A DNA stretch of 64,000 bases. It comes from Terriglobia bacterium. GTDB lineage: Bacteria; Acidobacteriota; Terriglobia; JAJPHL01; JAPKYU01. Of the stretch, positions 1-64,000 are shown one piece after another (within the stretch, counting starts at the first letter, position 1; each line of letters begins with the position of its first letter). A program made the position numbers and the translations under genes. The notes beneath the pieces are model-generated. The model had not been told where the DNA came from, did not search any database, and worked only from the letters and a program-made list of their open reading frames with translations. The DNA lies in assembly GCA_965206645.1 (NCBI GenBank), contig CBDBKE010000001.1:1-64000 (forward strand), given 5' to 3'.

Positions 1-850
1 GGCGAGGTGGTCTCGCTGCGCGAGCGCATCCGCTGGTTCGAGGACAGGCCGCTATTTGGCAGGCGCGTGCTGGTGCCAAGAACTCGCGCGCAGGCGGGCG
101 CGCTATCACAGCTGCTCAGGGAGAGAGGCGCGCAGGCGCTGGAGATACCTACCATAGAGATACAGCCTGTGGAAGACAGCGCGCGGCTGGATGGGGCTCT
201 CAGGTCGCTTCACACCTATGCTTGGGTTGTGTTCGTGAGCGTGAACGGCGTTCAGGAGGCGTTCGGCCGTATGGAGCGGCTGGGGCTGGATGCGCGGGCG
301 TTCGGGGCCGCGCGCGTGTGCGCCGTGGGGTCGGCGGAACAGCTACGGCCCTGCGTGAGCGCGGGATCGTCGCAGACCTGCAGCCGCGGGAGTCGGTGTC
401 CGAGTCTATAGTCGACGGTCTGTCAGAGGCAGGCATCGCAGGGGAACGCGTGCTGCTGCTGCGAGCTGAGGCGGGCCGTGAGGCGCTGTCTCTCGGACTG
501 GAGCAAGCAGGTGCCCTCGTCGACGACGTGGCGGTGTACCGTACGGTGACGCCGGAGGGTTCGCGGGAACGCGTTCGGGACCTGCTGTCCGGCCGAAGGT
601 GTGGACGCGATCGCGCTTACAAGCTCTTCCACGCTGACCAATCTGCTGTCCCTGCTGGACGGCGATGTTACCGCCTTGGACGGCGCGGCCGTGGCATGCA
701 TCGGCCCCGTGACCGCGGCAACGGCGCAGAGCCGCCGGCCTGCGCGTTGACGCGGTCGCTTCGCAGGCCACGGTTGAAGCGCTTGCTGAGGCGCTGGTCG
801 ACCACTTTTCGTCAAGTCCAGCCGGCGGGACCGGAGGAGGTGTGATATGA
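1..850 (+). CDS. hemD: Uroporphyrinogen-III synthase (HemD domain, probably the C-terminal part of a CobA-HemD fusion); 5'-partial, split by at least two indels
   Basis: 'LRERIRWFEDRPLFGRRVLVPRTRAQAG', 'WVVFVSVNGV', 'VAVYRTV' and 'TSSSTL' segments are spread over ORFs 7-411, 222-845 and a third frame. The last frame ends at a TGA overlapping the hemB ATG (ATGA, 847-850). Confidence 0.85.
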
Positions 851-1833
851 CGTCGCGCTTTCCGCTCACTAGGCTTAGGCGGCTGCGGGAGTCGCAGGCG
901 CTGCGACGCATGACGGCTGAGGCGTCGCTCAGCGTTCAGGACTTCGTTTACCCACTCTTCGCCACGCACGGCCGGGGAGTCCGCGAGCCGGTGGAGCCGA
1001 TGCCCGGAGTCTACCAGATGTCGCCGGACCGGCTGGCCGAGGAGGCGGTTGAGGTATCGGCTTTGGGCATACCTGCGGTGCTGCTGTTCGGGTTGCCCGC
1101 CTCCAAGGACGCCGCCGGAAGCGAGGCGTACGACCCCGAAGGCGTAGTCCAGCAGGCCATCCGGGCCATAAAGCAGGCGGTGCCCGGACTCGCCGTCGTT
1201 ACTGACGTTTGCCTCTGCGAGTACACGGACCACGGCCATTGCGGCGTCCTGAACGGCGGACGCGTGGACAACGACGCCACCCTGGAGCTCCTCGCGCGCA
1301 CCGCGGTCTCGCACGCGGAGGCCGGGGCGGACGTGGTCGCGCCCTCCGCGATGATGGACGGCCAGGTGGGCGCCATACGGCGCGCGCTGGACTCCGCAGG
1401 CCGGTCTGACACGCCCATCATGGCCTACTCGGCCAAGTACGCCTCGGCGTTCTTCGGCCCCTTCCGCGTGGCGGCCGACTCGGCGCCGCAGTTCGGAGAC
1501 CGCAGGGGATACCAGATGGATCCAGCAAATGCCCGGCAAGCCCTTCACGAGATGGAGCTAGACGTGCAGGAAGGTGCGGACATACTCATGGTCAAGCCAG
1601 CGCTGGCCTACCTGGACGTGATAGCCAGGGCAAGGCGCAGGTTTGCCCAGCCCATTGCCGCCTACAGCGTCAGCGGCGAATACTCGATGCTGAAGGCCGC
1701 GGCGGCGAACGGCTGGCTGGACGGCGAGGCTGCCGCGATGGAAGCGCTCACCGCGATCAAGCGGGCCGGCGCGGACATCGTGATCTCGTACCACGCCAAG
1801 GAAGCGGCGCGGCTGCTGGCTGACGGCGGCTGA
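847..1833 (+). CDS. hemB: Porphobilinogen synthase (delta-aminolevulinic acid dehydratase)
   Basis: DVCLCEYTDHGHCG zinc site, PSAMMDG, YSAKYASAFFGPFR, MVKPALAYLD, AYSVSGEY. Confidence 0.97.
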   Translation: MTSRFPLTRLRRLRESQALRRMTAEASLSVQDFVYPLFATHGRGVREPVEPMPGVYQMSPDRLAEEAVEVSALGIPAVLLFGLPASKDAAGSEAYDPEGVVQQAIRAIKQAVPGLAVVTDVCLCEYTDHGHCGVLNGGRVDNDATLELLARTAVSHAEAGADVVAPSAMMDGQVGAIRRALDSAGRSDTPIMAYSAKYASAFFGPFRVAADSAPQFGDRRGYQMDPANARQALHEMELDVQEGADILMVKPALAYLDVIARARRRFAQPIAAYSVSGEYSMLKAAAANGWLDGEAAAMEALTAIKRAGADIVISYHAKEAARLLADGG

Positions 1834-1896
1834 GGTGTGGCCTCAGCCCGGCCTTTCGACTAGAATGGGACGCAAACGAAAGGGAGGCGCTTCGAC

Positions 1897-2139
1897 ATGA
1901 AGATAGAAGTGATAACCGCGGCCGAGTGCCAGGATAGGGTGCTGCTCCTATTCGAAGGGGAAGCGCCAAGCGAGCAGGACACTCAGGTGGACGATTACCT
2001 GCGCTCCAACAACCTGGAACCCAAGCGGCAGTACACCGAGAACAGGGACGGCAAGGACTATCGCGTCTACTACTTCGGCCAGTGCTACATCGGGGCGCAC
2101 ATGGACCAGCTAACTGCGCTGGCGGACGACCCCAAGTAG
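1897..2139 (+). CDS. Small hypothetical protein (80 aa)
   Basis: GGGAGG RBS upstream, natural composition, fills the gap between hemB and ogt. Confidence 0.7.
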   Translation: MKIEVITAAECQDRVLLLFEGEAPSEQDTQVDDYLRSNNLEPKRQYTENRDGKDYRVYYFGQCYIGAHMDQLTALADDPK

Positions 2140-2162
2140 CCCGCGCCTCGATGGAGGTCACG

Positions 2163-2690
2163 ATGCCCAATGAGTCAAGCGAGGGCCTGCAGTACGGCGT
2201 GGTTGAGGTGGTGGCAGGCTGGGTGGGCATACTCGCCTCGCCGGCCGGGATACGCCGGCTGAGCCTCTCGCAGGAGTCGCCTGCGGACGCCATAGAACAC
2301 CTGACGGGCGGCCGGGATGGGTCGGCGGCGGAGTCGCACTTTCCGGACCTGGAGGCCCGACTGGAGCGATACTTCCGCGGCCAGGACACGGCACTCGACG
2401 ACGACCTGGACCTGGTGGGGACGGACTTCCAGAAGAGGGCGTGGGAGGCCGCAAGAGCTATACCGCGCGGCGAGACGCGCAGCTACGGCTGGATAGCTCG
2501 CATCATTGGCAGCCCGGGCGCGGCCCGCGCCGTTGGACAGGCGATGCGGGCCAACCCCGTGCCCTTCATCGTGCCGTGCCATCGAGTGGTCGGCAGCAGC
2601 GGTGCGATGTGCGGCTACGGCGGCCCGGACGGCGTGGACATGAAGCTGAACCTCCTGGCCATGGAGCGCGGCGGCGCATTGGGGATCTAG
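2163..2690 (+). CDS. ogt: Methylated-DNA--protein-cysteine methyltransferase
   Basis: GTDFQ..W, IPRGETRSYG, ARAVGQAM..NP, PCHRVV active site. GGAGG at 2153-2157 favours the ATG at 2163. Confidence 0.93.
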   Translation: MPNESSEGLQYGVVEVVAGWVGILASPAGIRRLSLSQESPADAIEHLTGGRDGSAAESHFPDLEARLERYFRGQDTALDDDLDLVGTDFQKRAWEAARAIPRGETRSYGWIARIIGSPGAARAVGQAMRANPVPFIVPCHRVVGSSGAMCGYGGPDGVDMKLNLLAMERGGALGI

Positions 2691-2823
2691 AAGTCGTTCT
2701 GTTCCTCAACGCACCGTGGTCATTCGCAGTTTGAGGCTGCGCAGTCAATCGGCCGCGTCTCGTGCAGTGTCGTGAGCCGCACCAGCTCTTCGCTTGAGAC
2801 GTCCTCTGCGCAGTTCTCGCCTG

Positions 2824-3471
2824 TCAGGACGTGATCTGGATCTCTCCGAACCAGCAGGACCCCGTGACCACAAGCCGTGCCTTGGGCTCCGAGGGTTCCG
2901 GACGCTTCGTCTCGATGCTGCCGAACATCACGGAGGTGCGGACATCGACCGCCCAGTCGGGCGGAACGCGGAGGTTCACGCTGCCAAAGAGAACGCTTGC
3001 GTTGACCGTGGCCGCGCCGTCAACAATGTCGGTGGAGGTGAGGTCGACTTCGGCGCTGCCGAATGTGGCCGATACGTTGCCACCCGTGAAACCCTTCCCG
3101 GTTGCGTTCTGACTGCTGCCGGAGAAGATGCTAGAAACGTTCAGCATCTCGCCGACATTGACGGACGGGATTCCGGCGAAGGGCCGGCGGCCGAAGAGAA
3201 GCGCCAGTCCAATCACTATGATCAGCACGGGCCAGAGTGCCGAAAAGTCCAGGTCCAAGAGGCCCAGGTTGTGCAGCTGGAACGCCGTGAAGAAGGCGAT
3301 GACAATCAGGCCCCCCTTCCAGTTGCCGCTGGCAAGGCTTGCCACACCGGCAGCAATCGGCAAGAGTGGCCACCACTGTCCCAGGTTGAACTCGCCACCG
3401 GTAAGGTAGGTTAGCAGGAATACGGATCCCAGGATGACGAGCACTACTCCCGCGAACTTCTGGCCGTGCAT
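2824..3471 (-). CDS. LiaF-like membrane protein (DUF5668-type TM N-terminus plus cell-wall-active antibiotic response/DUF2154-like C-terminus)
   Basis: Four TM helices with WP motifs, then 'ATFGSAEVDL...VLFGSVNLRVP' beta repeats. Confidence 0.75.
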   Translation of the reverse strand: MHGQKFAGVVLVILGSVFLLTYLTGGEFNLGQWWPLLPIAAGVASLASGNWKGGLIVIAFFTAFQLHNLGLLDLDFSALWPVLIIVIGLALLFGRRPFAGIPSVNVGEMLNVSSIFSGSSQNATGKGFTGGNVSATFGSAEVDLTSTDIVDGAATVNASVLFGSVNLRVPPDWAVDVRTSVMFGSIETKRPEPSEPKARLVVTGSCWFGEIQITS

Positions 3472-3605
3472 GTCGAACTACCCTCTCAATTCCGGCCGCG
3501 TGTGCCGCGGCAATGGGCGAAACCTTGACTGCTATTGGTGAATTGTAGCATCCGGACCGGCGTGAGGCCAGTGGCCATGGTGGGTTAGGACAGAGCGTGG
3601 CCGCG

Positions 3606-6600
3606 CTACGGAGCTACGCGGTCGCCGCCCTCTACCTCCACGCCGGCGGCGCCAACCATCGCCTCCAGCTCCTCGTGGAGCTCGGGGCAGTAGTTGATAG
3701 GCAGTTCCGGCAACTCTCCGATAACGGTCCTGCCATCGCTGATAATCCTCAGTCCAACAGCGCCATGGCCCGGGTAGTTCATCAGCAGCTTCACCACACC
3801 CCGCAGCAGGTACTCGTCGTGCACCGGATCGCTGGACTCCTCCAGCCTGATCCACAGCTTTGCGGACCGAGATGCAGCGCCGTCGCTCCCGTTCGCGGCT
3901 GTCGCCAGGCTCGGAGAGCCGCCGGTGGCCCCTGGCCCGGAGGAAACGGGCGACATGATACCGTTTCCGTTGGAGGCTGTGTCCGGCAGCGACGGTGCGC
4001 CATGGCCATTAGTTGCCGCGGGCGGTACGCGAGCCGCTTGGCCGCCGGCGGTTGAGTACTGGTCTTCGAGGTTCTGACTCCGGGCCGCGTCGCCTTGGTC
4101 GTCCGGAGCGTAGGCCGAGGCCTCGTCGCATGAGAGCGAGAGCTCTTCGCCGCGTAGTCGTGCGCGACCCGCGATCTGCACGAGGCTTCCCTCGTACCAG
4201 AGGTGCTGCGTCCTGTCGTACGAGTTCGACCACACCATAACCTCCACGCTGCCCCCCAGCAGCTCCAGGGACACGGAGGCGAACGGCTTGCCTTCCTTGG
4301 TGAAACCGTTCCGGCGATGAGACACCTGACCAACCACGGTCACGCGTTTGCCGTCCATATCGCCGTCCAGGCGGTCGCGGGAGATGATGACGTTGTCGGG
4401 TAGCCGGTGAGCCAGCGCGCTGAGCGGGTTCTCGGAGACGAAGCTGCCAAGCAGCTCCTTCTCCCAGGCCAGCTTGTCGCGCTGCTCACGTCGCTATTGT
4501 CCGGCCCGACCGGGATGATTGGAGCGGACGCCGTTTCCGCCAGCATGTCGAACATGGACGTCTGCCCGGATACCTTTAGCTGCGCCTCACGCTGCGCCTC
4601 GGATGCGATCCGCTCCACGTTGTTCAGAGAGCGAGCCGCTGACTGCCAAGCCCGTCGAATGCCCCCACCTTGATGAGGCTCTCCAGCGACCGGCGGTTGA
4701 GCGCCGCCATGTCCGCGCGGCGGCACATGTCCTCGACCGAGCTATACGTGCCGCTCTGCTTTCTCTCCTCCACCAGCGGTGATACAGCCATGTAACCCAC
4801 GTTCTTGACCGAGGCAAGACCGAAGCGAATTGCGGGCCTGCCGTCATCGTGCTCCTCAATCGAAAACTGGGGCTCGCTGCGGTTGACGTCCGGCAGCAGC
4901 ACTGGGATTCCCAGGCGGAGGCACTCCGCCACGTCGGTGGCGATCTTGTCCGTCTGGCCGGAGTGGGCGTTCATCACCGCCGCCATGTACTCCTCCGGGT
5001 AGTTGGCCTTGAAGTAGGCGGTCCAGTAGGCGATCATGGCGTAGCTGACGCTGTGCGCCTTGTTGAAGGCGTATCCGGCGAAGGGCTCGATAAGCTGGAA
5101 CACCTCCTCGGCCAGGCTCTGGGGGAACCCCTTCCCGGTTGCGCCCTCCAGGAACCGTTCCTTCTCTTTCTGCATCACCTCCGGGTTCTTCTTGCCCATC
5201 GCCTTGCGAACCACGTCCGCCTCTCCGAGTGAGTAGCCCGCGAAGGCCTGTGCTATGAGCAATACCTGGTCCTGGTAGACGATCACGCCGTAGGTCTCCT
5301 CCAGGATGTCCTTCATTGTGGGATGCGGATAGCGAATGGGGGCCCTGCCGTGTTTGGCGTCGATGAAGGTGTCGATGTGCTCCATGGGCCCTGGCCTGTA
5401 CAGGGCGATCATGGCCGATACGTCGCCAAGGGAGGTGGGCTTGAGCTTCTGGATGTACCTTCGCATCCCGGCCCCCTCCAGCTGGAACACGCCGGTGGTC
5501 TCGCCTGAGGATAGAAGGTCGAAGGTCTTCTGGTCGTTCAGGGGTATGCTGCCCAGATCCAGGCCCAGGTCCAGGCCGCGCCGGTCCGCCACGGCTGAGC
5601 GGACGTGCGACAGGATGGTGAGGTTGGTGAGGCCAAGGAAGTCCATCTTGAGCAGGCCCAGCTGGGCAATGGGGTTCATGGGGAACTGGGTCATGGCCAT
5701 GTCTTCCGCCGAGTCCCCACGCACCGGCCGCTGGAGCGGTAGGTACTCAACAAGCGGCTCCTTGGTGATGACCACGCCGGCAGCGTGCGTGCTGGTGTGG
5801 CGCACCACACCCTCGAGCTTCTGCGCCTTGTCCACCAGATTCCTGAGCGAGTCGTCGGCCTGGTAGATTTCGCGGAGTTCGGGGCTGGTGTCAAGTGCCT
5901 CTTCCAGGTTGTGGCTCTTGGCAGGTATGAGCCTTGCGACCCTGTCCACGTCTGAGAAGGTCATGCCGAGAGCGCGGCCGGTGTCGCGGATGGCGGCCTT
6001 GGCGCCAAGGGTGCCGAAGGTGATGATCTGCGCCACGTGGTCGCCGCCGTACTTCCTGCGGACGTAGGCGATCACCTCGTCCCGGCGGTCGTCCTGGAAG
6101 TCCATGTCTATGTCAGGCATCTCGCGGCGCTCAAGGTTGAGGAACCGCTCGAAGACCAGGCGATGCCGCAGGGGATCGATGTCGGTGACGCCCAGGCAGT
6201 AGAGCACGAGGCTTGCGGCTGCGCTGCCACGCACTCCGAAGAGGATGCCCTGCTTGCGGGTGAAGGCTGCGATGTCCCAGACGACCAGCATGTAGTTGGC
6301 GAACTGGGTCTTCTCGATGACGTCCAACTCGTAGTCGAGGCGCTGGTGTACCTCTGGGGAGGGGTCAGGATAGCGCATCGCCAGGCCATCCCGGCACAGG
6401 TTCTCCAGGTACTGCTCGGGCGTCATGCCATCCGGCGGCTTGAATTCCGGCAGGCGAAGCTGGGAGAAGTCCAGCTCCACGTCGCATAGCTCTGCTATCC
6501 GTTGCGTGTTGGCAACCGCCTCCGGCATGTCGGCGAAGAGCTCCTCCATCTCCTGGGAGGTCTTCAGGTAGTAGGAGTCGTCGGACATCCTGAGGCGCTT

Positions 6601-7287
6601 CTCGTCGAGCTGGTTGGTGTTCGTATGGATGCAGATGAGAATGTCCTGTGATTCCGCGTCCACCTGATGGGTGTAGTGGCAATCGTTGGTTGCCACGAGG
6701 GGCAGGCCGGTGTCACGCGCAAGTTCAAGCAGGGCTTCATTCAGCCGGTCCAGTTCCGGTACGTTCTCGTGACGCTGGATCTCCAGATAGAATTGATCGA
6801 ACGTGTCGCGGTACCACAGCGCGGTCTCGCGTGCGTCGTCGAAGCTGCCTTCGAGCAGGAGCCTCGGCACCTCCGCGGTGGGGCAGCCGGAGAGGGCGAT
6901 GAGACCCGAGCCGTGCAACCGCAACAGCTCCTTGTCCACCCTGGGCTTGTAGTAGAAGCCCTCAAGGTGGGACTTGGAGGTGAGCTGCAGCAGGTTCTGA
7001 TACCCCTCCATGTTGCGGGCCAGCAGAAGCAGGTGATAGGGGCTTCGGTCTGCGGCGGACTTGCTGTGCCGGCTGCCCTGGGCAAGGTAGGCCTCCAGGC
7101 CGATAATGGGCTTGATGCCGGCTTCCTTGCATGCGGTGTAGAAGTCGATGGCGCCGTAGAGGCCTCCGTGGTCGGTGATGGCGAGGGCAGTCATGCCTAG
7201 GCCACGGGCGCGCTCAACCATAGGTGCGATGCGGCTGAGACCGTCGAGCATGCTGAACTCGGTGTGGTTGTGGAGGTGGACGAACAA
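3606..7287 (-). CDS. dnaE: DNA polymerase III alpha subunit; reading frame broken by indels near ~4360-4640
   Basis: PHP 'HLHNHTEFSMLDG', 'GVRGSAAASLV', 'PDIDMDF', 'KMDFLGL', 'FAGYAFNKAHS'. The OB-fold C-terminus is in ORF 3606-4358 and the linker ('GQTSMFD') in 4340-4726. Confidence 0.95.
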
Positions 7288-7315
7288 TTCTGCCCCAGAT
7301 GGAAAAACTCCCGTG

Positions 7316-7356
7316 ATTATAGCATTGCGTCACTTCTCCGGCACTATATGTTGTGG
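7316..7356 (-). promoter_or_regulatory. Extended -10 promoter (TGCTATAAT on the minus strand) of dnaE with a NrdR-box-like site over the -35 region
   Basis: TATAAT at 7316-7321 (minus strand). GCACTATATGTTGTGG at 7341-7356 resembles the NrdR consensus acaCwAtATaTwGtg. Confidence 0.55.
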
Positions 7357-7675
7357 AAGATTTCGGTTGGATTTGCCAAGTTCACGCGGCCCGCGTACAG
7401 GTGCCACCGAAGGGCTACTTGCTGGGAAACCTGGGTGTGATTGTGCCAATTGAAGGCGGCATCTTGAATTAGCACAGTTCTAGGCGGGCGATTCTGCCAC
7501 GGCCTGTTCGACCGGGCGCGTCGCGTACAACGCCACCTCTCCGGCGCGGGCCTTCCTTCCGACGTGGTGGTGGCCTTTGGAGGCGCCGATTCCCAGAGCA
7601 GGGAGATCGGCCGATTGGTGCCGTGGAGCCGCCTGCATGAAGAGGCGTGGTGACGGAATCGCGTGGGCGCGCGGC

Positions 7676-8467
7676 CTACCTGCCCCGGTAGACGGGCGGG
7701 CGCTTTTCGAGGAACGCGCGAGCGGCCTCTCTCGCATCGTCGGTATCCGACAGCAGTGCGTTGGCCTCGCTCTCGCGCTGCATCGCTGCGGCCAGATCGG
7801 CGTCTTCGCCACCGCTCAGCAGGCTGCGCGTGGCGCGGACGGCCAGAGGTGGGTTGGCTGCGATTTCGTCAGCTAGGGCTGAGGCCTCCTGCATGAGCCT
7901 GTCCGCCGACACCACGCGGCTGACCAACCCCTTCTCCAACGCCCACTGAGCGTCGTAGACGCCGCCGGTTAACGCCATCTCCATCGCCGCGGCGGCGCCA
8001 ACTACCCTCGGCAGCAGGAGCGACGCGCCCGCGTCCGGAACCAGCGAGCGCTTGACGAATATCGAGGAGAAGCCCGCCTCCTGCGAGGCTATTCTGATAT
8101 CGCATGCCAGGGCGATTGAAAGGCCGGCTCCGGCCGCAACGCCGTTCACCGCTGCGATCACAGGCTGAGGCATGTTCCGGATCCGGGCGCTCAGTTCGGT
8201 GATGCCGAGGCCCGGCTGAACATCCACGGCGCCCTCATCCGGCCACAGCAGCTCGTTGACGTCTGCACCGGAGCAGAAGCCGCGGCCCGCGCCGGTCAGA
8301 ATCACCACGCGGACGTTGCTGTCGCCCGCTATCGCAGCCAGGGCCAGATGCAACTCCGCCGCCATTGGGGAGGTGAGCGCGTTGAGCTTGTCCGGCCTGT
8401 TCATCGTCACAAGGGAAAGGTGACCGGCACACTGAACTTCGACGTGCTTGAGGCTATCCGTGGTCAT
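7676..8467 (-). CDS. Enoyl-CoA hydratase/isomerase (crotonase) family protein
   Basis: MNRPDKLNAL, GAGRGFCSGAD, IAAVNGVAAGAGLSIALACDIRIA, AFLEKRPP. Confidence 0.93.
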   Translation of the reverse strand: MTTDSLKHVEVQCAGHLSLVTMNRPDKLNALTSPMAAELHLALAAIAGDSNVRVVILTGAGRGFCSGADVNELLWPDEGAVDVQPGLGITELSARIRNMPQPVIAAVNGVAAGAGLSIALACDIRIASQEAGFSSIFVKRSLVPDAGASLLLPRVVGAAAAMEMALTGGVYDAQWALEKGLVSRVVSADRLMQEASALADEIAANPPLAVRATRSLLSGGEDADLAAAMQRESEANALLSDTDDAREAARAFLEKRPPVYRGR

Positions 8468-8762
8468 GAGATGTGGCTCAGGAGAGGGGAGTGGTCAGGT
8501 TGAAGTTGAACGAGGACTCCCACCGTACTGGATAGGTGAGGGGCGCCGGACGGGCCGGTACGGGAGGGATGCGAAAAGAAAGGTGCGGGCGTGGCTGAAC
8601 TGGAATGACTGGCTCCAAGCACTCCCAACAGAACTGAAGACAGAATCCAAGCGCCGGGCTCGGCCAGTTGTGCCGCCGAGCGGAGAGGTGACTTACAAAT
8701 CCAAGCAGGGCCGCCCGACCTCAATGGGAAACTCAGGCGGCCTCTGTTGCTTGGTAGATTAG

Positions 8763-8903
8763 CTATGCCTTGCCGATGCGGAACATTTTGGTGCTGCACA
8801 CCGGGCACGTGCCCTGGGTGGCCGGGCGGCCGTTCTTCATTGTGATGGCCTGGGTGTTGCTCATCTCCTGCTGAGAACGGCACTTCACGCAATAGCCCTG
8901 CAT
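8763..8903 (-). CDS. DUF5679-like small zinc-ribbon protein (46 aa, below the ORF-track cutoff)
   Basis: Manual translation MQGYCVKCRSQQEMSNTQAITMKNGRPATQGTCPVCSTKMFRIGKA*; two CxxC pairs; GGAGGTG RBS upstream. Confidence 0.85.
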   Translation of the reverse strand: MQGYCVKCRSQQEMSNTQAITMKNGRPATQGTCPVCSTKMFRIGKA

Positions 8904-8983
8904 GGAGTCACCTCCGAAATTAGATTGCGCCCATTCTATAACAAGTTGAGCGCAAGCGTAACCCCATTTTGAGGCAATTTGGG

Positions 8984-11786
8984 CTATTTCGGTGGCTGCG
9001 GAGGAGCGGGAATCAGGTTGTCCGGCGGAATTGGAACGGCTCCCTGCTCATCGCCCTGTGCCCACCAATGCAGGGTGATCTGGGGATCGCCGAGCTCGTG
9101 ACGGAAGGTTACGCGTATGGGGTGCGTGCCGGACGTCAGTCGCAGGGTCCCACTGCCGGACTCGAACGCGCCGGGCACTTCCTCGGCGAGCCCCGGGTTG
9201 TCCACCACAACCGCGTCCCCGATGGTAAGCGTAGCCGGACCGCTGGAGTCCAGTCTGAACCCGTAGTCGCCCGCTTCGTCGATGAGTAGGCCACCCTCCC
9301 AGCGAATTCTGAACTCCCCTATGTATGGACGCTTGTGGAAGAAGAAGAAGAGCATGGGGTCGATTTGCTGGTAACGCCTCAGTGGGCTTTTCCGGGAAGC
9401 TGGGAGCCATGTACGTGCCCAGCAGGCCGTGAGAGCGATCGCCCACGTAGAGGTTTGGCGTGCTTACCACACTTGGCTTATCCCCCGGGCGGCCCCACGT
9501 CAAGCGCGTCCGGCCGTTCGTGTCCCGCACAATGTCCTGAACCCTCAGGCTGTGGAAGCCCACCGCGAGCGGGACCTCGGCCTCACCTGGGCCGCTTAGC
9601 ACCTCCGCGCCGTCTATCGTGAGCATTGCGTCCTGTGAGCCCTCCAGCGTGAGCTTGTACCTTTGGAAATCGCGCACGTAGAGCGAGCCGGTCCACTCGG
9701 CGGAGAGCGGCAGCCTCGTGCCGTACTCTCCCCAGGGCAGGTCGATGCGGGTCACCCTGTCCTCCGTAACGGCCTCCTGCCCAGCCGCCTGAGTGGACAA
9801 TCGCAGCGTAGTCCCCTGCGGGCGGAACACGTCGAGCGAGTCGACCTCCATCGAGTAGAGGATTGGCTGCAGCGGCCCCCTTCCAAAGTCAACCAGCGAG
9901 AAGCTCCGGCCGGGATAGAATTCCTCGAAACGCTTGAAGTGCTGCTGCTGGCGGGTGTCGAAGAAGACCAGGGCGCCCTCACCGCTTCGGACGCCGGAGG
10001 GTGCCTGGCCGGCACGAATGCCTCCACGCGCGGCGGATCGTCCACCAGGTAGCTGATGACCGGGTAGTAGGGCAGGTATGGCGACAGCACCACGTCGTAG
10101 TCAGACGAGGGTAGTTCCTGCAGCCGGTGGGCGATTTCGGTCTGCTCGGGACCGAAGGAACCCCATGAGATCATGCTGTCCCTCTGGAGATGGAAGTAGG
10201 TGTGGAAGTTGTCGTAGGCGGTGGCGGCGAGACCCAGGGCCAGCGTCGCTCCCAGTACGATGGCAGCATGCCGCGGGGTCGGGAACAGGCTCGCTGCGGA
10301 AACCATCACGGCCGCAATGCCAACGCCCGCAAACGCGTAGGCCACGGGCAGCGCTCCCACGACTCGCAGGCTGTTCGGCGCCTCTAACGGCAGCGTGATC
10401 AGGCCCGGCAGCAGCGCTACGAAAAACCACACCAGCAGCAGGAACGGCACCGGACGGTGAGGCCTGGACAAGCAGTACAGGAAACCGAGAACCGCCACAG
10501 CCCCGGCGCCAAACGACAGCATGGGCTCCAATGGCAGGCTGTGTCGGCCGTTCACGTCGCCGCTGTAGTTGAACATGAGGAGGTAGCTGTCTAGATTCGG
10601 CCCAATCGAGGTGATTGGGTCGATAGCAGGGCCTCTGTTGAGAGACGTGACAATGACGGCCCGTTTCCAGAAAAACTCGGCGTTGGTAACGGCGTACTGC
10701 AGCAGGGGCGCAGCGACCAGCACGGCGCCGGCCGTGAACGACGCCGCACGCAACAGGGCTTCGCGGGCGGGCGGGCGGTACTTCACAAGGACGAAGCCGG
10801 CGATGAGAAGCAGTGCGGCTGGCATGGTTCTGAGTGCCTGGTAGAACCAGAAGCTCGAGCCAAGCACCATTCCGGCAAGCGCGAGAGACGCCACGTCATT
10901 CCTGCGCAAGGCACACAGGAATGAGAACACCACTCCGACGCCAAGGAGTGTCGCGGTCGTGCCCGGCATACCACTCCGGCCCCACGTGATGTCCCAGCTA
11001 GATACCGCCACCAGGAACGCAACCAGCAGGGCGATGCGCCATCCCATGAGGCGGCGCAGAAGCAGGTACAGCAGCAGGATGAACCCCACGTCGAGCAGCG
11101 CCGACGGCAGTCTTACCGCGGTCGCGCTTCTGCCGAGCACAGCTACAGAGGCCGCCTGGATGGCAATGAACGGAGACGCAAGGTTCGCAGCCGGCACGAA
11201 GATGGGTCGGTATGAGCTGTCCTCCAGCATCTCGACGGCTCTCATGCCGTGGACGGCCTCGTCAAACCACAGGCCGAACGGCAGGCTCTCCAGCGCAACC
11301 ACGCGGAGAAGGAGCGCGAGAGCAAGTATGGCTCCCACGGCCGCGATCTCGATACGAGCCGCCGCAGACGGCCGCTTGAATCGCCCCTCTGAGCCGGCGC
11401 ACGACGTCGGCCGGCGATGGTCGCAGCAGCACGTAGAGAAACGCTAGTACGCTGGCGGCATGGAGCGCCCAGGCCAGGCCGTCGTCTGGGTTGGAGTGGG
11501 AGCGATACAGGCTCAGCGTGAGAAAGGGCAGCGCGGCGAGCAACGCCAGGACAAACCTGCGCGGTCGGCGATCCTCGGTGCTTTGCTCTTGTGGGGCCGG
11601 CTTGAGTAGGTCGCTGCGGAACAGGGCTGTCTCGCGGGGTCGGGCCGCTACGAGAGCCGCGCCTCCAGCGGCGAACAGCAGCAGCCCGATCGCCAGGGAG
11701 TCCGCGTGCTCGAGGAAATACTGGCCCGCGAGCGCAAGCGCCAGAGAGGCCAGCGCAAGTAGACCCCTGGTCCGCGTAGCGTTCAA
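8984..11786 (-). CDS. GT39/PMT-like membrane glycosyltransferase fused to PA14 domains; split by about three indels
   Basis: ORF 9752-11338 has 'PFGLWFDEAVHG' and many TM helices. ORFs 9048-9851 and 8984-9355 contain PA14-like 'W.G.L.I...GDY.F.L.S...LTIG' segments. ORF 11262-11786 is the TM N-terminus. Confidence 0.75.
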
Positions 11787-11789
11787 CTG

Positions 11790-12170
11790 CTACCCGGGAT
11801 CCTCCGCCACTATGTCCGACTCCTCGGCAAGCACGAGCCAGGGCTCGCCCCACTGCTCGGGGTCTTCCGTGTCCCACTCCTCGCCTTCACTGCCGCGCTT
11901 GAATCGAAGGCCCCAGTCGCCTCCGTAGAGCAGGAATGCGCTCCCTGCGCCGGAGTCGGAAATACGCGCGTAGTGCGCCGGGCACGGCGAGCCTCCGCCG
12001 TCGCTCTGCCAGCCCGTGACCCAGTGGAGCTCCTCAGGCCAGTGCGGACCCGCGATGCGCACCTGCACCACGCGAGCAGCGCGTCCCAGAAGCTGGTAGG
12101 TCATCAGTGGAAGGCCGGGGCAGTTGTCACTGTCCTCCACCTCCAGCGAGATGAAGCCCTGTCCCTCCAA
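11790..12170 (-). CDS. Hypothetical protein
   Basis: 126-aa ORF tightly packed between co-oriented neighbours; Trp/Gly-rich natural composition. Confidence 0.65.
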   Translation of the reverse strand: MEGQGFISLEVEDSDNCPGLPLMTYQLLGRAARVVQVRIAGPHWPEELHWVTGWQSDGGGSPCPAHYARISDSGAGSAFLLYGGDWGLRFKRGSEGEEWDTEDPEQWGEPWLVLAEESDIVAEDPG

Positions 12171-12172
12171 GG

Positions 12173-12415
12173 CTACTCCTCCTCGCCGGTGTCCAGGCCA
12201 AGCGACACAAGCTCGGCCCGCAGCGTTTCGGCCCAGTCCTCCAGCGGAACGGACACCGGCACCACAATCTCAACCTCGCCGGTTTCCAGCAGGCGCACGG
12301 CCCCGGGGTCCTCCTTGCCGAGAGGCACTGAGACCGACTCGCGGTCGATCCCCAGGTCGTCGGTTACCTCGAATATGAGGAACATGTCCTCCATCCCGAT
12401 GGTGTTATCTTCCAT
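12173..12415 (-). CDS. Small acidic hypothetical protein
   Basis: 80-aa ORF with GGAG RBS, ending 2 nt before the next gene. Confidence 0.65.
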   Translation of the reverse strand: MEDNTIGMEDMFLIFEVTDDLGIDRESVSVPLGKEDPGAVRLLETGEVEIVVPVSVPLEDWAETLRAELVSLGLDTGEEE

Positions 12416-12621
12416 TGCAGCGATTCACTCCGTTATGACGTGCCGGCGCGGCGTAGGTTGGAGTCCCGCGCATCGCGAAACCGGCCAAGGCGTATAGTAG
12501 CTGTGGGTTGCTGAGCGTCAACAAGCCTCACGCCCATACCAGTGGTGAGTTTTGCGGCGGGGACGCTTATGGGTTATCATGGGAGCGAAGCGCGGGGCGC
12601 TTCACGAACAGGTTTCGACGA

Positions 12622-12996
12622 ATGGAGGGCGGCTTGATAGTCCGGCCCGCGTACAGCCCGGAGCGCGAGCGAGAACGAGAGGGATCCGTTCCTCCGGGGC
12701 AGTTCGTCACCGACAAGTTTCCCGTCTTCACCTACGGCCGAACTCCCGAAATCGACATCTCGTCCTGGCGCTTGCGCTTGTTCGGTCTCGCGAACGACGT
12801 CACCCTTGCCTGGGAAGACCTCAAGGCCATGCCTCAGACGTCCCTCAGGGCGGACCTTCACTGCGTGACCCGTTGGAGCCGGCTGGACAACCTGTGGCAG
12901 GGCGTGGCCTTCCGCGAGGTGCTGCGGCTGGCCGACCCGTCGCCGGACGCCCGGTTCGTAACCATTCACTGCTACGGCGGATACACCACCAACCTG
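12622..12996 (+). CDS. Sulfite oxidase-like molybdopterin oxidoreductase (MsrP-like), 3'-truncated at a sequence junction
   Basis: PPGQ..TDKFPV, DLHCVTRWS Mo-ligand Cys, W.GV, GGYTTNL; homology stops abruptly after YTTNL. Confidence 0.8.
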
Positions 12997-12997
12997 G

Positions 12998-14002
12998 GCA
13001 ATCAACCACGAACCTGCGATCACCTTCATCCAAACCGGTCGGCAGGTCGTTGGGCGGCCGTGCATCGGATCCTGGATTTCCTATGGGCTCGGTAGTATGA
13101 ACCGCGACTTGCCCACGTTCGTGGTGATGAACGCCGAGAAGAGCCACCCCAAGGCAGGTGTGCAAGCGATTTCGGCAAAAATGTGGAACTCAGGGTTCCT
13201 TTCTCCGAAGTACGCCGGCGTAGGGCTCCGCGGAGGCGCAGAGCCGGTGCTGTACATCAGGGATCCGGATGGGGTTTCCAGGGACGTCCGGCGGGAGATG
13301 CTCGACGGCCTCAGCGAGCTGAATCAGATCCGGCACCAGAAGGTCGGCAACCCCGAAACACTGGCACGAATCGAGCAGTTTGAAATGGCTTTCCGGATGC
13401 AGTCGTCGGTGCCGGAAATGGGTGACCTCTCGAGTGAGCCGGAAAGCACCTTCAAGCGCTGGGGCGAGGAAGCGAGGCAGCCCGGCAAGTTCCAAAACGC
13501 GGCGCTGATGGCACGCCGGCTCGTCGAGCGCGGTGTGCGGTTTGTCCAGATCTATCACCGCGGCTGGGACGTACACGCCTTCGCGCCCGAAGTGCTCCCC
13601 GCACAGGCCAGAGACGTCGACCGCGCTGCCTGGGCCCTAATTCAGGATCTGAAGGAGCGCGGCCTCTTCGAAGACACGCTCGTCATTTGGGGCGGCGAGT
13701 TCGGGCGGACAATCTACTCCCAGGGCAAACTGACGCCGACCGATTACGGCCGCGACCACCATCCGCGCTGCTACAGCCTATGGATGGCCGGCGGCGGCAT
13801 CAAAGGCGGCGTCGTTCACGGCGAAACGGACGACTTCTCCTACAACATCGCCAAAGACCCGGTCCACATCCGGGATTTCCAAGCGACGATCCTGCACCTG
13901 TTTGGCATCGACCACGAGCGCTTCACCCACAGGCACCAAGGACTGGACGCCAAGCTGACAGGTGTCGAACCAGCGCACGTGGTGAAAGAAGTCCTGGCGT
14001 AA
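12998..14002 (+). CDS. DUF1501 (sulfatase-associated) family protein, 5'-partial
   Basis: The frame continues upstream of ORF 13097 as AINHEPAITFIQTG..GRPCIGSWISYGLGS. Also ARRLVERGVRFVQ, GWDVH, WGGEFGRT, GRDHHP. Confidence 0.9.
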   Translation, partial: AINHEPAITFIQTGRQVVGRPCIGSWISYGLGSMNRDLPTFVVMNAEKSHPKAGVQAISAKMWNSGFLSPKYAGVGLRGGAEPVLYIRDPDGVSRDVRREMLDGLSELNQIRHQKVGNPETLARIEQFEMAFRMQSSVPEMGDLSSEPESTFKRWGEEARQPGKFQNAALMARRLVERGVRFVQIYHRGWDVHAFAPEVLPAQARDVDRAAWALIQDLKERGLFEDTLVIWGGEFGRTIYSQGKLTPTDYGRDHHPRCYSLWMAGGGIKGGVVHGETDDFSYNIAKDPVHIRDFQATILHLFGIDHERFTHRHQGLDAKLTGVEPAHVVKEVLA

Positions 14003-14115
14003 AGTACTTGGTTTGAGTTGCATGGTCACCCTCAGGCGACCGCATTACCCTTCACGAAGACGTACTTGAATGTCGTCGAGAACTGGTCGAAAAGTTCCGG
14101 TAGCAGCCGGGTAGG

Positions 14116-14661
14116 TCAAAAACAGAAGTCCCAATCCGCAGATTCGCCGTCTGCAGTATCAGCTTGCTGGTGGGGGTCCACCGGTCTGTTGTTTTGCAGC
14201 TCCGCGTAGATGCCACGGTAGAACAGCAACGGATCACCCTCCCGTGAGTCCCCGGCTAGAACTTCCCCGATAAAAATGTCGTGGTCGCCGGCGGGCAGGA
14301 TCTCGACGACTCGACAATCTACAAACGCGAGCGCTTCGCGGAGGATGGGCGCCCCGCTAGCGACGACTTTCGTGGCGACGTCGGAGAAATCCTTTGGTCC
14401 GGGTTTCGCGAACCGGCGTGCCAGCGCTTCCTGATCAGCCGCCAGCACATTCACCGCGAAACACCTGTACTCGAGCAGCCCCTCCCGGGTCTGGTTGTGC
14501 CGGCCCACAGCCACCAGCACCAGTGGGGGGTTCAACGAAAGGGACAAGAAGGCATTCGCCGTCATGCCGTTGATGGATTCGCCGCCTCCGGTGGTGATCA
14601 GCGTCACCCCGGTAGCAAAGCATCCCATGATCCGACGCTGCGACATCGTATCCATAGTCAT
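14116..14661 (-). CDS. Flavin reductase family protein
   Basis: FATGVTLIT, GMTANAFLSLSLNPPLVLV, AGDHDIFIGEV, PLLFYRG. Confidence 0.92.
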   Translation of the reverse strand: MTMDTMSQRRIMGCFATGVTLITTGGGESINGMTANAFLSLSLNPPLVLVAVGRHNQTREGLLEYRCFAVNVLAADQEALARRFAKPGPKDFSDVATKVVASGAPILREALAFVDCRVVEILPAGDHDIFIGEVLAGDSREGDPLLFYRGIYAELQNNRPVDPHQQADTADGESADWDFCF

Positions 14662-14742
14662 AATTCCCCAGTCATGATTTCGCAGTCATAATTCCGCCGG
14701 TGGTCAACTCTTGGAGACAACAAACTGCAAGTATGCCAGGCC

Positions 14743-16125
14743 TTATTCCAGCGGTTTGAGATCAGCCAGCATCGTGGGGATCAGCTCTGACACGGTAGGG
14801 TGAATGTGCACAGCCCGCTGGATCACCGTGTAAGGCGCTTTGGCGTACATGATATCCAGGATGGAATGGATGATCTCGTCGCCGCCGATCCCTAGGATTG
14901 CTGCACCCAGGATCTCTTTGGACTCGGCGTGAACCAGGATACTCATGAACCCATGCGTTTCGCTTTTCTCCACCGCACGGCCAACGCGGGTCATGGGCCT
15001 TTTGGCCGTTAGCGCTTTCTGGCCGGATTTCCGCACCTGCGTTGCCGTCATCCCGGCTCGTCCCAGCGGCGGATCGACGTACAGAGCGTAGGCGGGAATG
15101 CGGTCACTCACGCGGCGAGGGTCATTATCTAGCAAATTGGCGGCTACGATCTCGTAGTCATTGTACGAGGTATGAGTAAAGGCCCCCTCTCCGTTGCAAT
15201 CGCCCAACGCCCAAACGCCGGGCACACTGGTGCAAAGTTGATCGTCCACAGCTATGTAGCCCCGTTGGTCCATCTCGATGCCTACCTTTTCCAGCCCCAG
15301 GTCTTCCGTGTTCGGGCGGCGCCCCACGGCAAGCAGTAGATGCGAACCCGTCACTTCCCTTGCGTCGCTGTCGCAATCTAGCTTCGCCGCCACCTTGTCG
15401 CCGCGTTTTCCCACACTGAAACACTTGGCATCGAGGCGGATGTTGACACCTTCGTTTTCGAGAATCTCCTTGGTTGCATCGGAGACGTCCTCGTCTTCGC
15501 GCTGGATCAGTCGCGGACCCATCTCGATGATGGTCACTTCGCTGCCGAAGCGCCGATACATCTGGCCGAACTCCAGGCCAACGTAGCTTCCGCCGATGAT
15601 GATCAGGTGCTCCGGGAGGAAGTCCACCGTCATCATGCTGGAGTTGGTGAGGTAATCCACACTATCGAGACCGGATATGGGCGGAATGAAGGCCCGCCCC
15701 CCAACGTTGATGAAGATCTTGTCCGCTTCCAGCAGCTTCTCACCGACACGGAGCCTGTGAGGATCCTCGAAACGTGCGTGGCCCTCATACACCGTGCCGT
15801 TCTCCATGTTCTTGAGCCGCTTTTCCACGCCTTCGTTGGACCTCCGCACTACGGCATCCTTGCGCGCCTTGACTTTCTTCATGTCCACGGCGATGGGGTC
15901 CTTGACCATAACGCCGAAGTCGGCACCCCGCTTCGCCATGTGGGCGACCCGGGCACTGGCCACCAGGGTCTTGGTGGGGATGCAGCCGGTGTTGACACAG
16001 GTGCCACCGAACAGATTGCGCTCAATGACAGCCACTTTCATCCCCGTTCCGGCCAACCTACCTGCCAGGGATGGTCCGGACTGCCCCGTGCCGATGATGA
16101 TCGCGTCATACCTATCAGCCGACAT
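14743..16125 (-). CDS. Class-I pyridine nucleotide-disulfide oxidoreductase (mercuric reductase/dihydrolipoamide dehydrogenase-like)
   Basis: GTGQSG, GGTCVNTGCIPTK redox disulfide, GGSYVGLE, HPTVSE. Probable start at MSADRY (16125). No C-terminal CC pair. Confidence 0.9.
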   Translation of the reverse strand: MSADRYDAIIIGTGQSGPSLAGRLAGTGMKVAVIERNLFGGTCVNTGCIPTKTLVASARVAHMAKRGADFGVMVKDPIAVDMKKVKARKDAVVRRSNEGVEKRLKNMENGTVYEGHARFEDPHRLRVGEKLLEADKIFINVGGRAFIPPISGLDSVDYLTNSSMMTVDFLPEHLIIIGGSYVGLEFGQMYRRFGSEVTIIEMGPRLIQREDEDVSDATKEILENEGVNIRLDAKCFSVGKRGDKVAAKLDCDSDAREVTGSHLLLAVGRRPNTEDLGLEKVGIEMDQRGYIAVDDQLCTSVPGVWALGDCNGEGAFTHTSYNDYEIVAANLLDNDPRRVSDRIPAYALYVDPPLGRAGMTATQVRKSGQKALTAKRPMTRVGRAVEKSETHGFMSILVHAESKEILGAAILGIGGDEIIHSILDIMYAKAPYTVIQRAVHIHPTVSELIPTMLADLKPLE

Positions 16126-16225
16126 TCGTTGGCCCTCCCTATGGGTAGAAATTGGACTGAGTATAATACAATTGATGTCAGCTTCCCGGCCATCCTCGCC
16201 AAGAATCGTAGCGGCAGGTGCGTGA

Positions 16226-17521
16226 ATGCGGTCCTCGGAACTAATTTCAATGCTAGTGGATTCGCGCAAGCGAAGCCTCGAACTGTTGGCGGACCTGACG
16301 GACGAGCAGTTGAAAACGCCGTTGCTGCCGGTCATCAATCCGCCCATCTGGGAGATCGGCCACGTCGCCTGGTTCCAGGAAAGGTGGGTGCTTCGGCACT
16401 TGCAGGGTAAGCCGCCCATTCTTTCTCAGGCCGATTCTCTCTGGGACTCTGCCGCGGTTTCGCACGACACTCGCTGGGATTTGCCGCTCCTGTCGCGTGC
16501 CGAAACCCAGAGTTTCGCCCAGGAGGTCCTCAATCGGGTGATTGAGACGCTACCCCCGGGTGATGTGGCCGAAAGCGAAGCGTACTTTTACTGGCTGGTG
16601 GTGATGCACGAGGACATGCACGGAGAAGCATTCACTTATACTCGACAGACACTCGGCTATCCGGCGCCTGTGCTCTCAGTGGGTGCGCGCCAGAGGTTCG
16701 GCTCCGCAGTTCCGAACGATGCCCCTGGTACTGTCTCCATCCCGGGTGGAAACTTTCTCCTCGGTGCTACACCAGATGAGATTTTCGTCTTCGACAACGA
16801 GAAATGGGGTCACAAGGTTTACGTGGAGCCGTTTGCGGTTGCGAGCACGCCGGTCACGAATCGCCAGTTTGCCGATTTTGTGGACGACGGCGGTTACCGC
16901 ATGCATCAATTTTGGAGCGAAGAGGGATTCGCCTGGCTCAAGAAGGAGGGCGCCGAGCATCCGCTCTACTGGATTCGGAACTCCGGCGGCTGGTTGCAGC
17001 GGCACTTCGACCGGATTGTGCCGCTCGCCGAGAACCTCCCGATCATTCACGTCAACTGGTATGAGGCCGAAGCCTACTGCCGCTGGACCGGTTGCCGGTT
17101 GCCCACCGAAGCCGAATGGGAGCTAGCGGCTGGGGCTGAGCCGGCTTCCGGCGGAATCTCGGAGTCCCGGCGCCGATACCCGTGGGGTGACGATCCACCC
17201 ACGTCGGAACGGGCTCACCTCGATGCGCTCGGCATCGGTTGCCTGCCGGTAAGGGCCCTGGCGTCTGGGGACAGCGCCTTTGGCTGCCGCCAGATGATTG
17301 GCAACGTATGGGAATGGACGGCGACGGAATTCCAACCGTATCCGGGCTTCGTTGTTGACCCCTACAAAGAATACTCGCAGCCCTGGTTCACACCCGCGCA
17401 CAAGGTTCTCCGAGGCGGGAGCTGGGCCACTCGCTCACGGCTGATCCGCAACACCTGGCGCAGTTTCTACACAAAAGACCGCCGGGATGTTTTCGCCGGT
17501 TTTCGCACCTGCGCGCAGTGA
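16226..17521 (+). CDS. senA: Selenoneine synthase SenA (EgtB-like, DinB_2 plus FGE-sulfatase domains)
   Basis: 'INPPIWEIGHVAWFQERW', Fe-binding HEDMHGE, FDNE, RLPTEAEWE, GNVWEW, YKEYSQPWF, FAGFRTC. Lies next to a senB gene. Confidence 0.82.
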   Translation: MRSSELISMLVDSRKRSLELLADLTDEQLKTPLLPVINPPIWEIGHVAWFQERWVLRHLQGKPPILSQADSLWDSAAVSHDTRWDLPLLSRAETQSFAQEVLNRVIETLPPGDVAESEAYFYWLVVMHEDMHGEAFTYTRQTLGYPAPVLSVGARQRFGSAVPNDAPGTVSIPGGNFLLGATPDEIFVFDNEKWGHKVYVEPFAVASTPVTNRQFADFVDDGGYRMHQFWSEEGFAWLKKEGAEHPLYWIRNSGGWLQRHFDRIVPLAENLPIIHVNWYEAEAYCRWTGCRLPTEAEWELAAGAEPASGGISESRRRYPWGDDPPTSERAHLDALGIGCLPVRALASGDSAFGCRQMIGNVWEWTATEFQPYPGFVVDPYKEYSQPWFTPAHKVLRGGSWATRSRLIRNTWRSFYTKDRRDVFAGFRTCAQ

Positions 17522-17550
17522 GTGCCGCAGGGTAGCGGCGCCGAAAATGT

Positions 17551-18561
17551 CTATTGAGGCAAGTCGCGGAAAGAAAACTGGTACTCGACGCCCGTGAAGG
17601 TTTTACCGGCGAATTCCGCGTAGGGATAGATGAAGAAGTTGAGCGGTTTACCCTGCTGGGCGGGGTTGAAACGGATATCGCGCCCGCGGGTGAAGAGCAC
17701 GCGGTGCTCATCGTGGGCACCGAAGAAGTAATTCCGCCGGGCGGGATCCTTCCAGGCGTCGGATGCATCCACCGGCACCCAGCCTACCCCCTCGAGATAG
17801 AATTGCGCCCAGCAGTGGTAACCCGCTATTTCGCCCGCATTTTGATTGTGCGGTATCGGAAAGCCGATCTCAAATCGTGCGGGAATGCCCGCAGCGCGCA
17901 TCATTCCGATGAGTAGGGCGTGGAAGTCGGTGCAATTGCCTTTGCGAACATTGCAGGCGTAAATAGCGTCGCCGCGCCCCCACCCTTGGCCGGACTTATC
18001 GTAGCGTACCGTTGAGACTACATAGTTGTAGATGGCGCGCGCCTTGTCGAGGGGCTGCTCCAGTCCGCGGGTTTCCTTCTTGGCCAACGCCGCGATCATG
18101 CCATCGATGGGCACCAGACGGTCGGGCTGGAGGAACCGCGACATCTCGGCGGGTTTCCTCTGGATTGCGTTCGGATGTCTTGCGGGTTCCTCCGGCGTCA
18201 CGCGGTGTTCGCGGCGTTCCACTTGCAGGTGCATGCGCACTTCGATGGGGATCGTGACCAAGTGTGGGTCGACCTCCAGATAAGCATATTGATTATCGTA
18301 CTCCGGGTCGCGGTGCAACTCGTACGGAACCGTACTATCAATCGTGAGGTGGGAAATCTCCTGCTGGCCGTTCGACTCTGGGACCGGAATCCACAGCCGC
18401 AGCTTCCCCGCCTGCTCTGGGGCCGCGGGGATACGCGTAACATAGTGGAACTCGAACGTGCGCGTCCGAATCTGTGCTTGATGACGCCACCAGAGGAGAA
18501 ACGCCGAAGTGGCAATCCCAAGCATCAGAAACAGCAGCACAAGCTTGCCTGGGCGGTTCAT
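17551..18561 (-). CDS. Transglutaminase-like domain protein with N-terminal membrane anchor
   Basis: Cys-His-Asp triad: GNCTDFH, YHCWAQFY, WVPVDAS; hydrophobic N-terminus. Confidence 0.88.
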   Translation of the reverse strand: MNRPGKLVLLFLMLGIATSAFLLWWRHQAQIRTRTFEFHYVTRIPAAPEQAGKLRLWIPVPESNGQQEISHLTIDSTVPYELHRDPEYDNQYAYLEVDPHLVTIPIEVRMHLQVERREHRVTPEEPARHPNAIQRKPAEMSRFLQPDRLVPIDGMIAALAKKETRGLEQPLDKARAIYNYVVSTVRYDKSGQGWGRGDAIYACNVRKGNCTDFHALLIGMMRAAGIPARFEIGFPIPHNQNAGEIAGYHCWAQFYLEGVGWVPVDASDAWKDPARRNYFFGAHDEHRVLFTRGRDIRFNPAQQGKPLNFFIYPYAEFAGKTFTGVEYQFSFRDLPQ

Positions 18562-18639
18562 TCGGGAAGTCTACTCTCTTTACCAAGTCTGACCGCAAAC
18601 CGCAACGTCTTTGTCGGGGCTGCATTGGCGAGGCCGGGG

Positions 18640-19626
18640 TTACCGGGTGCGCGGATTCAGCTCGCTTAGCAGCTTTCTCCACCGAGCGCTTTCGTGCGAT
18701 GGCCGGAAAAGAGGTGCCCGTCGAGAGCACCACGATTTCAACCGCCCGTAGAACTCCCGGTCTGATTCTGCTCGAACCAGCAAACGTACCAACGCGTCCG
18801 TGTCCCTGACGGGGAAATAGCCGGGATAGCCCGTGCCCAGCAGACCAACCGAGCCAGGGATGCGCGACGAAAGCACCGGAACGTGGTCGACCATGGCTTC
18901 CGAAATCACGTTGGCGCCGCCTTCCATGAGCGAACTCAACACGAGGAGACGGCTGGCCGCGATCAGTCGTCGCGCTTGCACTCGAGGGATTCCTTGCAGC
19001 CATCGGTAGCGCGGGTTTCGGCTCGCTTCGGCTCGCGCCTGCTGGGCCATTGCCTCCGCCATCGCCGTGCCTGCTTGCAGTATCCGGATCCTGGACGAGA
19101 CCGGCAGATGCCGGCTGGCGAGGGCAGCGCGAAAGGGGTCCTTCACCTTTCGCAGGTGACCAACGACACAGACATCAAAGAAACTCGACCGGCTGGAAAC
19201 CTGGCGTCTCGTGCCTCGAGTAGCTGATTTCTTCGTCTTCTCTACAGACTGGTAGATGACCTGGGCTTTTCGCCGCAGATGGGAGGGGAGTTCTTTCAGG
19301 GCAAGAGGCTGAAACACAACTAGACGCGTGGCCAGTTCAACTATCTGCCGTGCGCGCCGTTCGCGGCGGAAGTCGCGATAGAGATCGGTGCCCGTCAGAG
19401 CGACAATGACAGGCCGGTCAGGATACCGGTCGTGGAATCGAAACACGGGCTCCGCACTGCGCCGGGCATGCAGGGCGATCAAGAGGTCGCAGAGGGTGCC
19501 TTCGTACTGTTGCGCGATGCTCACGCGATGGCCCAGCCCCTTCAGAATCCTTCCCCACCGAAGCGCTGTGACCCTGTTGCCATAGAGGGTTCCCGGCGGT
19601 GCTGGGCAGATCAGTTCAATCCGCAT
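18640..19626 (-). CDS. senB: Selenosugar synthase SenB (TIGR04348-type glycosyltransferase)
   Basis: 'PAPPGTLYGNRVTALRW', 'IALHARRSA', 'LTGTDLY', 'GHLRKVKDPF', 'SLMEGGANV', 'GSVGLLG..YPGYF' match my recollection of this family. Confidence 0.87.
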   Translation of the reverse strand: MRIELICPAPPGTLYGNRVTALRWGRILKGLGHRVSIAQQYEGTLCDLLIALHARRSAEPVFRFHDRYPDRPVIVALTGTDLYRDFRRERRARQIVELATRLVVFQPLALKELPSHLRRKAQVIYQSVEKTKKSATRGTRRQVSSRSSFFDVCVVGHLRKVKDPFRAALASRHLPVSSRIRILQAGTAMAEAMAQQARAEASRNPRYRWLQGIPRVQARRLIAASRLLVLSSLMEGGANVISEAMVDHVPVLSSRIPGSVGLLGTGYPGYFPVRDTDALVRLLVRAESDREFYGRLKSWCSRRAPLFRPSHESARWRKLLSELNPRTR

Positions 19627-19919
19627 CGGTTTGCTGCATCATCCGGAATCTCCGATTTGGGTTTCCCGTGTGTTGCTACAGCATTCCTACCCTGAACGCA
19701 AGCAATTTAGCGCTGGAAGGCAGGCTCCAACGGCCTCCGCGCCCAATTCTAGATTCACTTGGCAGCCCTCCTGACAGGTAAGATTGCAATTGTCCCACTC
19801 CCGAAGACGGCAGTCCAAGGCATTCCGAGGTGGCTGATGGTTTCTATTCGAACTTTGAGGCTTGTCAATCGACGTTTGGGGGTGTAGGCTAAGCGCCGTA
19901 CAGCGGAGGAGGTACGTTT

Positions 19920-21308
19920 ATGAGACAGCGGGAACTGGGACGCCGTGAGTTTCTGCGGTCCGCCGGAGTGGGCGCGGCCGCGCTGGGGAGCGCACCCATC
20001 TGGAGCTGGGCCAGCGAGCGACGGGGTCCGCCAACCGGAGCGGCGAAGGGTGAGCAAGGTTGGGCAAGCATCCCCACCCGGGAGCATTTTGGCGACGAGG
20101 AAGAGCGCCTGCAGATTCCTCCCTCCTGGGACCTGACCGTGTACCACATGGCCGGCAGCAAAGCGCCGGTCCTGAGCGCGGAACAGATTGGCCAACGCAT
20201 TGAAGCACCCATCGGCACCAAGCGCCTGGCCGATATCGCCCGCGGAAAGAGCACCGCCCTCATCACTTTCGACGACCTGACCCGGCCCACCCCCGCGTTC
20301 GAGGTGGTGCCGCAAATCATCGAGGAGCTGAAGCTGGGCGGCATCAAGGACGACGGCATCCTGTTCCTGACCTCCTACGGGACGCATCGCCCGCTGGCGC
20401 AGAATGAAGCGAAGCGCAAGCTGGGCGCCGAATATGCGGACAAGTACCCCTGGCTGAACCACAACATCTATGAGAATCTGACCGACATCGGGCGCACGTC
20501 CCGCGGTAACCGCATCAAGATCAACCGACGATTCATGCAGGCTGACGTGCGAGTTACCATCAGTGGCATCAAGCCGCACGGCCTGGCCGGCTACGGCGGC
20601 GGCGCTAAAGCGATCCTGCCGGGCGTCACCTGGGTCGAATCGATTCACTACTTTCACCGCACGATCGCCGGGGTGGGGGACAACCGCAACAAAACGGTCG
20701 GCCCACTCAAGATCTTCAAGAACGAATGCCGGTTGGACATGGTGGAAGCCGCACGGATGGCGCAGGTGGATTTCAGTGTGCAAATTGCTTGCAACGGGTA
20801 CCGCAAGGTCATCGGGGTGTATGCCGGGGACATCGTGGAAGCGCACCATGCCGCTTGCCGCGAAGCAAACCGTCTGCTGCGGACCGAACGCGCGCGTAAT
20901 GCCGACGTGGTTCTGGTCAACGCCTACCCGCAAAACGCGCAGGCAGCCAACAGCCTGCCCTGGGTGCACTCCTGCCTGCGAGATGGTGGCACCGCCGTGC
21001 TCATTACTCAAAACCCCCAAGGGCAGGAGAGCTGGCACTACGCCCGTGAACGCTGGACCTACGACGCCCGCCCTTTCTACGAAACCACCCATCCGTCGAG
21101 ATGGGACGTGAAACAGGCCGGGCAGTTCATTGTTTACTCCTCCTACCTGCAAGCCCGGGACAAGATCAAATTCCCGGCCCGTACCGTTTTTACAAGCACC
21201 TGGGCCGATACCGTGGCGGCCATCCAGAAGGCTCATCGCCGCGAGGCCAGCGTGGCGTTGTACCCCTACGCCGCAATCCAGCACCCGCCGGGCGAGTTGG
21301 ACGGGTAG
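19920..21308 (+). CDS. Lactate racemase (LarA) family nickel-pincer enzyme with a twin-arginine signal
   Basis: DDLTRP, GTHR, PHGLAGYGGGAKAILPG motifs; N-terminal GRREFLRS plus hydrophobic stretch; GGAGG RBS. Confidence 0.85.
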   Translation: MRQRELGRREFLRSAGVGAAALGSAPIWSWASERRGPPTGAAKGEQGWASIPTREHFGDEEERLQIPPSWDLTVYHMAGSKAPVLSAEQIGQRIEAPIGTKRLADIARGKSTALITFDDLTRPTPAFEVVPQIIEELKLGGIKDDGILFLTSYGTHRPLAQNEAKRKLGAEYADKYPWLNHNIYENLTDIGRTSRGNRIKINRRFMQADVRVTISGIKPHGLAGYGGGAKAILPGVTWVESIHYFHRTIAGVGDNRNKTVGPLKIFKNECRLDMVEAARMAQVDFSVQIACNGYRKVIGVYAGDIVEAHHAACREANRLLRTERARNADVVLVNAYPQNAQAANSLPWVHSCLRDGGTAVLITQNPQGQESWHYARERWTYDARPFYETTHPSRWDVKQAGQFIVYSSYLQARDKIKFPARTVFTSTWADTVAAIQKAHRREASVALYPYAAIQHPPGELDG

Positions 21309-21384
21309 GTTTGGCGAGTCCGGAGCCAGGGGCGGATCCCGCAGGCGGTACCCTTGGTCAATTGTTTCCGGCGAGGGGACAGCC

Positions 21385-23415
21385 ATGCGTAGGTCCTTGA
21401 TTCGCTCCGTAGGACCCGCAATGGCGCTGCTAGCCTTGGGGCTGCTAGCCATCGGCCTGATGAAGTTGGATCATCCGGGCCCACTTCTTGCTCACAAGCC
21501 ATCCTCCGCAGCGGAAACCCCAGCGGCCAACAAGCCGCAGGTGGTGGGGACTTTCGGAAAACTGCCTCTCTATTTCATTGAGAACCAGGGGCAGCTCGAC
21601 CCCCGCGCCGCCTACTACATCCAGGGTGGCGACAAGAGCATCTACTTCACTGGCCACGGTGTGACCTTTGCGCTGACGGACGCCGGGGACGGCGCCGGAG
21701 ACGAAAAGCCCTCATCGGAGGCCCTCCTGCACCCCGCCTCTTACCAGGGGATGGGCGGCGCCAAGGAGCACGGTTCGCAAAGGGAGGCGGAGCGATGGGT
21801 GGTCAAGCTGGACTTCGTCAATGCGAACCCAGACGTGCGGCCTGTGGGGCAGGAACCGACCGCCGCCGTCATCAGCTACTTTAAGGGACCGCGGGAGGAA
21901 TGGACCACTGGACTGCCAACTTACGCGAGCCTGGTCTATCGCGATTTGTGGCCGGGCATTGACCTGGTGTACACGGGCACCGGCAGCCGCCTGAAATATA
22001 CCTTCTTGGTCCAGCCTGGGGCTGACCCCAACCAGATCAAGCTGGCCTACCGCGGCGCGTCGGCGGTTCGGATCAATGCGGCAGGGCAACTGGAGGTATC
22101 CACGCCGCTGGGGGGCTTTCAGGAGGACAAACCCTACGTCTATCAGGAGGTGGAAGGCCAGCGCCTGGAGGTCGCCGCGGCCTACAGCCTGGAGAGCGAG
22201 GCTTCCGATGGAGTGCAATTCGGCTTCCGCCTGGGTGCCTGCGACCCGCAGAAGGTGCTGGTGCTCGACCCCGTCGTGGTGCTTTACGCCGGCTACATCG
22301 GCGGCGTCGGCGACGATAGCGGTAATGGCATTGCCGTGGACTCCACGGGCAACGCCTACGTTACCGGCAGGACCACCTCCAGCGAGGGCACCTTTCCGGT
22401 GACCGTGGGACCCGACCTGACCTTCAATGGCGGCGTCCTCGACGCCTTCGTGGCCAAGGTGAACGCCTCGGGTGCTGCCCTCGACTACGCCGGCTACATC
22501 GGTGGCTCGGGCTCAGATCAAGGTTTTGGCATTGCCGTCGACTCCACAGGCAACGCCTACGTTACCGGCGCGACCTTCTCCAGCGAGGCCACCTTCCCGG
22601 TGACGGTGGAACCCGACCTGACCTTCAATGGCGGCGGCCAATTCGGCGGCGACGCCTTCGTGGCCAAGATCGGGGACGAGCCGCTGGGGCCTCCGACCCT
22701 GCCGGCCAACTCTGTGGTCAATGGCGCCAGCTTCCGGCCAGCGACGGAACCGGATTCGGCCATCGCTCCGGGCGCGATTGTCGCCATCTTTGGCGCGGAC
22801 CTGGCCAGCGATACCCAGGTGGCCACAGTTGTGCCTCTTCCCACCACACTGGGAGATGCGAGGGTAACCTTTAACGATATTCCGGCCCCGCCGTTTTTTG
22901 TGTCGGGGGGGCAGATCAATGCGCAGGTCCCGTTTGAGCTGATGGCCGGAACGGGGTCGGTCACGGTGCAGGTGACGCGGGGCACTGAATCGAGCGAGGC
23001 GCAGCCGATTGCAATCGCAGCCGTTTCGCCAGGAATTTTTACGCTGAACCAGCAGGGCATCGGTCCGGGGGCGATTCTTCACGCGGGAGATTTCCAGCCA
23101 GTCAACGACAGCGCGCCCGCGCAGCCCGGTGAATTCATCCTCATTTTTTGCACTGGGCTCGGTTCGGTACAGCCCGAAGTCCCGTCCGGCGACGTTGCCC
23201 CCACCGTTGAGCCTCTGGCGCGAACCGTCACTCTGCCGATGGTGAACATCGCCGGCATAGCCGCTGACGTGACCTTTTCTGGCCTGGCCCCAGGATTCGT
23301 GGGGCTCTACCAGGTGAATGTGCAGGTGCCGGCGGGCGTGCCGTCAGGTACGCAGGAGGTCGAAATCATCATCGACGGCGTGCCGAGCAACACGGTCACC
23401 ATCGCCGTCGAATAA
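21385..23415 (+). CDS. Secreted SBBP-repeat protein with TIGR03437 (Solibacter-type) C-terminal domain
   Basis: LPLYFIENQGQ N-domain, repeated 'GIAVDSTGNAYVTG', 'VVNGASF', 'QINAQVP', 'GLAPGFVGLYQVN'. Confidence 0.88.
   Translation: MRRSLIRSVGPAMALLALGLLAIGLMKLDHPGPLLAHKPSSAAETPAANKPQVVGTFGKLPLYFIENQGQLDPRAAYYIQGGDKSIYFTGHGVTFALTDAGDGAGDEKPSSEALLHPASYQGMGGAKEHGSQREAERWVVKLDFVNANPDVRPVGQEPTAAVISYFKGPREEWTTGLPTYASLVYRDLWPGIDLVYTGTGSRLKYTFLVQPGADPNQIKLAYRGASAVRINAAGQLEVSTPLGGFQEDKPYVYQEVEGQRLEVAAAYSLESEASDGVQFGFRLGACDPQKVLVLDPVVVLYAGYIGGVGDDSGNGIAVDSTGNAYVTGRTTSSEGTFPVTVGPDLTFNGGVLDAFVAKVNASGAALDYAGYIGGSGSDQGFGIAVDSTGNAYVTGATFSSEATFPVTVEPDLTFNGGGQFGGDAFVAKIGDEPLGPPTLPANSVVNGASFRPATEPDSAIAPGAIVAIFGADLASDTQVATVVPLPTTLGDARVTFNDIPAPPFFVSGGQINAQVPFELMAGTGSVTVQVTRGTESSEAQPIAIAAVSPGIFTLNQQGIGPGAILHAGDFQPVNDSAPAQPGEFILIFCTGLGSVQPEVPSGDVAPTVEPLARTVTLPMVNIAGIAADVTFSGLAPGFVGLYQVNVQVPAGVPSGTQEVEIIIDGVPSNTVTIAVE
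22285..22670 (+). repeat. Two near-identical ~190-nt intragenic SBBP repeat units (approximate bounds)
   Basis: 'tacgccggctacatcgg...ggcattgccgt.gactccac.ggcaacgcctacgttaccggc...cccgacctgaccttcaatggcggc...gacgccttcgtggccaag' occurs twice. Confidence 0.8.
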
Positions 23416-23491
23416 TCTGCGGCGGGTCCGGGAAGGGCGGCTGCCGAAAAAATGGCCTTACAAGCGTTGGAACCTCAGGGGAGGCATCGAC

Positions 23492-25063
23492 ATGGGACAT
23501 CACCATCTTTCACGGCGCGAGATCCTGAATTCGATCACTGTACTGGGCTCAGGGAGCCTACTGCTGCCCTGGCGCGCGCTGTACGGTGAAGGTTCGGCTA
23601 CTTCGACTCCGGGCATGATTCGCGGCGCGCTGCGCGACGGCGCCACCGGCAAGCCGGTTGCGGCCAAAATCTGTGTCACCGATGCAGACTCGGGTGAGCC
23701 CTACCTGCCAACCGGAGCCATCCAGAGCATGCCACGGCGAACACAGACACCTGCGAAGCGCTACTTCTATGCTCGGGGAGACTACGAGCTGGCGGTTCCT
23801 CCCGGGCGCTACCAGGTGGAGGCGGTTCGCGGGCTCAGCCACGATCAGGCTGAAGCAATGATCGAGGTTGGCGCCGGCATGACTCGCGTGGTGGATTTGG
23901 ATATTCCCCTGCTCGAGGATCTGCATGCTTCCGGGTGGTACTCGGGCAACACGCACACGCACTATCACCTGGAGATGGAGGAGAATCCGGACGACCGGCT
24001 GCGCTTGGTGCCCCCGGCGGAGGCGCTCGACGTCAGCGTGATCAGTTACCTGATTCGAAACGACTCGCCTTACATCACCAATCGCTATCCCGTCGGCCGT
24101 CTGCCGCAATTCTCTGGCGAAGGCACCCTGGTGGATGTGGGGGAAGAGGCGCGGAATAACATCAAACCCTGGTCGATGGGCTACGGCCATTGCCTGTTTC
24201 TGAATATCCCGCGATTGGTGGAGCCGGTTTCGACAGGTTTGCTGTCGCGGGACGGCAAGTTGCCTGATTTCCCGACCTTGTCCATGCTTTGCGCCGAGGC
24301 CAAGCGGATCGGCGGAACCACGGTCTGGTGCCACGATGGTCGGGGGATGGAAATGCCCGTTGCGGTGGCGTTGGGCAATGTCGACGCGTTCAATCTGGCC
24401 GATGGTGCGGAGGCCGACTACCGACGATACTATCGATTGCTGAACTGTGGCTTTCAGCTGCCGGCCTCTTCCGGGACCGACTGGTGGATCTACGATCACA
24501 ATCGCGTCTTTGTGCAGGTGGATGGCCCGTTTACCTATGACGGCTGGATTCGCGGTTTGAAGGCAGGACGGACCTTTGTCACCAATGGTCCGCTGCTGGA
24601 ACTGAAAGTGAACGGCGAAGCGCCGGGAGCCGCGCTAGAAACACACGGCCCTCTTCGGGTGGCTGCCCGCGCAGTGTCGCGACTGCCATTCGACCGCCTG
24701 GAGATCGTACGGGACGGCGAAGTGGTGGCAGAGCAGTCCGCGCGGGACCATCGGGAAGCGGTGCTCGAACGGGAGATCCCGGTTCAGCGAAGCGGCTGGA
24801 TCGCGTCGCGTGTGGCGGCGCGAGCCAAGACGCACGCCGGGTTTACCGTGTTTGCCCACACAAGCCCCGTCTACTACAGAGTTCCCGGTACGCTTGGCAG
24901 GCGGGCAGAAGCGGCCGGTGCGTTCGTGGATCAGATCGAGGCATCCATGCGGATCGTGCGGAAGAGTTACAAGTTCGCGAGCGAAGCGGACAGGGCCTTG
25001 GCGATCGGAAGGTTTGAGCAGGGCAGAAACGTGTACGCCAGGCTGATTGCCGAAGGCAAATGA
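23492..25063 (+). CDS. CehA/McbA-family (PHP-like) metallohydrolase with Tat-like signal
   Basis: GWYSGNTHTH, SSGTDW, GRTFVTNGP, FAHTSPVY; N-terminal SRREIL. Confidence 0.8.
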   Translation: MGHHHLSRREILNSITVLGSGSLLLPWRALYGEGSATSTPGMIRGALRDGATGKPVAAKICVTDADSGEPYLPTGAIQSMPRRTQTPAKRYFYARGDYELAVPPGRYQVEAVRGLSHDQAEAMIEVGAGMTRVVDLDIPLLEDLHASGWYSGNTHTHYHLEMEENPDDRLRLVPPAEALDVSVISYLIRNDSPYITNRYPVGRLPQFSGEGTLVDVGEEARNNIKPWSMGYGHCLFLNIPRLVEPVSTGLLSRDGKLPDFPTLSMLCAEAKRIGGTTVWCHDGRGMEMPVAVALGNVDAFNLADGAEADYRRYYRLLNCGFQLPASSGTDWWIYDHNRVFVQVDGPFTYDGWIRGLKAGRTFVTNGPLLELKVNGEAPGAALETHGPLRVAARAVSRLPFDRLEIVRDGEVVAEQSARDHREAVLEREIPVQRSGWIASRVAARAKTHAGFTVFAHTSPVYYRVPGTLGRRAEAAGAFVDQIEASMRIVRKSYKFASEADRALAIGRFEQGRNVYARLIAEGK

Positions 25064-25085
25064 CCAGGATGGAGGGTAAGCTCGA

Positions 25086-26093
25086 ATGCGCAAAACAATG
25101 ATCATCATGGCGATCGTCATGGCCATGCTCCTGGCCGCCAGCTTGTGTGGCGCCGAGCATGGTTGGTATCCGCACGAGGGCGGGCTGCTCCGCTATCGGG
25201 TCCACATTCGTTTTGGCGAAGAGCCCGACACGATGCCGGAAGGGTGGAAGTTCGGGCGGGTCTCTGCAGTTGCCACCGACTCTGCGGGACAGGTGTACGT
25301 CTTTCAGCGTGGCAGGAAAGCCGACCCGATTGTCGTCTTTGACGCCAAGGGGAAGTATCTCCGTTCCTGGGGCAAGGGCATGTTCGGCAATCCCCACGGC
25401 ATGCGCGTGGACAGGAACGACCATGTGTGGGTCACCGATAACGGCGACCACCAGGTCATGAAGTTCACCAGGCCGGGCAAGTTGCTCCTGACGCTGGGAA
25501 TGAAGGGGAAGCCCGGCACGGATGATAAGACCTTCAACCGTCCGACCGACATCGCCTTCGCGCCTTCAGGCGATTTCTACGTGTCGGACGGCTATGGCAA
25601 CTCGCGCGTGGTGAAATTCTCAGCTGACGGAAAGTATCTGCTGGCGTGGGGCAAGCGGGGTACGGGACCGGGCGAGTTCAACATTCCCCATTCCATCGCG
25701 GTGGATTCCAAGGGCCTAGTCTATGTCAGCGACCGAGAGAACAACCGAATTCAAATCTTCGACGCCGACGGCAAGTTCCTGCGGCAGTGGACGCACCTGG
25801 GGGCGACGCAGAACATTTTCATCACCCCCAAGGACGAGGTGTGGGTCATCACCTACCGTAACAACATTGAGAATCTCACGTACGACACGCTGGCGGGGCG
25901 GATCATGCGCATTGACCTGGCTACCGGCAAGATACTGGGCGCGATGGAGAGCCCGGGACACTGGATCCATGCGAGCCCGACCGGGGAGATTTTCATCGGC
26001 AGCCTGACAGGCAACGTCTTCCGGTGGTATCCGGGCTGGCTCAGCAAGGGAGCCGACAGCGAGGAAGGCCTCCAACCGGTGAATCTGCCGTAA
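25086..26093 (+). CDS. NHL-repeat protein (peptidyl-alpha-hydroxyglycine alpha-amidating lyase-like), secreted
   Basis: FGNPHGM, FNRPTDIA, DGYGNSRV, FNIPHSIAVD, DRENNRIQIF; signal peptide. Confidence 0.88.
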   Translation: MRKTMIIMAIVMAMLLAASLCGAEHGWYPHEGGLLRYRVHIRFGEEPDTMPEGWKFGRVSAVATDSAGQVYVFQRGRKADPIVVFDAKGKYLRSWGKGMFGNPHGMRVDRNDHVWVTDNGDHQVMKFTRPGKLLLTLGMKGKPGTDDKTFNRPTDIAFAPSGDFYVSDGYGNSRVVKFSADGKYLLAWGKRGTGPGEFNIPHSIAVDSKGLVYVSDRENNRIQIFDADGKFLRQWTHLGATQNIFITPKDEVWVITYRNNIENLTYDTLAGRIMRIDLATGKILGAMESPGHWIHASPTGEIFIGSLTGNVFRWYPGWLSKGADSEEGLQPVNLP

Positions 26094-26259
26094 TTCCGAG
26101 TGGCTGCCGATTATGCCAGCGTGGGAAGACGCAGGCGGTCGGCTTGCGCAGTCTCGGCCACTGCAATTCTAGTCTTGCCTGGTCCCGGGGAACCTGTGCC
26201 GAGCGGAAGCATTTTCTTCCCACTAAGTAATCGCGACGCCGCAAGGCTTCTCTACGCGA

Positions 26260-27215
26260 TTACCACGGCATCTGGCGCTTGGTGTGCCGGCGCCCCTTCT
26301 CGGCGGTCTCTTGGGTGCCGCTTCCGATCATTACTCCTTCCTCGATCATGTCGATGACATTATCTGGGCGAACCGTGTTGAGAAACGCAATGTCGGCGTC
26401 CTTGCAGGCCTTCATCACGCGATCACGAGCAGCACTCATCTCTCTTGGATAGGGCGCGCTATGCCCCATAGGGTATCCGAAGGACATGCCCATGTCGCCC
26501 GGCCCCCATTCGGCGAAACCAATACCCGGAACCTTGGTGGTCGACTCCGCGTTGAGCACAGCGTGCCGGTCTTCGAGCTTGAGGCCCAACAGCAATTCCC
26601 CCTCCGGATTCAGCGGCCAGGGATCGGCCTTCCGCAGGTACTCCTCCACGGGAACTCCCCAGATCCGAGCGGCGTTATCCTGACCTCCCGCTCCGCGCAG
26701 CCCCTCTTCGAGACCGTTGCCCGCTGCCTGCTTATGAAAAGGATATCGTGCTGCCCTTACGAACTCCCGTACCGCCCCCGGCGAGCGAGCATGGACGAGC
26801 AAGATTCCGTGAACGCCCGTCGCCAGGACTTGTTTGACCATCCAGTAATTTGCCTTGATGGCATCCTCGCTGATACCGCCGACCGGCAGGACGACAATCA
26901 CCGCGGGTGTGCGATGGCCGCTCTTGGGGGGCCGCCGTCGGCCAATCCCTGCATGAAGTCCGCCAACTTCGAAACATCGTAAGGGTCGTGCTCCATGTCG
27001 TAATTAAGGTAGTCGGCCCAGGTCTGGGCCATTTTCTTGCCTTCCTCGTAGCCGCCGTGGGCGTAGGTGACATAGATTGGTTGCCCCTGGTCCAATAGCT
27101 CGATCGCCCTGTTAATCCGCTTCCCGTTGGACGACGGGGCCGACGACTGCAGAGTCGAGAGGCCGGCAACCCAGCCAGCAACGGCCAAGATCAAAAGCAT
27201 TGCCGTTTTCCTCAT
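26260..27215 (-). CDS. HpcH/HpaI aldolase/citrate lyase family protein with signal peptide; frameshift near 26925
   Basis: YDMEH in ORF 26898-27281; 'VLATGVHGILL', 'LKLED', 'EWGPGDMGMS' in ORF 26260-26901. Confidence 0.78.
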
Positions 27216-27298
27216 AGTCCCTCCAAAAAAGTTGATCCGTTCGTTGATTATGGAGTCCCCTGACAAACCCCAGCGTCGCATCCGTGGCGGGGGCGGGA

Positions 27299-28888
27299 TT
27301 ACTGATCGAGCGCGAAAGCGAGAAGTGCCTGTCCGGCGGCGATGACCACATGTTGTTTGCCGTTACTCAGGTAGGTGATGGGATTGGCGGTGATCTCCCC
27401 GCCGGTCTGAAAATTCCACAGGGATTTGCCGGTGGAGGCATCGAGCGCGAAAAAGTCGCCTTCCTCGCTGCCGCCAAAGACCAGGCCACCGGCCGTCGAG
27501 AGCACGCCAGCCCAGGGCGGAGAATGCAATCTGAATTTCCACCGCAGATGGCCGGTTTCCGGCTGGAGTGCTCGGATCGCGCCATAGCCACCGGGAATCC
27601 GGCGATTACCCCCGGCCGTAAACAGACTGCCAGGCTTATATTCCACTTCACCCTTGAAGAAGATGTCGCCCCTTTCCCGGACGGCTACATATAAGAGGTT
27701 TGTGGGAGGGCTGTAGGAGGGGCTGAACCAGTTGGTGGCGCCCGCAACACCCGGGTAGACCTCAGTTCCTTCTACGGTGGGAAATGTGTTGGGCAGACGG
27801 ATGGGGTGGCCATCCTCATCCAGTTCTTTGGCCCAGGTCTGCTTGGCGTACGGCGTGCCCAGCAGAAACTCACCCGTCTGGCGGTCCAGGACGTAGTAAA
27901 AGGCGTTGCGGTTGGCGAACAGGACCAGCTTACGCCGCTTTCCGCGAACTGTCCCCTCAGCCAGGACGGGGACCTGCGTGGAGTCCCAATCGTGTACATC
28001 ATGCGGAGTGAACTGGAAATACCACTTTAGCTTTCCTGTATCGGCGTCAAGAGCCACTAAGCAGTCCGAGTAGAGATTGTCTCCAAGCCGAAAGTCGCCG
28101 TTCCAGTCCGGTCCGGGATTGCCTGTCCCCCAGAAAACCAGGTTCAATTCCGGATCGTAAGAGCCGGTCACCCAGGTGGTTGCCGAACCGGTCTTCCAAC
28201 TATCCCCTGCCCAGGTCTCATTTCCTGGTTCGCCTGGTGCGGGGATGGTCCAGAAGCGCCAGGCGCGTTTGCCGCTTTTGGCCTCGTAGGCGTCCAGGAA
28301 GCCGCGGACACCGAACTCGCCGCCAGCGATCCCAACAATGACTTTGTCTTTCACGACCAGTGGAGCCACTGTAATCGAATGGCCGGTCTTGTAATCTGCC
28401 ACCACCGTATCCCAGCGCACGTGCCCGGTTCTTGCATCCAGCGCGACCAGATGAGAGTCCACGGTGCCAACAAACACCTGATCGTCGAGGATGGCCACGC
28501 CCCGGTTCACCTGGCCGCAGCAGACTCGCGCATCCTCGGGAATCGTCCGACGGTGCTTCCACAGCGGCCGGCCGGTCCGGGTATCCAAGGCGGTCACATG
28601 GCTGGGAGGTTCAGTGAGATACATCACACCATCCACTACCAGCGGCGTGGTTTCAAAATTGTGGCGCTCTCCAATCTGGTATGCCCAGGCTGGCTTGAGA
28701 CGGCCGACATTGGCAGCATTGATCTGCCTCAATGCAGAGAACCGATGGCTCTGAAAGTTTCCCGAGTACGTCAACCAGTTGCCCGGTTCGGCCTCGGCCC
28801 GGCGGATTCGTTCGTACGGAACCTGGGCTGGAGTCTGCTGGCTACCAAGCAACAATCCCAGCACCAGAATCAGAATTGTTCTACTCAC
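27299..28888 (-). CDS. PQQ-dependent dehydrogenase (methanol/ethanol family), secreted
   Basis: NWLTYSG, FETTPLV, vicinal CC (VCCGQVNRG), WGTGNPGP, FQFTPHDVHDWD, ANRNAFYYVLDR. Confidence 0.92.
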   Translation of the reverse strand: MSRTILILVLGLLLGSQQTPAQVPYERIRRAEAEPGNWLTYSGNFQSHRFSALRQINAANVGRLKPAWAYQIGERHNFETTPLVVDGVMYLTEPPSHVTALDTRTGRPLWKHRRTIPEDARVCCGQVNRGVAILDDQVFVGTVDSHLVALDARTGHVRWDTVVADYKTGHSITVAPLVVKDKVIVGIAGGEFGVRGFLDAYEAKSGKRAWRFWTIPAPGEPGNETWAGDSWKTGSATTWVTGSYDPELNLVFWGTGNPGPDWNGDFRLGDNLYSDCLVALDADTGKLKWYFQFTPHDVHDWDSTQVPVLAEGTVRGKRRKLVLFANRNAFYYVLDRQTGEFLLGTPYAKQTWAKELDEDGHPIRLPNTFPTVEGTEVYPGVAGATNWFSPSYSPPTNLLYVAVRERGDIFFKGEVEYKPGSLFTAGGNRRIPGGYGAIRALQPETGHLRWKFRLHSPPWAGVLSTAGGLVFGGSEEGDFFALDASTGKSLWNFQTGGEITANPITYLSNGKQHVVIAAGQALLAFALDQ

Positions 28889-29721
28889 AACCCACCTCGA
28901 AGGGAACTCAGGTACGCGACGAGGGCATCGAGTTCTGCCGTTGTGAAAACGTCTCGGTAGCTGGGCATCGGCGACTTGCCTCGCTCTTTGTGCAACTCTG
29001 CCAGTTCGCTTTTCCAGAAGGAATGCAAACCATCCGTGAAGTCGCGGACCTGAATGGAGAAGGTGCTCTCGTTCAGCCGGATGCCTGTAATGCGCCGGCC
29101 GTCTCTGGTCACAACGCGCACCTGAAGAAACTTCTCCGGCACCGCAGCTTCCGGATCCAGGAGGGAGGTCCGCAGGTAGGCGGGGCTGCGACGGGCGCCG
29201 ACCTCAGTCAACTCCGTGCCCATGCGCCCGCCGTGCCCGGCCATCGTATGGCATTGCACGCAATTTCCCTTTGTGCGGTAGAGCTGCTCGCCCCTCCCGG
29301 GATCCCCGGCGGTTGCCGGAGGCGCGGTGTGGCCCAAGGTCCGCACATAAGCGATAAGTTGCCAGATCTCACGATCGAGCATACGCCAGGCACGTGGCAT
29401 CTCCGTGCCCTCGATGCCGTTCTTGATGATATTGAACAGCGCCTTGTCGTCGGGCGCGCGAGGGAGCCGGGGAACGGCCAGCTTTGTCCCAAGACCGCCA
29501 TCGCCGCGCGGTCCGTGGCAGAGAGCGCAATTGCCCATGAACAGCCGCTCGCCTCGGGCTACGTCTTTCGGAGATAAATAGGGATTCAAGGGCGGGGGTG
29601 CCTGAGCCTGGCACAGCGCGCATCCTAGCAGTATCCCCAACAATATCTTCATCTGCGTCTCCGGCCGGCCGACAATCCAGCCAGCAACGACTGCGACCAA
29701 AAGGACTGGTATTCTTCTCAT
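28885..29721 (-). CDS. Diheme c-type cytochrome, likely partner of the PQQ enzyme
   Basis: CALCH and CVQCH heme motifs, C-terminal SPMPSY; overlaps the PQQ gene start by 4 nt. Confidence 0.87.
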   Translation of the reverse strand: MRRIPVLLVAVVAGWIVGRPETQMKILLGILLGCALCQAQAPPPLNPYLSPKDVARGERLFMGNCALCHGPRGDGGLGTKLAVPRLPRAPDDKALFNIIKNGIEGTEMPRAWRMLDREIWQLIAYVRTLGHTAPPATAGDPGRGEQLYRTKGNCVQCHTMAGHGGRMGTELTEVGARRSPAYLRTSLLDPEAAVPEKFLQVRVVTRDGRRITGIRLNESTFSIQVRDFTDGLHSFWKSELAELHKERGKSPMPSYRDVFTTAELDALVAYLSSLRGGL

Positions 29722-29778
29722 AAGTCCTCCAACCCTCTCGGACGGGGATCGGGCATCCCCTCTGTGGACATGATCGAA

Positions 29779-31347
29779 TCAATCCTGCTTTCCCCAATCG
29801 CTTAAGATGGTGTGCGCGGCGTTGTGGCCGGGGGCTCCACTGACCTCACCGTAGGGGTGCATCCCTGCTCCGCACAGATATAGCTTGTTTACCGGGGTTC
29901 GGTAGTGCGCCAGCTCTGGCAATGGTCGTTGCCATAACATCTGGCTGGGCGAGATATCGACATGATGGATGTTGCCGTCAGTCAGCAACACGCGCTGCTC
30001 CAGATCATAGGGTGTGAACAGAACGTAGTCCAGCGTTGCCCTACGAAAGTTAGGTGAATACTGGTCCACTAGCCGCAGGAGGCGTTCGGCCATCTCTTCC
30101 CGTCTCTCAGGCCAGCTCCCCTTCTTTAAGTGCACGGGCGCGAACAGAATCCAAAACGACACCGTGTGTTTTCCAGGTGGCGCCAGGGTGTCATCCCAGG
30201 CCGAGGGCGTCCTCAGCGTCATGTAGGGTGCGCGCGGCAAGCGCCCATGACGCGCATCGTCCCAAGCCCGCTCATGATAGGCCCGGTCCGGACAGATGAC
30301 CAGCTCGTAGCTGCCAGGCAGGTCGGAGCCCTCAAAGGCATAATATTCCGGCATCTCGGAGAGCGCGCAGTGAAACTTGAGCGGTGCGATGTCTGTGCGC
30401 AGCTGGCGTACTTTCTTTAGCAACCACTCGGGCAGATCGGCGGCATCCATCAGCTTGAGGAAGGTGCGCTTGGGATCGGCGTTCGAGACAATAATCTTAG
30501 CTTCAATTTTCTCTCCGGTTTCCAACTCCACGCCGACGGCACAGCCCTGCTCCACCAGAATTCGCCGCACGGGGCTGCTCGTCCGTATCTCTACCCCCTG
30601 TTCTCGCGCAGCCTGAGCCATCACCTGGGTGATGTTGCCCATCCCGCCGCGCACGTACCCACTAGGCGCCGGCCGGCCGGTTTCGGAATAATGACCCATC
30701 GCGGCCGCCAGCGCCATGGCCAGACCAGTCCCAGTGTCATACACACTGCCCATATCGTGCGGGGCGCTGATATGGTTGCGCATGACCTCGGACTCAAAAA
30801 ATCGGTCGGTGATTTGCGCCAGCGAAGTCGTCAGCACGGTGGTCAGCAGCTCTTCGCAGCCAGTCTCTCTCGCGCGTTTCATGAGATCAGCCAGCGTTGG
30901 CGGAGGTGTCAGCAGATAGGGGCCGAGCAGATTCGCGGCCTGGTCCCAGAACGCATTCCACTTCGGCCAAGCCTCTGCATCGGCTTTCGAGAAGCGAGAA
31001 ATCTCTTCCTGCATCCTGGGGAGGTCTGGCCACCAGACGAAGGGCTGATTGCCTGGGAGCACCCGAGTCAGGATCTTCCCGCAATGAGAAACCTCTTCAC
31101 CAGTCTCGGAAAATTGCAGCCCACGCTCTAGGAACCGCATGTCCTCAACCACTTTGGGTCGAAGCCAACATGCAGCATTGGCGCAGGTTGAAAACTTGAA
31201 TCCCGGAATAAGCTCTTCCGTGACGCAGGCTCCCCCGATGAGCGTCCGCGCCTCTAGCATCTCCACACTCAAACCCGCCCGCGCCAGATAGAAGGCTGCG
31301 ACCAGGCCATTATGGCCGGTGCCGATGATCAGGATATCTCGACCCAT
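29779..31347 (-). CDS. Phytoene desaturase-like FAD/NAD(P)-dependent oxidoreductase
   Basis: GTGHNGLVAA, GGACVTEE, GGMG, LYLCGAGMHP.GEVSGAPGHNAA. Confidence 0.88.
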   Translation of the reverse strand: MGRDILIIGTGHNGLVAAFYLARAGLSVEMLEARTLIGGACVTEELIPGFKFSTCANAACWLRPKVVEDMRFLERGLQFSETGEEVSHCGKILTRVLPGNQPFVWWPDLPRMQEEISRFSKADAEAWPKWNAFWDQAANLLGPYLLTPPPTLADLMKRARETGCEELLTTVLTTSLAQITDRFFESEVMRNHISAPHDMGSVYDTGTGLAMALAAAMGHYSETGRPAPSGYVRGGMGNITQVMAQAAREQGVEIRTSSPVRRILVEQGCAVGVELETGEKIEAKIIVSNADPKRTFLKLMDAADLPEWLLKKVRQLRTDIAPLKFHCALSEMPEYYAFEGSDLPGSYELVICPDRAYHERAWDDARHGRLPRAPYMTLRTPSAWDDTLAPPGKHTVSFWILFAPVHLKKGSWPERREEMAERLLRLVDQYSPNFRRATLDYVLFTPYDLEQRVLLTDGNIHHVDISPSQMLWQRPLPELAHYRTPVNKLYLCGAGMHPYGEVSGAPGHNAAHTILSDWGKQD

Positions 31348-31510
31348 TGACTGCAGATCATACCGTCGAAGATCACTCCCCGCCAAGGGGCGTGTGACTT
31401 TTTCACCGCCTCCTCTCGACGGGCGATTGCTTTCCTGGCCATCAAAGGAGTCTTGAGCGTAGGTCTCAAGTTTGTCTGCGAAAGTTGGGGATGGGTATAG
31501 CTGATGGCAC

Positions 31511-32437
31511 TTACATTTCCGGACGGAAGGTTGGTTCCTTCCAGTAAGGCTTCCGGGTGCGGGAGCGGAGTAGCCAGGTACGCCCGTCAGAGGATTCCAT
31601 CTTCAGTAAGAGGCGCGACGCGGATTTCTCGAACCACCAGCTCTGGCGCACGTCGCCCCAGCGCACCTCCACCTTCCATGCCGCCTGGCGACCAATGCGC
31701 GTTTCCACAGCCTCCTCGCCGACTACTGCGAAGGAGGCCTTAACGAAGCGAGGCGGGCCGCCGAGTTTGTTGGAAATCAAGCTGGGGAGCATGCGCCTCT
31801 CAAAGGAAAGGTGCGGTTGGAATTCCAGGCTCCGCAGAGCAAGGGGTAGCTGATCTTCCAGCAGATCGCCCGGGCGCAGGTCAAGCGGGTGTGTGCCATC
31901 TCCCTCGCCGTCAAAGTAGGAGTGCGTAACAAGCTGCGGCCGTGGCCCCCAGGTAGTAATTTCCTTGAAAGTATTGCCGCACCACTCCTGGCTGCCGAGT
32001 GTGAATTTGACGAGCGCCGTGGGATCGTCGCGCTGCACAAACACAGTGGCTAGGAAGTGATAGGGGTAGCGGGGAGTCAAATAGCTGTGCACGGCATTGA
32101 GCTTCAGCACCGGGAACAGGTCCTTTCCTTCCAAGGGCGGGTCTGCCTTGACATGCAAGGGGCGCCGAAAATCCTCCTTCACGACGATGAACACCGCTTG
32201 ATAGGACTCCAGCTGCCCGTACTGGGGCCGGCGGGCGTCGTACAGGGCTACTTCAGCCTGGCCGTCATCCCAGATTGGATCACGCGCCCAAGCGTGGTCA
32301 TAGAAACGGGCCGCATCTTCCTGTAACCCCTTGTACTTCGCAGGCTCCGGCTCCGGCGCCGCCGGGCCAGAGGACGTCGAGCAGGCGGCCCACAATGCCG
32401 CCATCAAGGCAAGCAATAGAATCGGACTCCGCATCAT
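31511..32437 (-). CDS. Hypothetical lipoprotein
   Basis: Lipobox-like WAAC after a hydrophobic core; 'WDDGQAEVALY' and 'QEWCG' look conserved. Confidence 0.7.
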   Translation of the reverse strand: MMRSPILLLALMAALWAACSTSSGPAAPEPEPAKYKGLQEDAARFYDHAWARDPIWDDGQAEVALYDARRPQYGQLESYQAVFIVVKEDFRRPLHVKADPPLEGKDLFPVLKLNAVHSYLTPRYPYHFLATVFVQRDDPTALVKFTLGSQEWCGNTFKEITTWGPRPQLVTHSYFDGEGDGTHPLDLRPGDLLEDQLPLALRSLEFQPHLSFERRMLPSLISNKLGGPPRFVKASFAVVGEEAVETRIGRQAAWKVEVRWGDVRQSWWFEKSASRLLLKMESSDGRTWLLRSRTRKPYWKEPTFRPEM

Positions 32438-32687
32438 GGCGCTCCTGGAACAATAGTCTGAACCGGATTGTAGCTGACATTAAGTCTTTCTTGGCCAGGG
32501 CTTGGCCGAGGACTACACCACATGATATGAAACTTGAGACTTTACATGTAAGATGTTGGACACTTTGTCATCCATGGGCTCGAATGCGAAAGTCATCGGA
32601 CCGTGCAGGGTGCCTCGGTATGGTCGGGCATATCCTCGCTTTGTTGAAGGCCGCTTTCCTCAAGAAACCACCAGAGGCAGATAAATA

Positions 32688-33776
32688 ATGTTTACATTCT
32701 CGGCGGAACAATTACGAGAGATCGGAATGCGCCTGTTCCCCGCGGCAGGTGTGCAACAGCATGTAGCCCAAGAGGTGGTCGACTCGCTGGTGCTGAGCAA
32801 CCTAATGGGTGTGGATTCGCACGGTATCGTGCGAATCCACAATTACGTCAACTCGATCAACGCGGGAGCGATTCTCCCCAGCGCGGAACCGGAGGTCGTG
32901 CGGGATAACGGGGTGGCCGTGCTGATGGACGGACGGAAGGCCTTCGGGCAGATCGTGGCCAACAGAGCGACAAAACTGGCCATCGAGAAATCTCGAGAAC
33001 GAGCTATTGGCGCGGTGAGCTTCACCGACGTGTATCACATTGGGCGCCTGGGCGAGTACGTAGCCCTGGCTGCCGAGGAAGGGCTTATCGGGTTAATGGT
33101 GGCGAACGGATCCACCCCAGGAGGCCTGGTGGCGCCCTTCGGAGCACGGCAGCGGACACTGGGGACGAATCCGATCGCCTTTGCCATCCCGGCGGGCAGT
33201 CATCCGTCTCTGGTCGCCGACTTTTCCACTGCGGCGATTGCGGAAGGCCGCGTCCGGATTGCTCTGCGGCACGGGAAGAAGTTGCCGCCGGAATGGTTAA
33301 TCGACCGGGAAGGAAACCCGAGCGCCGAACCTTCCAGCCTCTACGACGGTGGCGCCATCATGACTTTCGGAGGTTACAAAGGCTTCGCTCTTTCGCTGCT
33401 GGTCGAGATCCTGGGCGGCATTCTCAGCGGGGGCGAAACGCCGGTTTCCCCCAGCTACAAATATATGCACAATGGCGTATTCGTCCTGGTGATCGATCCG
33501 GTATTTTTCCGCCCGCGGGACAGCTACAAGGAAGCCGTCGATTTTCTTTTTACGGCGGTAAAGGAGGCGTTGCCGGGACTGGGTTTCGACGGAGCCCTGA
33601 TCCCCGGAGAGCCGGAACGGCGCGCCAAAGCCGTCCGCGAAAAGGAAGGGATTCCCATGGACGAAAACACTTGGGCGGAGCTTCTCGGAGTGGCCAGCAA
33701 GCTAAACGTCTCGCTGTCCGATATCTCGCCGATATCGCAAGGCGCGGGTGGGAAGGTAGCGTCGGGAACCGCATGA
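32688..33776 (+). CDS. Ldh_2 family oxidoreductase (malate/L-lactate/ureidoglycolate dehydrogenase-like)
   Basis: GVDSHG, HIGRLG, GTNPIA, GGYKG, IPGEPE. Confidence 0.92.
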   Translation: MFTFSAEQLREIGMRLFPAAGVQQHVAQEVVDSLVLSNLMGVDSHGIVRIHNYVNSINAGAILPSAEPEVVRDNGVAVLMDGRKAFGQIVANRATKLAIEKSRERAIGAVSFTDVYHIGRLGEYVALAAEEGLIGLMVANGSTPGGLVAPFGARQRTLGTNPIAFAIPAGSHPSLVADFSTAAIAEGRVRIALRHGKKLPPEWLIDREGNPSAEPSSLYDGGAIMTFGGYKGFALSLLVEILGGILSGGETPVSPSYKYMHNGVFVLVIDPVFFRPRDSYKEAVDFLFTAVKEALPGLGFDGALIPGEPERRAKAVREKEGIPMDENTWAELLGVASKLNVSLSDISPISQGAGGKVASGTA

Positions 33777-33924
33777 GATCACGCCGCGGCAGGAGCGCAT
33801 CCTGGCGAGCAGGGGTTGAGGCAAAGCTAGCTGTCCATGTGCTGGTGGACGGCTTCTGAACAACACTGAATCAGGGAAAAACGCTGCACCCTGCGGTGCA
33901 GACACAGTCGGAGGACATCGCGAC

Positions 33925-34614
33925 ATGAGCAGCGCACAGACAAGTCAATCGGCTTTGGTCGAATATTTACTGACGGTGGATACACCGACGCTCTGCAACG
34001 CCATCGAACAACTGACACTGCGTCCGCGTCACGAGGGCTTCACGCCCCGGGGAATTCGTTCTCTGTTCCCCGAGATGGGCCGGATCTGCGGCTGGGCAGT
34101 AACGGCCCAAGTGGAGACGGTTAGCGAATCCTGGCTCGCTGGGCGCGAGGTGTTCGGCGAACTTTTCCGGGCGGCGTCTGCCTCTTCGAAGCCTGTCGTC
34201 GTGGCTTTTCAGGAGGTCGGCGCGCATGCCGAGCTGTCGGCTCATTGTGGAGAAGTGATGGCCACAATCTTCAAGCGGCTGGGGGCAGTGGGCCTGGTGA
34301 CCGACGGAGGCGTGCGCGATATGGACGAGGTCCGGGCGCTGGGTTTCCAATACTTTGCTCGCGGGACAGTAGCCAGTCATGCCAACTTCCGCATCGTGCG
34401 GGCGAATGTGCCCATTCAAGTCGGGGGCATGATGGTCCGCCCGGGTGCCCTGCTGCATGGAGACATTAACGGATTGGTCGAGGTCCCCGAGCAGAAGCGG
34501 GACCAGTTGGCCGCAGCGGTGGAGAAGGTCCGGACCACCGAAGGGCCGCTGATGGAATACGTGCGCAGCGCCGAGTTTGATCTGGAACAGCTAATTCGCC
34601 GATTCTTTCACTAG
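33925..34614 (+). CDS. RraA/HMG-aldolase family protein
   Basis: DTPTLCNA, GEVMA, VTDGGVRD, VRPGALLHGD.NG. Confidence 0.88.
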   Translation: MSSAQTSQSALVEYLLTVDTPTLCNAIEQLTLRPRHEGFTPRGIRSLFPEMGRICGWAVTAQVETVSESWLAGREVFGELFRAASASSKPVVVAFQEVGAHAELSAHCGEVMATIFKRLGAVGLVTDGGVRDMDEVRALGFQYFARGTVASHANFRIVRANVPIQVGGMMVRPGALLHGDINGLVEVPEQKRDQLAAAVEKVRTTEGPLMEYVRSAEFDLEQLIRRFFH

Positions 34615-34624
34615 CAATGGGGAA

Positions 34625-35722
34625 GTGCTGCAAGCGGTGAGGCGACGTGCAACCCGCATCTGTCATCAAGATGCCGTAGTGGTGAAGACCGCCCCGGAAC
34701 TGCGCGGCGTGGTGCAGAGGGTCTTGAAGGCAGCCGGAGCCGATGCCCGGAACGCGGAACGCGTCGCCGATGCCCTAGTTTCCGCCAACCTCGCTGGCGT
34801 GGACACCCACGGCGTCTGGCAACTGGCCGGCTATGTCGAAAGAATTGGGATAGGAGGAATCAACCCGACGGCATGGCCGGAAATCCTGGCGGAGACTCCC
34901 AGCAGTGCTCTGGTCAGCGGCAACTGGACCTTCGGTCATGTCACGGCAAAATATGCGACGGAGACTGCTATTGAGAAGGCCCGCCAGCAGAACGTGGGTG
35001 TGGTCGGCATGGTCCGGGTTAACCATATCGGCCGCCTGGGCGAATACGTCGAACTGGCCGCCGCGCAAGACGTGATTTCAGTGTTGCTTGCAGGAGGCCT
35101 TGGCGTGGAAGTGCCCACCGCGGTTCCCTATGGAGGATCCAGGCCAGTGCTCCACACCAATCCCATTGCCATGGGCTTTCCTGCGGGCCAGGAAACCCCA
35201 GTGATTCTCGATATCGCCACCACTGCTCTCTCCGGCGTGAAGGTTGACATGGCGCGCGAGAAAAACCGACCCCTTCCTCCCGGCTCTATCGTAGACCGGG
35301 ACGGGAATCCAACTACTGATCCTGCGGCGTTTTTCGAGGGCGGCGCCTTCCTGCCTTTTGGCGGGCACAAGGGCTATGGCCTCATGCTGGCGGCCGAATT
35401 CTTGGGTCGCATTCTTACAGGTGCGGATGCGTTCGCGGCTAAGCCGTGGGGCGCTAAGATTTTTAGCCATAGCGGGGCAACGATCGTTGCCATCCGGGCT
35501 GACCTGTTCGGGTCGTTGGATCAATATTCGAAGTATGCGGAGGAGATGGGGCGCAAGATCCGAGCGGTGCCTCCGGCACCGGGCTTTCGGGAAGTGCTGG
35601 TGCCGGGCGATCCAGAAGCTAGAACTCGGCAGACGCGCCTTCGAGACGGGATCCCGATTCCGCAGCAGCTATGGCGGCAGATTACTGACCTGGCGGCATC
35701 GTTGGGTGTGCAGGAGACCTGA
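34625..35722 (+). CDS. Second Ldh_2 family oxidoreductase (start uncertain)
   Basis: GVDTHG, NHIGRLG, HTNPIA, GGHKG, VPGDPE. Confidence 0.9.
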   Translation: MLQAVRRRATRICHQDAVVVKTAPELRGVVQRVLKAAGADARNAERVADALVSANLAGVDTHGVWQLAGYVERIGIGGINPTAWPEILAETPSSALVSGNWTFGHVTAKYATETAIEKARQQNVGVVGMVRVNHIGRLGEYVELAAAQDVISVLLAGGLGVEVPTAVPYGGSRPVLHTNPIAMGFPAGQETPVILDIATTALSGVKVDMAREKNRPLPPGSIVDRDGNPTTDPAAFFEGGAFLPFGGHKGYGLMLAAEFLGRILTGADAFAAKPWGAKIFSHSGATIVAIRADLFGSLDQYSKYAEEMGRKIRAVPPAPGFREVLVPGDPEARTRQTRLRDGIPIPQQLWRQITDLAASLGVQET

Positions 35723-35888
35723 GAAGCAGCAATCGCACCTCGCCGGAGAAGCTCCCGCCAGCAGATGTGCCTGGTCCGCTATAATGTTTGCCGCAAGCGA
35801 AGGGGTGGTATCGATTTCAGTTCCGTAGCCGCTTCTTAGTGCAATTCTATGTGGCGCGGTGAAGAAGAGGTCTTCGCGGGGAACTGCT

Positions 35889-36896
35889 ATGCAGGTGACC
35901 TTTTGGGGTGTGCGGGGTTCCACGCCATCTCCGGGCCCGAGCACCTTTAAGTACGGCGGGAACACGCCCTGCGTGGAAATCCGCACGCCACAGGGAAATA
36001 CCATCATTCTGGACTGCGGCACCGGCGTCACCCACCTGGGTAAATTGCTGGCCGAGAAGACTCCCCCCGACGGCCAGCACCTGATGGTGTTCCTGACCCA
36101 CTTTCATTGGGACCACATCCAGGGATTGCCCTTCTTCACACCACTTTACGATGCCCGCAATCAGGTGTCCTTCCATTGTTTCCAGGCCCAGGGGATGACT
36201 GCCAGAGATGCGCTGGGCGGGGCCATGCTCAGTCCTTACTTTCCAGTGAGCATGAACCTGATAAAGAGCCAGAAGCACTTCCATATTATTGGCGAAGGAC
36301 GCTTGAAGTTGTTCGATGTGGAAATCGTCTCCCGTTACCTGAACCACCCGCAGGGCTGCCTGGGCTTCCGGATAGAGGTGGAAACTGGCGTGTTTGTCTA
36401 CGCCACCGATCACGAGCAGGGCAATCCCGATTTGGACGCGAGTGTCCGCAAACTGGCAGAAGGAGCCGACCTGCTGGTTTACGATGGCCAGTACACCCCG
36501 GCAGAATACCAATCGCGCCTCGGTTGGGGGCACAGCACCTGGGAGGAGGGCATCCAGATCGCCCGCGACGCCGGGGTGAAAGAGCTGGTGCTTTTCCACC
36601 ACGATCCCGATCATTCGGACCTGTTTCTGGACAAGATGCTGCTCGAAGCGCGGGCCTGCTTTCCGCTCGTGCACGCGGCAATGGAAGGGACCACGGTCAG
36701 CATCAAGCGGCAGGAGGCAGGCGCTGCCTTTCGCAGCTGCATGGAGCGAAGATATTGCGAACGCCGGAGGTTGGCACAGCCCCTCGGCATCCGCCTACAG
36801 CGCATCGGCCACGACGAGACGGAAAGGACTCTACTGCGTGGTCTGAGCTTGGATGGCTCTTCTTTCCTCGTGGATTACGATTGGGATATCGGCACG
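35889..36896 (+). pseudogene. MBL-fold metallohydrolase with the start of a PilZ-like C-domain, truncated by IS3
   Basis: WGVRGS, THFHWDHIQG, WGHS, LFHHDP; C-terminal ERR..ERR and 'GLSLDG'. The stop codon is supplied by the IS left end (TGA at 36897). Confidence 0.8.
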
Positions 36897-38145
36897 TGAC
36901 CTGACCGGCACTTTTTGTACCAAGTGGAAAGAGAGAGAATCCACTTGAGGAGGAAGTGAGGTCATGCCGACAAGGAGTTACAAGCCGGAGCGGATTGTAG
37001 CGGTGCTACGGCAGATAGAAGTGCAGATGGGGAACGGGAAGACTGCGCCCCAAGCCTGCAAAGAAGCTGGAATCCACACCCAAACCTACTACCGGTGGCG
37101 GAAGGAATACGGCGGGCTGAAGGTGGTGCAGGCAAAACGGCTAAAGGAGTTGGAGAAGGAAAACACGCGGCTGAAGCGGTTGGTAGCGGAGCTTTCTCTG
37201 GAGAAGCAGGTGCTGCGGGATGTGGCACAGGGAAACTTCTGAGCCCTGAGCGGCGGCGTTGTGCGGTGGAGCGTGCGTGGGAGCAACACGGGTTGTCGGA
37301 ACGGCATGCCTGCCGGCTGCTGGGGCAATGGCGAGGGACACAACGATACGAGCCGATTCATCGGGTGGACGAGGATGCTCTGACCCGAGCGATCATTGCC
37401 CTGGGAGCGAAGTACGGGCGATATGGCTACCGGAGGATCACAGCGTTGCTGCGGAGTGCGGGCTGGGAAGTGGGCAAGGACCGGGTGCAGCGGATTTGGC
37501 GGCGGGAAGGGCTAAAAGTGCCGCAAAAACAAAGGCCGCGAGGACGGCTGTGGCTGAACGACGGTTCCTGTGTACGACTGAGGCCGGAGCGACCGAACCA
37601 CGTGTGGAGCTACGACTTCATGAGTGCCAGAACGCACGAGGGGAGAACGCTGCGGCTGCTGACCTTGCTGGATGAGTACACGCGGGAATGCCTGGCGATC
37701 CGGGTGGAGCGGAGGATGGGCAGCCAACAAATCATTGAGGCGTTGTCGGACGTGATGTTGTGGCGAGGGATACCGGAACAGATTCGATCCGACAATGGTC
37801 CCGAGTTCATCGCCAAACAACTGCGCCAGTGGTTGGCAAATCTAGGGACCGGGACACTGTACATCGAACCGGGCAGTCCCTGGGAGAACGGGTACTGCGA
37901 GAGTTTCAATGGGAAGCTGCGGGACGAATGCCTGAATGGAGAGATCTTCTACTCGTTGAAGGAGGCACAGGTGGTGATTGAACAGTGGAGGGTGCAATAC
38001 AACACGGTGCGGCCGCACTCGGCGCTCGGCTATAGGCCCCCGGCGCCGGGGGCCTATAGCCCTCCCCTGTCACTGAAACCAGTTTCACAGCCCCAGGCTG
38101 CGATGTGAACTCTCACTACGGTTGGTACAAAAATCGGTCTGGTCA
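36897..38145 (+). mobile_element. IS3-family insertion sequence (~1.25 kb)
   Basis: Imperfect terminal IRs: TGACCTGACCGGCACTTTTTGTACCAA (36897) vs TTGGTACAAAAATCGGTCTGGTCA (ends 38145); TG...CA ends; orfA/orfB inside. Confidence 0.92.
36964..38108 (+). CDS. IS3 transposase OrfAB (OrfA 36964-37242; OrfB in the -1 frame to 38108), programmed -1 frameshift
   Basis: OrfA HTH 'TYYRWRKEYGG...LKELEKEN'; OrfB WSYDF, RSDNGPEF, PGSPWENGYCESFN DDE core; slippery G-GGA-AAC at 37230-37236. Confidence 0.93.
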
Positions 38146-38290
38146 CTGGAAAAGCTACCTGAGGCGAGTGCGCCATTAGCAGTCAGACCAGCGTGCAAGG
38201 AGTCCGCGGCTGTTTCATGCTCACCCATCTGAAGGTAGGCAACGGCCAGTCCATCCCAGTTCGCGCGGTCAGGATGATTTGGTGACAATT
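38146..38290 (-). pseudogene. TPR-like gene fragment abutting the IS right end
   Basis: 'ANWDGLAVAYLQMGEHETAA' TPR-like helix pair, cut at the IS end. Confidence 0.4.
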
Positions 38291-38849
38291 GGCCCGTAGA
38301 TAGGCATCCGCGGCTTGGCGTTGCTCAGAACCATCGGGGGCGAAAAATCGGTGCTGGGCATATCGAGTTCAGAGCAACGGGGTTCCCGGACTCCAGCGTA
38401 GGGCCCCGACTGAGATTCTCCCGAGTTGGAAGATTCAAGGACCATTGGCCGCCGAAATCGCGGGCGCTCGCTGTCGAATAGTCAATCCCGGCTGCTAACA
38501 GGAATAGACGGAAGGAAGTGTACTTCAGTCCCTCCTCGCCCCACGTTCTGAACGGAAATCAATCTCAAGACCGCTGGTTACAGAAGGAGAAACTTTTCCG
38601 CACAAGCGGCTGGACCGTCAGGTAGTGGGATTTGGCTTTTGCATCTACCGGCCACTATGAGCATCGCCACGGTAAAGCACCACTACCGACCGTCATGTTT
38701 CGCTTGCGTATCCGCAGGCCGGTCCCTAGAATGAGTGGGCGCAATAGGAGCCATTCATTGGTTGACCGGGGGAGAGTATGAAGCTGGGTGTTCTGGCAGC
38801 TCTCGTCCTTGTCGGTTTTACTGCCTCCCCGGCGCAGCAGGTCCTCCCC

Positions 38850-39216
38850 CCCCAAAGAGTCTGGCATTACTGTCCGTGAATTCAACGAGCGTCTGTTGTC
38901 GACTTTTCTGTCGACTTCCGGCCGGCCACCTCGTGTCGTCCTCACTACCAGCGAAGAGCCCGGCGAGGCCAAGGCTACCGCGGTCGTAAACTTGGCGATT
39001 GCCTCGGCACAGTTGGGCAACCGGGTACTAGTGGTGGATCCGTCAACGGCGCCAGGCTGCATCTGCAACAGGTGAATGCGAATGTGATTGGAGTGGCACT
39101 GAACAACGTAGATTTTTCCGCGTTTGGCTACGATTACTATTATCGCCATTACAGAGGGTACGCATACGGCTCTTGCGGCCGTGAAAACGAGCAGCAGGGA
39201 GAGTCAGTGAAATCCT
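38850..39216 (+). pseudogene. Decayed CpsD/CapB (Wzc-type) tyrosine kinase remnant
   Basis: Degenerate Walker A 'TTSEEPGEAKAT..VNLA...GNRVLVVD', then in another frame 'ANVIGVALNNVD..GYDYYYRHY' Tyr cluster; the middle of the protein is missing. Confidence 0.7.
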
Positions 39217-39388
39217 AGTACGCTTGTGAATCCTGTCGACTCACGCCGCAGAGTCTTCCACTGATTCTTCGAAAATCGCCCTCTTGCTGTGGCTCCATTG
39301 TGTTGCCGCCCCGGTCCAACTGCGTAGCCAGCTCCTTGACAGAAGTTGTGTGGGCCCTACGAAGCCCCAAGGAAAGAGAAGGCTGAGA

Positions 39389-39870
39389 ATGTCGGCCGGA
39401 CGCGAAACTCAGGGCAGGAGCCTCAGCCAGCAAGCACCAACCGGGGTGGGGGGAATCAGCCTTGGCTTGGCGTTGGTGGCGATCTTCACCGTCTTGGCCT
39501 TCGGCGGCAGGTACTCTCTGGCGATTTCCATCATGCAAACCAGCATCTGCGCGCTGAGCATATTTACCCTGTGGAGATTCGGATGGCCGGCGGTTCCGCG
39601 AGCCGCTCTAGCTGTTCTCGGTATCTTGCTGGCGATTCCGCTGGTGCAAATGCTGCCCCTGTGGGAGGAAATTGTGGCTGCCCTTTCTCCTGCCCGGGTG
39701 GCGATTGCGCGCGAGGTCTTGTCGCCGGTTGTGGGTCCCTCCAAGGTCCTCACACTTTCAGTCAACCCACACGCCACGAGCGCAGCGACGCTCAATCTGG
39801 TGTGCTACGGTCTGGTATTCTTGCTGGCCTTCCATGTGTGTATCCACCGAAGGCAACAGCCAGCCCTGTT
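39389..39870 (+). pseudogene. N-terminal fragment of an O-antigen ligase-like membrane protein
   Basis: 'LAFGG', 'QMLPL...LSP.R', 'TLSVNPHAT' TM pattern; the sequence becomes non-protein-like after ~39870. Confidence 0.55.
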
Positions 39871-40110
39871 CCTCCCCTCCGGGGTTAGAGTGGCGAAGAG
39901 AAAGCGAAGCTGGCCACAGACTTGTGGTTTCTGCAACCTGGTTGCACGGCTGCATAGTCTGCTAAGGAGGCCTCTGGCAAATTGCAGATCCATACCGCGC
40001 GCAGGTGCTGGATTCTCGACGATTCTTCCTGATCCCGAGCATGGCTTGACGAGCCGAAGGAGTACTTGTACAATTTAATTGGTCAGTTTAATTGAACTAA
40101 AGGAAGAGCA

Positions 40111-40422
40111 ATGGCGAAGGCCGTCACCGCCTACACACTTAAGACGCAATTGGGCCGCATTCTTCGGGAGCTTCAGGAGAATGAGCGTTTCGTCGTTCTG
40201 CGCCGCAACCGCCCGATCGGAGTTTTCCTTAGCATTCAGGACTACGTGAGAGAGCATCCGGATCAGTATGAGGATGTCCAGGACTTCGTAGACACGATGC
40301 TAGAAGAAACGGACCCCGAGTTCCAGCGCAGCCTGCAGAAGGGAGCCACTGAGGCCAGGCGAGGTCATTACCTAACCCACCAAGAGCTCAAGCTCGCCCT
40401 GGCCGGCAAGAAGCTGCGTTGA
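40111..40422 (+). CDS. Type II antitoxin, Phd/YefM-like
   Basis: 'LKTQLGRIL...VVLRRNRPIGVFLSIQDY'; TGATG overlap with the toxin. Confidence 0.8.
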   Translation: MAKAVTAYTLKTQLGRILRELQENERFVVLRRNRPIGVFLSIQDYVREHPDQYEDVQDFVDTMLEETDPEFQRSLQKGATEARRGHYLTHQELKLALAGKKLR

Positions 40423-40685
40423 TGGTCGGAGGCTTCGAGGCTAGATATAGCCAGCAATTTCTCAGGGATCTGAAAAAGTTCAACCCGCCCCTCCAACGGC
40501 GAATTCTGCGGGCTATCGAGACTAAGCTTTTGACCGATCCATGGAAACACGGCAAGAAACTGGCAGGTAAGATAGGACCTGGAGGATGGCGGTTTCGGGT
40601 CGGTGACTATCGAATTCGCTTCGATGTGGAGGGTTCGGTGCTGTTCTTCTACCGAGTGCGCCACAGGCGAGAGATTTATGAATGA
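40422..40685 (+). CDS. relE: Type II toxin, RelE/ParE family
   Basis: 'KKLAG...WRFRVGDYRIRF...VRHRREIY'. Confidence 0.88.
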   Translation: MVGGFEARYSQQFLRDLKKFNPPLQRRILRAIETKLLTDPWKHGKKLAGKIGPGGWRFRVGDYRIRFDVEGSVLFFYRVRHRREIYE

Positions 40686-40971
40686 AAGGTGTCGTCATCG
40701 TATCCCAGAGCAGATGTGGCTTACTTCAATGCTTCAACACCTTGATTAACAAAACATTTCGGTGTATTCTTGATTTATTGGAGTGGGTGGCCATGTACAA
40801 GTCTCCGAGAATACAAACCCCGCCAGCTTGGACCTGCCGTGTTTGTGTGATCGGCGCTGAGTTTCCATCAAGAATCCCGGACAGCGCGAACCCCCTTTTC
40901 TTGTGGCGACATCGGCTCGTGGATAACTCAACACTCACCGCGAAGGTTCAGTGTAAGGAGGTTAGAACAGA

Positions 40972-41442
40972 ATGATGAAGACTCGAGAGAAGAAACCCGC
41001 TACAGCGGAAGCTCAGTCCACTCCAGGGCGTGGCCGGAGCGGCAGATTCCTGCCGCAGTCGAGCGGCAACCCTGCGGGAAGGCCCAAGGGGAGCCAAAAC
41101 AAAACGACCTTGGCCGCCCAGGCATTGTTGGAGGGAGAGGCCGAGTCTTTAACACGCAAGGCGATCGAATTGGCAATGTCCGGTGACCCGGTTGCACTGC
41201 GTCTGTGCCTCGAGCGTATCCTTCCTCGCCGCGAGGGACGATTGGTCGAATTGTCTCTCCCCAAGGTGAAGACCGCCACCGAAATTGCTTCGGGCTTGGC
41301 CACGGTGATCCATGCAGTGGGAGCTGGGATGCTGACGCCTGGTGAGGGTGAAACAATCTCTCGGATGCTGGAGACGCACGGAAGATTAACCGAAGCAGCC
41401 GAGCGGGAGCAGGACGAGGTGCAACCGAGGAACTTGCGCTGA
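40972..41442 (+). CDS. DUF5681-like protein
   Basis: 'GRF...SGNPAGRPKGSQNK', 'LRLCLERILP'; AAGGAGG RBS. Confidence 0.75.
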   Translation: MMKTREKKPATAEAQSTPGRGRSGRFLPQSSGNPAGRPKGSQNKTTLAAQALLEGEAESLTRKAIELAMSGDPVALRLCLERILPRREGRLVELSLPKVKTATEIASGLATVIHAVGAGMLTPGEGETISRMLETHGRLTEAAEREQDEVQPRNLR

Positions 41443-41689
41443 GGGTTAGGCGAGCTGCCGTCCTCTGCCGATCAACGGTCCATCCTGTTCCTGACCTGTT
41501 TTTTCAGGTGGCGTCCTCCCGGAACGCCTCCTCGGCGCTCACTAGTATGGTAGGCCCGCCCCACGGACAGCCAAATGTCGGGCTCGAAAGTCTCATGAGT
41601 CAGGACACTGGTTTACTGCCACATAAATCGAGGACGTTAGAGAGCGCCCTGGGATAAGATCTGCTTTGTCCAACCAGCGAATGGACCAG

Positions 41690-42020
41690 GGGTTGAGGTG
41701 GTCTTCTGTCCCAAGTGCTTTAGTCCGAGGTGAGGCGCTCCCATCGGCGGGGCTGGGAGCAGCGGGTCCCATTCCTGCGTGCCCACAGCTGGCGGGCCTG
41801 TGGCGATCGCTTCCTACGAGGGGGAAGACCACACCTTGCTTGCTGCCCCAGGTGTAGTAGCGCCGAAGTCCAGCTGACTTCGCGAAACCGTGCGCCGAAA
41901 GGGATGGCCATCACCCTCCGGTGTCTGTTGGGAAGTCGTAGCTACCGGTGTTCCAGCTGCCGGCACCATTTTCTGGACTTCCGGCATGCACGCTCGAAGA
42001 TCGAATCCCAGGTTGGATAG
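41690..42020 (+). pseudogene. Frameshifted tandem zinc-ribbon protein
   Basis: CPKCFS (one frame) joins VRRSHRR..CPRCSS..YRCSSCRHHF (ORF 41730-42020) through a 1-nt deletion near 41726. Confidence 0.5.
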
Positions 42021-42072
42021 TCCGGACAGGAGTTCCAACACGGAATCCTCCCATTGAGCGCATTTAGCTTCT

Positions 42073-43215
42073 TTGTTAACAACGGGCAACATGAGTCGAC
42101 TTCACCAAGTCAGTGTGGAAGGAGCTATGCAACGCGAGGCGGTGGGCGATTTTACTAGTGAGACCGAACTGGTGAATTACTGTCGAGGTAAACGTATCCT
42201 GATCACGGGCGCCGGAGGGTCAATTGGTTCCGAAATCGCGCAACAGCTGGCGCAGCTTGAGGCCGGGTATCTCCTTCTGGTGGATAAGGACGAGAACGGA
42301 CTTTATGAATTACAAGTTCGATTTGCGGCACAAGTTCAACCATGCCGCTATGAACTGCTGGTAGCCGACATTCGGTTTACTGAAAGAATCCGGAGTATTT
42401 TTGAGCAGTTTCGTCCGGAGGCTGTCTTTCATGCCGCCGCCCACAAGCATGTTTCTCTGATGGAAATAAACCCAACCGAAGCGGTTCTGAACAACGTCTT
42501 TGGGACAAGGACTCTGATCGAACAGGCAATCGCACACAAAACTTCCGTGTTTGTGTTTGTCTCTACTGATAAGGCGGCGGAGCCCTCCAGCATCATGGGT
42601 GCGACGAAGCGCCTGGGAGAATTGATGGTCGACAGCAAGCGCGGTCATTCCAACACGCGTTTCGCTTGTGTTCGGTTCGGAAACGTGATCGGCAGTCGTG
42701 GCAGCGTGATTCCTTTGTTTCAGAAGCAGATTGCGGAAGGCGGGCCAATCACGCTTACACACCCAGAGGTCTATCGTTATTTCATGACCATACCAGAAGC
42801 AGCTAACCTAGTGATTCGGGTTGGTATCCTGGATGGATATGAGGAAGGCATCTATGTGCTGGACATGGGAGATCCCATTCGGATTGCTGACCTCGCGCAC
42901 GATCTGATCGAGTTGTCTGGATTGCGTCCCGGTCGTGACATCCGCATCGAGACGATTGGCCTGCGACCCGGCGACAAGTTGCGTGAGCAGCTGGTCGGAG
43001 AGGGTGCGTATTTGAAACCCACGAAGCATCCCCGGATCTTTGTAGTTGTCACAAGGACCCAGCCCAAGCCTCATGAGCTTGAAGCGATGTTAGCCCGGTT
43101 GTGGGAGGCGACCCGGCGGAACGACGCGGCGCAGATCCGTCGATTGTTCAATGAATTCGATTTCAGATTCCAAAAACCAAAGGCCAATTTGACGTTGGCA
43201 TCTGCCCGTGAGTAA
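42073..43215 (+). CDS. Nucleotide-sugar dehydratase, CapD/PglF catalytic domain only (polysaccharide biosynthesis protein)
   Basis: TGAGGSIGSE, FHAAAHKHV, STDKA, MGATKR, VRFGNVIGSRGSV, RYFMTIPEA. Confidence 0.9.
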   Translation: MLTTGNMSRLHQVSVEGAMQREAVGDFTSETELVNYCRGKRILITGAGGSIGSEIAQQLAQLEAGYLLLVDKDENGLYELQVRFAAQVQPCRYELLVADIRFTERIRSIFEQFRPEAVFHAAAHKHVSLMEINPTEAVLNNVFGTRTLIEQAIAHKTSVFVFVSTDKAAEPSSIMGATKRLGELMVDSKRGHSNTRFACVRFGNVIGSRGSVIPLFQKQIAEGGPITLTHPEVYRYFMTIPEAANLVIRVGILDGYEEGIYVLDMGDPIRIADLAHDLIELSGLRPGRDIRIETIGLRPGDKLREQLVGEGAYLKPTKHPRIFVVVTRTQPKPHELEAMLARLWEATRRNDAAQIRRLFNEFDFRFQKPKANLTLASARE

Positions 43216-43481
43216 AATGAACAGTCAACGAGCGCTCGTGGGACGGCCGGTTGAGCATAATTGTCACAGCGCCGGGCGAGTCAACTTGGTGGCCGACTTT
43301 GGGAGGCCGCCAAAGTGATCAAGAAATCGCTGGAGCGGCACGCCGCCGACAGGCCTGTTCACCAGGCAACGGTTCGGCCTTGACCTCATAGACCCGAATG
43401 CAAGTCAGAGCCAAGCGGGCGGCTTCTGGCTTCCCGCCGGCGCGGCAGCAGTTCAAATCAAGGCCAGGAAAGGAGCCGCAG

Positions 43482-44096
43482 ATGGAAGGGCCAACTGCAC
43501 GCGAGCGCGCTCGGGACCACCTGACCGCCAGCGCCGAAACCAAACGCCGGATAGAGGAAACATGCCTTGACGAGATACTTCAGGCTGCGGAGCTGGTGGC
43601 GGCAGCGCTCCGCACGGGCGGCAAGGTGATGACCTGCGGCAACGGTGGCAGCGCAGCCGACTCTCAGCATATCTCGGCTGAGTTCACCAATCGCCTTAGC
43701 GCCGAATTCGACCGGCCTGCTTTGGCAGCAATGGCATTGACTACTGACACTTCCTTTCTGACCGCTAATGCGAACGATTTCGGCTTTGGGTACGTCTTTG
43801 AGCGACAGGTCCAGGCATTGGGCCGCGAGGGGGACATACTTATCGGGATCAGCACCAGCGGCAACTCCGACAATGTCGTGCGCGCGGTTCGGCTTTGCCG
43901 TGAGCGTGGAATCAAGACGATCGGCCTGTTGGGGGGCAACGGCGGCCGGCTTCGTGACCTGGTTGATGTTGCCGTGATTGTGCCCAGTGCTAGTACGCAG
44001 CACGTTCAGGAAGCGCACATTGCCATTGGCCACATCCTCTGCAATTTAGTAGAGATGGCCATCTTTAAACCCGGCGCGCAGGACACTGCAGGATAA
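43482..44096 (+). CDS. gmhA: D-sedoheptulose-7-phosphate isomerase
   Basis: CGNGGSAADSQH, ISTSGNS, QEAHI..GH; AAGGAG RBS. Confidence 0.92.
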   Translation: MEGPTARERARDHLTASAETKRRIEETCLDEILQAAELVAAALRTGGKVMTCGNGGSAADSQHISAEFTNRLSAEFDRPALAAMALTTDTSFLTANANDFGFGYVFERQVQALGREGDILIGISTSGNSDNVVRAVRLCRERGIKTIGLLGGNGGRLRDLVDVAVIVPSASTQHVQEAHIAIGHILCNLVEMAIFKPGAQDTAG

Positions 44097-44231
44097 GATG
44101 GGGGCTTATTGATTTGATCGACCTGGGCGCTACATTCCAGCTCACGTCGTTCTTCCCTCTTTGTACAGCCAGGGCCATTTCCGCCTGCTGGAGGCCTTCC
44201 ACGGGTTCGGCTAGGAAGGTCCGAAGGCAGC

Positions 44232-45834
44232 TTAACCTTCGAACTTGACTCCGTAGGAATAACGGTCGCCTTTGGCCGCCGGGGCTGACGCGGACGATGC
44301 GGCTGGGCGTCTCCAGATGCTCTGCGTCTTCGCGGAAGTGCATGGCTACCCAAACTACCTCGTCCAGCTCATACGAAGCGCGGCTTTCGAAGCAGATTCC
44401 GCCGCGGGAGACGTCGACCGGCGCGACGACCTCAGAGGAACTGGGACGGCGGATGCGGGCCTGGGTGCGGACGAAGATGCGACGAGCGGTGCGGCGTTCG
44501 CTCCGGGGAACCTCAGGCTCAGCCGATGGGGCGGCTTCTGCCTCTGCCGCCGGCTGGGCAGCGACCTCCGGAGAAGGCCACAGCAGCGCCTCCAATTCGG
44601 TGCCCACCAGCAGGCGTGCGGCAGCGGCGGCTTCCAGCCTGGTCGTGGTCTCTTCGGCTTGCTCGCGCGCCGCCCCGGCTACCTGAGCCGCTTTGGAGAG
44701 TTCCGCAGCTCGCTTCGCCGCTGCCTTCCCGCTCTCTTTGAAACTTTTCAGAGCAGCTGCTTTTGCCTGGGCAGCGGCCTCCAGCTTCCGCAGGTTCTGC
44801 GTGATCTCGCGTTCGGCGGCTTCCTGATTGCTCCGGGCCTGATCGATTGACTGGCGGGCAGTTTCGGCCATGTTTCGGGCCTGTTCGCGCTTTTCGGCCA
44901 GCTCTTGGGCCCGCTGCCGAACCTGCTCGGCCCGCTGTGCGGCCTCCTCAGCTTCTCGCCGCAGTTTTTCTGACTTGGCTTCGGCCTCACCGGCTTCCTT
45001 GGTGGCTTTGATGAGTGCCTTGGCCGCTGCCTCGGCCTTCGATTCCGCTTCCGGGATTTGAGTTGCGGCTTCTTGCGCTTTCCGCTCGACTGCCGTGCGG
45101 GCGCCGGTGAGCTCTGTTAACTCCGCTTCCGCGCGGTTTGTCGCCTCTATGGCGTTGCGCTGCGCGGCCTGAGCTTCAACGTGGCGGGTGGCTTCGGCTG
45201 CTTCGCTCGCGGCGGCTTCCTCCGCCGCCTGGCGTGCCTGTTCGGCCACGGCTTGCGCTTCCTCTTCAGCTCGCTGTGTCACCTCCGCCTGTTCGTTCAG
45301 CTGTCCCCCCCGTTCCTCGCGGGAGCGGCGCTCCTGTTCTGTTTTCTCGCGCCCTGCCGCTTCGGAGCGCGCCTGCGCCACCGACTCCTTTTCCCAATCG
45401 GTCTCGGCAGCGCAATTCGGGCAGTTCCGCGTCAGGCGCTCGGTCCGTTCCAGTTTTTCGATCTCGTATTCTTCCAGCGGCACCGTCTCGCGCGTCTGGC
45501 AGGCAATGCAGACTAGGTTCATGCGCCGGCGCAGGTCAGGCGCGAGCTTTGGTGGGAGGCCAAAATCGAGCTGCCAGATGTTCACCGAATGATCGCGGAG
45601 AAGCAGCTTCGCTTCATTGGGCACCGGCCTGCTGTCCATCAGAAACTCGGCCTGATACCCGCTCTGCTTGTTGAAGATCATCACGTCGGCACCGGGGTCC
45701 AGGTTATGCCGCAGGCGCACCTGCACCCAGGTCCGGGCCACCATCGTGGTTACGGTGTCCTCTTGGAACCCTCGCTGGGGGTCGTCCCTCAATACCAGGA
45801 TTGGGATTCGTTGCTGGTGCTCTTTTTCGGCCAT
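44232..45834 (-). CDS. Zn-ribbon plus long Ala/Glu coiled-coil plus C-terminal PilZ domain protein; indel near 44275
   Basis: CIAC...CPNC; AEE-rich helix; 'ERRTARR...DVSRGG' PilZ motifs. A shifted frame gives ...GDRYSYGVKFEG* ending at 44232. Confidence 0.7.
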
Positions 45835-45981
45835 GCGCTTGATCCCATCATCTTGATCCATCGTGGGGAAGCATTATGGCACTGCTTCCGTTAAACAGAC
45901 AAGATGCCGGCCACTTTCGAGAACAAAAAAGAGGCGAGAAACAAAAGAGGGCGCCAGAAATCAGTTCAGACCAGAAATCAG

Positions 45982-47811
45982 TCAGAAAGGTTTAGGGCCC
46001 AAAGTGAAAGGAATCTGGACCAGGGCTTCCAGCTTCACTGGATGCCCATCGCGCGTGGCGGGTCGGAACTGCCAGCGAAGCAGCGCCTGGACTGCGTTTT
46101 CGTCCAGGCGCGGATGCAAGCTCCGCACCACGCGTACCGAATCCACCTTCCCGTCCTGGTGGATGACGGCGTACAACACCACGGTGCCTTCTACCCCCTC
46201 GCGGACGGCACCCGGGTCGTAGCCGGGGTCTACCTTGCGCAAGGCCACTGGAGCAGTCAGCTCCGGTTCATCGACCCTTAGCACTGGAGCGCCGAGTTCC
46301 GAGAAACGCATGATCCAGCTTCCGCTCTGGCTGCTCAAGTTGGGCATGTTGATGTAAACCGTGTAAACCCTCTTGCTGTAGAGAAAACCTTGCGCGGCGC
46401 GGCGATCCCCAGTCCCCCACTCCGGCAGACCCACCGTGGGACGCGTGGCCCGGGCCACCAGGGCAGCGATGACATTGGGGTTGGCGAGTCTCGCTGGCGC
46501 GGGTGTTGAGGGGGAGGGCGGAGCTGGCGGGGGACCGCTCACGATCGGCCCCAAACTGGCGGAAGGGGGCTGGATGCCCCCGCTGATGGAGATGCCAGGT
46601 ACGCGAATGTCGGCCAACTGACGTGCCGGACCCTGGCCAGTGCCCTCGCCTGCGGGCGCTGGGCCGCCCGCCCCGCCTCCCTCCAGTCCGGCCGGTGAGC
46701 CCGCGGGAGTGCCCGCCACCTTCCCCGAGGGACCGATGCTGAAGCTGCCAGCCCGGTTCCCCGGCGGTACGGAAATCTCACCGCTTGGCGGTGCCGGGTC
46801 AATGCCCAGAGCAATCAGCCGCTCCAGTGCTCCGCTGTCGGCAGCAGCGGCCAGCTGGGGAGGCGAGGGCGGCGCCGCGCGCTCCCTGTCGGCGCTTGCC
46901 GGCTTCGCCTGCGTGACCGGGGCGGTCGTTGCAGGTGGCACCGCCAGCTGTGGCTTCCGCACCAGGGCTTCACTGGCGGCGATCTTCAGGTCTGAAACCG
47001 GTCGCTCCATGTTGGGCACTTCCGGAACCGGGTTGGGCATTTCCGGAACCGGGGGTTTGATCGCGGCCACACCCAGTTGTGGCAGTTTCAACTTGGACAA
47101 ATCGCGCCTGGCCAGGTCCACCGGCGGGATCGGAGGCGCGATATCGGTCGGCAGCAACAGGCGCGGTGCCTGCTGGGCGCGCACCTTGGGTGCTAGCAAG
47201 TATTGCAACGTGGGCTTTTGTGGCTGGCTCGCCCACATCACGACATTAGGCAGAGGCACGTCCTCGGAAATGCGAATGTTGGGCGACTCCGGCTGCACGA
47301 TCGTTTGCCGCGCGTTGTCAGGCCGTGAGGGATTGGAAGTGATGACTTGCCGGGATGTCCGGGCCGTGACGCCCAGCGGCGAGGCAGCGGGGGGTTGCCC
47401 GCCGCGCTCGGAGGGTTTTTCCCCGCCGTCCGGCGCTTCCGGGGAGATGGAGGGGAGCTCGTGGTCGTAATAATACCAGGTGATCTTTTGCTTCCGCAGA
47501 GCCGCCAATTCCTCCGCACTGGGCTGCCCCAGCAGCGGCAACAGATTTCCCAACACCACCAGCGCCGCCAGATGGAACAACCATGAGGAGGCCAGCGAGC
47601 GCGGCCGCACCGAGCCACGCCGCAGTGGCACCGTGAACCCCTCAAGCATGGCCGGCGTGACCCGGCTCGGAGCCAGAGCTGCCGCCAGGTTGCCCAGTAA
47701 CTCGGCCAGCCGCGACGACCGCTCCACCAGCAGCCGAGGGGCCGGATACAAGACCAGAGCATCGCGCCCCCCCAGCTTACGCCGGCTGACCAGCCGCAAG
47801 AAAATCCGCAT
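45982..47811 (-). CDS. TonB family energy transducer (long Pro-rich periplasmic region)
   Basis: TM 'SWLFH', Pro-rich linker, TonB_C 'VEGTVVLYAVI..DGKV..VRVVRSL...LDENAV.AL..WQFRPA'. Confidence 0.87.
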   Translation of the reverse strand: MRIFLRLVSRRKLGGRDALVLYPAPRLLVERSSRLAELLGNLAAALAPSRVTPAMLEGFTVPLRRGSVRPRSLASSWLFHLAALVVLGNLLPLLGQPSAEELAALRKQKITWYYYDHELPSISPEAPDGGEKPSERGGQPPAASPLGVTARTSRQVITSNPSRPDNARQTIVQPESPNIRISEDVPLPNVVMWASQPQKPTLQYLLAPKVRAQQAPRLLLPTDIAPPIPPVDLARRDLSKLKLPQLGVAAIKPPVPEMPNPVPEVPNMERPVSDLKIAASEALVRKPQLAVPPATTAPVTQAKPASADRERAAPPSPPQLAAAADSGALERLIALGIDPAPPSGEISVPPGNRAGSFSIGPSGKVAGTPAGSPAGLEGGGAGGPAPAGEGTGQGPARQLADIRVPGISISGGIQPPSASLGPIVSGPPPAPPSPSTPAPARLANPNVIAALVARATRPTVGLPEWGTGDRRAAQGFLYSKRVYTVYINMPNLSSQSGSWIMRFSELGAPVLRVDEPELTAPVALRKVDPGYDPGAVREGVEGTVVLYAVIHQDGKVDSVRVVRSLHPRLDENAVQALLRWQFRPATRDGHPVKLEALVQIPFTLGPKPF

Positions 47812-47893
47812 GACTTTGTTTCTGTATTATAGCGCGGGATGTTCTGTCGCAAAGGACAGGGATTCAGAGTTCGGAATGCAGGTTCCAGACTCT

Positions 47894-47929
47894 CCACTGC
47901 ATCGGCCACTGCTTCGGCCACTGCTTCGG
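47894..47929. repeat. Three tandem 12-nt units CCACTGC(A/T)TCGG
   Basis: Read directly from the intergenic sequence upstream of the tonB start. Confidence 0.8.
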
Positions 47930-47957
47930 AAAGCTGCTGGGCAGTATTCTTGTCTAA

Positions 47958-48266
47958 TTAGTATCTCTCCACGGCTCGCGAAATGCCCGGAAGAGCTCTG
48001 GTGAACTCGTCCTGATTCATGGCCGGCATGGCCTCGATATTCGCCTTCAAGGAGAGCCAGAGCGGCTCGGCTATCGCGGATATCTGGTGGGTCTCCTCAA
48101 CGTTCAATACAAAGTAGATCGTCCTCTGGCCGTGCTCCACGCAGTAGTAGACGGCCTCAGGCTTCAGGTCGGACAGGATGTCCTCCATTACCTTGCCGAA
48201 GTTGGGATCGCGCACCAGCGCGTTGCCGGCCTCCACAGGACTCGTTGCCCTTACTAAGAACCGCAT
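47958..48266 (-). CDS. Small conserved hypothetical protein (DUF3303/GYD-like alpha+beta fold)
   Basis: AAGGAGG RBS; 'LKPEAVYY...GQRT' pattern. Confidence 0.7.
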   Translation of the reverse strand: MRFLVRATSPVEAGNALVRDPNFGKVMEDILSDLKPEAVYYCVEHGQRTIYFVLNVEETHQISAIAEPLWLSLKANIEAMPAMNQDEFTRALPGISRAVERY

Positions 48267-48603
48267 ACGGTACCTCCTTTTCCGAAGATTCGAGCATTCT
48301 ACCCTCAGGGGCCGGGATCTCATAACTCACCGCTCAGGAGGTAGTGGGTCAGTTTCCGGGAAGCCGACTACACGGGAGTTGGCAGTCAGGCCGACCGGTC
48401 GGCCTAAAGCTGGCAGCATAGTTGTTGGATATGGAAGAGGGCGTTACAATTACAGGGATGCCGCAGGAGTTCGGCTTTTCGGTGAGCCATTCGGAGGAAG
48501 GTGAGGTTCGCATTCCGCTTCATGGATACCATCTGATTGCACTTCGGCAGATTAGCTACGAGCTACTGAACAGCCCTGCGCTTCTGGATCTGTTGTCGAA
48601 AAG

Positions 48604-49515
48604 GTGAACTATATGGGCGGAGGAACGAAGCCGGCACCAGGGGCAGCAGCGGCGCCAGAGATGGACCTGAAAAAGTTCCTGGAGTCTGTCCCGCCCGGGC
48701 GGTGGGTCAAAGTAAAAAACCTGGCGAGACAGACGACTCGCTTCGGGGCAACAAACCTTGAAGCGACCCTGCAGGCTCTGGAACTATTTTGCCCGGCCGA
48801 ATCACGCGACGGGATTCGTTTTTTTGCGCCGACCGACTCCCTAGACTGGCTCAAGTCGCAAGTACTAAGGGAGACCTTCGTCGAGTTCCGCTGCCGAAAC
48901 TGCCAAGGGTCCAGGAAGACTTTTGCGCTATGGCTATTGTTAGGCAAGGACGGGGAAAAGGGCGAAGTCTTCAAATTAGGCGAAGTTCCAGCGTTCGGCC
49001 CTCCGACACCGGCCCGCTTGATCTCGCTGATTGGCCCCGAAAAGGATTACTACCTGAAGGGACGACATGCTGAGAATCAAGGGCTAGGGATCGGGGCGTT
49101 CGTCTACTACCGCCGTGTCGTTGAAAACCAGAAGGACCGAATCTTCGACGATATCCTCAAAGTCTCAGAGAAAATCGGTGCGCCCAAAGAGCTACTCGCG
49201 CAACTGACTGCAGCGAAGGCCGAAACGCAATTCAGCAAGGCGGTCGAGACCATAAAGCAAGCTATTCCGCAGGCACTCCTCATCAACGGACACCACAACC
49301 CGCTGATGCTGCTCCACTCGGCATTGAGCGAAGGATTGCACGATAAAACAGACGATCAGTGCTTGGAGCTGGCCACAAGTATTCGTGTTGTGCTAACGGA
49401 ACTGGTCGAGCGCATGGCGAACGCGTTGCAGGGAAAGGCTGAGCTCAATGCTGCTGTTGGCAAATTGTTCAAAGGGAATGTGCCGAAGCCGCAGGACTCG
49501 AACAACGGCGGCTAA
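48604..49515 (+). CDS. Hypothetical protein with Cys motifs and a DUF4145/HEPN-like helical C-terminus
   Basis: 303-aa ORF, CRNC, 'GIGAFVYYRRVVE', 'LSEGLH'. Confidence 0.6.
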   Translation: MNYMGGGTKPAPGAAAAPEMDLKKFLESVPPGRWVKVKNLARQTTRFGATNLEATLQALELFCPAESRDGIRFFAPTDSLDWLKSQVLRETFVEFRCRNCQGSRKTFALWLLLGKDGEKGEVFKLGEVPAFGPPTPARLISLIGPEKDYYLKGRHAENQGLGIGAFVYYRRVVENQKDRIFDDILKVSEKIGAPKELLAQLTAAKAETQFSKAVETIKQAIPQALLINGHHNPLMLLHSALSEGLHDKTDDQCLELATSIRVVLTELVERMANALQGKAELNAAVGKLFKGNVPKPQDSNNGG

Positions 49516-49712
49516 TTCCCGTCGGCGGGCGCAACTTCCGAAAAACGTGCTACTTGGAAACTGACCCACTACCGCTCAGAGGTCGAAAACGGACAGCAAA
49601 GCGGTTCAGATCGGTTATTCTTGCGGGTGATTCCGGGAGGAGCGGAGTACGAGAACGAGGGTCCTCAGGCCTGGTAAAATAGAGGCCTACAAATTGTACG
49701 GCGTGAAGGAGG

Positions 49713-50531
49713 TTGGTGGTGAGCGGAACTCGGCTGGGTCGGTGGTCACGCAAGAGGGAACCCGAGGAGCAGGCGCCCCGGGCAGTGCCGGAGGGTCCCT
49801 TACCCGGAACGCTGCTCAATGAGATGGATGGGTCGGAGTTGCTCCTGGTGCCGGCAGGCAGCTGCCTCCAGGGCAGTCTTGAGAGTCAGGGCGACCCCGA
49901 CGAGCGCCCGCAGCGAGAGATTTACCTGGACGCCTTCTACGTTGCCAAGTACCCGGTGACCAACCGGCAGTACCGCAAGTTTCTCGAGCAGACCGGATAC
50001 AAGGTCCCGCTGCTTTGGAACGATCCGCAATTCAACCAGGACGAGCAGCCGGTTGCCGGGGTCAGTTGGGACGACGCGCAGGCCTACTGTCAATGGGCAG
50101 GGTTGCGCCTAGCCTCCGAAGCAGAGTGGGAAAAGGCGGCCAGCTGGGACGAGTCCAACAAACTGAAGAGGTGGTGGCCCTGGGGTGACACCGAGCCCGA
50201 TCCTGAACGCCTCAATTACGCCAACAACGTGAGCCACACCACTCCGGTGAACGGCTATCCGCGCGGCGCTTCCTCCCACGGCTGCCATGACATGGCCGGT
50301 AACGTCTGGGAATGGGTCGAGGACTGGTACCTGTACAACTACTACGCGAAAGGCCCGGCGGAAAATCCGCGCGGCCCGGCGACCTCTCCCGAGAAGACTC
50401 CCTATAAAGTTCTGCGCGGCGGCTCGTTCCGCAGTCCTGCCGGCTACGTGAGCACCACCTACCGCTACTGGCACAGCCCCGATTACACCGATACGGAAAT
50501 CGGCTTTCGCTGTGCCAAGAGCATCCCCTGA
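49713..50531 (+). CDS. Formylglycine-generating enzyme (SUMF1/EgtB/PvdO) domain protein
   Basis: DERPQ, PVTNRQY, RL.SEAEWEKAA, DMAGNVWEW, RGGS, IGFRC. Confidence 0.88.
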   Translation: MVVSGTRLGRWSRKREPEEQAPRAVPEGPLPGTLLNEMDGSELLLVPAGSCLQGSLESQGDPDERPQREIYLDAFYVAKYPVTNRQYRKFLEQTGYKVPLLWNDPQFNQDEQPVAGVSWDDAQAYCQWAGLRLASEAEWEKAASWDESNKLKRWWPWGDTEPDPERLNYANNVSHTTPVNGYPRGASSHGCHDMAGNVWEWVEDWYLYNYYAKGPAENPRGPATSPEKTPYKVLRGGSFRSPAGYVSTTYRYWHSPDYTDTEIGFRCAKSIP

Positions 50532-50550
50532 GCGGCCTGGCTAGCCCTGA

Positions 50551-52377
50551 TCAAGCCTCCCTACTGTTCCGCCAATTGCGCAGCCTGGCAACCAACGCCT
50601 TGAGGGTCAGGCGCAACAGTTGCCACCAAGCGGGCCGCCGGGCGCGAGTGAGTTCACCAGCCAGATAAAGACGGCGACAGGCATCGCGGCGCAGCTTGCC
50701 ACTGGGGGTCTTGGGAATGGTCTGGGGTGGGACCAACACCAGTTTGTCGGGCGGATGGCCCAGACGGGCCAGTCGGCGCATGATTTCGGCGCGCACCTCA
50801 GCCCGCGGACCCGGACGAGTCTCGCGAGTCTCGGCCACCAGCACAATCCGCTCGGTGCCGTGTTCGGGGTCGGTGACGGCAAAGGCAGCAACACACCCTT
50901 TTCGCACGCCCCTGACTTCGCTGGCCACTTCTTCAAGCTCCTGGGGGTAGATGTTGTGGCCGGCCTTAATGATGACGTCCTTGATGCGCCCGGTGATGTG
51001 CAGTTCGCCGTCGGCTAGGTAGGCCAGGTCTCCTGAATCGAGCCATCTATTAACCAGGCCATCACCCAGGCCATCGCACCGGATGGCCTGGGTTGCGTCC
51101 GGGTTGCGGTAGTAGCCGCGCATGGCCGAGGGTCCCTGGAATTGCAGTCGCCCCTCCACCCTCTCCGGCACGGGTTGGCCGACGGCGTCAACGATGCGGG
51201 CTTCGTGGCCGGGCAAGGGTTGGCCTACGGAGACAAAACGCAGCGGCGCCGGATCGCGGGCATCGCTGGGCACGGCCCGTTGCTGCCGGACGAACGGCTC
51301 TCGCTGGATGGCATCGACACGCGGCGGGCGTCCCAGAGGCGAAAAACTGAGAGCCACGGCGCATTCGGCCAGCCCGTACACCGGCATCAGGGCTTCCGGC
51401 CGGAACCCGTACGGGGCAAAGCGGGCCGTGAACCGCGCCAGGGTCTCGGGGCTGATGGGCTCGGCGCCGTTCATGGCCACGCGCCACGAGCTGAGGTCGA
51501 GTCCGTCCAGCGCCCGGTCGTCCACCCTGCGCACGCACATCTCATAAGCGAAGTTGGGCGCTGGCGACAGCGTGCCGCGGTGCTCATGGATCATCTGCAG
51601 CCAGCGTTGCGGCCGGCGCAAGAAAGCGATCGGCGAGGTGACGGCGACGGGCAGGCCGTAATAAAGGCAAAAGAGCCAGCAGCCGATCAGCCCCATGTCG
51701 TGATACAGCGGAAGCCAGCAGACGCCGACGTCGTCCGGACGCACCTCGACGCCCTGGCCGATGGCGCGCACATTGCTGAGGACGTTGGCATGGGTCAGCA
51801 CCACACCTTTTGGCTCCCCGGTGCTGCCGGAGGTGTACTGGATAAGGGCGATGTCGGTGGGCTGCAAGGCGTTTCGGGACGGCTTGGCTGTTGCCGCGGC
51901 CAGCGCCTCCACCGTGGTAACGCTACGCAGGCTGGGAATACTTGGCCCGAGCAGTCGTGCCAGAGTGCGCGCTTCCCGGACGGTGATCAGCACTCGGGCT
52001 TCGGCATTGCGCAACAGTTTCGTTTGACGCTGCACGTACTCCTCGATCCGATCGGCCCGCACCGGCGGGTAGATCGGCACTGGAATCCCTCCGGCCAAAG
52101 TCACTCCCAGAAACGCGAAGAAGAAGTCTGGGCTGGTTGGCAACATCAGGGCCACGGTCTGGGCCTGCTCGAGTCCCTGGGCAAGCAGTCCTCCGGCTAC
52201 CTCCGAGGCGGCACTCAGCAGTTCGCCGTAGCTGATCGTGCGCAGCCGGCCGTCGTCCTGCCGCAGATGGATGTGAGCGCGGTCAGGTGTCGCCTGGGCC
52301 CGGGCGCGAAGCACCTCGTCCAATGTCTCAACCGCTACTGCCGGCGCTGTCGCCGCTCCTGTGGCAGCTGTTCTCAT
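50551..52377 (-). CDS. Fatty acyl-AMP ligase (FAAL)-type adenylating enzyme
   Basis: IQYTSGSTGEPKGV, WLPLYHDMGLIG, NGAEP, YGLAE, SGDL, PKTPSGKLRR. Confidence 0.9.
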   Translation of the reverse strand: MRTAATGAATAPAVAVETLDEVLRARAQATPDRAHIHLRQDDGRLRTISYGELLSAASEVAGGLLAQGLEQAQTVALMLPTSPDFFFAFLGVTLAGGIPVPIYPPVRADRIEEYVQRQTKLLRNAEARVLITVREARTLARLLGPSIPSLRSVTTVEALAAATAKPSRNALQPTDIALIQYTSGSTGEPKGVVLTHANVLSNVRAIGQGVEVRPDDVGVCWLPLYHDMGLIGCWLFCLYYGLPVAVTSPIAFLRRPQRWLQMIHEHRGTLSPAPNFAYEMCVRRVDDRALDGLDLSSWRVAMNGAEPISPETLARFTARFAPYGFRPEALMPVYGLAECAVALSFSPLGRPPRVDAIQREPFVRQQRAVPSDARDPAPLRFVSVGQPLPGHEARIVDAVGQPVPERVEGRLQFQGPSAMRGYYRNPDATQAIRCDGLGDGLVNRWLDSGDLAYLADGELHITGRIKDVIIKAGHNIYPQELEEVASEVRGVRKGCVAAFAVTDPEHGTERIVLVAETRETRPGPRAEVRAEIMRRLARLGHPPDKLVLVPPQTIPKTPSGKLRRDACRRLYLAGELTRARRPAWWQLLRLTLKALVARLRNWRNSREA

Positions 52378-52669
52378 CGTGACATGATCGAATAACTGTT
52401 AAATGTTAGGGCTGAAGGCGAAAGGTTTCAAGGCCCAACGCAGCTGCGTAGTGGGTCAATCTACGGTAAGGGCGTTACACATCCAGTGAGCGGCGTAGCA
52501 GCATCGGCAAATTACTAGCCGACTTGTGGGGACCTATCCACTGAATCTGAGGTAAGCGTCTTGTACTCAAAAACTTGGACTGACGCAAAGCAGGCTACTG
52601 CACGCCGATGGTGATGGATAAGAAGACGTCACACGTTTTCCATCCGGGGTCCAGGTGGCCTGGAGTGGC

Positions 52670-53686
52670 CTATTCGTCTGGGACGATGCAAACGGTATCC
52701 TCACCACGGATGGGGATACCGTCAAAGGTTTCCGCCTCTAACACCGCAACTGATTGGCCCACCTCGATCATGAACTGTGCAGTGTGGACCTGGCAGACCA
52801 GATCAATTAGCCCATTCCCATTGACGTCCTCTTCATGGCAGAGGAACTTATCGCTCGTGCCCACCATTTTGATGCTGGCCCCTGCAAGAGCAATGGTGTC
52901 CAGATCGACCTCCTCGGGCGCATTGAAATTCGGCGTGCTTAGAATCGCCACAGGGATCACGCCAGCGGAGCCGAGGTCGATGCTATTGGGATCGCTACCC
53001 GGCTTGATGTCGATGGTCACGGTCAAGGCCCCAAACTTGAATTGGGTCACGAGTCCCTGGGTGTCATTATCACCAGTTGTTGCATTAACACTATCGGGGC
53101 CACCAGGAAACAGACGAGAAACCCCATCCGCTCCCTAGGAATGCACATCAAAAAAAGTTGTGAAGACGGGCGAAAAGTTTCTCACATCGAGCAACAGGTT
53201 GCCCTGAGCCTTGTCATAAAGGAATGGAGTCGTCAAGTTTACCAGGATATCAAAATCTTTTGGCCCTCCGGTAGGTCCTGTGAAGGAACTAGAAAGGGCA
53301 AGGGCGCCATTAAAGGCCACGGTATTGTCGGCCCCGACGTTATTTGCAAGCGTAGTGTCTAATCCGTCCACTGGCAGTGTCGTTGTGGACAGGTCGATTT
53401 GAATGTTCGGGATCGTCGAGGAGAACGCGATACCAAAGGTCGCATCAGGGCGAAAGCCAAGCTGCGTGATAAGAATAGGACCCGCAGGAAACTCGGAGCT
53501 GCTGTAAACTTGCTGATAGCGCATCGAAATCCAGAACAGGCTAAATGGAATAGCGTTATTACTATTGCCCTCTACCGTCGCCAGGGAATTGGGGACAACG
53601 ATAGGCTCAGCCTGCGCTACCCCCGAGAGCAGACCTAGCACGAGAATCCAAACAAAAACTCCTAACCTGCTCCGCCGGAATTTCAT
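52670..53686 (-). pseudogene. Secreted protein (signal peptide; C-terminal 'IDIKPGSDPNSI' domain) interrupted by a single in-frame TAG at 53135-53137
   Basis: ORFs 53135-53686 and 52670-53050 are in the same frame, and the 28 intervening codons are open. Confidence 0.7.
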
Positions 53687-53744
53687 CTATTTCCCCTTTC
53701 TGGGTTTGCCGCTTCCTTCCAAAGCCAGCTAGCCCGGCCAAGCC

Positions 53745-53825
53745 GAGGTTTCCCAGGTTATAGGCAATGATGGTCAGCCACAGTCGCACCTCGTTGGACC
53801 GGGACCGATGACAAGTCAGCATACG
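53745..53825 (-). mobile_element. IS1380-family transposase remnant
   Basis: 'LTCHRSRSNEVRLWLTIIAYNLGNL' resembles the IS1380 C-terminal signature. Confidence 0.6.
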
Positions 53826-53993
53826 ACGCCGGCCAGGAGCGTTGTCAGTAGGGCAAAAGTCTTATTAGCACCATAGGGACTTCTTCTGGATAGCATCGCG
53901 GCTCGCTTGCTCTGTTCCGCTGACTGGTCTGCTCTGTTCCTGCCTCCCGCCTCGGATAGGTCCCCAGAAACGGGCTAGCGTTTATCAATCCCG

Positions 53994-54229
53994 TTTCAGT
54001 TGTGCCATATAGTCGGCTTATCGGAAACTGACCCATTATCCGCAACTGCGGCCCTGGACTATAATCAGCTGGGGATGCAGGTTAGCGAGATTTTCTTCTC
54101 CATTCAGGAAGAACCCACCTTTGCCGGCGCGCCCTGCGTGTTCGCGCGGCTCACCGCATGCAACCTGCGCTGCTCCTGGTGCGATACGGAGTACGCCTTT
54201 TACGACGGCCAGCTCATGAAGCTGGACGA
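53994..54229 (+). repeat. Diverged copy 1 of a ~235-bp direct repeat (queE promoter plus first ~52 codons; truncated pseudo-queE)
   Basis: Aligns by eye with 57066-57300; includes CNLRCSWCD but has QG->QE and ES->EP changes and an early stop at 54246-54248. Confidence 0.9.
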
Positions 54230-54473
54230 CGGCATAGGAAAACACTAACCGACTACGGAGGACTAATCTGCCAAGTCTGAGCCAACTCTTGCCGTTTCAG
54301 AGAATTATTGAGGAAAATCTGAAACGGCAGAATCCGCGCAGGCGCAGTAACGCGTCCCTACCCGCCGGCGAGTTTCCCGCCGAGATAACCGCTGGGCGCC
54401 GCCGGGTTATGCCGGCTGTCCGGGTTCTTCGAGCACCGGTTGCCTTCTTATTACGTATCGCAGCTTCCATCGG

Positions 54474-54502
54474 TTGACAGATATGAATGGTTTTGGTAGC
54501 AT
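54474..54502 (+). promoter_or_regulatory. Sigma70 promoter TTGACA-17nt-TAGCAT driving a probably leaderless transcript
   Basis: TTGACA 54474-54479, TAGCAT 54497-54502; ATG at 54509 after a 6-nt gap; no Shine-Dalgarno. Confidence 0.75.
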
Positions 54503-54508
54503 CAACTC

Positions 54509-54832
54509 ATGTTCCACAGCGTAATGCGGTGGGCATTTGCGGGGGTCTTCTTCGCCACAGCCTCCTGTGCTCAGGTCTGTTCGGAGATTGGTTTGCAAGG
54601 GCAGTCCGCGTCTGCTTGCTCGCATGAGCAGTCAGGGAAAGAGCAGCCGGGAGACAATCAGTGCAAAGCTTGCATGCAAGGGCACTTTTTCCAAGAATCA
54701 AAGGTGAAGATGGATTGTCCGACCGGGACATCATTGGAGCCGGCGGATAGCATCACTGCGCTTCTCGCGCCGGCGAGGAAGTTACCCGCCAACGAACCCG
54801 CGTTATTCACGCCTCTCGTCTTGCGCATTTAG
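54509..54832 (+). CDS. Cys/His-rich small protein, putative metal-responsive leader ORF (DUF2946-like architecture)
   Basis: Hydrophobic N-terminus, CAQVC, CSH, CKAC, Pro-rich tail ending PLVLRI. Confidence 0.65.
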   Translation: MFHSVMRWAFAGVFFATASCAQVCSEIGLQGQSASACSHEQSGKEQPGDNQCKACMQGHFFQESKVKMDCPTGTSLEPADSITALLAPARKLPANEPALFTPLVLRI

Positions 54833-54931
54833 CGATTCGCTTCCTTTCTGCGTTCGTTTTCTAGAAAAAGGTTCCGGTTTAACGGCCGGAGTCGTTCGTC
54901 TCTTCTAGGCTTTCTTTTCGGGAGGAGTGCG

Positions 54932-55918
54932 ATGACTCTTCTGTATGCAGATCATCTGGATCAAGCGGGTTCCTTCGCGCGTCATCGGCCTCCGCGGCAG
55001 CGCCTAATCCTGCTGGCGTTTCTCGCGGCTGGAATAGCGCCCTGCGCGTTCTCGCAAGGACCGATGCCGGAAGAAGGAGCTACCCTGTTCCCGAGCGGCG
55101 CGTTCATTTCCTACAGTTCGATCTTTACGACGGGCAGGTTCGAACCGGGCACAGACTCGGATACCCCCGGAGCGAGAACCCGTCCCACTTTCCAGCACGA
55201 GGTCCCGCTCACCTTCAGCATGTCCTTACGCCGGGACGTCCAATTCACCGCCGTTGTGCCGATCGTGACGAAGCGGGTGAAGTTGCCCGATACCGAATTC
55301 GGCGGTACGGGGCTGGGAGACGCCCTGGTATCGCTGAAGTACCGTTTCCTCCGGCGGGATTCGGAGCGCGGCACTACGCAAGCGGCCGTGACCGTTGGCC
55401 CCAAGCTGCCGACGGGAGCAACCGGCCAGCGGGATTCCCAAGGCAGCCTGCTGCCCATTCAACTCCAGCCGGGCTCTGGCTCGACCGATTTTTTCGTCAA
55501 GGTAAACGGCACCCACACGGGTCTTTTCAATCTTCGTCGCCTCGTTGCGGATGCTTCCTTTAGCTATTTGTTTCGAACGGAAGGAAGCCGGGATACCCGG
55601 CTCGGAAACGCGATGGTAGCGCGCCTTTGGTTGCCTTACCGCCCGTACCAAGCCAAAACTCTGGGGGCTGAATGGTTCCTCGGTCCCTCTCTGACCTGGC
55701 AGCATCGGGATCGAGACCGGCAGTCAGGCGTCCGGCAGCTTTTTACGGGGGGAGACTCCCTGACTCTGGGATTCACATCGTACGTGAGCCCCGTGGAAGG
55801 GTTGGTTTTCTGGGTCGGCCTGGAGTTTCCAATCTACCAAAACAGCAATGGGGCGCCGCATGAGCTGTCGCGACGGATCAATGTGGGCGTGACCAAACAA
55901 TTCGTTCTGCGTCCCTGA
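54932..55918 (+). CDS. Putative outer-membrane beta-barrel 'transporter' (MetA-pathway/phenol degradation-like family)
   Basis: Signal-like segment, 'GTGLGD...LKYRF', 'GPKLPTG', 'QPGSGSTD', amphipathic strands; GGAGG RBS. Confidence 0.75.
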   Translation: MTLLYADHLDQAGSFARHRPPRQRLILLAFLAAGIAPCAFSQGPMPEEGATLFPSGAFISYSSIFTTGRFEPGTDSDTPGARTRPTFQHEVPLTFSMSLRRDVQFTAVVPIVTKRVKLPDTEFGGTGLGDALVSLKYRFLRRDSERGTTQAAVTVGPKLPTGATGQRDSQGSLLPIQLQPGSGSTDFFVKVNGTHTGLFNLRRLVADASFSYLFRTEGSRDTRLGNAMVARLWLPYRPYQAKTLGAEWFLGPSLTWQHRDRDRQSGVRQLFTGGDSLTLGFTSYVSPVEGLVFWVGLEFPIYQNSNGAPHELSRRINVGVTKQFVLRP

Positions 55919-55942
55919 GGATGCAGGTACAGGAGGCAAACA

Positions 55943-56476
55943 ATGAAACGGAAGAGTTTCCTTTGGGCTGTGATGCTCGTGAGCGCTTGGATCCCGGCCC
56001 TATCCGCCGGAATTGACCGCGTGGAAATGCGCGTGCAAGGGATGACCTGAAATTTCTGAGCCTACGGGGTGCAACAGCACCTTCAACGCCTGGATGGCGT
56101 TGCGAAAGCCGAAGTCAGTTTGCTCGACGGGCGTGTTACTGTTTTTCCCAAGCCAGGCGCCGCGCTCGATCCCTCTCGAATTTTGAAGGCCGCTTACGAC
56201 AGCGGGGTCTCCGTTGTAGAAATGGAAATGACAGCCTCCGGGTCCTTGCAGGACTCGGGGCAAGGCCTGGTTTTCCGCCCGACCTCGCAGCAGTCGTTCG
56301 CGGTCAACCCCAATGCGCTCACGGAGAAATTTAAGCCTCTGGGAAGCTCCGGCCGGGACGTTTCGATCCGGGCGCGGCTTTACCAGGCTCCCCCCGGCGG
56401 GGCGAAATCAAAGGATCCTCCGAAGGGCCTGAAGCCGGCGAAGGACCTGAAGCTGGAAGTCCTGGAGATCCACTAG
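55943..56476 (+). CDS. Secreted heavy-metal-associated (HMA) domain protein with two in-frame TGA codons (GMT-U-NF-U): candidate UxxU selenoprotein, 177 aa
   Basis: AGGAGG at 55931-55936, ATG 55943. MKRKSFLWAVMLVSAWIPALSA|GIDRVEMRVQGMT*NF*AYG continues in frame into ORF 56069-56476 (VQQHLQRLDGVAKAEVSL). TGA at 56048-56050 and 56057-56059. Confidence 0.85.
56066..56102 (+). promoter_or_regulatory. Two tandem in-CDS hairpins, candidate bacterial SECIS elements
   Basis: GGGGTGC-AACA-GCACCTT (56066-56083) and CAACGCC-TGGAT-GGCGTTG (56084-56102), just 3' of the two TGAs. Confidence 0.55.
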
Positions 56477-56488
56477 GAGAGTTGCCCC

Positions 56489-57025
56489 ATGGCGGTTGCA
56501 AAGATGCTCGTCCTTCTTCTGCCTGCCTTCCTGTTGCAGCTTGCCTTCGCTGCATGCAGCCGGTCCCCTCCCTCCCCGCAATTGGGGCACGGCACGATGA
56601 ATATGGAAATTCAGCCCAAAGAGCTATCGCGCCTACCCTCGTTCGCATTCAAGGACCTCTCGGGGCATGTAGTTTCTTCGGATCAGTTTTCCGGAAAGGT
56701 GCTACTCGTGGATGTCTGGGCCACTTGGTGCCCGCCCTGCAAGCAGGAGATGCCGTGGTTCCAGGAGCTTTACGAACAGTACCGCGACCAGGGACTCGAA
56801 GTGATCGGGATTTCCATTGACCCGAATCCTGCCGATGCCCGCCGATTTACCCAGGAACTCGGAATCACCTACACGCTGCTTCACCATCCCGAGGTAATGC
56901 AGGAATGGGGGTTGCTGGGCCTCCCGACGACCCTCGTCGTGGACCGCGAGGGAAGCATCCGCGGGAAGATTGTGGGTTTTGATTACAAGGAAACGTTCGA
57001 AGCGGCTTTGAAGGAGTTGCTCTAG
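56489..57025 (+). CDS. TlpA/ResA-like thiol-disulfide oxidoreductase lipoprotein
   Basis: Lipobox FAAC, WATWCPPCKQEMP, GLPTTLVVDR. Confidence 0.92.
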   Translation: MAVAKMLVLLLPAFLLQLAFAACSRSPPSPQLGHGTMNMEIQPKELSRLPSFAFKDLSGHVVSSDQFSGKVLLVDVWATWCPPCKQEMPWFQELYEQYRDQGLEVIGISIDPNPADARRFTQELGITYTLLHHPEVMQEWGLLGLPTTLVVDREGSIRGKIVGFDYKETFEAALKELL

Positions 57026-57065
57026 ATCGGTGGTAGCGACAATTCTGTTCTGAACTAGTTGGCAA

Positions 57066-57300
57066 TTTCAGTTGGACGAGTAGTCGGCTTACCGGAAACT
57101 GAGCCGTTATCCGCAACGGCGGCCCTGGGCTATAATCAGCTTGGGATGCAGGTTGCCGAGATTTTCTTCTCCATCCAGGGAGAATCCACCTTTGCCGGCG
57201 AGCCCTGCGTGTTCGTGCGGCTCACCGCGTGCAACCTGCGCTGCTCCTGGTGCGACACCGAGTACGCTTTTTACGACGGCCAGCCCATGGAGCTGGACGA
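57066..57300 (+). repeat. Copy 2 of the queE 5' direct repeat (intact copy)
   Basis: Aligns with 53994-54229; contains TATAAT at 57131-57136. Confidence 0.9.
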
Positions 57301-57787
57301 GGTGCTCCGTCGGGTGAGCACCTATCCGGCGCGACTGGTGGAAATCACCGGCGGCGAGCCCATGCTTCAGGAGGGAGAAGTGCTGCCCCTGATGGCGCGC
57401 CTGCTGGAGCAGGGCTACCGGGTGCTGCTGGAAACCAGCGGGGAACGCTTCCTGGGCCGGGTCCCGCCCGAGGTCGTCAAGGTGATGGACGTCAAGTGCC
57501 CCGGCTCGGGCGAAGCGGAAAAATTCTGCTTCGAGAATCTGCAAGTACTGTCACCAAGTGACGAAGTGAAATTCGTGCTGGCGGACCGTCCCGATTACGA
57601 GTTCGCTTGCCAGTTCCTCCAGCGTCACGGGTTATGCGGCAAAGTGCGGGCCGTGATCTTCTCGCCGGTCTTCGGGCAACTGGAGCCACGCCAGCTCGCC
57701 GAATGGATCCTGGCCGATGGCTTAGACGTTCGCCTCGGACTCCAATTGCACAAATTCATCTGGGACCCGGCGATGCGGGGAGTTTAA
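57146..57787 (+). CDS. queE: 7-carboxy-7-deazaguanine synthase (radical SAM)
   Basis: EIFFSIQGES, CNLRCSWCDT, ITGGEP, LETSG, MDVKCPGSG, QLHK; next to queC. Confidence 0.93.
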   Translation: MQVAEIFFSIQGESTFAGEPCVFVRLTACNLRCSWCDTEYAFYDGQPMELDEVLRRVSTYPARLVEITGGEPMLQEGEVLPLMARLLEQGYRVLLETSGERFLGRVPPEVVKVMDVKCPGSGEAEKFCFENLQVLSPSDEVKFVLADRPDYEFACQFLQRHGLCGKVRAVIFSPVFGQLEPRQLAEWILADGLDVRLGLQLHKFIWDPAMRGV

Positions 57788-57905
57788 CGAGCGCGACGTG
57801 CTGAATGCACCATGCGGCATAGCAGCGCGCTGGATAGCAGTGCCGGCCGGGCCAGCAATGGCCAGGAAAGCGGATGCGGGGAAGTCTCGCGGAGGAGCTT
57901 AAGCC

Positions 57906-58646
57906 TTGGCCACACCGAAAGCGGCCAGACCTAAAGCGGTCGTCTTACTCAGCGGCGGGATGGATAGCTGCGTGACGGCCGCCGTCGCACGGGCCGAGGG
58001 CTACCGCCTGGCGCTGCTGCACAGCAGTTACGGGCAACGGACTGAGGCCCGCGAACGTCTCACGTTTGAACAGATGGCAGATTTTTATTCTTCATTGGAG
58101 CATGAGGAGGTCCCCCGCCTAGTCATCGAGCAGCGCTACTTGGCGCGGATCGGCGGCTCAAGCCTGACCGAGGCCGGCATCCCGGTCAGCCCGGCCAAGC
58201 TCGACTCGGCTGAAATTCCCACCAGCTACGTTCCCTTCCGCAACGCGCATTTCCTGGCGGTGGCAGTCTCCTGGGCCGAGGTTCTCGAGGCAACGCGCAT
58301 CTATGTCGGGGCAGTCGCCGCCGACAGTTCTGGGTATCCCGACTGCCGCCCGGAGTATTACCGCGCCTTTCAGCAGGTGGCGGAGCTCGGCACGCGGCCG
58401 GAAACGAAGCTGGAAATCGTCGTTCCACTCGTCCGGCTGCACAAGCACGAGATTGTGAAGAAGGGGATTGAATTAGGCGCACCTCTTCATCTAAGCTGGT
58501 CTTGTTACCAAGGTAGCGACAGAGCTTGCGGTGTGTGCGATAGCTGCGCGTTGCGCCTGAGGGCTTTCGAACAGGCCGGGGTGGAAGACCCGATCCCGTA
58601 CGAGCGGAAGCCTTCTTACTCAACTGCCCCGCAGGTGCCTCACTAA
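57906..58646 (+). CDS. queC: 7-cyano-7-deazaguanine synthase
   Basis: LSGGMDS, YGQR, YVPFRN, GYPDCR, WSCY...CGVCDSC. Confidence 0.95.
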   Translation: MATPKAARPKAVVLLSGGMDSCVTAAVARAEGYRLALLHSSYGQRTEARERLTFEQMADFYSSLEHEEVPRLVIEQRYLARIGGSSLTEAGIPVSPAKLDSAEIPTSYVPFRNAHFLAVAVSWAEVLEATRIYVGAVAADSSGYPDCRPEYYRAFQQVAELGTRPETKLEIVVPLVRLHKHEIVKKGIELGAPLHLSWSCYQGSDRACGVCDSCALRLRAFEQAGVEDPIPYERKPSYSTAPQVPH

Positions 58647-58703
58647 GGCCTGTCCCGCACCACAGGCGGTTCGCTAGCCTGACGGAACAGCAACGGAGGA
58701 ATT

Positions 58704-59831
58704 ATGCGGAAGCGTGATCTTCTGATCTTGTTGGCTGTGCTTGGCTGGGCGGTCAGTTTTTGTGTTCCCGCACACGCCCAGTTCGCCAGGATGACGGGCG
58801 TAGTGAAGGGGAGTGATGGCCAGCCCGTCGCCGGCGCTCAGATCCTCATCGAGAACATCGACAGGAATTTAACTGCCAAGGTTAAGACCAACAAGAATGG
58901 CCGTTTTCTCCATGCCGGACTCACAGCCTTCAACCGCCATAACGTGACCCTCTTCGTCAATGGGCGGAAACGGAGCACGCGGCCAGGCATAGCGCTGGGA
59001 GGGCCGGGCTCCGAGACGACAGTTGATTTCGACTTGCAGGCGTCCCGCAGGCGGGCAGGCGGCCGAGCAGGCGGAAGTACGGCCCTCACCGCGAAACAGC
59101 GTAAGGAACTCGAGAAGCAACTCGACAAGGAGAATGTTGAGCGGGGCAAGATGGGGCAGCTCAATAAGGCCTTCGGCGATGGAGTGGCAGCGCTGAGGAT
59201 CCGAAATTACGACTTGGCCATCGCCCAGTTGGAAGAAGCGGCACAGTTGGGCCCCCGGCAACCCCCCGTGCTTGCGCATCTGGGGGAAGCCTACTTGGAA
59301 GCGGGCAAAGCCAGGCGCGGCACGGAATCCCGGGAGCTTTTTCAAAAGTCCGTCGAGGCTTACGGGAAGGCTGTTGCCTTGAAGCCGGAGGAGCCTGGCT
59401 ATCACAACAACTTTGGATTGGCCCTGGCTTTTTCGGGTGACTTGGAGCGGGCCGAGGAGGAACTGAGCAAATCCGCTGAGCTTGACCCCTCTAATGGCGG
59501 CCGTTACTTTTTCAACCTGGGCGCCGTGCTGACCAACAATGCCCAGATCAAGGGGGCTGTCCTGGCCTTCCGCAAGGCCACCGAGCTCGACCCCAAATAC
59601 TCGATGGCCTGGTATCAGCTTGGCGTGTCGTTGAGCGCTGAAGCCACTCTGGATGAGAAGACCGGCAAGATCACCCCGGTCCCCGGCACGGTGGAAGCCC
59701 TGCAGAAGTACATCGAATTGGAGCCGACTGGGGCCTACGCCGCAGGCGCCAAGTCCTTGATTGAATCGTTTGACGCCAAGATTGAGACCCAGTTCAAGAA
59801 GGAGAAGAAAAAGAGGCGCCGGCGGCGGTAG
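58704..59831 (+). CDS. Secreted carboxypeptidase-regulatory-like domain plus TPR protein
   Basis: Signal peptide, 'G.V...DGQPVAGA.I', multiple TPR units (YHNNFGLAL, YFFNLGAVL, AWYQLGV). Confidence 0.85.
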   Translation: MRKRDLLILLAVLGWAVSFCVPAHAQFARMTGVVKGSDGQPVAGAQILIENIDRNLTAKVKTNKNGRFLHAGLTAFNRHNVTLFVNGRKRSTRPGIALGGPGSETTVDFDLQASRRRAGGRAGGSTALTAKQRKELEKQLDKENVERGKMGQLNKAFGDGVAALRIRNYDLAIAQLEEAAQLGPRQPPVLAHLGEAYLEAGKARRGTESRELFQKSVEAYGKAVALKPEEPGYHNNFGLALAFSGDLERAEEELSKSAELDPSNGGRYFFNLGAVLTNNAQIKGAVLAFRKATELDPKYSMAWYQLGVSLSAEATLDEKTGKITPVPGTVEALQKYIELEPTGAYAAGAKSLIESFDAKIETQFKKEKKKRRRRR

Positions 59832-59918
59832 GCGGGTTCGGGATTCTCCGTTTCGAGGGACAGCCGGGCGCCCGACCGGGACCGAAAGGGAAGGTCTGGC
59901 GCTTGGCATGTTGGTTTT

Positions 59919-60176
59919 ATGGGATTGTTGCTTCGGGTTGTCTTCTTTGGCCTTTTACTGTTCTTCCTCTTCTATCTCTACAGGAAGTTGGTGGGCTTCC
60001 TGCGCCTGTCTTCCGCTTCCTCCAGTTCGCCCCCTCCGATCACCGGGCAGGTCCACAAGGACCCGCAGTGCGGCATCTACGTAGCCGAGGAGTTGGCGCT
60101 GAAAGCGCCAGTCCGCGGTCAGCAATACTACTTCTGCTCTGCCGAATGCCGCGATCGCTTCCGGGCGGAAGGGTAG
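59919..60176 (+). CDS. Membrane-anchored YHS/TRASH domain protein
   Basis: TM helix, then KDPQCGIYV...YYFCSAECRDRF. Confidence 0.8.
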   Translation: MGLLLRVVFFGLLLFFLFYLYRKLVGFLRLSSASSSSPPPITGQVHKDPQCGIYVAEELALKAPVRGQQYYFCSAECRDRFRAEG

Positions 60177-60304
60177 CGCCCCCTGCAGCTATCAGAATTC
60201 CGCTCTTAGAGCGGGATATCCAACGCCCCCCCACACATCAAGCGCCGGCCACGGAACGCCGCATTGACGGGCTGGCGGTGGGGCACGTAACATAGCAGCA
60301 GCCC

Positions 60305-60715
60305 ATGGCGGAGCGACGGCAAGCGGTCGCAATTCCCGACAAGCTTTACTTCCGTATTGGAGAAGTTTGCAAGCTGACCCGTACGCACGCCTACGTCCTT
60401 CGCTTTTGGGAAAAGGAATTCCCGATGCTGAAGCCGGTGAAGAGTTCCACTGGACATCGCATGTACCGGCGCAAGGACGTGGAACTGGTATTGGAAATCA
60501 AAAAGCTCCTCTACCAGGAAGGCTTTACCATCGAGGGCGCCCGCAAAAAGCTGCGTACGGAAACTAAGCAGCAGAAGATTGCCTTTCCGGGCCCTGACCT
60601 GGCGCGACCAAAACCGGATCAACAAAAGCTGCGGCAAATCCGGCAGGAACTCGACGAATTGCTGCACCTGCTGAAGCGTCCGCAAACGGCGTTGGATACG
60701 GGCAACAGATCCTGA
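60305..60715 (+). CDS. MerR-family HTH regulator
   Basis: [36 protein letters not shown]. Confidence 0.9.
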
Positions 60716-60786
60716 CTAGGTGACCGCCAGACGCTATGACTTCTTGCGTTTGCTTTTTCTTTTCTTTCTAAAGAACACTCCAAAGG

Positions 60787-61140
60787 CTAAGGAATACTCC
60801 ACAGGAAATAGCCCGCAAGAGTTGTTCCAATAATTGCGGCGCCATAGCAGAGGGGGTTGATCATTTCACTCAGGTGTTTGATCTGCAACCCATCGTAGAG
60901 GGTGTAGCGGAACCGATGCGCCCAGTGGAAAAGCAGCAACGAGCAGAGAACGAATAAATAGATTCGCCCCAAGGGATGTCCGGCCAAAGCCAGCGCTCTT
61001 TCGTAGCTCGGTGTCTCCAGCCAACCCAGCGGAAACGCAATGCCAGAGAGGAGCAGGTGGACCGGAATCAGAAATGCAGCTACCACGCCGCCGGCGCTGA
61101 ACAGGGTCCACAGAAACGGTTCCAGCGGTCTTTTCGGCAT
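60787..61140 (-). CDS. frdD: Fumarate reductase subunit D
   Basis: EPFLWTLFSAGG, FHWAHR, CYG. Confidence 0.85.
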   Translation of the reverse strand: MPKRPLEPFLWTLFSAGGVVAAFLIPVHLLLSGIAFPLGWLETPSYERALALAGHPLGRIYLFVLCSLLLFHWAHRFRYTLYDGLQIKHLSEMINPLCYGAAIIGTTLAGYFLWSIP

Positions 61141-61602
61141 TTACCCTCGCAGAAGCAACCAGGCCAGAATGCCTGAGACGACCAGCCAGGCCACGTAGTT
61201 CGGTGCGGTTACCAGGAAATCAGGAATCCGCTTGCCGCGAACGCGCACCACCATCGCCCGGGGCGTTAAGTTAAACCAGGTAATGGTGTGAAACAGCACG
61301 AAGAAGAAGCTGAGCACGTGCAGCGCCAGCAGCACGGGCGACTGCAAGCAGACCTGGAAGTTTGCGTAAGCTTCCCGCCCCTGGCTCAAGGCACGGATTT
61401 GTAGCAGGGTCATCACGACGAAAAACGCAACAAAGACGCTGCTGATTTCGCGGAGCATGAATGTGAAGAAAGACCATTGCCCTAGCCACCAAAACGTGGG
61501 GAGGCGCTTTCGATACCAGCGGGGCTGGTATTCCGAGTACGGAACACCAGGAGCTTCACCGTGTTGCTTGCCGGAGGCGACGGGTTGGTGGGCTTCGCTC
61601 AT
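61141..61602 (-). CDS. frdC: Fumarate reductase subunit C
   Basis: WW...[15 protein letters not shown]. Confidence 0.85.
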
Positions 61603-62378
61603 CGTTTTTCTGTGTCCCCGGCTCCTGTGTCCTCGGCTTTCGCGCTCCAGGGCATCAGAAAGGATTTAAACCAGTCCTTGGCTACCGCCAATTTGTATTG
61701 CTGAATCGCTCCGGCTGGATCCACATTCTTCGGACACACCTTGGTGCACTCGCCAACAAACGTGCAGGCCCAGATGCCATCATGGTCGGAAAGAATCTGG
61801 AGGCGCTCGGCGGTGCCTTGGTCCCGGTTGTCCAGGTTATAGCGCTGCGCCAGAGCAAGAGCCGCCGGTCCAACAAAGATGGGGTCCAGCCCGTAGACCG
61901 GGCAGGCAGCGTAGCAGAGCATGCAATTGATGCACATGCTGAACTGCTTGTAGGTTTCCAGCTCGGCCGGGGTCTGCAGGTATTCTCCTTCCGAAAGGGG
62001 CTTCTCCTGTTCGCGGACGATCCATGGCTTGACCTTCGTCAGCTTGGTCATGAACTCCGACATTTCACTGACTAAATCCCGCGCAACCGGAAAATAGCGA
62101 AGCGGCTCCACCCGTATCGGCCCGGGCGTGTACTGCGTCAGGAAGGTAGCGCAAGTCAGCTTCGGCTCCCCGTTCACCATCATCCCGCAACTGCCGCAAA
62201 TCCCCATGTGGCAGGACCAGCGGAAGGCGAGTGAGCCGTCCAGACGGTCCTTGATGTGGTTCAGGGCATCCAGGACCACCCAATCCTTATGCAGGGGCAC
62301 TGTGTAGCTTTGCAAAGAAGGTTCCCGGTCCCGTTCGGGGGAATACCGGGTCACCTCCAGGGTAATCGTCTCCGCCAT
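61599..62378 (-). CDS. frdB: Fumarate reductase/succinate dehydrogenase iron-sulfur subunit
   Basis: [36 protein letters not shown]. Confidence 0.93.
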
Positions 62379-62411
62379 GTTTATTCGCCTTCCTGGCGTT
62401 GGTTTTTAGCG

Positions 62412-64000
62412 TTAGTTTTTAGCGTTGTTCTTATCTGCGGCCTGCCGGAGCATCTGCTCGCGCCGGGCTTTGAACTCCGTTCCCGGCTTCCATTCCGGGT
62501 ACTTGTTTCCCTGCGCCAGGCTGTAGCCGACCTGGAAAAAGAGTTGGAGGTCTTCGATGGCGCCTGACAGGTCCCAATCCGGCTTCACTTCATCAGAAAC
62601 CTTGTGATAGTCGCGCTTGGTGTATTCCTTCCGTTTTTGTGCTCCGTACCCCTCCGGCTTGCCGATGAATTCGGTGCCCGAGTCCGGACTCAGGGCTGGC
62701 ACGCCCTGCTTGGCGAACTCGAAGTGATCCGAGCGATAGAAGTACCCCTTCTCCGGTTCTGCATCTGGCTTGACCGTGCGCCCCTGTGTCGCGGCGGCAT
62801 CGCGCAGCAGGTCGTCCAGCGTCGTGTTGCCATAGCCGATGCTGACGATGTCCCGGGTCCGTCCCCACTGGTTCATGCCGTCCATATTGATGTTGGCGAG
62901 CGTCCGGTGGAGCGGGTAGAGCGGGTTATGAGCGTAGAACTTGGTGCCCAGCAGGCCCTGCTCTTCCGCGGTCACCGCAAGAAACAAGATGGAGCGCTTC
63001 GGCGGTACCGCAAGCTTCGTGAACGCCTCAGCGATCTCGAGCAGCCCCGCAGTGCCGGAGGCGTTATCCAGCGCGCCGTTGAAAATCTGGTCGCCCTGCC
63101 GTTTCTCATCCCGCCCCAGGTGGTCCCAGTGCGCGGTGTAAATCACGTACTCGTCTTTGAGTTGCGGGTCGGATCCTTCCAGCTTGGCGATGACGTTGCG
63201 CGACTCAATCTCGCGAAGCCGGTTCTGGACGTGAAAGCTGGCGCGGGCCTTGAGCGGAACGGGCTGAAAGTCCCGGCTCAATGCGGCCTTCTTCAGGGCA
63301 TCAAAGTCCAGACCGCTGGCGGCGAGCAGTCGCTTGGCCTGGCGCAGGTGGATCCAGGCTTCTACGGCGACCCAGTCCAGATTCTTGCCCGGGGTTTTGA
63401 TATCGAAGTTTTCGCCTCCCCAGCTACTGGAGACCACCTCGTAGGGATAGCCGGCAGGACCAGTCTCGTGAATGATGAGGGCGGCGGCCGCGCCTTTCTT
63501 GGACGCAATCTCGTACTTATAGGTCCAGCGCCCGTAGTAGGTCATCGCCCGGCCTTTAAAGATGTTGTCGTCGAGCCGGCCAGGGTCGCGCGGGTCCGGA
63601 ACCGCGGGATCGTTGATCAGGATCAGAAGTGTTTTACCCTTGACGTCCACGCCCTTGTAGTCGTCCCAATCATACTCCGGCGCCACCACTCCGTAGCCGA
63701 CAAAGACGATCTCGGAGTCCTCAACCTTCACCTGCGGCACGAACCGGCGGGTGACCGCGACATAATCATCCGGAAAGCGCAGATTCAGCTTCTTGCCGCC
63801 GACGGCAAACGAAGCCGTGGATTTGGCAGTGAGGCCGACCAGCGGCACCCGCTGCTCGAAGGTGCCATCGGGGTTGCCCGGTTGGAGGCCGAGCTGCTGG
63901 AACTGGTGGGAGAGATAGCTCACCGTCAGCTCTTCCCCCTTGCTGCCCGGCGCGCGCCCTTCGTATTCGTCCGAGGCCATCACACGGATGTGCCGAAGCA
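62412..64000 (-). CDS. M28 family metallopeptidase with PA domain (5'-partial, runs off the window)
   Basis: [48 protein letters not shown]. Confidence 0.92.

What the first reader, a model, noticed from the sequence alone, without database searches (positions are those of the whole stretch)
55943..56476. Hidden secreted HMA protein with both metal-binding Cys codons replaced by TGA (UxxU): candidate double-selenocysteine metal chaperone
Seen: strong RBS (AGGAGG), ATG at 55943, a signal peptide, then ...EMRVQGMT-TGA-AAT-TTC-TGA-AYGVQQHLQRLDGVAKAEVSLLDG... in one frame to the TAG at 56474-56476. Established: HMA/MerP/CopZ domains carry GMxCxxC, and the two TGAs fall exactly on the two Cys positions. 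Inference: two independent errors landing on exactly those codons is very unlikely, so this is probably a selenoprotein with a selenolate pair or diselenide for soft metals (Hg, Cu, Ag). UxxU is rare (SelL-type thioredoxin folds are the example I know). Standard gene callers will drop the N-terminus, as the ORF track did. The senA/senB genes in the same segment independently indicate selenium metabolism.
Basis: partly seen in the sequence, partly recalled or inferred. Interest (0 to 1): 0.93.

Follow-up and report, generated by a model that had tools for sequence, protein, structure and literature searches.

The report
Secreted double-selenocysteine metal-binding protein

Summary
Window 55943-56476 (+) reads RBS, ATG, signal peptide, HMA domain GMT-TGA-NF-TGA-AYG, then a second small beta domain. 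Both TGAs recur in contigs of four runs from four studies.

The genome has tRNA-Sec, SelA, SelB and a Sec-type SelD, and TGA is otherwise its commonest stop. Homologues carry UxxU, UxxC, CxxU or CxxC at the same two columns. The exact GMT-U-N-F-U-AYG signature occurs in at least 119 species genomes, nearly all Acidobacteriota.

Two hairpins follow the TGAs in the Sec forms but not in the Cys forms.

The gene sits in a conserved cassette: small Cys-rich secreted protein, outer-membrane barrel, this protein, TlpA-like CxxC lipoprotein.

UxxU HMA selenoproteins are already known (NCBIfam NF041115; reviews). This protein scores below that model's cut-off, and all 38 database relatives are truncated and either unnamed or called hypothetical. 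I file it as a new variant of a known kind. Soft-metal binding is inferred, not shown.

The parts
54010..54229 (+). Left copy of a 220-nt direct repeat: a fragment of the 5' end of queE that bounds the inserted cassette
   Evidence: the repeat finder (91% identical to 57081-57300); the 82-aa ORF is 78% identical to the QueE N-terminus; three same-genus genomes have one continuous queE here.
54509..54832 (+). Small secreted Cys/His-rich protein (107 aa) ending ...PLVLRI; first gene of the cassette; no known family
   Evidence: an ORF with a hydrophobic N-terminus, Cys clusters and a C-terminal [LF]R[IV] lies upstream of the barrel gene in 13 of 13 UNFU/UNLU loci; clusters of 92 and 6 of 119 loci; no Pfam or NCBIfam family.
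54932..55918 (+). Outer-membrane beta-barrel channel (328 aa) of COG4313 / Phenol_MetA_deg type; ends in an ordinary TGA stop
   Evidence: No Pfam or NCBIfam hit. Atlas neighbours score 0.99, with PF13557 on 11-24% of members. AF2 model pLDDT 75.2, all-beta. Best fold match 4rl8, the COG4313 channel (E 5.8e-10, TM 0.57/0.67), then FapF. Homologue present in 88 of 88 complete related loci.
55931..55936 (+). Shine-Dalgarno AGGAGG, 6 nt before the ATG
   Evidence: read directly.
55943..56476 (+). Gene of the 177-residue double-Sec (UxxU) HMA protein, stop codon TAG included
55943..56008 (+). Signal peptide, residues 1-22 (MKRK + hydrophobic core + ALSA/G); cleavage site inferred by eye
   Evidence: A comparable hydrophobic N-terminus is seen in the family sequences printed. 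No signal-peptide predictor was available.
56027..56188 (+). HMA (ferredoxin-like beta-alpha-beta-beta-alpha-beta) domain, residues 29-82 by Pfam
   Evidence: AF2 model pLDDT 88.9. Foldseek matches CopZ 6ff2 (TMt 0.91), HMA7, ATP7B, MerP 1osd and Atx1.
56048..56050 (+). TGA read as Sec36, the first ligand position of GMxCxxC
56057..56059 (+). TGA read as Sec39, the second ligand position
56066..56083 (+). Hairpin 1 (GGGGUGC-AACA-GCACCUU), 15 nt after the first TGA; candidate SECIS element
   Evidence: folding energy of this region averages -9.0 (UxxU, n=20) and -9.65 (UxxC, n=15) against -2.1 kcal/mol (CxxC, n=15). The pairing register differs between the two UxxU clades (my reading).
56084..56102 (+). 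Hairpin 2 (7 bp, loop UGGAU with an invariant G), 24 nt after the second TGA; candidate SECIS element
   Evidence: RNAalifold; 98% of cells paired; pair 46-64 is GC in 11 and CG in 7; covariation 0.237 against 0.141 in shuffles (0 of 500 reach it); at least 6 of 7 pairs in 19 of 20 UxxU, 10 of 15 UxxC and 0 of 15 CxxC sequences.
56228..56473 (+). C-terminal small beta domain (residues 96-177) with a Lys/Pro-rich loop; no known family
   Evidence: AF2 strands 90-104, 109-114, 117-121, 139-148 and 171-176; pLDDT 89-97 in the 10-residue blocks outside roughly residues 151-170, where it falls to 71-73. The domain is conserved throughout the 51-sequence family. Pfam and NCBIfam hit only the HMA part.
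56489..57025 (+). TlpA/ResA-like thiol:disulfide oxidoreductase (178 aa), probable lipoprotein, motif WATWCPPC; last gene of the cassette
   Evidence: CxxC with Cys in 13 of 13 orthologous loci. Homologue in 88 of 88 complete loci.
57081..57300 (+). Right copy of the 220-nt repeat, inside the intact queE gene (57059-57787)

Best explanation
Window 55943-56476 encodes a genuine selenoprotein with two selenocysteines. It is an exported (Sec-type signal peptide) two-domain protein: an HMA metal-binding domain whose GMxCxxC ligands are both Sec (GMT-U-NF-U), followed by a small beta domain of unknown family.

Shown: both UGAs are real and are conserved in frame in many genomes; the genome has the full Sec machinery; stable hairpins follow the UGAs only in the Sec-bearing relatives.

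Inferred: SelB with Sec-tRNA decodes both UGAs, directed by the two downstream hairpins (56066-56083 and 56084-56102). The mature periplasmic protein holds a soft metal ion (Cu(I), Hg(II) or similar) between two selenolates, as CopZ and MerP do with two thiolates. The neighbouring TlpA-like CxxC lipoprotein keeps the Sec pair reduced in the oxidising periplasm. The 12-strand-type outer-membrane channel and the small Cys/His-rich secreted protein complete a four-gene soft-metal handling cassette. That cassette was inserted at the 5' end of queE in this lineage.
For: **Sec decoding**
- tRNA-Sec scores 78.5 bits, over the cut-off, and ARAGORN calls it SeC (tca).
- SelA, SelB and a SelD with its own in-frame TGA are present.
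- TGA ends 16 of 36 long frames in the window, including senA and the barrel gene just upstream, so the genetic code is standard.

**Cys/Sec pairs**
- The same two columns read UxxU, UxxC, CxxU or CxxC in relatives.
- I found 20 distinct UxxU loci. On the tree the window lies in a 13-row all-UxxU clade with SH-aLRT 98.

**Census**
- All 119 read in frame, and 106 of the 110 loci with at least 600 nt downstream run 130-139 residues further to the next stop.

**No Cys orthologue seen**
- All 38 of 38 relatives at E <= 1e-5 are truncations of 127-138 aa.

**Independent assemblies**
- Four runs from four studies keep both TGAs.

**RNA structure**
- In the 48 nt after the motif, the mean z-score against synonymous-codon shuffles is -2.76 for UxxU (n=20; the window is -2.26), -1.42 for UxxC (n=18) and -0.44 for CxxC (n=24).
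- Hairpin 2 is kept in 19 of 20 UxxU and 0 of 15 CxxC sequences, with GC/CG covariation at its closing pair.

**Fold**
- The AF2 model has pLDDT 88.9. Its best matches are CopZ, MerP, Atx1 and the metal-binding domains of ATP7B.

**Context**
- Barrel and TlpA-like homologues are present in 88 of 88 complete loci. The small Cys-rich protein is in 98 of 119 loci.
- A minority of loci add a Cation_efflux gene (10 of 119) or a MerR regulator (8 of 119). One locus adds a multicopper oxidase.
- In sister clades the two-domain HMA gene follows a MerT-like membrane protein.
Against: - No experiment shows selenium in the protein or any bound metal.
- No curated bacterial SECIS model exists to score against; Rfam gave only two chance-level hits.
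- Hairpin 1 has a loop (AACA) without the G often seen in bacterial SECIS loops (that expectation is from my recall). Its pairing register also shifts between clades.
- Hairpin 2 also occurs in one UxxC clade, so it is not specific to the second UGA.
- Hairpin 2 overlaps conserved R-x-x-G-V codons in a 61% G+C genome, so part of its conservation may be due to coding.
- The sequences compared are kin, so the counts overstate independence.
- The window's own cassette has no metal pump, MerT, MerA or metal-sensing regulator. The metal is therefore unknown, and a purely redox role is not excluded.
- The contig from an RNA library (run X5) does not prove transcription.
Confidence: 0.85

Rival explanations
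1. The Sec pair is a redox centre, not a metal site. The protein cycles between diselenide and diselenol, as proposed for the SelL UxxU motif. Together with the TlpA-like partner it acts as a periplasmic oxidoreductase or electron relay.
For: A thioredoxin-fold CxxC lipoprotein is its invariable neighbour (88 of 88 loci; CxxC in 13 of 13). The window's cassette contains no metal pump or metal regulator. According to the review passages read, most prokaryotic selenoproteins are redox proteins.
Against: The fold is HMA, not thioredoxin. Every close structural match is a metal chaperone or a metal-binding domain. Sister clades pair the same two-domain protein with MerT-like transporters. Minority neighbours are a cation-efflux protein, a MerR regulator and a multicopper oxidase. 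No HMA domain with a catalytic redox role is known to me (recall).
Confidence: 0.15
2. The protein is specifically a mercury-binding MerP analogue that scavenges Hg(II) in the periplasm, rather than a copper or general soft-metal carrier.
For: MerP is among the NCBIfam and fold hits. Sister clades have a MerT-like gene directly upstream. The known UxxU HMA family is listed as 'putative mercuric reductase'. Selenolates bind Hg very tightly (general chemistry, recall).
Against: The MerP model scores 32.1 bits against a cut-off of 92.55. No merT, merA or merR lies in or beside the window's cassette. The closest homologue's locus carries a multicopper oxidase. In the 8-kb loci examined, the cassette's four genes are the only ones shared by most of the 119 soil-lineage genomes; that fits housekeeping use better than a resistance island (inference).
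Confidence: 0.15
3. The gene is a pseudogene or an assembly error, and the real product, if any, is the 135-aa ORF that starts at GTG 56069.
For: Table 11 gives only that ORF. Public databases hold only such truncated forms.
Against: Both TGAs, the signal peptide and the first beta strand are conserved in frame in 119 of 119 loci. Four assemblies agree. The strong RBS sits before ATG 55943, not before the GTG. The truncated product would lack the signal peptide, strand 1 and the start of helix 1 of the HMA fold. Hairpins specific to the Sec forms follow the TGAs.
Confidence: 0.02

Closest known systems
NCBIfam NF041115 'UxxU_metal_bind', metal-binding (seleno)protein. [quoted passage not shown]
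   Same: HMA-type domain with both ligand cysteines replaced by Sec (UxxU). It is the best NCBIfam hit of the window protein.
   Different: The score is 45.4 bits (32.9 in the genome search) against a cut-off of 95, and only model positions 1-50 of 74 match. The model describes a 74-position single domain. This protein has 177 residues, a signal peptide, a second beta domain and a conserved four-gene cassette. I read only table passages of the reviews. In the 2007 paper's held text I found no passage on it, and its supplements were not visible.
MerP (TIGR02052; PDB 1osd, 1afi), the periplasmic Hg(II)-binding protein of mer operons
   Same: Exported HMA domain with a GMxCxxC-type site. Fold match TMt 0.74-0.77. 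Sister clades of this family sit next to MerT-like genes.
   Different: MerP uses Cys, has a single domain and lies in merRTPA operons. The model scores 32.1 bits against a cut-off of 92.55. No mer genes lie beside the window's gene.
CopZ / Atx1 copper chaperones (PDB 6ff2, 1cc7; NF047957, NF033795)
   Same: Same fold and site geometry, with the best TM-score (0.91 to CopZ 6ff2).
   Different: These are cytosolic Cys proteins of about 70 residues that partner with P-type ATPases. All model scores fall below their cut-offs.
TlpA with its ScoI / CoxB clients in Bradyrhizobium (periplasmic reductase that prepares Cys pairs for copper loading; recalled, not from a call)
   Same: A membrane-anchored thioredoxin-fold CxxC protein encoded beside a periplasmic protein whose chalcogen pair must be reduced to bind metal. 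The TlpA model is the second-best NCBIfam hit of the neighbour (85.1 bits).
   Different: The score is below the cut-off of 230. The client here would be a diselenide or selenol pair in an HMA fold. No interaction was tested.
SelL
   Same: Two Sec residues separated by two residues.
   Different: The fold and the presumed chemistry differ: redox diselenide against metal ligation. The neighbour's weak hit to the SelL-related NCBIfam model (NF040769, 15.5 bits against a cut-off of 120) is not a match.
COG4313 outer-membrane channel (PDB 4rl8) and FapF (PDB 5o65), for the neighbouring barrel gene
   Same: Best fold matches (E 5.8e-10 and 1.8e-9, TM 0.57/0.67). Atlas neighbours carry PF13557.
   Different: There is no sequence-family hit at all. 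The substrate is unknown. The model has medium confidence (pLDDT 75.2).

Membership tests
Bacterial selenoprotein (UGA decoded as Sec) | In-frame UGA aligned with Cys in homologues | tested here: met
   UxxU, UxxC, CxxU and CxxC occupy the same two columns.
Bacterial selenoprotein (UGA decoded as Sec) | Protein-level conservation on both sides of the UGA in one frame | tested here: met
   119 of 119 loci read GMTUNFUAYG in frame, and 106 of the 110 loci with at least 600 nt downstream run 130-139 residues further. Searches show conserved N-termini. Four of four strain differences are synonymous.
Bacterial selenoprotein (UGA decoded as Sec) | selA, selB, selC (tRNA-Sec) and selD in the genome | tested here: met
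   tRNA-Sec, 78.5 bits; SelA, 441 bits; SelB wing domain, 72.8 bits; SelD, 354 bits, with 1 TGA.
Bacterial selenoprotein (UGA decoded as Sec) | SECIS hairpin directly downstream of the UGA | tested here: met
   Two hairpins are present. They are more stable than synonymous shuffles and are specific to the Sec forms. No curated model was available to score them, and binding by SelB was not tested.
Bacterial selenoprotein (UGA decoded as Sec) | Selenium demonstrated in the polypeptide | not testable with these tools
   Needs 75Se labelling or mass spectrometry.
HMA domain (Pfam PF00403) | Score over the gathering threshold | tested here: met
   35.3 bits against 24.8, residues 29-82, with C for U.
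HMA domain (Pfam PF00403) | Beta-alpha-beta-beta-alpha-beta fold with the ligand pair at the loop 1 / helix 1 junction | tested here: met
   AF2 elements E23-32, H37-48, E53-59, E64-69, H77-86 and E90-, with residues 36 and 39 at the start of helix 1. Foldseek matches HMA domains.
NCBIfam NF041115 UxxU_metal_bind | Score at or above the curated cut-off (95 bits) | tested here: not met
   45.4 bits and 32.9 bits in the six-frame genome search.
NCBIfam NF041115 UxxU_metal_bind | UxxU motif in an HMA-type domain | tested here: met
MerP (TIGR02052) | Score at or above the cut-off, and mer operon context (merR, merT, merA) | tested here: not met
   32.1 bits against 92.55. The scanned neighbours are not mer genes, and there is no MerT-like motif in the window.
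CopZ (NF047957 / NF033795) | Score at or above the cut-off; small cytosolic single-domain protein | tested here: not met
   41.9 bits against 85 and 41.2 bits against 91. The protein has a signal peptide and a second domain.
SelL-type UxxU proteins | Thioredoxin-like fold around the UxxU | tested here: not met
   The fold is HMA.

The most novel reading that the evidence does not exclude
This would be an obligate diselenolate metal site, with no Cys-form orthologue, in the periplasm of widespread soil Acidobacteriota. It would be made by decoding two UGAs only 9 nt apart with two tandem SECIS hairpins: hairpin 1 serving the first UGA and hairpin 2 the second. It would work inside a mobile four-gene cassette (small Cys-rich secreted protein, outer-membrane channel, UxxU protein, TlpA-like reductase) that forms a so far undescribed envelope system for trafficking a soft metal, or selenium itself.
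Probability: 0.25. Interest if true: 0.8.

Novelty: new variant of a known kind. Interest (0 to 1): 0.55.

Why it matters
**Annotation.** At least 119 species-level genomes carry this gene, yet every database relative found is an N-terminally truncated protein, unnamed or called hypothetical, that lacks the signal peptide and the metal site. A family model would repair these annotations and add a double-Sec family to the selenoproteome of Acidobacteriota. The reviews I read describe prokaryotic selenoproteomes mainly for anaerobes, and the 2026 review does not mention Acidobacteria at all.

**A natural test case.** The family carries UxxU, UxxC, CxxU and CxxC on one scaffold. That lets one ask what selenium adds to a soft-metal site.

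**Decoding.** It also lets one ask how two UGAs 9 nt apart are decoded, using hairpins that can be mutated one at a time.

**Function.** The strictly conserved cassette (88 of 88 complete loci) points to an envelope metal-handling system whose other three parts have no assigned function.

Tried and rejected
- **Rfam.** A scan of 55800-56600 at E <= 10 gave only two chance-level hits, sX5 and WT1-AS_4. No SECIS family was available to test.
- **Whole-window fold.** Folding 56030-56130 alone gave z = -0.77. The signal appeared only with synonymous-codon controls and comparison across relatives.
- **C-terminal domain.** I did not resend it or its C-terminal part to that tool, and I dropped the planned fold of the C-terminal domain alone.
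- **Barrel as PcoB/CopB.** I considered whether the barrel is a PcoB/CopB-type copper channel. No sequence-family hit appeared, and the listed fold matches were COG4313, FapF, FadL, porins and autotransporter barrels.
- **Other wide neighbours.** ORF clustering over 119 loci found nothing beyond the four cassette genes above 10 loci on the same strand. Opposite-strand clusters (59 and 33 loci) overlap the barrel and TlpA genes, and I took them for shadow ORFs.
- **Literature.**
  - The search 'selenoprotein / heavy metal-associated / selenocysteine / HMA' listed 20 of the 32 matching papers, and none of those titles concerns this family.
  - The search 'selenoprotein / Acidobacteria / selenocysteine / metal-binding' found one unrelated paper.
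  - The search 'selenocysteine / MerP / selenoprotein / periplasmic' found nothing on exported HMA selenoproteins.
  - The BSepDB paper text does not mention HMA, UxxU, mercury or Acidobacteriota.
  - Haft & Tolstoy 2025 is not held.
  - Supplements were closed, so tables there may list the family.
- **RNA-library runs.** Three hold most of the stretch. The one I laid is a contig, which does not show transcription.
- **Complex prediction** was not used. It takes proteins by code 11 only, which breaks this protein at the TGAs.
Full report
**1. The observation**

The sequence is as described. AGGAGG lies at 55931-55936, ATG at 55943, TGA at 56048-56050 and 56057-56059, and TAG at 56474-56476.

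Read with TGA=U, the frame gives 177 residues with no other stop. They comprise a basic and hydrophobic N-terminus ending ALSA/G, then IDRVEMRVQGMT-U-NF-U-AYGVQQHLQRLDGV..., then about 85 further residues.

Pfam HMA matches residues 29-82 over its threshold, at 35.3 bits against 24.8. Table 11 yields only a 135-aa ORF from GTG 56069.

The window has 61% G+C and uses TGA as an ordinary stop. TGA ends 16 of 36 frames of at least 300 codons, including senA and the gene just upstream.

**2. Are the TGAs real?**

I laid contigs of four public runs from four different studies on 55700-56700. All are at least 99% alike, and three cover the stretch in a single piece. The differences lie at eight places; none is at either TGA, and there are no indels.

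The four differences inside the gene (55960, 56146, 56155, 56332) are third-codon-position synonymous changes in the read-through frame (my reading). One of them is upstream of the TGAs.

One of the four runs is a metatranscriptome library. A contig from it does not prove transcription.

**3. Can the organism read UGA as Sec?**

The genome (4.4 Mb, 4 contigs, 98% complete) has the full machinery:
- one tRNA-Sec (Rfam 78.5 bits; ARAGORN calls it SeC, anticodon tca)
- SelA (441 bits)
- SelB (wing-3 domain 72.8 bits in a 649-aa frame)
- SelD (354 bits) that itself contains one in-frame TGA

**4. Relatives**

*First survey.* A six-frame search of 61 related genomes with the read-through protein found matches in 27. 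Many carry one or two in-frame TGAs. Translating the loci shows the same two columns occupied as follows:
- UxxU: window; G057 at 57% identity; G001
- UxxC: many loci
- CxxU: one locus, G006
- CxxC: several loci

*One family.* All these proteins share one architecture: signal peptide, HMA domain and a C-terminal domain (alignments). The invariant columns among 51 sequences are G33 and the two ligand positions.

*Class-wide search.* A search with the alignment matched 182 of 401 genomes at E <= 1e-8. That tally includes weaker hits to other HMA proteins and four genomes flagged unpublished, from which I fetched nothing. Fetching 20 further loci brought the total to 20 distinct UxxU genes.

*Tree.* The tree was built with the signal peptide and the motif columns left out, using the quick method with SH-aLRT support only. 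The window lies in a 13-row clade that is entirely UxxU (support 98). A second UxxU clade of 6 rows has support 94. The UxxU label needs 2 changes on the tree, and one origin is not excluded.

*Census.* I searched one genome per species for the DNA signature GGN ATG ACN TGA AAY YTN TGA GCN TAY GG. Of the 80 record titles printed, nearly all read Acidobacteriota or Terriglobia (Sulfotelmatobacter, Angelobacter, Acidiferrales, Acidoferrum, Terriglobales, Acidobacteriaceae, Solibacteraceae). A few read Limnocylindria or Limnocylindrales (2), Cybelea (1), or simply 'uncultured bacterium'. All 119 read GMTUNFUAYG in frame. Of the 110 with at least 600 nt downstream, 106 run 130-139 residues further to the next stop.

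*Public protein collection.* All 38 of 38 relatives (E <= 1e-5, from 130 candidates) are 127-138 aa long and cover 62-76% of the query. They carry no Pfam domain and are unnamed or called 'hypothetical protein'. The nine I read begin at the V/MQQHL just after the second TGA. No full-length Cys orthologue of this clade appeared, although proteins of 97-310 residues were eligible.

**5. RNA structure**

Two hairpins follow the TGAs:
- Hairpin 1: 56066-56083, GGGGUGC-AACA-GCACCUU
- Hairpin 2: 56084-56102, 7 bp closing UGGAU

*Consensus fold.* RNAalifold on the 20 UxxU sequences recovers hairpin 2 whole and the three outer pairs of hairpin 1.

*Pair counts.* 98% of cells are paired. The closing pair of hairpin 2 is G-C in 11 sequences and C-G in 7. 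The covariation score is 0.237, against 0.141 in shuffles (0 of 500 reach it) and at most 0.097 when the partners are slid. The structure was derived from these same sequences, which favours it.

*Hairpin 1 register.* Hairpin 1 keeps a stem in all the sequences, but its register differs by one between the two UxxU clades (my reading).

*Controls against coding constraint.*
- In the 48 nt after the motif, the mean z-score against synonymous-codon shuffles is -2.76 for UxxU (n=20, all negative; the window is -2.26), -1.42 for UxxC (n=18) and -0.44 for CxxC (n=24, some from P-type ATPases).
- Within the two-domain family, hairpin 2 has at least 6 of 7 pairs in 19 of 20 UxxU, 10 of 15 UxxC and 0 of 15 CxxC genes.
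- The hairpin-1 region folds at -9.0, -9.65 and -2.1 kcal/mol on average in the same three groups.

*Reading.* Stable structure tracks the presence of Sec. Spacing suggests a division of labour, but this is inference. Hairpin 1 starts 15 nt after UGA1 but only 6 nt after UGA2. Hairpin 2 starts 24 nt after UGA2. Against a strict division, one UxxC clade also keeps hairpin 2.

**6. The protein**

AlphaFold2 with the 51-row alignment gives pLDDT 88.9 and pTM 0.81. The model shows an HMA fold (strands 23-32, 53-59, 64-69; helices 37-48, 77-86). Its last strand runs on into a small beta domain (strands 90-104, 109-114, 117-121, 139-148, 171-176), with a less confident Lys/Pro-rich loop at about residues 151-170.

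Foldseek against the PDB returns HMA proteins only: HMA7, CopZ 6ff2 (TMt 0.91), ATP7B domains, MerP 1osd, Atx1 and CCS domain 1. The C-terminal domain has no family hit and no conserved Cys, His or Met. I take it for a docking or spacer domain, not a second metal site; this is inference.

**7. The neighbourhood**

*Spacing.* The gene is packed between a 328-aa gene (54932-55918, 24 nt upstream) and a 178-aa gene (56489-57025, 12 nt downstream).

*Upstream gene.* It has no sequence family. Its Atlas neighbours score 0.99 and partly carry PF13557 (11-24% of members). Its AF2 model (pLDDT 75.2) is a beta barrel. The best fold matches are the COG4313 outer-membrane channel 4rl8 and FapF.

*Downstream gene.* It is a TlpA/ResA-like thioredoxin-fold protein with a lipoprotein-like N-terminus and the motif WATWCPPC. 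The CxxC motif uses Cys in 13 of 13 orthologues.

*Fourth gene.* 54509-54832 encodes a small protein with a hydrophobic N-terminus, Cys/His/Met clusters (in most relatives CC..MPC..CC) and a conserved C-terminal PLR[IV]. It has no family.

*Conservation.* In the 119 census loci, same-strand clusters of the barrel, the TlpA-like gene and the small protein occur in 109, 108 and 92+6 loci. Of the 88 loci with at least 1300 nt on both sides, all 88 have both the barrel and the TlpA-like gene.

*Minority neighbours.* Nothing else is widely conserved. Minority neighbours are a Cation_efflux protein (10 loci) and a MerR-family regulator (8 loci). A multicopper oxidase lies next to the cassette of the closest homologue.

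**8. The cassette is an insertion here**

A 220-nt direct repeat (54010-54229 and 57081-57300, 91% identical) brackets the cassette. The left copy is a fragment of the queE 5' end.

Three same-genus genomes have queE-queC at 83-95% identity, with the upstream flank running straight into queE and no cassette.

The nearest homologues of all three larger genes (55-57% identity) are in a genome of another family.

**9. What it most likely does**

*Shown:* it is a conserved, exported, double-UGA HMA protein in a Sec-decoding organism, with Sec-linked downstream hairpins and a fixed gene set.

*Inferred:* the two selenolates bind a soft metal as the two thiolates of CopZ and MerP do. The TlpA-like protein keeps them reduced. 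The barrel and the small Cys-rich protein move or hold the same ligand in the envelope.

*Support for a metal role:*
- the fold matches
- the minority neighbours
- the sister clades, where the same two-domain HMA gene sits directly behind a MerT-like membrane protein

*Which metal is open.* I put soft-metal binding at about 0.6-0.7 overall, with copper somewhat ahead of mercury, and a purely redox role at about 0.15.

**10. Comparison with what is known**

NCBIfam holds NF041115 'UxxU_metal_bind', and it is the top hit, but at 45.4 bits against a cut-off of 95. The genome search gives 32.9 bits.

[quoted passage not shown] They also list UxxU forms of Prx-like proteins, and the 2026 review adds a UxxU FmdB-family protein (passages read). 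The term also appears in a 2026 paper on [NiFe] hydrogenases (listing only).

The kind is therefore known. What I did not find described is this family: exported, two-domain, with its cassette, in Acidobacteriota (searches; paper texts). Supplements were closed and one relevant paper was not held, so this absence is provisional.

**11. Verdict**

The finding is a real, widespread and unannotated double-Sec protein. Its general kind is known. Its family, context and tandem hairpins are new details. Its chemistry is untested.

Noticed in passing
L049:1141-1458 (+), with like ORFs in L018, L020, L021, L042, L060, L064, L066, L071, L075 and L077: In sister clades of the HMA family, the gene directly upstream encodes a MerT-like membrane protein of about 105 aa. 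Two adjacent TGA codons (..LLAPS-U-U-VLPQVLAGLG..) stand where MerT-like proteins in other loci have CC. This was seen in 11 distinct loci, including loci whose HMA partner is CxxC. Pfam MerT scores 26.4 bits, below the cut-off of 32.9. A UU dipeptide was not in the review passages I read.
   Followed up: partly
window 54010-54229 and 57081-57300: A 220-nt direct repeat (91% identical) of the queE 5' end brackets the four-gene cassette. Three same-genus genomes have an uninterrupted queE at this site, so the roughly 2.85-kb cassette is an insertion here. The intact queE now follows the TlpA-like gene directly.
   Followed up: partly
G000:C2:228261-228446 (-), loci L045/L046 (outside the window): A second HMA selenoprotein in the same genome: short, MerP-like, motif GMT-U-NA-C (UxxC). 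It scores 63.9 bits on NF041115, also below the cut-off. Close copies occur in G001 and G002.
   Followed up: no
window 16226-17521 (+), 18640-19626 (-), 14743-16419 (-): senA and senB (selenoneine synthesis) score over their NCBIfam cut-offs. Beside senA lies a FAD-containing pyridine-nucleotide-disulfide oxidoreductase (NF004992, 797.9 bits). Its longest ORF has about 100 extra N-terminal residues, which may simply reflect an upstream start codon.
   Followed up: partly
L026 (G006:C66), about 248-463 (-): The only CxxU member seen (GYL-C-GF-U). The frame has a further TGA about 30 codons later and lies on a short contig, so it is unclear whether the gene is intact.
   Followed up: no
L089 and L091 (G147): The second UxxU clade (GMI-U-GL-U) lies near two small membrane proteins with MerT-like first helices, one with CC and one with C-U (..LPW-C-U-ILPA..).
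   Followed up: no
L016:2-997 (-); L125:1272-1889 (-); L163:6769-7215 (-): A multicopper oxidase lies next to the cassette of the closest homologue. A Cation_efflux protein (10 of 119 loci) and a MerR-family regulator (8 of 119 loci) lie just downstream of the cassette in a minority of loci.
   Followed up: partly
window 37095-38108 (+): An IS3-family transposase (NF033516, 237.7 bits against a cut-off of 160).
   Followed up: no
L081 (G161), barrel gene about 1062-1968: The barrel homologue matches in two overlapping pieces, which suggests a frameshift or an assembly error in that genome.
   Followed up: no
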